Shown here: positions 1 to 29,493 of the stretch, one piece after another
How the letters are laid out: every line of letters starts with the position of its first letter
How positions within the stretch are numbered: the stretch's first letter is position 1
Source: Chlamydiae bacterium RIFCSPHIGHO2_12_FULL_49_11
GTDB taxonomy: Bacteria; Chlamydiota; Chlamydiia; Chlamydiales; 2-12-FULL-49-11
DNA length: 29,493 nucleotides
Reading direction: 5' to 3'
NCBI GenBank assembly: GCA_001794905.1
Contig: MGLW01000038.1
Coordinates: 1-29,493 of the forward strand
Notes under the pieces: model-generated
Databases searched by the model: none
What the model was told of the DNA's origin: nothing
What the model saw: only the letters and a program-made list of their open reading frames with translations
Translations under genes and position numbers: made by a program

Positions 1-994
1 CAAATGCAAAAAAACTGAAAAGGGCATTGACGGGACCTCGCCTCCCTTCAAAAAGACGGTCCGATACCCAGCCGGAAGCCAAACTCCCGAAAAAGCCGCC
101 TAGTTCAAAAGCAAAAAGACAAGACCCCGCAAGGATGAGAGAAAAACCTTTTTCTTCGTAGAGAAAAAGCTGTCCCCAATCGTTGATCGCGGTACGGATC
201 ACCCCCACCAAAAAGTAGGCAAAGCCGAGCACCCAAATGTACTTATTTTTGAAAACATAGTTTTTGAGCAAATCCCACTGCGACATTTTGGACGCTTCGG
301 GTTGGTCTTCAAGAGAGGCGTCGCCCGCATATTTTTCAATCCGAGGCAATCCGAGAGATTCGGGAGTATCGCGGAGCCGGTTCATGAGGAAAAAACCAAG
401 GCCGATACAAATGATCCCGGGAAAAAACATCGCCATGCGCCAGCCGTAGTATTGCGCCAGCACGGCCGAAAGGATCGGAATGAGCGCTCCGCCGACGTTG
501 TGCGACGTGCTCCAAATTCCCCACCACGTCCCCCTTTCTCCGGTGGCATACCAGTGGGTGAGGAGACGCGCGCAAGGCGGCCATCCCCAGCCTTGGAACC
601 ATCCGTTCAGCCCCCAGAATAGGGCAAATAAAACCAGGTGGGAAGAAAGACCGAACAGAATGTTGAAGACCCCTGTCAGGATCAGTCCCACTGCCATAAA
701 ATACCGAGGATTGGATCGGTCGGAAAGGATTCCGCTCAAGAATTTTGAGACACCATACATGATATATAAGATGCTGGCCAGCACCCCCAGATTTGCCTTG
801 GTATAGCCCAGATCGACGAGCATGGCAGGCATGGCAAAAGTAAAGCTTTTGCGCGATAAATAGAAGAATACGTATCCGATATACATCGAATAAAAAATCC
901 GTACACGCCAGTACTTATACTGACGCTTTACCTCATCGGCACCTTGGACGGCCTCTAATTGCGGCGGTTGAGAAAAAATTTTTAACCAATTCAT
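1..994 (-). CDS. uhpC: Sugar-phosphate/phosphate antiporter, MFS OPA family (UhpC/GlpT-like); 3' end runs off the window
   Basis: Not in the ORF track because it has no stop in the window. Manual minus-strand translation from ATG 994 gives MNWLKIFSQPPQLEAVQGADEVKRQYKYWRVRIFYSMYIGYVFFYLSRKSFTFAMP...SKFLSGILSDRSNPRYFM, typical of UhpC/GlpT. It is divergent from hisS, matching the uhpC-hisS adjacency of Chlamydia. Confidence 0.93.
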   Translation of the reverse strand, partial: MNWLKIFSQPPQLEAVQGADEVKRQYKYWRVRIFYSMYIGYVFFYLSRKSFTFAMPAMLVDLGYTKANLGVLASILYIMYGVSKFLSGILSDRSNPRYFMAVGLILTGVFNILFGLSSHLVLFALFWGLNGWFQGWGWPPCARLLTHWYATGERGTWWGIWSTSHNVGGALIPILSAVLAQYYGWRMAMFFPGIICIGLGFFLMNRLRDTPESLGLPRIEKYAGDASLEDQPEASKMSQWDLLKNYVFKNKYIWVLGFAYFLVGVIRTAINDWGQLFLYEEKGFSLILAGSCLFAFELGGFFGSLASGWVSDRLFEGRRGPVNALFSFFAF

Positions 995-1019
995 TTCTTA
1001 ATACAGCCCAAAAGAGCAG

Positions 1020-1048
1020 AGTGTAAAGGGCGGCGACTAAAATTACAA
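1020..1048 (-). promoter_or_regulatory. Putative sigma66/70 promoter of uhpC
   Basis: Minus strand TTGTAA-N17-TACACT, 25 nt upstream of the ATG. Confidence 0.55.
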
Positions 1049-1081
1049 ATACTATCTTCCCTACAAAAAATGCCGGCACAA

Positions 1082-1110
1082 TTGCAAATTATTTGTTTTG
1101 CATATAGACT
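1082..1110 (+). promoter_or_regulatory. Putative sigma66/70 promoter of hisS (leaderless configuration)
   Basis: TTGCAA(1082-1087)-N17-TAGACT(1105-1110); ATG follows after 6 nt. Confidence 0.6.
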
Positions 1111-1116
1111 GATCTC

Positions 1117-2400
1117 ATGAAATTTCAACGTGTAAAAGGCTGTTTTGACATTCTTCCCGAGGGGGAAGAAGCGTGGAAAACGTCCAAGATATGGAGAGAT
1201 GTAGAAAAAACCATCCACGATGTCTGTGCTCTCTTTGGATTTGAAGAAATCCGAACTCCGATCTTCGAATACACCGAAGTATTTACGCGCGCGATCGGAG
1301 ATGATACCGACGTCGTATCAAAAGAAATGTATACGTTCAGCGATAGAAAAGGGCGCTCTTTGACTTTGCGTCCCGAGATAACGGCCGCGACAATCCGGGC
1401 CTGGATCGAAAACGGTCTTTTTCAAACCCGTTTTCGGAAACTGTATTATATCGGCCCCTGTTTTCGGTACGACCGGTCCCAGAAGGGGCGTTACCGCCAG
1501 TTTCACCAATTCGGAGCAGAAGTCTTCCTGCCCGATGATCCGTATGTCGATGCCGAAGTAATCGATTTTCTCATCACCTTATACCGAACTATGGGACTGA
1601 AGAATACCAAGCTTATGATCAATAACTTGGGATCGAGCCGGGAAAGGGACCGGTATATCACCGACTTGAAACGCTATTTGACAAAACACATTGACGCCTT
1701 ATCTTCTGACAGTAAGGTGCGTTTTGAAAAAAATCCCCTCCGGATTCTTGATTCAAAGGAAGAATGCGATCTACAGATTGTGCATGGAGCGCCAAAATTG
1801 AAGTCGTATCTTGAGGATGCAACTTTGCAACAATTCGAGAAATTTTGCTCTCTTCTAAATTCTCTCAACATCGAATACCATGTGGACGAACTTTTGGTGC
1901 GTGGTCTTGACTACTATCAAGGCATGGTGTTCGAACTCGTAAGAAGCGGCGATACGTCAAGGCAAAACAGCCTCGGAGGAGGCGGAAGATATAACAAACT
2001 CATCTCCGCTATGGGAGGCCCCGATGAAGGGGGAATTGGTTTTGCCTTCGGCATCGAACGCCTCATCCAGTCCCTCACCGAAGAAGAAAACGTACTTATC
2101 GAAATCACCTCTCCTGATGTGTTTTTACTTCCCCTGTCCGCCGCTGCAAAAGACAACCTGTTTCTGCTCCTCTCCGAGCTCCGAAAAAAATCGGTTTCCG
2201 CCGAACTGTACTGCAAACATTTGAACTTGAAAAAAGGGTTGAAAGCAGCGGACGAATGCAATGCAAAATATGCGGTGATTATGGGTGAATCGGAAATGGC
2301 CTCCGGATCGGTCCTCTTGAAAAACCTTGCCACCCATGAGCAACGGATGTGCAATAGAAACACCGTTTTAGCCGAATTATTGAAGGAGCTACAATTGTGA
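1117..2400 (+). CDS. hisS: Histidine--tRNA ligase
   Basis: TPIFE, KEMYTF, LRPEITA, FRYDRSQKGRYRQFHQFG, LVRGLDYY, GGGRY and FAFGIER motifs. Confidence 0.98.
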   Translation: MKFQRVKGCFDILPEGEEAWKTSKIWRDVEKTIHDVCALFGFEEIRTPIFEYTEVFTRAIGDDTDVVSKEMYTFSDRKGRSLTLRPEITAATIRAWIENGLFQTRFRKLYYIGPCFRYDRSQKGRYRQFHQFGAEVFLPDDPYVDAEVIDFLITLYRTMGLKNTKLMINNLGSSRERDRYITDLKRYLTKHIDALSSDSKVRFEKNPLRILDSKEECDLQIVHGAPKLKSYLEDATLQQFEKFCSLLNSLNIEYHVDELLVRGLDYYQGMVFELVRSGDTSRQNSLGGGGRYNKLISAMGGPDEGGIGFAFGIERLIQSLTEEENVLIEITSPDVFLLPLSAAAKDNLFLLLSELRKKSVSAELYCKHLNLKKGLKAADECNAKYAVIMGESEMASGSVLLKNLATHEQRMCNRNTVLAELLKELQL

Positions 2401-4193
2401 AACCTCAAAATCCCTTTGCAACAAGTTTGCGCACCCACACCCTCGGCTCGCTGACAGAACTTGACAGCGGCACAATGGTCGAAGTATGCGGATGGGTCCA
2501 TAAACGACGCGACCATGGCGGCCTAATTTTTATCGACCTCCGCGATAAGTTCGGGATCACCCAGATCGTCTTCGATCCCGGAGTCGACGCAACTTCCCAC
2601 ACAGCAGCCGAACGCCTCCGCTCCGAATATTGCGTCCACGTAACGGGAAAAGTACGCCCGCGCGGGCCGGGCCTGGAAAATCCCAAATTAAAAACGGGAA
2701 AAATCGAAATCGAATGCCACAGCCTCACCCTCATTTCTGCGTCTGAAACACCCCCCTTCCAAATTGCCGAAGAAGAAACGGTCGGCGAAGATCTTGCTCT
2801 GACATACCGCTATCTCGATCTGAGAAAACCGAAACTGGCTCAAAAGATCGCGCTCCGTAACGCACTCGCCTGGGAAGTACGATCCTATTTCCATGCCCGC
2901 GCCTTCGAAGAAATTGAAACGCCGATATTGACAAAATCAACACCCGAAGGGTCGCGCGACTACATCGTTCCCTCACGCATCTACCCGGGCAATTTTTATG
3001 CCCTTCCCCAGTCTCCCCAACTCTATAAACAGCTTTGCATGATCGCCGGCTTTGACAGGTATTTTCAAATTGCCCGCTGCTTCCGCGATGAAGACCTCCG
3101 CGCCGACAGGCAGCCCGAATTTACCCAGATCGACGTCGAAATGAGCTTTGTTGACGAGAGTGATATCGAAGATGTCGCATGCGGACTGATGGTGCACTTA
3201 TGCAAACGGTTCTTGAATTACGACATGGATCTGCCCGCCCGGCACATGAGTTACGGCACCGCCATGGAAAAATACGGCTCGGACAGACCCGACCTGCGCT
3301 TCGACCTCTCTTTTACACGAATCGATTCCCTCGCACGCCGCACCGAATTTGCCCCATTTCAAAAAGGGGTCGTCAAGTGTTTTGTCGTGCCCGCTCATGT
3401 AGAATTCAGCCGCAGTGAAATCGACGGATGCGCCGATTTTGTCCGCGTCTTCGGCCTCGAAGGAGTCGCATGGACACGGGTGACAACCGAGGGGCTCACG
3501 GGGGGAATTGCGAAATTTTTCCCACCCGAAATGCATGCCGAACTCATCGAAACGGTAAATGCAAAAGCCGGTGATGTCATCCTCTACGGTGCCGGAAAAG
3601 AACAGGTCGTCAATCAGTCCTTGGACCATCTCCGCCGTCACATCGGCGCCGCCAAAAAGTTGTACTCCGAAAACGACCTTGCCTTTGTGTGGATTACCGG
3701 ATTCCCCCTTTTGGAACTCGATCCTGAAACGGGAGGATTTGCGAGTGTCCACCATCCGTTCACCTCCCCTCTATATGAAGACCTGGAACTTTTAGAGATC
3801 GACCCCTTGAAAGTGCGCGCCCGCGCTTACGATCTTGTCCTCAACGGAATTGAGCTCGGCGGCGGCTCGATCCGGATTCACGACAACGCCATGCAACAAA
3901 AAATCTTTAATCTGCTCGGCCTGACACCCGAAATAGCGGCCCGTAAATTCGGCTTCTTCCTCCGAGCCCTCAAATACGGAACCCCTATCCACGGCGGATT
4001 TGCCTTTGGCCTTGACCGGATCGCGATGCTCCTTACCAAAAGCGCTTCGATCCGCGAAGTCATTCCTTTCCCCAAAACGGCCAAAGCCGCCGATCTCATG
4101 CTTGACGCCCCTTCCCACGTTGATGAAAAGCAGTTGAAGGAACTGTCTCTGCGACTAGAAAAAGGTTTGCATAATTTCGGGAATGTAGGATAA
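2397..4193 (+). CDS. aspS: Aspartate--tRNA(Asp/Asn) ligase
   Basis: RRDHGGLIFIDLRD, ALPQSPQLYKQ, CFRDEDLRADRQPEFTQID, HHPFT, GGGSIRIH, HGGFAFGLDR; GTG start overlaps the hisS stop (GTGA). Confidence 0.98.
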   Translation: MKPQNPFATSLRTHTLGSLTELDSGTMVEVCGWVHKRRDHGGLIFIDLRDKFGITQIVFDPGVDATSHTAAERLRSEYCVHVTGKVRPRGPGLENPKLKTGKIEIECHSLTLISASETPPFQIAEEETVGEDLALTYRYLDLRKPKLAQKIALRNALAWEVRSYFHARAFEEIETPILTKSTPEGSRDYIVPSRIYPGNFYALPQSPQLYKQLCMIAGFDRYFQIARCFRDEDLRADRQPEFTQIDVEMSFVDESDIEDVACGLMVHLCKRFLNYDMDLPARHMSYGTAMEKYGSDRPDLRFDLSFTRIDSLARRTEFAPFQKGVVKCFVVPAHVEFSRSEIDGCADFVRVFGLEGVAWTRVTTEGLTGGIAKFFPPEMHAELIETVNAKAGDVILYGAGKEQVVNQSLDHLRRHIGAAKKLYSENDLAFVWITGFPLLELDPETGGFASVHHPFTSPLYEDLELLEIDPLKVRARAYDLVLNGIELGGGSIRIHDNAMQQKIFNLLGLTPEIAARKFGFFLRALKYGTPIHGGFAFGLDRIAMLLTKSASIREVIPFPKTAKAADLMLDAPSHVDEKQLKELSLRLEKGLHNFGNVG

Positions 4194-4220
4194 TTTGTGC
4201 AATACAAGGAGTTTTCCAAA

Positions 4221-4964
4221 ATGAAACAATGGTTGCAAAGTCTAGTACTCTTTATTTTACCTGTGAGCCTTATTTTTGCTGAAGAAGAGGCCAAAGTTGA
4301 AAAAGAGGAAACTTACGATATTCAAACGATCTCCCGATCTTTTGGACACATGGTTGCCGGCAATATCCGAAATATGAGCTCTGATTTTGACCTCCATGCG
4401 GTTGCAGGCGGCATTCAAGACTATCTAAAAGGAACGCCCGCACCTCTCGATGAGGGAAAATGCGTACAGCAGATTTCTAAAATCCAGGAACAAAGTTTCA
4501 AAAAACAGGCCGATGCCAACTTGGCTGCTGCCGAAACGTTCCTCACTGAAAACCGGAAAAAACCGAATATGGTCATCCTCGAAGAGGGCAAGTTGCAATA
4601 CTCCGTCCTCCAAACGGGCAAGGGCGCCGAAGTGGTCGAGCACTCCAAGCCGGTCATCCGGTATAAAGGAACTTTTTTGGACGGTAAAGTATTCGGACAG
4701 TCCGAAGAAGAACCGATCGAACTCGATTCAACCGTTCCCGGCTTCTCAAAGGGCCTTATCGGCATGAAAGAAGGTGAAAAAAGACAACTTTTCATCCACC
4801 CCGAACTTGCCTTTGGCAGCTCCGGTTTCTTGCCGCCGAACAGCCTTGTTTCTTTCGAGATTGAAGTAGTCAAAGCAGACTCTCCGAAGGAAGAACCGAA
4901 AGACGAGCCGGCAGACGACGAAGCTGCAGAAGAAGCTCCTTCCGAAACCAACAGTGCAAAATAA
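4221..4964 (+). CDS. mip: Mip-like FKBP-type peptidyl-prolyl cis-trans isomerase with signal peptide
   Basis: AAGGAG RBS before ATG 4221; N-terminal signal peptide, FKBP_N helical part, FKBP_C motifs (YKGTFLDGKVF, GMKEGEKRQLFIHPELAFG, PPNSLVSFEIEV); follows aspS as in Chlamydia. Confidence 0.93.
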   Translation: MKQWLQSLVLFILPVSLIFAEEEAKVEKEETYDIQTISRSFGHMVAGNIRNMSSDFDLHAVAGGIQDYLKGTPAPLDEGKCVQQISKIQEQSFKKQADANLAAAETFLTENRKKPNMVILEEGKLQYSVLQTGKGAEVVEHSKPVIRYKGTFLDGKVFGQSEEEPIELDSTVPGFSKGLIGMKEGEKRQLFIHPELAFGSSGFLPPNSLVSFEIEVVKADSPKEEPKDEPADDEAAEEAPSETNSAK

Positions 4965-5415
4965 ATCATTCACCATTGTGCTGTTCGAGCCCCGTATTCC
5001 ACAAAATACGGGGAATATCATTCGGACAGCCAATGCTACTCGTTCCAACATTATCCTCGTCAAGCCCCTCGGATTCAGCTTAGCAAGCCGGCATCTCAAG
5101 CGGGCCGGACTAGACTATTTTGAGGGGGTTACCGTTCAACTCGTCGACAGCCTGGAAGAGGTTATCAAAGAAAATGATTCGTTTTTTTGTTTTTCGACCC
5201 TCGGAAAAAGAAAATACACCGACTTTTCCTATCCGGTCGGAGCTACCCTTATCTTCGGGGCAGAAACACACGGACTCCCCGATTGGATTCACGAGCGCCA
5301 CAGCGATCGCATCGGACTAATACCTATGAGCAATACTGCACGTTCTCTGAATTTATCAACCAGTGTAGGCATCGTGGTATATGAAGCACTGCGGCAAACT
5401 CAAATATTGCTTTGA
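4954..5415 (+). CDS. trmL: tRNA (cytidine(34)-2'-O)-methyltransferase, SPOUT family
   Basis: EPRIPQNTGNIIR, LKRAGLDY, FGAETHGLP, IPM...RSLNLS motifs. Confidence 0.95.
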   Translation: MQNKSFTIVLFEPRIPQNTGNIIRTANATRSNIILVKPLGFSLASRHLKRAGLDYFEGVTVQLVDSLEEVIKENDSFFCFSTLGKRKYTDFSYPVGATLIFGAETHGLPDWIHERHSDRIGLIPMSNTARSLNLSTSVGIVVYEALRQTQILL

Positions 5416-5717
5416 ATCATTTCCACGATCGAATCTTTGTCGCGCAGGCCGACAAATTCATCGACTTTTTTGCCGTTTTTGAAAAAAAGGACGGTCGGAA
5501 TGGAGAGCACTTCGAAAGTGCGTGCCAAATCCGCTTCCTGACCCACATCGACTTTATAGATATCGACCCGCGAAGAAAACTCGTCGCTGATCTCTTCCAA
5601 AATGGGTGAAAGTTGACGGCATGGACCACACCAATCGGCAAAAAAATCCACAATGACAATTTTTTCTCGTGAATCAATCACTTTTTTTTGAAACTCTGAC
5701 TGTGTTAGTTTATGCAT
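5400..5717 (-). CDS. trxA: Thioredoxin
   Basis: VDFFADWCGPCR active site, SIPT cis-Pro motif, 105 aa, GAGGTG RBS. Confidence 0.97.
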   Translation of the reverse strand: MHKLTQSEFQKKVIDSREKIVIVDFFADWCGPCRQLSPILEEISDEFSSRVDIYKVDVGQEADLARTFEVLSIPTVLFFKNGKKVDEFVGLRDKDSIVEMIQSNI

Positions 5718-5750
5718 GGTGTCACCTCTCTACGAGAATATCGGAATTTC

Positions 5751-7115
5751 CTATTTTCGGCAATGGTGCTTTGCGTGCAATGCCTCAAGAGCAGCTTGAA
5801 GTTCGTGATTGATCCGCTCTCTAGCCTCTTTTGCCGACCCTGCCTCTTGTACGATCAGACGCGCATCGATCGGAGGCCCGAACGCGACATGAAGATGCTT
5901 GAACGGCTTGAAAAAGGCGCGTCCCCGCGGCCATGCTTCATGAGTGCCTTTGACTAGGACCGGTACGATGAGGCACGGCACTTTCGTGGCAATTACCGCA
6001 ACCCCTCTTTTGAGTGGAGCAATCCGGTCCTCGGTATTGCGCGTCCCTTCCGGAAAAATCATTACCTGCTCTCCCGCTGCCAGAGATCGGATCACATTTT
6101 TGATCGAGGTCGTGTCTTGCACATTGCCGCTGATAGGGATGCAATTTAACCTGCGAATGCATGCACCGAAAAGAGGGACGCGAAACAAGTAGTCGATCGC
6201 CAAAAAATTCACTTCTTGCGGGCACGAGACGCCGACCGTCGGCGGATCTAGAAAAGAGAGATGGTTGGGAGCGATGATGGCCGCTTTTCCTTGCGGGTAA
6301 TTTTCCTGCCCTGAAACGGTAAGGCGGAAAAAACATTTGAAAAAGAGACGGGAAAAGGAAAAACAGATGCGATAAAAAAGTGTTCCGTGGCTATGCCCTT
6401 CCCCGAGAAGTTTGAGCCAAAAAGGGCGCACTACGGTTCTTTTTTGGGCACGGCGCACATAAAACGTCATCTCGCGAATCACCTGTTTGATATTGAAGCC
6501 GGTTGAATCGATTTCAAACGCGTCGAGAGGTTTTTTCAGAGGGGCGATTTTCCGGCTGATATCACGCTCATCACGCCGGAGCACATCCTTCAGCACCTCG
6601 GAGAACTCATATTTCACATCGGGATGGAGAATTTTCAGTTCGGCAAAACGTCTCTCTGCACGCACGCGCGGATCGGCAATGAGATAAAATTTCACGGTCG
6701 CATTCGGAAACACATTGGTACCGATGTCTCTTCCTTCCACCACGACATCATAACCCAAGGCGACCTCGTGCTGGAGCCGGTTCACTCGCTCACGCACCTG
6801 TGGGAAGACGGCAATTTCAGAAGCCAGGTGGCCGATCCCTTCCTGCTGCAAGAGCTCTTTGGCAACTTCTTCTCCGTCAAGCATCCAGAGCAGGCGACTT
6901 CCCACAAGAGAAAACCCGAGTTGCATTTTCTCAAGACATTCCACAATCGAATCCCGATCGACCGTTTCGGTGACGGCATTCATTTGTCGGTAACGGGTTG
7001 CAACGATCCGGTATAACATGCCCGAATTGAGATGGACCATTTTCAATTTCGCCGCAAGCATTCTTGCAACGGTAGATTTGCCCGAACCTGACGGGCCGTC
7101 AATGGTAATTATCAT
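5751..7115 (-). CDS. cmk: Fused cytidylate kinase / 1-acyl-sn-glycerol-3-phosphate acyltransferase (Cmk-PlsC)
   Basis: N-terminal half has ITIDGPSGSGKST, VEGRDIGT and RDERD (Cmk). C-terminal half has NHLSFLD (HX4D) and IFPEGTR (PlsC). Single 454-aa ORF. Confidence 0.93.
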   Translation of the reverse strand: MIITIDGPSGSGKSTVARMLAAKLKMVHLNSGMLYRIVATRYRQMNAVTETVDRDSIVECLEKMQLGFSLVGSRLLWMLDGEEVAKELLQQEGIGHLASEIAVFPQVRERVNRLQHEVALGYDVVVEGRDIGTNVFPNATVKFYLIADPRVRAERRFAELKILHPDVKYEFSEVLKDVLRRDERDISRKIAPLKKPLDAFEIDSTGFNIKQVIREMTFYVRRAQKRTVVRPFWLKLLGEGHSHGTLFYRICFSFSRLFFKCFFRLTVSGQENYPQGKAAIIAPNHLSFLDPPTVGVSCPQEVNFLAIDYLFRVPLFGACIRRLNCIPISGNVQDTTSIKNVIRSLAAGEQVMIFPEGTRNTEDRIAPLKRGVAVIATKVPCLIVPVLVKGTHEAWPRGRAFFKPFKHLHVAFGPPIDARLIVQEAGSAKEARERINHELQAALEALHAKHHCRK

Positions 7116-7978
7116 GTCGTCTTTAAAAACAAATATACAATCGGACTTGTAAACAGCAAAGAATCAACAAGGTCAAGTACTCCGCCGATCGCGGGAATCT
7201 TCCCGCTGTCTTTCACATTCGCATCCCGCTTTAATAGCGATTCGGAAAGATCGCCGAGCTGTCCAAAAATCCCGATGAGCACACCCAGGATGAGCGATTG
7301 TGGCAAGGTCATTTCAAAATAACGTGCACTCACATTCAGTCCTATCAAGTAAAACACAAAACTGATCACAACGGCGCCGGCAAATCCCCCGAAAAAACCG
7401 AGTACCGTCTTGTTGGGACTGATTTCCTCGGCCAATTTACGCGCTCCCCACAATTTTCCCGTAAAATATCCGCCGATATCGGTAAACTTCGTCACGGCAA
7501 GCAAATAAGCGGCCCATAATCTGCCGTCGATGAGGGTTGTCGAAGTCGTCTCCGGATACAATATACGCAGAATCAGACTCATCGGAATCACGACGTAGAA
7601 AGCACCGAAAAAGGAAGTGGCGAGCTTGAATATCGCATTATTCGTGCGCGTGAAATGGAAAAGAAATACGGCAAAGAAAAAGACGGCAATCACAAAGTGC
7701 ATCAAAACGGAATAGTTGATAGACAGAGTCACAAAGTAAATCGAAGCAATATAACATACGCTGAGAGTAATGATGAGCATGATGGGAATATCAAGGTTTT
7801 TTGCTTTTACCATATTGCTATATTCCCAAAGTCCGAGGCTTACCAGCGTTGCAATCAATATGGAAATGGCGATCCGCATCCCCGTTACTTGGGAAAAGTA
7901 AACGGTAAGAACGAGCATTGCAACGATCACCGTACTGAAAAAAAGCCGCTTTTTTAAATCGCTAAAATTTCCGTTCAT
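7112..7978 (-). CDS. cdsA: Phosphatidate cytidylyltransferase
   Basis: Polytopic membrane protein with ISPNKT and GDLSESLLKRDANVKDSG..IP..GGVLD..DSL motifs; its stop overlaps the cmk start (ATGA). Confidence 0.96.
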   Translation of the reverse strand: MNGNFSDLKKRLFFSTVIVAMLVLTVYFSQVTGMRIAISILIATLVSLGLWEYSNMVKAKNLDIPIMLIITLSVCYIASIYFVTLSINYSVLMHFVIAVFFFAVFLFHFTRTNNAIFKLATSFFGAFYVVIPMSLILRILYPETTSTTLIDGRLWAAYLLAVTKFTDIGGYFTGKLWGARKLAEEISPNKTVLGFFGGFAGAVVISFVFYLIGLNVSARYFEMTLPQSLILGVLIGIFGQLGDLSESLLKRDANVKDSGKIPAIGGVLDLVDSLLFTSPIVYLFLKTT

Positions 7979-7996
7979 CCGTTTTAGTGCCTATTC

Positions 7997-8728
7997 CTAG
8001 CCTCCGCTACGCCGGTTTCTTTTTTGAAAATCGAGAAGAATTTCGTCAAACACTTCAGTGGAAAAATCGGGCCATAAACGGTCGCAAAAAGCAATTTCCG
8101 AATACGAAATTTGCCAGAGCAAAAAGTTGCTGATCCGTTTCTCCCCGCTTGTGCGAATAAGAAGGTCGGGATCGGGCCACCGGGCTGTGTCCAAATGTTT
8201 TTTAAACGCGTCTTCGGTAAAATCGACCTTTCCGCCGTGCTCGAGAAATGCTTTTTGCATCGCACGGATCATCTCGTCACGCCCACCGTAATTCAGGGCA
8301 ACGACAAGGTCCAGTTTATTATTGTGGCAGGTCGCCTCTTCGCATACATCGATCGCTCTCTGCAGCCCCCGGTTCAGTTTCGATTTATCTCCGATCACCA
8401 TCAGTCTGACCCCGTTTTGGACAAGTTCCTGTTTCATATCATAAAGGAAAAACTCGATCAGCACCATCAAACTTTCCACCTCAGCCGCACACCGTTTCCA
8501 GTTTTCGGTAGAAAAGGCAAAAACGGTCAGCACCTCCAGTTTCCAGTCGAGGGCGCGGGATACGATTTTACGCAGCACCTCTGCCCCTTTTTCGTGTCCG
8601 CAATATAGGGGCAAATCGTTTCTGCGAGCCCACCTGCGGTTGCCGTCCATAATGATGGCCACGTGGCGGAGCGTCACTTTCCTGTCTTCTGCGGTTCTTT
8701 CTCGATCGCTTTCAATACAAAATGTCAT
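7997..8728 (-). CDS. uppS: Undecaprenyl/polyprenyl diphosphate synthase
   Basis: HVAIIMDGNRRWA, AFSTENWKR, NYGGRDE, DLLIRTSGEKRISNFLLWQ. Start placed at 8728 because the upstream ATG (8782) falls within the promoter region. Confidence 0.95.
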   Translation of the reverse strand: MTFCIESDRERTAEDRKVTLRHVAIIMDGNRRWARRNDLPLYCGHEKGAEVLRKIVSRALDWKLEVLTVFAFSTENWKRCAAEVESLMVLIEFFLYDMKQELVQNGVRLMVIGDKSKLNRGLQRAIDVCEEATCHNNKLDLVVALNYGGRDEMIRAMQKAFLEHGGKVDFTEDAFKKHLDTARWPDPDLLIRTSGEKRISNFLLWQISYSEIAFCDRLWPDFSTEVFDEILLDFQKRNRRSGG

Positions 8729-8738
8729 AAGTGTATCC

Positions 8739-8767
8739 AAGATAAATAATGGTGGCAAAAAACGCAA
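8739..8767 (-). promoter_or_regulatory. Putative promoter of uppS-cdsA-cmk/plsC
   Basis: Minus strand TTGCGT-N17-TATCTT, 10 nt before ATG 8728. Confidence 0.5.
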
Positions 8768-8775
8768 AGCAAAAT

Positions 8776-8804
8776 TTGACATAAACCCTGGCGGTCAGTA
8801 TGCT
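8776..8804 (+). promoter_or_regulatory. Putative sigma66/70 promoter of secDF
   Basis: TTGACA(8776-8781)-N17-TATGCT(8799-8804), followed by GGAGG RBS at 8824-8828. Confidence 0.72.
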
Positions 8805-8838
8805 AGTACGGATTAGTCCTCGAGGAGGTTTTTTTCTC

Positions 8839-11800
8839 ATGACCGGAAAGAAAAAATGGCAGTCGTTTTTGATCATCGGCGCTTTCGTCCTGACTCTATA
8901 TAATATATTCCCCACCCTTGTCTATTACTCGAAACCCTTGAAAAAATCGGTTTCTCAAGAAATGGCTTTAACGGTCGGAAAAGAGGCACTTTCCCGTGTG
9001 GATTCTCTTGAAAACGACGCGGTTTCCTGGCTGAAATCCTACTGCCGCCTTCTTCACGTCAAACCCTCTTCCATTCGCGTTGACAACGATTTTCCCGAAT
9101 ATATCGATCTTTCCTTCGCCTCCGAAGCGGATCAAAAAAGTTTTACCCGTTTTTTTCCCAAAGCGGGGCAGCTGATCCCTTTTTTCCCTGCCTCGCTCTC
9201 CCTTGCCCAGATCACGGAAGAAACCGAATCGGCAGGTGCATTCAAGACTGTCATTCAACGAAAAATTCCGGTTCGATTCTCCTCCGCTCCGGAACCGATG
9301 AGCTATATTCCTATTTATAGCAGCGGTACATTTTCCCCCGAATACAGCGCATTTTTGAAAGACCGTATCTTGAGCGTCGTGTCGTACCTATCCGGTCCCA
9401 CACCGGCCGCCCTGCAGGTGAAAATCGTCCTCCAAGAACCGGATATGCAAAGCCGCCTTCCTTACCTTGCCGAGATTTCCGACAGGATCAATGATTACCG
9501 GACCGTCTTTGCTTCTTTTCCCGATGTCCTGAAAGAATATTATAGCCGGTTTTTCAGTCTGATCGATAAAGATATCGAAAAAGCTTACAACCGGCTCGTT
9601 GCCCACTTTCAGGAAGCAAGCCGGCTCCTCAGCGAAGAACTCGGCAAAGAAACGTCGGAAACGGTACAGATAAACCGCGCCTTTATCACGAGTGAAAAAG
9701 AAAAATTTGATGCCGCCACCGCCACCCTAAAAAAATACAAATCCGCTTTCATAAAACCTTACTACCCTCAGCCGCAATCCCAGCAGCGCCTTTATGTGCA
9801 AGGAGCGAATCTCAGTTCCGGCAGCGTGAAAATCAGCCATCCTCTCTTTTCGTCCATTGGCATTGATATACGGGAAAATAACATCATTCTCCATGTCAAG
9901 CCCGTTTTGGAAAAAACGATGCGGGAATCGGCAAGCGCCGGCATCATGAGTGTGATTTTCGGAGAGCTAAACTCTTTGGATCGCGTCGCAGGCGAATCCT
10001 TCACCTATTCCCAGAACACGATTTCGACAAAACTATTGGAACTCCATAACCCGACGGGCCTCCTCCTTTTCGACCTCCGCGCAGTTGCCGGCCCCATGGC
10101 AGAGCATGTCAAAGAACTTGTACAAAAAAGATTCACTCCGAAATCGGGGAATTTGCGGGCCCAAAAAGAATCAGTTGTGTCCATGGCCGAATTTGACAAA
10201 CTTCCCGAACTTGAACGCGCCTTCTCCCTTATTGTATACGCCCCTCTCATGGAAAACGGCACCGTTCCGCTCGGATTCAAGAAAAATGCCGTTTATGTGA
10301 TTTTCAAAAATTTTGCCAAACTTGAATCGACCTTGCAGGCCACCCAAAATGCGACCGAGATGAACTTGATCCAATCTGATCTCGACGCGCTTGCATCATC
10401 GCTCCGTCAATACGGTTTCACACCATTCAAGGGCTCCCTTGCCCCCATCGATCCCGCTTTCGCAAGCGACCTCATTTTTGAATCGACCGACTATGCACTC
10501 CCCGTCTTGCAGGGAACACGGGAAAACTTCGTGCTGCACGCAGGGAAAGAGTACGCTTCCCTGGAACTTTCCGACGTGAAAGAACGTCTTTTTACGCTCA
10601 ATCGAATCGAATCGGCCATCCATGAAGATCTTCTCCGCTGGCGCGACGATTATCAGGCGGCCCAAATCAACCCCGATCCCCTTGTCAAATTTGACGTGCC
10701 GAAACCGACAAAGAACCCCTACCTCCAAAATTGGAGCCTGTCCTGGAAAAAAATCCTCCGCGGCGATGAGAAAAAAGTGCTTGCCTGGGGAATGGACCTT
10801 TCCGGGGGCAAAACGATCCAGATCGCGCTCAGGGATGCCGGCGGCAAGCGAGTGACGAATGATGCCGATATCAAACAGGCCATCAACGAACTTTTCCGTC
10901 GTGTGAACAAGATGGGCGTCTCCGACGTGAACATCCGACGCGAAGGCAATCTCATCACACTGGATTTTCCGGGTTCCCAAAACGTGTCGGCCCGCGATTT
11001 AGTCAAAGCCTCCTCAATGACTTTCCATATCGTCAACGAAAAATTTACCGCCGCTACTCCGGAAACGGGAAAAGAAACAAGCCGCTTTTTGCAAGACGTG
11101 TGGAACGAAGCCAAGGCTAAAAATACGACCGATACCGTTTCCCTCAATCAAATCGCCCGCTCTTATCTCTATGGAGAAAGTGTCGATCCCCTCGTGGCAA
11201 AACCAAAAACTGCCGCAGCAAAGGCCCTCGTAGACGCCGGCCTCCGCATTGCCGATCCTTTGAATCCCGAACGTACGACCGACGTAAATACCGAAATCTC
11301 CCAGATTGCCGTCATGAAAGGAACCGGTTTCACAGAATGGGGCGGACAGGCAAATCCGCTTATGATTGTGTTCAATAACATCGTCCTCGAAGGAAGCAGC
11401 CTCAGCGACGTACACGCAAGCTACGACCCGTCCAAAGGCAATTACCTGTCTTTCTCGGTCAAGAGCAGCTCTACCTCGCAGGGACAAAAAACACGGCCCC
11501 AAAATGAAATGGCGGCATGGACCTCCCTCTTTTCCAAAGAATCCCTCCGAGGTAACGATTTCAGTAAAGTCACGCTCGGCCGCGGCTGGCGTATGGCCGT
11601 TATTTTAAACGGGTACGTTATCAGCTCCCCCGTCCTTGAATCCCCTCTTCGGGACAGCGGTATGATTTCGGGCCACTTCACCCAACGGGAAATCCAGAAG
11701 CTCGTGAGCGATCTCAAAGCCGGCTCTCTCACCTTCACCCCAGAAATTTTAAGTGAAACAACGGTCAGCCCTGACCTCGGTTCTTACGAAAGGACTCAGG

Positions 11801-13275
11801 GCATGCTCTCCACCCTGATTGCCATCATTACCACCGTCGTCATCATGGTTGCCTGCTACCGTTTCATGGGCCTCATTGCATCTCTAGCCGTGCTCTTCAA
11901 CCTTATCATCATCTGGGCCGCACTCCAAAACATGGGGGCATCGCTCAGCTTGGCCGGCCTGGCCGGAGTGATCTTAACCGTCGGTATGGCAGTCGACGCC
12001 AACGTCCTTGTTTTTGAAAGGTTCAAGGAAGAATATGCCCATTCCCAAAACCTCCTCGGTTCTCTCAACGTGGCTTATCGCAAAGCATTTTCCGCCATCT
12101 TCGATTCCAACATCACCACCATCATCGCTGCCTTTATCCTGCTTCACTTTGATGCCGGTCCCGTGAAAGGGTTTGCCGTCACTCTGATTATCGGCATTGT
12201 TTCTTCCATGTTCACCGCCCTTTTTGTTACCAAAGTTTTCTTCCTCCGTTTTTACAAAAACCGGAAAGACGAAAAGGTGCACCTTCCCCGTGTCTTCAAA
12301 GTCACAAATGTCCCCTTCCTGAAAATTGCACGTCCTGCCGTACTCGTATTCCTTGTCCTCACCGGCATCGGCCTATTTTCTGCATACCGCGCTCCCCAGC
12401 AGCTATTGGGAATCGATTTTACGGGCGGATCGGCGCTCACGGTCACGGTGGCCAATCCGACCTCCGGCTTGAAGGAGACGGTGGAAAATGCTCTGCGTCA
12501 AACGGGGCTCCAACCGCAAGATTTCCAAGTCAAGACTTTGGGCCACAGTGGAAAAATAAAAATCCTTCTCAAAAGCCGCGCTGCCCCTGTTGAAATGGGA
12601 CATGACGGTGACGTACCGCAAATCGCGCTCATCAAGAAGGCCTTTGCATCAGCGCACCTTTCGATCGTGAGTGCCGAGACTCTGGAGAGCAATTTCACCT
12701 CCATTTCGGGCCAGATGTCCGACACGATGAAAATGAATGCCGTTTACGGATTAATCATTGCCCTCGTTGCCATTTTGATTTACATCACGATCCGTTTTGA
12801 ATGGGCCTTTGCCTTTGCAGCCACGATGGGGCTGGTGTTTGATGTCATATGCACCCTTTCTCTCGTCGCTTTGGGAAATGCGCTCGGCATGCCGCTACAA
12901 ATCGATCTCAATGCGATCGCCGCCATCCTTACCATTGTCGGCTATTCGCTCAATGATACGATCATTGTCTTTGACCGCATCCGAGAAGACATGAAGCACA
13001 AAGAAAAGCGCTCCGTCAAAGAAATCATCGACCTTGCGCTCAACGAAACCTTCAGCCGTACCATGCTCACGTCGCTAACAACCCTTGCCGTCCTCCTCGC
13101 TCTCGTCCTCTTCGGCGGCTACAGCGTCTTCAACTTCGCCTTTATCATGACCATCGGAGTAATCATCGGCACCCTCTCCACCTTCATGATCGCCTCCCTC
13201 ATCCTCTCCCTCATCTTCAAAAAACTTCCGGCGCACCAAAACGGAGACGGCAAAATCCACCAACTCTTTTCCTAG
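8839..13275 (+). CDS. secDF: Protein translocase SecD-SecF fusion with chlamydial N-terminal extension
   Basis: GMDLSGG and GMAVDANVLVFER (SecD); GIDFTGG and GYSLNDTIIVFDRIRE (SecF); GGAGG RBS supports ATG 8839. Confidence 0.95.
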   Translation: MTGKKKWQSFLIIGAFVLTLYNIFPTLVYYSKPLKKSVSQEMALTVGKEALSRVDSLENDAVSWLKSYCRLLHVKPSSIRVDNDFPEYIDLSFASEADQKSFTRFFPKAGQLIPFFPASLSLAQITEETESAGAFKTVIQRKIPVRFSSAPEPMSYIPIYSSGTFSPEYSAFLKDRILSVVSYLSGPTPAALQVKIVLQEPDMQSRLPYLAEISDRINDYRTVFASFPDVLKEYYSRFFSLIDKDIEKAYNRLVAHFQEASRLLSEELGKETSETVQINRAFITSEKEKFDAATATLKKYKSAFIKPYYPQPQSQQRLYVQGANLSSGSVKISHPLFSSIGIDIRENNIILHVKPVLEKTMRESASAGIMSVIFGELNSLDRVAGESFTYSQNTISTKLLELHNPTGLLLFDLRAVAGPMAEHVKELVQKRFTPKSGNLRAQKESVVSMAEFDKLPELERAFSLIVYAPLMENGTVPLGFKKNAVYVIFKNFAKLESTLQATQNATEMNLIQSDLDALASSLRQYGFTPFKGSLAPIDPAFASDLIFESTDYALPVLQGTRENFVLHAGKEYASLELSDVKERLFTLNRIESAIHEDLLRWRDDYQAAQINPDPLVKFDVPKPTKNPYLQNWSLSWKKILRGDEKKVLAWGMDLSGGKTIQIALRDAGGKRVTNDADIKQAINELFRRVNKMGVSDVNIRREGNLITLDFPGSQNVSARDLVKASSMTFHIVNEKFTAATPETGKETSRFLQDVWNEAKAKNTTDTVSLNQIARSYLYGESVDPLVAKPKTAAAKALVDAGLRIADPLNPERTTDVNTEISQIAVMKGTGFTEWGGQANPLMIVFNNIVLEGSSLSDVHASYDPSKGNYLSFSVKSSSTSQGQKTRPQNEMAAWTSLFSKESLRGNDFSKVTLGRGWRMAVILNGYVISSPVLESPLRDSGMISGHFTQREIQKLVSDLKAGSLTFTPEILSETTVSPDLGSYERTQGMLSTLIAIITTVVIMVACYRFMGLIASLAVLFNLIIIWAALQNMGASLSLAGLAGVILTVGMAVDANVLVFERFKEEYAHSQNLLGSLNVAYRKAFSAIFDSNITTIIAAFILLHFDAGPVKGFAVTLIIGIVSSMFTALFVTKVFFLRFYKNRKDEKVHLPRVFKVTNVPFLKIARPAVLVFLVLTGIGLFSAYRAPQQLLGIDFTGGSALTVTVANPTSGLKETVENALRQTGLQPQDFQVKTLGHSGKIKILLKSRAAPVEMGHDGDVPQIALIKKAFASAHLSIVSAETLESNFTSISGQMSDTMKMNAVYGLIIALVAILIYITIRFEWAFAFAATMGLVFDVICTLSLVALGNALGMPLQIDLNAIAAILTIVGYSLNDTIIVFDRIREDMKHKEKRSVKEIIDLALNETFSRTMLTSLTTLAVLLALVLFGGYSVFNFAFIMTIGVIIGTLSTFMIASLILSLIFKKLPAHQNGDGKIHQLFS

Positions 13276-13355
13276 TGGTCTTTCCCATACGCGAGTTTTT
13301 TACTATTAAAAAATGGAGTGAAGCCTTAAAATGAGGAGCGTAGGCGTGGAATTTG

Positions 13356-15095
13356 ATGAGCTTTTTGTCATCTGAGAAAAAATTAACGTGGGTGTACCCC
13401 ACAGAAGATGCCGAACTTGTCGAGCAGCTCACCAGGGAATTTTCCATTCACCCCGTAACCGCTCAAGTACTCATCTCCCGCGGCATTACCAAGAAAAAAC
13501 ATATTCTCTCTTTTTTGTACGCCAAATTGCCAAACTTGCACCCGCCTGATCTCATGTCCGATATCGATAAGGCTACCGAGCGCATCCACCATGCATTGCA
13601 GAATGATGAGCCGATACTCATATACGGCGATAACGATGTGGACGGTATGACAGGAACTGCCGTGCTGGTCGACTTTTTACGCACGCTCGGCGCTAAGGTG
13701 TACTTTTATGTTCCCAGCCGAAAGGCCAAAAAGGCCACCACGGTCCACGAAGCCATCGCCTTTGCCGCCGAAAAACATTGCTCCCTCATCATCACCGTTG
13801 ATTGCGGCATCACTGAAACATTCGAAAAATCGGACTCGGAAGCCTATAAAAATATCGATATCATCATCACCGACCACCACGAACCTACCGATAAACTGCA
13901 AACGGCCCTGGCCACCCTCAACCCAAAACTGTTCAATAGCAAATACCCCAACCGCGACCTGACAGGTGTCGGCGTCGCCTTTAAACTCGCCCACGCCGTC
14001 CTCAATTATCTCATCTCGGTCGGGGAAATCCAGTCGGACCTCGTCGACCTCAAACGCTACCTCGACCTCGTCGCACTCGGAACGATCGCCGACATGGTGC
14101 CACTGCGTGGAGAAAACCGCATCCTGGTGCGCTACGGACTCCAGCAGCTCAAAAAAACGCAGCGGATCGGCCTCCTCAAACTCATCCACGTATGCGATGT
14201 CAACCCCGAAGAAATCTCTACCCTCGACGTCGCCTCCAAGGTCGCCCCCAGACTCAATAGCCTCGGACGCATCGATGAACCGGTAAAAGGAGTTGAGCTG
14301 CTGCTCCTGCGCGATGTGCAAGAAGCCGAAAAATTGGCCAAAGAACTCGACGAAATGAATTTGCTCCGAAAAAAAATCGAACAGCGCGATTCGGCCGTCA
14401 TCGAAAAATATCTCAAAAAACACCCCGAAGTGTTGAATGAAAAAGCCCTCGTCTTCGAATCGGGTTCAATCCACCCGGGCATCGTTGCCATCCTGGCCGC
14501 CCGCCTTGTCAAAGAATTCAACCGCCCCTCGGTCGTCATCTCCAAGGAAGGGGGACTTGGAAAAGGCTCCATCCGCACCATACGCGAATTTCCCGTCCTC
14601 CAGCTCCTCAAAGACCGCCGCGATCTGTTCGTCAACTTCGGAGGGCATGACTTTGCCGCCGGATTCACCATCCGCGAAGAAAATATTGCCACTTTTCGTA
14701 GCTATTTTATCGAACAGGCAAATAATCTGCTTAGCGACAAAGATGTGCAGCCAAAACTGTATCTCGATGCCCGCGTCTCATTCCGGGACCTCACCTATGA
14801 GTTTCTCGAATCTCTAAATCTATTGGAGCCCTACGGAGCAGATAACCCGACCGTACTCCTCTATACGGTTGTCACACAGGTACGAGCGCCCAAGGTCATC
14901 TCGGGAAAACACCTGAAGCTCTTCCTCGAGGATGGGGATCGGTTTTTGGAAGGAATCGGGTTTAATATGGCAAAACAAAAAGAAACGCTCAATAAGCGGG
15001 ATATGAAACTCCACATCGCTTTTACGCCACAAGTAAATATTTATTTGAATAAATCGAGCATCCAACTGCAGATCAAAGATTTCCAGATAGCATAA
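13356..15095 (+). CDS. recJ: Single-stranded-DNA-specific exonuclease RecJ
   Basis: YGDNDVDG, ITVDCG, ITDHH, GTIADMVPL..ENR, PRLNSLGR, GGHDFAAG. Confidence 0.96.
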   Translation: MSFLSSEKKLTWVYPTEDAELVEQLTREFSIHPVTAQVLISRGITKKKHILSFLYAKLPNLHPPDLMSDIDKATERIHHALQNDEPILIYGDNDVDGMTGTAVLVDFLRTLGAKVYFYVPSRKAKKATTVHEAIAFAAEKHCSLIITVDCGITETFEKSDSEAYKNIDIIITDHHEPTDKLQTALATLNPKLFNSKYPNRDLTGVGVAFKLAHAVLNYLISVGEIQSDLVDLKRYLDLVALGTIADMVPLRGENRILVRYGLQQLKKTQRIGLLKLIHVCDVNPEEISTLDVASKVAPRLNSLGRIDEPVKGVELLLLRDVQEAEKLAKELDEMNLLRKKIEQRDSAVIEKYLKKHPEVLNEKALVFESGSIHPGIVAILAARLVKEFNRPSVVISKEGGLGKGSIRTIREFPVLQLLKDRRDLFVNFGGHDFAAGFTIREENIATFRSYFIEQANNLLSDKDVQPKLYLDARVSFRDLTYEFLESLNLLEPYGADNPTVLLYTVVTQVRAPKVISGKHLKLFLEDGDRFLEGIGFNMAKQKETLNKRDMKLHIAFTPQVNIYLNKSSIQLQIKDFQIA

Positions 15096-15120
15096 GGCTG
15101 CCCTTTAAGATAAAGCCTTA
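15093..15120. terminator. Possible hairpin between convergent recJ and euo
   Basis: TAAGGCT...AGCCTTA 7-bp inverted repeat with a 14-nt loop; no clear U-tract. Confidence 0.25.
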
Positions 15121-15125
15121 AACGA

Positions 15126-15584
15126 TTACATGGCTTCGAACGAAGAGATCAGCGGAGCTGATTTCTTGCTTAAGTAATTCTCTCTGTACCCGTTAACGTC
15201 GTTCTCATGGATCACCCATGCGGCACCTTTGCGTGTTGCTTTCATCAGACCGATCCGCGTAGCATAATACACTTTTTGTGCAGGAATGCCCAACATTTTT
15301 GCTACCTGATTCACAGAGAAATACCCTTTTTTGTTATCAAAAATGAGTTCACCGTTAAAGGTTGATTTTGTACGAGAATACTTATTTTGCGTATAGTCAT
15401 CAAGATCCTTGATATCTATAACCCACTTAGTATCTTGCTTATATGCGCGCAGCTTTTTTTGCTTTATCGCGACATAAATCGCCTGCCGTGTCACATTATT
15501 GAGGCGAGCTGCTTCCGTAATAGAAACAACCTCTTTACCATCAATGATCTGTGAGTTGGGCGATCTTTTTTCTTCTTGTCCCAT
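15126..15584 (-). CDS. euo: EUO, chlamydial developmental transcriptional repressor (two excisionase-like HTH domains)
   Basis: VSITEAARLNNVTRQAIYVAIKQKKLRA and YFSVNQVAKMLGIPAQKVYYATRIGLMKATRKGAAWVIH; adjacent to recJ as in Chlamydia. Confidence 0.93.
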   Translation of the reverse strand: MGQEEKRSPNSQIIDGKEVVSITEAARLNNVTRQAIYVAIKQKKLRAYKQDTKWVIDIKDLDDYTQNKYSRTKSTFNGELIFDNKKGYFSVNQVAKMLGIPAQKVYYATRIGLMKATRKGAAWVIHENDVNGYRENYLSKKSAPLISSFEAM

Positions 15585-15606
15585 CTTTTACTCCACTATT
15601 ATGTTT

Positions 15607-15636
15607 ATTATAAATATTTTAATATGGGCGAGTCAC
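15607..15636 (-). promoter_or_regulatory. Putative euo promoter in AT-rich intergenic region
   Basis: Minus strand GTGACT-N18-TATAAT, followed by GGAG RBS. Confidence 0.4.
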
Positions 15637-15830
15637 CTTTTGACCTTATTTCCCATTGTTTAGGATTCTATTTTGACAGAATCGAAGATTTATATCAATA
15701 AAAAATTATTAGCATTTATTATGTAATTTAAGCGAAATTCAATGAAGATTAACTTTGTCTTTATAATAGAACATCTAACGTAAAAACTTGGTGTGGCGGG
15801 AAAATCAAGGCTTTCGCTACGATCAGGCGT

Positions 15831-17744
15831 ATGAAGCCCATCTTTTGCGTTTTCCTTGCCGGTTGCCTCACAGCACAAAATTACCCTCCGATCTCAGCGG
15901 TGGACTGCTATTATAAGGGTAAGGAGGTAATGCAGTATCACGTTAAATACAAAGAGTTTAATGAGAAAATTGCCCGTCGGACCTTCGCTAATTTTGCCGA
16001 TCTTCTCGATCCCGGCAAACTCTATTTTACTCAAGAAGACCTAGAGCCCTACCTAAACCCCTCCCCTGAAACGGTAAAAGTGATTGTGACCCAGTATAAT
16101 AACAAAAATTATACCTCTTTTACCTTATTCTACGCCCAAATGCAGGGAGCCATCGAACGGCACCGCACTCTTTTGCAGGAAGTGGGCCTCATCGATCCGG
16201 CTGTGATTCTTGCACAGGGAAAGTGCGATCTCAAATCTTGGGCAAAAACCAAAGAGCAGCTCAAATGCCGTCTCTTGTACATCAAACGGTTGCAACTGGA
16301 GGCAAAAGAGCGGATCCGAGCCGAGCAGGGAGACATGTTTTTTCACCGGATACAAAAGCGGGAAACCGCCTTCGAAGAAGGATTTGTTTTCAATGACGCG
16401 AAAAAACAGGAGTACCATATCCACGTACTCATTCTCAAAAGCCTGACCTTGGCGCTCGATAACCACACCTGTTATTTTACCCCTGAAGAAGCCAAGCGCT
16501 TCCTGGTTGACGTCCAGCAGAGATTGTTCGGAATCGGAGCACTCCTTCGCGACGATCTGGATGGATTTACCGTCACCCAAATCATCGAGGGGGGACCCTC
16601 CGACCGATTGGATTCCATCCGCGTCGGCGACAAAATTCTTGCCGTCGATAACAAACCTGTTGTTGGGTTCGATCTGATCGACGTCGTCGACCTGATTCGG
16701 GGACCGAAAGGAAGTAAGGTGGTGCTTACTATCGTTCGCCATGAAAAACCGGAGCAGGAAGAAGTTCTGGATATCACCATCGTTCGCGACGAACTGGTCC
16801 TCAAGGAAACCAGACTTACCCATGATACGTACCCGTATGGCAACGGAGTGATTTTGCGCCTTGGCCTCCACTCTTTCTACCAGGACGAATCGACGAGCTC
16901 GACCCAAGACATTGTCAATATTGTAGAAAAAGTTTCCGGAAACAAGAAAATTTACGGAATCATTCTGGATTTGCGCTCCAACGGCGGCGGCGCGCTTACC
17001 CAAGCGATCGGCGTCACGAGCCTGTTCATCGGCAAAGGGGTCGTTACTTCCATCCAATCGGCAAAGAATACGGTAGAACATCTTCGTAACCTCAGCTGCA
17101 ACAAACCCTACGACTATCCCCTCATGATTTTGATCAACCGTGCCAGCGCGTCCGCTTCGGAAATAGTTGCTCTGTGCCTTGCCGACTACGGAAGAGCACT
17201 CATTGTCGGCGACGAATCTTCGTACGGCAAGGGAACTTACCAGTCTTTTTCCTTTGGCGGTTCCAATTTTCAAAAAGTCAACCCTCTCGGCGAATATAAA
17301 GTCACGGGAGGACTCTACTACACCGTCGCCGGTAAAAGTCCTCAACTTGTCGGTGTCAAAAGCGACGTCACCGTTCCCGGCATCTATAATTATTTTGAAA
17401 TCGGCGAAAAGTATACCAAATTTCCCCTCAAAAACGCCTCCATCCCTCCCAATTTCGACGACTCACTCCAAGATGTGCATCCCCTGTATCGGGCACGCAT
17501 GCGCAAAATCTTGCAGGAAGGGAGGCAGGAACCTTCTGCCTGGATTTCCACTCAAGCCCCTCTCCTTTCTAAAAACGTCCAAGCCCGCATTGCGGCCGAT
17601 TCAAATTATTGCGCCTTCTTGGCACAAATCAAAAATCCCGAAACGATGCATCCCGACCCCGAAGAGATCGGGGTGGAAGATGTCCAGCTGAATGAATCGC
17701 TCAACGTCATGAAAGAGTTTATCGTTTTGTGCGGGAAAAAATAA
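15831..17744 (+). CDS. tsp: Tail-specific (C-terminal processing) protease, S41 family, with PDZ domain
   Basis: LDNHTCYF, LFGIGA (PDZ), DLRSNGGG, SASASE (catalytic Ser), SYGKGTYQ (catalytic Lys). Confidence 0.93.
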   Translation: MKPIFCVFLAGCLTAQNYPPISAVDCYYKGKEVMQYHVKYKEFNEKIARRTFANFADLLDPGKLYFTQEDLEPYLNPSPETVKVIVTQYNNKNYTSFTLFYAQMQGAIERHRTLLQEVGLIDPAVILAQGKCDLKSWAKTKEQLKCRLLYIKRLQLEAKERIRAEQGDMFFHRIQKRETAFEEGFVFNDAKKQEYHIHVLILKSLTLALDNHTCYFTPEEAKRFLVDVQQRLFGIGALLRDDLDGFTVTQIIEGGPSDRLDSIRVGDKILAVDNKPVVGFDLIDVVDLIRGPKGSKVVLTIVRHEKPEQEEVLDITIVRDELVLKETRLTHDTYPYGNGVILRLGLHSFYQDESTSSTQDIVNIVEKVSGNKKIYGIILDLRSNGGGALTQAIGVTSLFIGKGVVTSIQSAKNTVEHLRNLSCNKPYDYPLMILINRASASASEIVALCLADYGRALIVGDESSYGKGTYQSFSFGGSNFQKVNPLGEYKVTGGLYYTVAGKSPQLVGVKSDVTVPGIYNYFEIGEKYTKFPLKNASIPPNFDDSLQDVHPLYRARMRKILQEGRQEPSAWISTQAPLLSKNVQARIAADSNYCAFLAQIKNPETMHPDPEEIGVEDVQLNESLNVMKEFIVLCGKK

Positions 17745-17769
17745 CAAGGCTCTGATACACTCTCGTGCC

Positions 17770-19269
17770 ATGAGAGTAAGAACTCGCATTGCCCCTTCGC
17801 CTACCGGTCATCCCCACGTCGGGACGCTTTATATGGCTCTGTTCAACTCTATTTTTGCCGCGCATTACGGCGGCGACTTTCTTCTCCGCATCGAAGATAC
17901 CGACCAGACCCGGTCCAGGCCTGAATTCGAAGAAAGCATTTATGAGTCGCTCCGGTGGATCGGCCTCACATGGCAGGAAGGTCCCGATGTCGGTGGTCCT
18001 TTCGGCCCGTACCGCCAATCGGAGCGCACTGACATTTATCGTAAACATTGTGCTGACCTCTTGAGAGCCGGCAAAGCATACAAGTGCTTCACAACCGCCG
18101 AAGAACTGGAAGAGATCCGCCTCGTATCACAGAAAACGGGACAAAAAATCGGCTATGATAGGCGGCACCGCAACCTCACCGAAGAAGAAATTAACGCTTT
18201 TGAATCCGCCGGTCGTCCTTTCGTGCTCCGCCTCAAAGTTCCTCTTTCGGGAGATGTAGAATTTACCGACCGCATCAAAGGGAAAATTTCAGTTCCGTGC
18301 AAAGATGTCGACGACCAGGTCCTTCTTAAATCGGATGCGTTCCCTACATACCATCTTGCCAATGTCGTCGATGACCACGAGATGCAAATCACCCATGTGA
18401 TCCGCGGCGACGAATGGATTTCCTCCACCCCGAAACACATCCTTCTCTATCAGGCCTTCGGATGGAAGCCGCCCGAATTCCTTCATATGCCCCTCCTTCT
18501 CGGTCCTGACGGGAAAAAACTGTCCAAACGCAAAAATCCTACCTCGGCCTTCTACTACAAGCAGTCGGGATTTCTCCCCGAAGCGTTCCGTAATTTTCTT
18601 ACACTGATGGGCTACAGCATGACGGGAGACCGGGAAATCTACTCTCTCGAGGAAATCATAGCAGAATTTGACCCAAAACGGATCGGCATTTCCGGCGCCG
18701 TGTTCGACATCAAAAAACTCGAATGGCTAAACCAGCAATACCTGATCCGCCTCATTCCCGAAGAGGAACTGTGGCCGCGCATCCGCGAGTGGGGATTCAA
18801 CGACACCTTCATGAAGCGCCTCATGCCGCTGGTACGTACCCGCATCCGCACCTTCGGCGACTTTTTTGAACTCTGTGATTTCTTTTTTACCAGCCACCTT
18901 CCCTGGACAAAAGAGCTGCTTCTCCCGAAAGACACGAGTGAAAAAATGGTCGTCTCCATCCTGCAGTGTATTTTATGGGGGCTGGAAGAAAACGAAAAAT
19001 GGGATCGCACTGCCATTGAAGAAGTTTCGCAGACGGTGGCAAAAGTATTCGACGTCAATCACAAAAAAATCGTAATTCCTATCCTTTTTGCCGTGTTCAT
19101 GGGCAAGCACCAAGGCCCTCCTCTCTACGACTCATTCGTACTACTCGGCGAACATATCACCCGTGCGAGGCTTTTGCAATCAATCCAGTTTTTGGGCGGC
19201 GTTTCGAACACTTTTCAGGCCGAGCTGAAAAAATCGTGGGATGCTCGCTTAGGGCTTCTTGTCAAATGA
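17770..19269 (+). CDS. gltX: Glutamate--tRNA ligase
   Basis: RIAPSPTG..HVGT, LRIEDTD, YHLANVVDDH, THVIRGDEW, KLSKR. Confidence 0.98.
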   Translation: MRVRTRIAPSPTGHPHVGTLYMALFNSIFAAHYGGDFLLRIEDTDQTRSRPEFEESIYESLRWIGLTWQEGPDVGGPFGPYRQSERTDIYRKHCADLLRAGKAYKCFTTAEELEEIRLVSQKTGQKIGYDRRHRNLTEEEINAFESAGRPFVLRLKVPLSGDVEFTDRIKGKISVPCKDVDDQVLLKSDAFPTYHLANVVDDHEMQITHVIRGDEWISSTPKHILLYQAFGWKPPEFLHMPLLLGPDGKKLSKRKNPTSAFYYKQSGFLPEAFRNFLTLMGYSMTGDREIYSLEEIIAEFDPKRIGISGAVFDIKKLEWLNQQYLIRLIPEEELWPRIREWGFNDTFMKRLMPLVRTRIRTFGDFFELCDFFFTSHLPWTKELLLPKDTSEKMVVSILQCILWGLEENEKWDRTAIEEVSQTVAKVFDVNHKKIVIPILFAVFMGKHQGPPLYDSFVLLGEHITRARLLQSIQFLGGVSNTFQAELKKSWDARLGLLVK

Positions 19270-20189
19270 TTCCACGAAAGTTCGGTTTCCTTTGTTTTTT
19301 TTGTACTTCTTGCTTTTATGGTACTCCGATCTTTAAAATTGCCCTCCCCTATTTTTATTATTGCGCCGATAAACCCCTTTCGCCGGCGATTGCAGAAAAC
19401 CGGCTGCGCTTTTTGCAAGAGAAGTTTCACGCCGAAATTCCCGAAGACTCTCCCCCGGCCGCAGATTTCCTCTTTATCCCTTCCTCCGCCATCCGCCCGC
19501 CCGACAAGCGGCAAGGAATTCTTCTTTTTTGCCTTAATCATCCTCTCTTGCGATTCCATTATAAATATTGGAGCAACTACCTCGATGCCGGGGCCGATAT
19601 CATCCTCTGGAACCCGAAAAATGGAATCCAAAATCCCAAAAATTACGCCGCCGTCTTAAAAACCATACTCGAATACACTCGCGCCCATTATCCGCAAGCG
19701 GCGATCTGCCTCCATTCCCACTGTGCCTCCTCTGATCCTGCTATCGCCGCCGTCAGTGAGAAGTGCGACCCTGATATCCACCTCATTATCGACAGGGGCC
19801 ACGGCGATATCTCCTCCCTCGTCCGGTCTTTTCCTCTCGTAGGATATTTTATCGGAGAGGGCAACCTCGACGATTACGATTGTCATGGCATTCACAAAAT
19901 CGGCACCATCCCCGGCAAAATTCTCTCCCTTGTGGCTATGCATGACCAAGTCATGAATTCCGAATCAGGCAATCTCACACGCCGGCTTTCTGAAAGGTGC
20001 CCCCACCAAGAGATGCATGAAATGATTACCGGCGACCACTGGTCCTACTACGACGAAGAAACTTATCTTGTTATGTGCCGTTTCATGGTTGACCTTGGCA
20101 TCTTGCTGCATATCCCTCCCTACCCCGGACCATCCACCTCGTCTTCCTCCTGCCAGGTCCAAAACCTTGCCCGTGTCATCCTTCATTAG
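19266..20189 (+). CDS. Hypothetical protein with probable alpha/beta-hydrolase fold
   Basis: ATG 19266 overlaps the gltX stop (ATGA) and the ORF fills the gap to the next gene. Motif order GADIILWN / ICLHSHCASS / LIIDRG / AMHDQV / GDHW mirrors alpha/beta hydrolases. Confidence 0.6.
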   Translation: MIPRKFGFLCFFCTSCFYGTPIFKIALPYFYYCADKPLSPAIAENRLRFLQEKFHAEIPEDSPPAADFLFIPSSAIRPPDKRQGILLFCLNHPLLRFHYKYWSNYLDAGADIILWNPKNGIQNPKNYAAVLKTILEYTRAHYPQAAICLHSHCASSDPAIAAVSEKCDPDIHLIIDRGHGDISSLVRSFPLVGYFIGEGNLDDYDCHGIHKIGTIPGKILSLVAMHDQVMNSESGNLTRRLSERCPHQEMHEMITGDHWSYYDEETYLVMCRFMVDLGILLHIPPYPGPSTSSSSCQVQNLARVILH

Positions 20190-20230
20190 ACTGTGATAAA
20201 ACCTTCTTTTATGGTAAAATGGTTCTTGAT

Positions 20231-21340
20231 ATGAATCTCATCACAGAAAAAAAAGAGAGTTTAGGCCTCTCGCATAAAGACCCGTTTCAGGCTAATATTT
20301 TAGAGCTTAGGCGATTAAACCATGCCGCTTCCGAAAAAATGATTTACCATCTTGTCCTCGACCTCCAAGGCTCTTCCATTCAATATGAAGTCGGCTCCTG
20401 CATCGGCATCTACCCCAAAAATGACGTGAAGGAAATTTTCCACTTGTGCCGCCTTTTGCGCCTTTCCCCGACCACTCCCTTCTATTGTGAACGCCTGGAA
20501 CGCACCCTTACCGTACGAGAATTTCTCTATAGCCACGCCAATCTCGATAAAGTGACGAAAAAGCACGGGGAGCTTGCCTCTCTCGATCCTGAATTTACTG
20601 ATTTGCAACAACTTGACCATGTCAGCCTCATCGAAATGAACCCCGATATCGCCGATCCCATCGTTTATTTGAACGCTCTCCTTCCCCTTCTTCCCCGCTA
20701 CTATTCGATCGCCTCCTCCAAACACCGGGGACCCTTTCGCGTTGAACTTCTCATCGCATCGGTCGATTATGAAAAAGCCGGAAAAGAGAAAAAGGGCGCG
20801 CTATCGCGCTACCTGGAAGAGATCGATCCCGAAAGTGGCACCCTCGACATTTTCTACCTCCACAACCCCCGCTTTACCGTCCCCGAAGATCACGGCACGC
20901 CGATCATCATGATCGGTCCCGGCACCGGCCTCGCCGCTTTCCGCGGATTTTTGCAAGAGCGCGTCCATCAAAACGCTTCCGGTAAAAACTGGCTCTTTTT
21001 CGGAGCGAGAAAACGCCTCCACGATTTTTACTACCAAGAAGAACTCGAAGAATATATAGAAGCGGGGAAACTCATTCTCGACACTGCCTTTTCCCGCGAC
21101 CAAGAAGAAAAAATATACGTGCAGCACCGCATGTGGGAAAACCGCCATGTGCTGTGGCAATGGATCACACAGCACGGCGCGCATCTTTACATTTGCGGCG
21201 ACGCCAAACATATGGCAAAAGATGTAGAAGCCATGCTGGAAAAGATTGCGATCGACCTCCAGGGATTTTCCCCTCTCGAAGCCAAACGGTTTTTCAAAGA
21301 TTTGCGCAAAGAAAAGCGCATGCACCTTGATGTTTATTGA
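20231..21340 (+). CDS. cysJ: Sulfite reductase flavoprotein-like FAD/NADPH oxidoreductase lacking the flavodoxin domain
   Basis: PRYYSIASS, IMIGPGTGLAAFRGFLQER, WLFFGAR, AFSRDQ..KIYVQ, YICGDA, C-terminal DVY. The alternative ATG at 20219 overlaps the predicted -10. Confidence 0.85.
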   Translation: MNLITEKKESLGLSHKDPFQANILELRRLNHAASEKMIYHLVLDLQGSSIQYEVGSCIGIYPKNDVKEIFHLCRLLRLSPTTPFYCERLERTLTVREFLYSHANLDKVTKKHGELASLDPEFTDLQQLDHVSLIEMNPDIADPIVYLNALLPLLPRYYSIASSKHRGPFRVELLIASVDYEKAGKEKKGALSRYLEEIDPESGTLDIFYLHNPRFTVPEDHGTPIIMIGPGTGLAAFRGFLQERVHQNASGKNWLFFGARKRLHDFYYQEELEEYIEAGKLILDTAFSRDQEEKIYVQHRMWENRHVLWQWITQHGAHLYICGDAKHMAKDVEAMLEKIAIDLQGFSPLEAKRFFKDLRKEKRMHLDVY

Positions 21341-22905
21341 TCTACTATGGCAGCAAATTGTTCCATCGAACACCGTTTCCAGATGCGTTTTCCCGTAGGA
21401 GAAAATTCCAGCCTCGCATCGAGAATGCCGCGCACGATTTCACGCACTTCATGAGGAGAAAATGTAGGACCAACACGAAGGTTTTCCACCTGGCTTTCCC
21501 ATGCCTCCCCTCGGCACATCGCGCCGATTACCTCCTGCAGTTTCCCTTCATCGTATCCGGGATACACTGCCTCGACCGAAAAAAGATGCGGTCCGGTTCG
21601 ATGTCCCTCGATCCCCCAAGCAGCAAGCTTTTCCGGATACGCTTCAATCCGATCGACCTCCTGATCACTCACCGTGATTTGGATGGGAAATAAAAGGCTC
21701 TGCATTGCGGGCAGCTTCCCTTGCCCCATTTCTTTAACGATCAAACTTTTTTTCGCTCGCACGAGATCCATGATGAGGAGATTTTCCTCTCTTGCTACAA
21801 TAGCTATGGATTGTACGAGTGCTACGATTTCAAAATCCGGCACCCGCGGCTCTTCCCGCAACTCAAATTGCACTTCTTGCCTTGGCATTTCAAATCGGAC
21901 GAGAGGTTCGCGGGATATTTCCTCTTCGAATACTACACGGGTTCGGAAAGCATCCCGTACCGCATTCTGCAATGCTTGGCAGAGCATCTCTTCCTCCCGA
22001 AACGCCACCTCTTTTTTTTGCGGATGGATATTCACATCGTAACTGTCCGGTTCTATCTGCAACCAAAGAAAAAAATGGGGAAACGTCCCTGCATTCAACA
22101 TGGTGGCATATCCCCTTTCCATGGCGCGGGAAAGTTCCGGAGAAGTGATCGTCCGCCCATTCAAAAACAGGAATTGGTGGGAACGCGAAAGGTGGGCGAT
22201 ATCAGGAGGGGAAAAAAAACCGGAAAAGCAGTCGTGTTTTAACTCTCGTAAATCGCGAGTGAATGAAGGTTCATATAGAGAAGAAACTCTCTCCAGGGAA
22301 GGGGCAGCATGAAGTCTGTATTCTTCCTTCCCGTCAATAACGAGGGTGAACGATACCCCAAAATGGGAAAGGACGAGTGCCTTGCACACCTGTTTGATAT
22401 CCCGCGTCGACTGCGCCGGCGATTTTTGAAACGCTTTTCGTGCCGGCGTGTTTGCGAAAAGTTTTTCCACCACTACCGTCGTGCCCCGCCGCCGACCTTT
22501 TGATATGCATACCGGCTCTTTTCCCGGTTCTACAGAGACTTCAACTCCCAGCGGCGTTTTCTCGCTTGTCAAGATAGTGATCCTGCTCACGGCAGCAATG
22601 GATGAGAGCGCCTCTCCGCGAAAGCCGAGCGTCATACACTGTGCCAAATCGAGATAACCCCGGATTTTTGAAGTGGCATGCCGCTCCGTTGAAAGCACCG
22701 CATCTTCGGAAGACATCCCGCATCCGTTATCTTTCACGGCAATCCGTTCAAACCCCCCTTGCGAGATTTCGATTTCGATTTCGGTTGCACCGGCATCAAG
22801 AGCATTTTCTACAAGCTCTTTCACCATATTTTTCGGAGACTCCACCACCTCGCCGGCAGCAATTTTATTGATATCTTCATTCGAAAGTTGCCGTATTTTT
22901 CCCAT
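21334..22905 (-). CDS. mutL: DNA mismatch repair protein MutL
   Basis: INKIAAGEVVE, VKELVENALDAGA, DNGCGM, HATSKI, LGFRGEALSSI, DVNIHPQKKEV; start at MGKIRQL (22905). Confidence 0.95.
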   Translation of the reverse strand: MGKIRQLSNEDINKIAAGEVVESPKNMVKELVENALDAGATEIEIEISQGGFERIAVKDNGCGMSSEDAVLSTERHATSKIRGYLDLAQCMTLGFRGEALSSIAAVSRITILTSEKTPLGVEVSVEPGKEPVCISKGRRRGTTVVVEKLFANTPARKAFQKSPAQSTRDIKQVCKALVLSHFGVSFTLVIDGKEEYRLHAAPSLERVSSLYEPSFTRDLRELKHDCFSGFFSPPDIAHLSRSHQFLFLNGRTITSPELSRAMERGYATMLNAGTFPHFFLWLQIEPDSYDVNIHPQKKEVAFREEEMLCQALQNAVRDAFRTRVVFEEEISREPLVRFEMPRQEVQFELREEPRVPDFEIVALVQSIAIVAREENLLIMDLVRAKKSLIVKEMGQGKLPAMQSLLFPIQITVSDQEVDRIEAYPEKLAAWGIEGHRTGPHLFSVEAVYPGYDEGKLQEVIGAMCRGEAWESQVENLRVGPTFSPHEVREIVRGILDARLEFSPTGKRIWKRCSMEQFAAIVDQ

Positions 22906-22916
22906 TTTGGTACCAT
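22888..22916 (+). promoter_or_regulatory. Putative pepF promoter overlapping the mutL 5' end
   Basis: TTGCCG-N17-TACCAT with extended TG; ATG follows after 8 nt. Confidence 0.55.
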
Positions 22917-22924
22917 CTGTCCGC

Positions 22925-24607
22925 ATGCAGTATAAAACAGAGTTCGATCTTTCACAAACGTTAAATGGGGATGGAGCATCGAAAGAGAAAATCACTGCCG
23001 CCCTCGACACCATTGCAAAAGAGATTGCAGCCTTCCGGCCTGACAGTTTCCGTTTCGATACTTTGCAGCACATCATGGCTCTCTTGGAAGAAACAGGGTC
23101 GATCATTCTTTGCATGACCTCTGTCGATGTCAAAGATAGCAGGGCTAAAAAATGGGAAGCGGCCGCCGACGAACTTTCCTCCAAACTCTCCAGTCTCTCT
23201 CTCGAGATCGACAATCTTCTCGCCCTTCTTTCTCAGCGAGATTTTCAGTCCCTTGTGCAAAAGCATCCCGCGATCGCCTTCCATCTGCAAGAGAAGCGGA
23301 ATTGGATTCGCGAAAAACTTCCCACCGATAGGGAAAAACTCATTGAAACGCTCTCTTCTCCCGGCCATCGTGATTGGACCTCTCTCTATTACACTCTCAT
23401 CGGTGAAATCGAATTCGAATGGGAAGGAAATACATGCAACATCAGCACCCTCGAAACAAAATTGCGCGACCGCAATCCGGACATTCGCACCAAAGCATTT
23501 ACCTTGCTGCAACAAGGACTCAAACGGCATGAAAACCTTTTCGGAGTAGCGCTCAACGCGATCGCCCGCTATCGTATGAAAGTGTATGAATTACGCAAAT
23601 GGGACACCCTGCACGAATCACTCCACGCCAATCGTATCTCAAAAAAGACGCTCACTGCTATGCAAACCTCTATCGACGCAAATGCCCCATCTCTCCACGA
23701 TTACATCGACAAAAAAAAACGTGCCCTCGGCCTCCAAACGGTCCGCTACTTCGATCTAGACGCTCCGATCGATCCCCAGTCTCCCGTTTTTTCGTGGGAT
23801 GAAGCGGTGCACATGATCCTCGACGCCTTCGGCGCCTTTGGTCCCAAGCTCAAAGCTTTTGCCGAAGAGGCACTCAAAAAAGGGTGGGTCGACGTTGCAA
23901 AACGCCCCCATAAACGTGCGGGAGGCTTTTGCACAAGCCTCCCTCTTTCAAAAATGAATCTTATCCTGCTTACTTTCGGCGAAAACTTCAGCAGCATCGC
24001 TACCCTCGCACACGAACTCGGCCATGCCTATCACAGTCACGTCCTCTACAAAAAGCCGCTCCTTGCCCAGCATTACCCCATGTGCATTGCCGAAAGCGCC
24101 TCTACGTTTTGCGAAATCCTCCTCACCGACCACCTTCTCAAGCGGTATCCCAAACTCATGCTCGACGAAATTTACAGCCGCCACGCCACATTTCTGATGG
24201 ACCTGCACGCCCGCTATCTTTTCGACTTCGACCTGCACACGAAGGCCGCCGAACATTTCCTCTCCTCATCCGAACTTTCTTCCCTCATGCAAGATGCACA
24301 AAACCGCGCTTATGGAAAAACCATCGAACCGTTTGACCATTTCTGGTGTTACAAAATGCATTTCTATTTCACCGATACGCCCTTTTATAACTGGCCGTAC
24401 ACTTTCGGCTATCTCATGAGCCGCGGTCTCTTCCATCATCTTAAGGACGACCCTGCGCGCGAAGACAAATGGATCTTGTTCTTTCAAGACTCGGGATCGA
24501 TGCAGCTCGAAGAACTGGCTAAAAAGCACCTGAACCTCGATATCACTCAGACTGACTTTTGGAATACCTCCTGCCGCCTCCCTCTTCCGTTCAATCTTCA
24601 TTGTTAA
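22925..24607 (+). CDS. pepF: M3 family oligoendopeptidase (PepF-like)
   Basis: KRAGGFC, TLAHELGHAYH (HExxH), IAESASTFCE, HFY...FYNWPYTFG; start MQYKTEFDLS at 22925. Confidence 0.9.
   Translation: MQYKTEFDLSQTLNGDGASKEKITAALDTIAKEIAAFRPDSFRFDTLQHIMALLEETGSIILCMTSVDVKDSRAKKWEAAADELSSKLSSLSLEIDNLLALLSQRDFQSLVQKHPAIAFHLQEKRNWIREKLPTDREKLIETLSSPGHRDWTSLYYTLIGEIEFEWEGNTCNISTLETKLRDRNPDIRTKAFTLLQQGLKRHENLFGVALNAIARYRMKVYELRKWDTLHESLHANRISKKTLTAMQTSIDANAPSLHDYIDKKKRALGLQTVRYFDLDAPIDPQSPVFSWDEAVHMILDAFGAFGPKLKAFAEEALKKGWVDVAKRPHKRAGGFCTSLPLSKMNLILLTFGENFSSIATLAHELGHAYHSHVLYKKPLLAQHYPMCIAESASTFCEILLTDHLLKRYPKLMLDEIYSRHATFLMDLHARYLFDFDLHTKAAEHFLSSSELSSLMQDAQNRAYGKTIEPFDHFWCYKMHFYFTDTPFYNWPYTFGYLMSRGLFHHLKDDPAREDKWILFFQDSGSMQLEELAKKHLNLDITQTDFWNTSCRLPLPFNLHC
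22929..22957 (-). promoter_or_regulatory. Putative mutL promoter inside the pepF 5' coding region
   Basis: Minus strand TTGTGA-N17-TATACT. Confidence 0.55.
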
Positions 24608-24667
24608 AAAATTCTTTTATTTTATCTTTCGATAAAATATACTTCATTTTAACAATGGAGGAATTCT

Positions 24668-25090
24668 ATGGTACTTGGTTTAGAGGCCCTATTTGGGCGC
24701 AAACAAGATACAACAACACCCGCCTCGCCGGTGGTAGACGTACAAACGCAAACAGTTAAAGCTACGGCAGTGCAATCCGTGGAGGTTGTCAGCAGCAATA
24801 CGGAACATCCGGCGGCTCCTCTCCCTGTGGTGCAGCCATTAGCGACAGAAGTGAAAGGATCTTTGCAATTGGAAACAAAAGAGATGGGAGTGCGGCGCCT
24901 TGAACTTGGTGATTTTTATCTCAAATCGGGACAAAAAGCAACATGGATCAAGGTAGCGTGTTGGGTGCTGACGATTCCGACCCTCGGCCTCTTTGCCGTT
25001 GGTGTTTGGATCGCTCTCCGCATTTATTATTACGTCCACCCGATTCCGGTTCATGTACCCGAAGAAACTCGTCCACCGGCGGCAACGTAA
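24668..25090 (+). CDS. Hypothetical membrane protein, possibly DUF648-like
   Basis: GGAGG RBS; low-complexity T/V/P/Q-rich N-terminus; hydrophobic segment WIKVACWVLTIPTLGLFAVGVWIALRIYYY. Confidence 0.7.
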   Translation: MVLGLEALFGRKQDTTTPASPVVDVQTQTVKATAVQSVEVVSSNTEHPAAPLPVVQPLATEVKGSLQLETKEMGVRRLELGDFYLKSGQKATWIKVACWVLTIPTLGLFAVGVWIALRIYYYVHPIPVHVPEETRPPAAT

Positions 25091-25097
25091 AATCGAC

Positions 25098-25126
25098 TTG
25101 CTATTTGCCGGAGGTTCGTTTATCTT
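25098..25126 (+). promoter_or_regulatory. Putative promoter of the 25133 ORF (leaderless configuration)
   Basis: TTGCTA-N17-TATCTT; ATG follows after 6 nt. Confidence 0.55.
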
Positions 25127-25132
25127 TAGCGC

Positions 25133-25981
25133 ATGAGGCTATTGATTACGCTTGCGACGCTTGGCGCTCTTGGCTACGGAGGATATTGGGCTTATGAAAA
25201 CAAGCCGATAGTGCGTGCAAAGGTGGATATGATCATCGATATGATCCATAACACCGAGTTCCACACGCTGGAGGCGCGGTTCACTCCTGAACAGATCATG
25301 AATGTGTACCGCACCTTGCTTCTCAAAGACGACAAGCACCGTTTCCAGCCGGCAACCACGAAGTTTGCTCCTTATCTCATGATGGAAGTTAAGTACATCA
25401 ATGCGCAAGCAGAGACGATTGAATCGATCATTTTGTGGGACTTGATCGAAGGGGAAATGCTTCTCAATACGACCCAGTGGGAAAAGACGCACGGTTTTGC
25501 CGACTGCATTTTAGCCAACATTCGCAAGAACGAATTCCGTGTGATCAATGCCTTAGCTGAGCGGGGCGGCACACTCGACCGCGAGCATCTCGCACGCATT
25601 TTGCAAGTGGAAAATGAGCAGCTCGGCAACTGGCTTGAAAAGTGCCTTCGCAAAAAACTCATTGTGCAGGTAGGAAATTCATTCCGACTCCATTTGCAGA
25701 AACCGCTTTTGGCCTTCCAGCCTCGCACCAAGATTGATGAGCGCCTTGTGACCAAGTCGCTCCGGAGTAAGGATAAAATCCGGCGCAAATTTTCCGACAC
25801 GCAAGTGCGCCGTGTGGCTGAATCTGCCTTCGGGCCCGATTTTGCCGTCCGCAAGACGCTGATCGTCTACTTGCCCATTTATTGTATTACGGTGGAGAAT
25901 CCGGATGGATCAGTTCACACTTCGCATTGGAATGCGCTTACAGGAAAGGAGATTTCGTTTACCGCTCTCCTTGAACAATAA
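25133..25981 (+). CDS. Hypothetical protein with N-terminal membrane anchor or signal
   Basis: 282-aa ORF that fills the gap between neighbours and has its own promoter; N-terminal hydrophobic stretch MRLLITLATLGALGYGGYW. Confidence 0.8.
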   Translation: MRLLITLATLGALGYGGYWAYENKPIVRAKVDMIIDMIHNTEFHTLEARFTPEQIMNVYRTLLLKDDKHRFQPATTKFAPYLMMEVKYINAQAETIESIILWDLIEGEMLLNTTQWEKTHGFADCILANIRKNEFRVINALAERGGTLDREHLARILQVENEQLGNWLEKCLRKKLIVQVGNSFRLHLQKPLLAFQPRTKIDERLVTKSLRSKDKIRRKFSDTQVRRVAESAFGPDFAVRKTLIVYLPIYCITVENPDGSVHTSHWNALTGKEISFTALLEQ

Positions 25982-25982
25982 C

Positions 25983-26011
25983 TTGAGCAAAAAGGCGGCC
26001 TCCTTTATCCT
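25983..26011 (+). promoter_or_regulatory. Putative promoter of tRNA-Ser (and possibly dnaB)
   Basis: TTGAGC-N17-TATCCT, 11 nt before the tRNA 5' end. Confidence 0.55.
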
Positions 26012-26022
26012 ATCCTTCAACT

Positions 26023-26112
26023 GGAAAGATGGCCGAGTGGCCGAAGGCGCTTCCCTGCTAAGGAGGTATACCCCGTTAAAGGGTATCGAGGGTTCGAATC
26101 CCTCTCTTTCCG
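26023..26112 (+). tRNA. tRNA-Ser(GCT)
   Basis: Acceptor stem GGAAAGA/TCTTTCC plus G discriminator, D-arm TGGCCGAGTGG, anticodon arm CTTCC-CTGCTAA-GGAGG, long variable arm, T-loop GGTTCGAATCC; CCA not encoded. Confidence 0.96.
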
Positions 26113-26124
26113 AAAGAATTACGA

Positions 26125-27567
26125 ATGAAAAAGGGCGCTAAAACTACTCTGCCGTCAAGGCCTCATGCGATCGAATCGGAAAAGATGGTTCTCGGATGCA
26201 TGCTTTCTTCGAACAAGGCGCTGAACATCGGCTCGGAAAGCCTGATTGCACGGGATTTTTTCCTCTCAAAACACCAGATGATTTTTGACTCCCTCTATGA
26301 GGCGTACCAAGGCGATAAGCCGGCCGACGTGCACCTCATCGCCGAAATTTTACGGCGGAAAAATCAGCTGGACGACGCCGGCGGCTCGCTTTACCTCGTT
26401 GAAACGGCCCAGTTTGCCGGCACTTCCCAATATATCGAAGAGTACATCGAAATCATCCGTAATAAAGCAGTGCTGCGGGAAATGATCGATGCTTCGAAAG
26501 AGATCGAAAAAGCCGCCTATAGCGAACCGGAAGATGTTGATTCCATCCTCGACGATGCGCAGGGACGCCTCTACCAAATCAGCCAGCGCACTAAACAGTC
26601 GACGGGCGTCTCCATAAAAGAGGTCTTGACCGGCATCAAGTCGGAAAAAAAACTCCCTTATCTCAAGGAACTTGAACTTCGTCAAGAAGAATTTCTTACT
26701 CGCGATCCCAACCAGCCTGCAACAGTAGGTCTCCCAACCGGCTTTATCGACCTCGACCGGCTCATCGGGGGCTTCAATCGTTCGAACCTGATAATCTTGG
26801 CAGCGCGCCCCTCCATGGGTAAAACGGCGCTCGCCGTCAATATTGCCGAACATATCGCCATGGAAGCAAAGGTGCCCGTCGGCATGTTTTCCCTCGAAAT
26901 GACCGCCGAGGAACTGGTTCACCGGATAGTCTCTTCCCAGTCGGAAGTGGAATCGGAAAAGATCCGCAACGGTTCCCTGTCCGGCCTGGAATATCAGAGG
27001 ATCGTCAGCGCCGTCAGCCGGCTCCAGGAGTCGGAAATCATCATCGACGACCAGCCGGGGATGAAAATTACTGATCTGCGTGCCCGCGCCCGGCGCCTCA
27101 AAGAGGTGTACAATATCCAATTTTTGGTCATCGACTATTTGCAGCTCCTCTCCGGCGCTCGCACCTTTTACAGTGCGGAAAACCGGCAAAATGAAATTTC
27201 CGAAATTTCACGGATGCTCAAGACACTTGCACGGGAGCTGGAAATCCCTATTTTGTGCCTATCGCAGCTTTCGCGTCGCGTAGAAGAACGTGCCGGCCAC
27301 CGGCCGATGCTCTCCGATCTGCGCGAATCGGGTTCCATCGAACAAGATGCCGATATCGTCATGTTCGTCTTCCGCCGCGACTATTATAACCCGAATGACA
27401 AACCCGGCATGGCGGAAATCATCGTTGCCAAAAACCGCCATGGAGGGGTAGGCGACGCCAAACTCGCCTTCCGCAAAGCCTTTGCTCGGTTCCATAACTT
27501 TGCCAAGCCGCCGTCCGATGAAGAACCGGCAAACGACTCAGCTTTTTCCCACTTTGACGCCGGATAA
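26125..27567 (+). CDS. dnaB: Replicative DNA helicase
   Basis: TGFIDLD, AARPSMGKT, FSLEM, VIDYLQL, LSQLSR, SDLRESGSIEQDAD, IVAKNRHG; no intein. Confidence 0.98.
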   Translation: MKKGAKTTLPSRPHAIESEKMVLGCMLSSNKALNIGSESLIARDFFLSKHQMIFDSLYEAYQGDKPADVHLIAEILRRKNQLDDAGGSLYLVETAQFAGTSQYIEEYIEIIRNKAVLREMIDASKEIEKAAYSEPEDVDSILDDAQGRLYQISQRTKQSTGVSIKEVLTGIKSEKKLPYLKELELRQEEFLTRDPNQPATVGLPTGFIDLDRLIGGFNRSNLIILAARPSMGKTALAVNIAEHIAMEAKVPVGMFSLEMTAEELVHRIVSSQSEVESEKIRNGSLSGLEYQRIVSAVSRLQESEIIIDDQPGMKITDLRARARRLKEVYNIQFLVIDYLQLLSGARTFYSAENRQNEISEISRMLKTLARELEIPILCLSQLSRRVEERAGHRPMLSDLRESGSIEQDADIVMFVFRRDYYNPNDKPGMAEIIVAKNRHGGVGDAKLAFRKAFARFHNFAKPPSDEEPANDSAFSHFDAG

Positions 27568-28815
27568 AAATTTGGGTTTCCCTTGGAGAAGGGGCATGTT
27601 CGCCGAGAACTTCTGTAAACGTTGCAAAAACTGTGTTTTCTGTTCCCCTGTCAACGGACCCTCCACCTTTAAACGAAAAGGTCCGGGAATCTTCTTATTG
27701 TATCCTACCAGTGTCCTAAAAAAAGAGCGGTTCACACGCAGCGTAATGGAACAACTCTCCGGAAGAGCTCGTTTGCAATATGGAAACCAATCACTCATCT
27801 GCGAATCTCCCGTTCTGAACTCGACGCGTGTCCCCCGTGCAATGCACGCCATGTAAAAATAAAACAGCTTTTTCTGTACCATGGGAAGAGCTGTTTTATG
27901 AACATCAAATAGAACTTTTTTGCAAATGCGGGAAACGAGAAAAATGAGAACGCGAATTTCGTTCATTTTACCATTGGGAATACTGATATCCAAAGGAATG
28001 GCAAAAGTCCTTGGTTTTAGGACAACATTGGATTCCCGGTATGCCTTGAGGTAAAGTAGCAATGCCTGAAAATTTCCTTGCGAGATATCGCGTTTCTTCA
28101 TGGGAGAATAAGCAAAGTAAGGATGGGTTAAGGCTCGCATGCGTCTTGAAACATTCGCAAAGCAGAGCGCATCAGCAAAAGGAAGGTGCCGGCTTATTTC
28201 CGTGACTATCTCATCGGGCAACAAGTTGAAAGGATTACGCGTATCATTGGATATCGCAAAATCTCCCGGGCGAAGAAGAGGTATTTCTCTCACTCCGCTA
28301 AGAATGCGGCTCATACGCCACCCCTCTCGAGAAAGAACGAAGAAATGAGCAGGCCATACCTTCATGCCCAATTGAATGATAAGTACTCTGAGTCCGGTGA
28401 GAATCCATTCTATTAAGAAGACCCCCAGTTTCCATGGAATTAACCAGCAGCAAAGGAAAAGAATCAAATCCAATGCAAATACCAAACTAAATCCACCGAG
28501 AATGAGTCCCGCAACACAACAAATGACTCCCACGAGAGAACTAAATTGAATAGTCTTGATGTATAGTCGGAATACGAAATCAGGAGGGTAAGAGCCAGCG
28601 GGGCCGGAAAGTAGTACGACATGATATTGAAAATTTTCTCCGAACATACGGTCAAGAGACCGCGAGTCCGACGCAGGCCACACTGAATAAGCCGCATGCC
28701 GTGCATAGTCCCATGCAAACCGAACCCGATCCGCAAGATGGAAAAAAGCAGTCGCATGCCTCCCCAACAATGTGGTATTCACCACACCTATTGAACTACC
28801 GGTTACCCTTTCCAT
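27538..28815 (-). CDS. F-box domain protein with N-terminal hydrophobic (transmembrane) region; putative host-directed effector
   Basis: PFNLLPDEIVTEISRHLPFADALCFANVSRRMRAL matches the F-box pattern (LP-EI---I---L---D-----VS+-). About 70 mostly hydrophobic residues lie upstream. Exact start is uncertain. Confidence 0.75.
   Translation of the reverse strand: MERVTGSSIGVVNTTLLGRHATAFFHLADRVRFAWDYARHAAYSVWPASDSRSLDRMFGENFQYHVVLLSGPAGSYPPDFVFRLYIKTIQFSSLVGVICCVAGLILGGFSLVFALDLILFLCCWLIPWKLGVFLIEWILTGLRVLIIQLGMKVWPAHFFVLSREGWRMSRILSGVREIPLLRPGDFAISNDTRNPFNLLPDEIVTEISRHLPFADALCFANVSRRMRALTHPYFAYSPMKKRDISQGNFQALLLYLKAYRESNVVLKPRTFAIPLDISIPNGKMNEIRVLIFLVSRICKKVLFDVHKTALPMVQKKLFYFYMACIARGTRVEFRTGDSQMSDWFPYCKRALPESCSITLRVNRSFFRTLVGYNKKIPGPFRLKVEGPLTGEQKTQFLQRLQKFSANMPLLQGKPKFLSGVKVGKS
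27565..28231. repeat. Direct repeat copy A (667 nt), homologous to 28824-29493
   Basis: Collinear by eye with substitutions and two in-frame indels; last 86 nt identical between copies. Confidence 0.92.
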
Positions 28816-29493
28816 GATCCCCGTAAAAATTTAGGTTTCCCTTGGAGAAAGGGCATCTGCTTGGAGTGCTTCTGCAACTCTTGCATACACTGTGTTTTCT
28901 CTTCATCCGTCAACGGGCCTTCCACCTTTAAACGAAAGGGTCTGGGAATCGTATATCCATCTGCTAATGTCCTGAAAAAAGAACGGTTCACTCGCAGCGT
29001 AATGGAACAACTCTCCGGAAGAGCTCGTTTGCAATATCGAAACCAATCACTCATCTCTGAAGCTCCCGTCCTGAACTCGACGCGTGTCCCCCGTGCAATA
29101 CACGCCAGGGAAAAATAAAACAGCTTTAGCTTTTCCTGTTCCAAGAGAGGAGCAGTATTTTGAACATCAAATAGAATTTTTTTGCAAATGCGGGAAATGA
29201 GAAAAATGAGAACTCGAACTTCGTTCCTTTTAGCAATGGAAAGATTAATATCCAGAGGAATGGCAAAAGTCATCGGTTTTGGGACAACATTGGACCCCCG
29301 GCATGCCTTGAAATAAAGCAGCTTTGCCTGAAAATTTCCTTGCGAGATATCTCGTTTCTTCATGGAAGAATAAGCAAAGAAAGGATGAGTTAAGACACGC
29401 ATGCGTTTTGAAACATTCGCAAAGCAGAGCGCATCAGCAAAAGGAAGGTGCCGGCTTATTTCCGTGACTATCTCATCGGGCAACAAGTTGAAA
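28803..29493 (-). CDS. F-box domain protein, paralogue of the adjacent gene; 5' end lies beyond the window
   Basis: FNLLPDEIVTEISRHLPFADALCFANVSKRMRVL followed by a homologous C-terminal domain; frame is open to the window edge. Confidence 0.75.
   Translation of the reverse strand, partial: FNLLPDEIVTEISRHLPFADALCFANVSKRMRVLTHPFFAYSSMKKRDISQGNFQAKLLYFKACRGSNVVPKPMTFAIPLDINLSIAKRNEVRVLIFLISRICKKILFDVQNTAPLLEQEKLKLFYFSLACIARGTRVEFRTGASEMSDWFRYCKRALPESCSITLRVNRSFFRTLADGYTIPRPFRLKVEGPLTDEEKTQCMQELQKHSKQMPFLQGKPKFLRGSWKG
28824..29493. repeat. Direct repeat copy B (670 nt, truncated by window end), homologous to 27565-28231
   Basis: Same manual alignment as for copy A. Confidence 0.92.

What the first reader, a model, noticed from the sequence alone, without database searches (positions are those of the whole stretch)
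27538..28815. F-box protein with an Inc-like hydrophobic domain: candidate membrane-tethered SCF ubiquitin-ligase adaptor
Seen: about 70 mostly hydrophobic residues (about 28332-28545, FSSLVGVICCVAGLILGGFSLVFALDLILFLCCWLIPWKLGVFLIEWILTGLRVLIIQLG...) precede a clear F-box (about 28130-28235). A ~190-aa domain follows that shows no LRR, ankyrin, WD40 or BTB pattern. Known: F-boxes bind eukaryotic Skp1, environmental chlamydiae have expanded F-box families (usually with an N-terminal F-box plus repeat domains), and Inc proteins have long bilobed hydrophobic segments. Inference: an internal F-box behind a membrane anchor could place host SCF on the inclusion membrane, with an uncharacterised substrate-binding fold. 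I do not recognise this architecture.
Basis: partly seen in the sequence, partly recalled or inferred. Interest (0 to 1): 0.72.

Follow-up and report, generated by a model that had tools for sequence, protein, structure and literature searches.

The report
Membrane-anchored F-box protein in a chlamydia
An uncultured soil and groundwater chlamydia carries two tandem copies of an orphan gene that joins a membrane-anchoring hydrophobic segment to an F-box, the module eukaryotic cells use to pick proteins for ubiquitin tagging, so it may pin the host's tagging machinery to the bacterium's vacuole, though none of this has been tested.

Summary
ORF 27538-28815(-) encodes 425 aa. It has an 85-aa N-terminal region, one 66-aa hydrophobic block (residues 86-151), a 45-aa linker and an F-box. 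The F-box scores 26.2 bits against PF00646 (cut-off 20.5, E 7e-6). A 185-aa C-terminal domain matches no Pfam family.

The host genome is a 1.26-Mb Chlamydiota MAG that has a type III secretion export gate. A second copy lies directly upstream and is split over two contig ends. Both copies sit on the opposite strand between dnaB and mnmG. These two genes are adjacent in 12 of 13 relatives of the same family.

Outside the F-box I found no homologue in 1.84 billion representative proteins or in 400 genomes of the phylum. None of 95 other chlamydial F-box ORFs I examined has a hydrophobic block of 40 aa or more upstream of the F-box. A few do carry a single transmembrane segment or a C-terminal tail anchor.

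The F-box plus C-terminal domain is under purifying selection. The N-terminal half evolves near neutrally, but keeps its reading frame, its hydrophobicity and its charged positions.

Best reading (confidence about 0.5): an Inc-like, type III-secreted protein that tethers host Skp1/SCF to the inclusion membrane. Secretion, topology, Skp1 binding and the C-terminal fold are untested; both AlphaFold models were unusable. It is a new variant of known kinds, of moderate interest.

The parts
27538..28815 (-). Whole ORF (copy 1, P0001, 425 aa plus stop)
   Evidence: Its ATG overlaps the stop of the upstream paralogue by 13 nt (28803-28815). Its 3' end overlaps the convergent dnaB by 30 nt (27538-27567).
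28561..28815 (-). N-terminal region, residues 1-85 (candidate secretion signal and cytosolic head)
   Evidence: Both paralogues start MER[VI]TGSS and share FFHL[AV]DRVRFAWD. dN/dS is 1.6, not significantly different from 1. There is no look-alike in the ESM Atlas.
28363..28560 (-). Hydrophobic block, residues 86-151 (2-3 membrane helices)
   Evidence: Kyte-Doolittle block. A 9-residue window shows three lobes with dips at GGFS (about residues 106-112) and IPWK (about 125-133). The paralogue has 16 of 66 substitutions, yet mean hydropathy is 1.81 against 1.84 and all five charged positions are kept.
28231..28362 (-). Linker, residues 152-195
   Evidence: Not hydrophobic. It contains M168, the only ATG between the block and the F-box that both copies share.
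28096..28230 (-). F-box, residues 196-240 (Pfam match 197-229)
   Evidence: PF00646 at 26.2 bits, above the 20.5 cut-off. Six-frame hit at 28129-28227. dS against the paralogue is only 0.07.
27541..28095 (-). C-terminal domain, residues 241-425, fold unresolved; predicted beta-alpha repeats
   Evidence: No Pfam family. dN/dS is 0.45, Fisher p 0.001. The low-confidence AF2 model has strands at about residues 270, 300, 330, 356 and 381 alternating with helices. ESM Atlas leads point to nematode F-box-associated domains at 0.82-0.87.
28803..29492 (-). 3' part of tandem paralogue (copy 2): F-box plus C-terminal domain, running off the contig end
   Evidence: 80% identical to residues 196-420 of copy 1. 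PF00646 at 26.4 bits. Its N-terminal half lies at the end of contig C49, joined by a 38-nt exact overlap. Direct repeats are spaced 1256-1262 nt apart.
26125..27567 (+). dnaB, the conserved flank of the insertion
   Evidence: NF004967 at 698.6 bits. In 12 of 13 relatives of the same family, mnmG directly follows dnaB.

Best explanation
Copy 1, and its tandem paralogue, is a lineage-specific chlamydial effector of the inclusion-membrane (Inc) type that carries a eukaryotic F-box. The proposed mechanism has four steps. (1) The N-terminus directs export through the type III system (inferred). (2) The 66-aa hydrophobic block inserts into the inclusion membrane as a helical hairpin, possibly with a third interfacial helix, leaving the C-terminal 275 aa in the host cytosol (inferred from hydropathy). 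(3) The F-box, held about 45 residues from the membrane, binds host Skp1 and so brings Cul1-Rbx1 to the vacuole surface (inferred from family membership). (4) The C-terminal alpha/beta domain selects what is ubiquitinated there, either host defence factors at the vacuole or bulk proteins for nutrient supply (speculative). Shown here: the ORF, the F-box match, the hydrophobic block, its conservation of hydrophobic character, purifying selection on the F-box plus C-terminal domain, the chlamydial genome with an SctV gene, and the insertion between dnaB and mnmG.
For: The F-box scores above Pfam's cut-off in both copies. There is one 66-aa hydrophobic block. It is one of 14 of 1116 crude ORFs in this genome with a single 40-80 aa block, and several of the others look like classic Incs. 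It meets the in-silico Inc criterion of Dehoux et al. 2011, two transmembrane helices of 15-32 aa with a loop under 30 aa (PMC3048545, passages read). The genome has the SctV export gate (718.5 bits) and secretins. The window carries the chlamydial CT441-type Tsp, and close DnaB relatives are titled Chlamydiota or Chlamydiia MAGs. The start lies upstream of the block: both copies begin MER[VI]TGSS; frame 0 is the best of six frames by codon usage for codons 1-167 in both copies; there is no stop despite 123 differences (simulated P 0.026); the 3 indels are 3, 6 and 3 nt long; and the stop of copy 2 overlaps the ATG of copy 1. Hydropathy and all charged positions of the block are conserved. The F-box plus C-terminal domain is under purifying selection (p 0.0008). 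F-box genes occur in 218 of 401 genomes sampled from the phylum. Other chlamydial F-box proteins with transmembrane anchors exist. A functional precedent is Legionella AnkB, an F-box effector held on the vacuole membrane by host farnesylation (PMC2916131 and PMC5506055, abstracts in the search listing).
Against: Codons 1-195 as a whole show dN/dS of about 1 (Fisher p 1.0), so the N-terminal half, including the hydrophobic block, shows no detectable amino-acid constraint beyond frame, hydropathy and charges. The block is longer than the classic 40-60 aa and has three lobes. Three membrane passes would put the N- and C-termini on opposite sides. Dehoux et al. report that some proteins with bilobed domains do not reach the inclusion membrane. 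Both AF2 models were unusable, with pLDDT 37 and 41, so neither the F-box fold nor the C-terminal domain has structural support. The canonical Trp near the end of the F-box motif (recalled) is Met here. The family is known only from this one organism, so no comparative test beyond the two paralogues is possible. The host is unknown.
Confidence: 0.5

Rival explanations
1. The real product starts at the conserved internal Met168. This would give an ordinary soluble protein with an N-terminal F-box, about 28 aa before the F-box, like most chlamydial F-box proteins. The upstream 167 codons would be untranslated, or a remnant of a fused small membrane-protein gene.
For: M168 is the only ATG between the block and the F-box that both copies share. 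Most of the other chlamydial F-box ORFs I examined have the F-box within about 60 aa of the first start codon. dN/dS of codons 1-195 is about 1. The public gene call for copy 1 (P0002) uses a different start from mine, which shows that the start is uncertain.
Against: The frame is open for 195 codons in both copies (simulated P 0.026) and all 3 indels are in frame. Codon usage favours frame 0 over the other five frames. Hydropathy and charges are conserved. The ATG of copy 1 overlaps the stop of copy 2. Promoter-like hits inside the gene are no more frequent than in shuffled sequence: 5 found against 2.7 +/- 1.6 expected.
Confidence: 0.12
2. It is a membrane-anchored F-box protein but not an inclusion-membrane protein. 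After secretion it would insert into another host membrane such as ER or mitochondria. Alternatively it stays in the bacterial inner membrane and the F-box has no access to Skp1.
For: Hydropathy alone cannot say which membrane. Part of the predicted Incs do not localise to the inclusion (PMC3048545). The three-lobed block is atypical.
Against: An F-box has no known partner inside bacteria (established knowledge of SCF ligases). The genome encodes a T3SS and other Inc-like ORFs. The F-box plus C-terminal domain is under purifying selection.
Confidence: 0.2
3. The two copies are a recent, largely dispensable tandem duplication drifting towards loss, and the domain combination has no selected function.
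For: Overall dN/dS is 0.71, and about 1 in the N-terminal half. It is an orphan family confined to one organism. It is an insertion at an otherwise conserved junction.
Against: Both copies are intact over about 422-425 codons. The C-terminal domain has dN/dS 0.45 (p 0.001). Identical sequence occurs in runs of two different studies, groundwater and soil. High dN/dS is common in host-interaction genes (general knowledge).
Confidence: 0.1

Closest known systems
Chlamydial Inc proteins (inclusion-membrane type III substrates; Dehoux et al. 2011, PMC3048545)
   Same: A large hydrophobic block made of membrane-length helices close together, preceded by a non-hydrophobic N-terminus. It is specific to chlamydiae, in a genome with a T3SS. 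Some predicted Incs carry eukaryote-like domains (macro, TPR-like), according to passages of that paper.
   Different: The block is 66 aa with three lobes, not 40-60 aa with two. It begins at residue 86. No Inc with an F-box is mentioned: 'F-box' occurs 0 times in that paper (listing), and only one general review holds the terms F-box, Inc proteins, Chlamydiae and transmembrane together; both of its 'F-box' occurrences concern Orientia Ank9. Secretion and localisation are untested.
Legionella pneumophila AnkB (F-box effector anchored to the vacuole membrane)
   Same: A bacterial F-box effector held on the cytosolic face of the pathogen vacuole. This is the same proposed logic, SCF at the vacuole surface (PMC2916131 and PMC5506055, abstracts in the listing).
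   Different: AnkB is anchored by host farnesylation of a C-terminal CaaX motif, has ankyrin repeats and is a type IV substrate. This protein has an integral hydrophobic block, no ankyrin match, ends in ...VKVGKS without a CaaX cysteine, and comes from an organism with a type III system.
Expanded F-box families of Parachlamydiaceae (NEX1, NEX2; Domman et al. 2014, PMC4209131)
   Same: Chlamydial proteins with a eukaryote-type F-box, presumed to be effectors acting on host ubiquitination.
   Different: Those families have an N-terminal F-box followed by LRR or TPR repeats. The words 'transmembrane' and 'inclusion membrane' occur 0 times in that paper's main text. Here the F-box is internal, lies behind a membrane anchor, has no repeat-family match, and shows no sequence similarity to anything in 400 genomes of the phylum.
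Single-TM F-box family found here in other chlamydiae (L056 in G002, L123 in G134, two copies in G377)
   Same: The same domain order: an N-terminal region, a hydrophobic segment, an internal F-box (over cut-off) and an uncharacterised C-terminal domain.
   Different: That family has one 20-24 aa hydrophobic segment, not a 66-aa block. It has no sequence similarity to this protein: G000 gives 0 matches with L056 as query, and G002 gives 0 matches with P0001 as query. It is conserved across chlamydial families (E 2e-42 between members of f1 and f32), whereas this gene is an orphan.

Membership tests
F-box domain (PF00646) | Profile match above the curated gathering score | tested here: met
   26.2 bits against a 20.5 cut-off, E 7e-6, residues 197-229. 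The paralogue scores 26.4 bits. The six-frame search gives 29.6 bits, and 0 of 14 control genomes score over the cut-off.
F-box domain (PF00646) | Binding to Skp1 | not testable with these tools
   No eukaryotic Skp1 sequence was available from the sources the complex predictor accepts, so no job was sent.
F-box domain (PF00646) | Three-helix F-box fold | tested here: inconclusive
   The AF2 models have pLDDT 37 and 41. Helices are drawn at residues 201-210 and 213-220, but with no confidence.
Inc proteins | At least two membrane helices of 15-32 aa separated by a loop under 30 aa (Dehoux 2011) | tested here: met
   A Kyte-Doolittle block at residues 86-151 with lobes at about 93-105, 113-124 and 134-149. 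This rests on hydropathy only; no dedicated topology predictor was available. The block is longer than the classic pattern and has three lobes.
Inc proteins | Specific to chlamydiae, with no conserved prokaryotic-function domain | tested here: met
   F-box and F-box-like are the only Pfam families with E below 0.001; the one further row is noise at E 5.7. There is no homologue outside this organism.
Inc proteins | N-terminal type III secretion signal | not testable with these tools
   No predictor or assay was available. The genome does encode SctV.
Inc proteins | Localisation in the inclusion membrane | not testable with these tools
   This needs infected cells; the organism is an uncultured MAG.
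F-box/LRR proteins (FBXL, GALA, NEX1 type) | Leucine-rich repeats after the F-box | tested here: not met
   No LRR family in Pfam at E up to 10. hhalign of the C-terminal domain against this genome's two F-box proteins whose C-terminal parts I read by eye as LRR-like (not scanned against Pfam) gives probability 0.1-0.2%. Only a beta-alpha periodicity in low-confidence models hints at a solenoid.
AnkB-type lipid-anchored F-box effectors | C-terminal CaaX motif and ankyrin repeats | tested here: not met
   The C-terminus is ...SGVKVGKS, with no Cys at position -4. There is no ankyrin match.

The most novel reading that the evidence does not exclude
This is an integral-membrane F-box effector: a chlamydial Inc whose cytosolic tail is an SCF substrate adaptor. 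It would make the inclusion membrane itself a platform for host cullin-RING ligase activity. Together with the single-TM F-box family and the tail-anchored F-box proteins seen in other chlamydiae, it would show that Chlamydiota evolved direct membrane tethering of host SCF at least three separate times.
Probability: 0.35. Interest if true: 0.7.

Novelty: new variant of a known kind. Interest (0 to 1): 0.5.

Why it matters
Bacterial F-box effectors and chlamydial Inc proteins are each well known. A protein that is both would be a direct way to fix host ubiquitin-ligase activity to the pathogen vacuole. So far that arrangement is documented only for Legionella AnkB, which uses a lipid anchor. 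The gene pair is small and can be tested heterologously. The wider pattern noticed here, of several unrelated membrane-anchored F-box architectures in Chlamydiota, suggests a recurrent strategy that surveys of chlamydial F-box families have not described in the papers I could search.

Tried and rejected
- **Structure prediction.** AlphaFold2 on the full length (4-row alignment) gave pLDDT 37. On residues 190-425 (2 rows) it gave pLDDT 41. Both are too poor, so I sent no fold search.
- **Solved structures by sequence.** The single protein and the profile each gave 0 hits at E up to 1 and 10 respectively.
- **ESM Atlas.** The N-terminal 175 aa gave no usable hit. The C-terminal domain gave only sub-0.9 leads to nematode F-box-associated clusters and to generic alpha/beta models.
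- **LRR test.** hhalign of the C-terminal domain against this genome's own F-box proteins with repeat-like C-termini (LRR-like by eye) found nothing.
- **Homologue searches.** The 5.8-billion-protein database returned only the protein itself and P0003. Exhaustive phmmer over 1.84 billion representatives returned only the protein itself and one hit confined to the F-box, P0004. The search of 60 relatives gave 0 hits. In 400 genomes of the phylum, 8 genomes gave one short partial match each, at E 5.8e-4 or weaker, which I read as chance or F-box-only.
- **Sequencing runs.** No RNA holder is listed. The laid contigs were short and identical to the window, so they gave no population variants. They neither confirmed nor excluded further copies.
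- **Complex prediction with Skp1.** Not run, because no permitted Skp1 sequence was available.
- **P0003.** This 472-aa protein has the N-terminus of copy 2, the middle of copy 1 and the C-terminus of copy 2. I considered it as a third copy and judged it more likely an assembly chimera formed across the two exact repeats at 28391-28464 and 28146-28247.
- **Earlier findings of this scan.** Nothing was returned.
- **First motif regex for F-boxes.** It was too strict, so I replaced it with coordinate-based extraction.
Full report
**What is there**

The window is the whole of contig C38 of a 1.26-Mb assembly of 71 contigs, 82% complete. ORF 27538-28815 on the minus strand encodes 425 aa. Its layout is:
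- Residues 1-85: not hydrophobic.
- Residues 86-151: one continuous hydrophobic block, the only one in the protein (Kyte-Doolittle, window 19, threshold 1.6).
- Residues 152-195: a linker.
- Residues 197-229: an F-box. It matches PF00646 at 26.2 bits (cut-off 20.5, E 7e-6). PF12937 scores 22.2 bits, just under its cut-off of 24.3.
- Residues 241-425: no Pfam family at E up to 10.

With a 9-residue window the hydrophobic block shows three lobes, at about residues 93-105, 113-124 and 134-149. A shallow dip lies at GGFS and a deeper one at IPWK.

**Organism**

Four lines of evidence place the genome in Chlamydiota.
- The window carries housekeeping genes that include the CT441-type tail-specific protease model, a 1491-aa fused SecDF and UhpC.
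- The closest DnaB relatives with titled records (59-73% identity) are called Chlamydiota or Chlamydiia MAGs.
- The genome has one FHIPEP/SctV export-gate gene (718.5 bits) and secretin genes.
- A crude scan found 14 of 1116 ORFs with a single hydrophobic block of 40-80 aa. This ORF is one of them, and several of the others have the Gly/Ala-rich look of classic Incs.

Near-identical DNA is held by runs of two studies, labelled groundwater and soil metagenome. One of them may be the source of the assembly.

**A tandem pair inserted at a conserved junction**

The last 690 nt of the window (28803-29492, minus strand) encode a second F-box plus C-terminal domain, 80% identical to copy 1. The matching N-terminal half is 65% identical and runs off the end of contig C49.

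The two contig ends share 38 identical nucleotides. Read together they give a 422-aa copy 2. The overlap lies in the stretch that is identical in both copies, so further copies between the contigs cannot be excluded.

The stop codon of copy 2 overlaps the ATG of copy 1 by 13 nt. Direct repeats in the region are spaced 1256-1262 nt apart and are 82-90% identical.

Upstream of copy 2 on C49 lies mnmG, divergently oriented. Downstream of copy 1 lies dnaB, convergent and overlapping by 30 nt. In 12 of 13 relatives of the same family for which I fetched the DNA after dnaB, mnmG follows dnaB directly on the same strand. The thirteenth stretch ends at a contig end after 4.5 kb without mnmG. The pair is therefore a lineage-specific insertion on the opposite strand.

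**Is the hydrophobic part translated?**

The evidence for translation is:
- Both copies begin MER[VI]TGSS and share a conserved FFHL[AV]DRVRFAWD motif.
- Over codons 1-195 the copies differ at 123 of 576 aligned nucleotides. Neither has a stop, and a simulation of 123 random substitutions leaves the frame open in 2.6% of trials.
- The three indels are 3, 6 and 3 nt long.
- A codon-usage log-likelihood trained on 427 long ORFs of this genome ranks frame 0 first of six frames for codons 1-167 in both copies. The other frames are penalised partly by their stop codons.
- In the hydrophobic block 16 of 66 residues differ. Mean hydropathy is nevertheless 1.81 against 1.84, no charge is gained, and all five charged positions are kept.

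The evidence against is:
- dN/dS is about 1 for codons 1-195 (Fisher p 1.0), and 1.6 for residues 1-85, not significant.
- A Met at position 168 is conserved in both copies.
- Public gene calls chose other starts: P0002 begins at codon 12, and P0003 begins further upstream.

By contrast, the F-box plus C-terminal domain is under purifying selection (dN/dS about 0.45-0.56, p 0.0008). I take the full-length reading as likely, at about 0.8, but not proven.

**The C-terminal domain**

I found no homologue outside this organism.
- The 5.8-billion-protein database returned only the protein itself and a 472-aa hybrid, P0003.
- Exhaustive phmmer over 1.84 billion representatives returned only the protein itself and one hit confined to the F-box.
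- Among 400 genomes of the phylum searched in six frames, 8 gave one short partial match each, at E 5.8e-4 or weaker, which I read as chance or F-box-only.
- No solved structure matched by sequence.

Both AlphaFold2 runs failed, with mean pLDDT 37 and 41, so I sent no fold search. Their secondary structure, which carries little confidence, alternates short strands at about residues 270, 300, 330, 356 and 381 with helices. The ESM Atlas's own model (pLDDT 0.51) resembles generic alpha/beta folds. By language-model features, residues 236-425 sit nearest to nematode F-box-associated clusters at 0.82-0.87, below the 0.9 level at which such hits mean much. Profile comparison with this genome's own F-box proteins whose C-terminal parts I read by eye as LRR-like found nothing. 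The domain is best described as an unresolved alpha/beta repeat. An LRR-like solenoid is a lead and no more.

**How unusual is the architecture?**

F-box matches over the cut-off occur in 218 of 401 sampled genomes of the phylum (G000 included), with more than 1,150 matches in all. They occur in 5 of 22 genomes of the family, counting G000.

I examined 95 F-box ORFs from other genomes:
- The 30 best-scoring loci that the search returned.
- 51 more, chosen from the 150 listed rows because their open frame is about 300 aa or longer.
- 14 from relatives of the same family, 4 of them below the cut-off.

This sample is biased towards strong F-boxes, and it leaves more than 1,000 matches unseen. The results were:
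- 0 of 95 have a hydrophobic block of 40 aa or more upstream of the F-box.
- Four have one segment of transmembrane size upstream of an internal F-box: L018 and L025 (weak, orthologous to each other), L056 and L123.
- Three end in a hydrophobic tail anchor: L019, L027 and L106.

L056 (same family as the window) and L123 (another family) are homologous over their whole length (E 2e-42), and both F-boxes pass the cut-off. Full-length relatives occur twice in G377. The N-terminal and C-terminal modules of this family each occur separately in many other chlamydial proteins: 72 of 401 genomes have some match at E up to 1e-8, and G000 has none.

Membrane-tethered F-box proteins therefore recur in Chlamydiota in unrelated forms. 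The form with a long multi-lobed block was seen only here.

**Literature**

- Domman et al. 2014 (PMC4209131, passages read) describe N-terminal F-box plus LRR or TPR families. The words 'transmembrane' and 'inclusion membrane' do not occur in the main text.
- Dehoux et al. 2011 (PMC3048545, passages read) define Incs in silico and report eukaryote-like domains in some of them. 'F-box' occurs 0 times there (listing).
- No paper in the searched library holds 'F-box', 'Inc protein' and 'bilobed hydrophobic' together.
- Only one general review holds 'F-box', 'Inc proteins', 'Chlamydiae' and 'transmembrane' together, and both of its 'F-box' occurrences concern Orientia Ank9.
- A 2026 review of bacterial ubiquitin effectors (PMC13720258, passages read) lists F-box effectors of Legionella, Agrobacterium and Ralstonia.
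- AnkB anchoring by farnesylation is taken from abstracts in the listing.

Subscription journals are not covered by these searches.

**Verdict**

The main weaknesses are the near-neutral evolution of the N-terminal half, the atypical three-lobed block, the failed structure models and the orphan status of the gene in an uncultured organism with an unknown host. I rate it a new variant of known kinds (an Inc-type anchor joined to a bacterial F-box effector), with confidence about 0.5 in the mechanism and interest 0.5.

Noticed in passing
L056:838-1971(-) (G002), L123:1407-2444(-) (G134), L127 (G377): A conserved chlamydial family with an N-terminal region, one transmembrane-size segment, an internal F-box and an uncharacterised C-terminal domain. 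L056 and L123 match at E 2e-42 across two chlamydial families. Its N-module (residues 1-115) and C-module (160-335) each also occur alone in many other, often very large, chlamydial proteins; 72 of 401 genomes have some match.
   Followed up: partly
L019 (G390), L027 (G160), L106 (G373): Chlamydial proteins with an N-terminal F-box that end in a hydrophobic C-terminal tail-anchor-like segment.
   Followed up: partly
G000 contigs C67 (L004:706-2076-), C31 (L007:148-1644-), C7 (L009:199-1644-), C51 (L008:1498-2022+): Four more F-box ORFs in the same genome. One has an internal F-box at residue 160 (456 aa). Two have an N-terminal F-box followed by what looks LRR-like by eye (not scanned); the C7 F-box scores below the Pfam cut-off. 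One is 174 aa. The C31 gene lies next to an ORF that looks kinase-like by eye.
   Followed up: partly
L003:1465-1503 (end of contig C49): Seen by eye in the sequence: a TTGCAA, about 18 nt, TAAAAT promoter-like pair ends only about 6 nt before the ATG of copy 2, in an AT-rich stretch without a Shine-Dalgarno sequence. The pair may be transcribed as a leaderless mRNA.
   Followed up: no
protein P0003 (from a 58,792-nt contig of another assembly): A 472-aa database protein has the N-terminus of copy 2, the middle of copy 1 and the C-terminus of copy 2. Unitig breaks at the exact repeats 28146-28247 and 28391-28464 suggest an assembly chimera. Uneven unitig depth leaves copy number open.
   Followed up: partly
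window 5751-7115(-): One 454-aa ORF joins a CMP kinase (residues 1-217) to a 1-acylglycerol-3-phosphate acyltransferase domain (residues 265-388).
   Followed up: no
window 15126-15584(-): A 152-aa ORF with an excisionase-family DNA-binding domain lies in the window's lowest-GC kilobase (38% against about 50%), between recJ and the CT441-type protease gene.
   Followed up: no
window 26022-26113(+): tRNA-Ser(GCT) lies directly upstream of dnaB.
   Followed up: no
window 19236-20189(+), 24668-25090(+), 25133-25981(+): Three ORFs of 317, 140 and 282 aa have no NCBIfam match.
   Followed up: no
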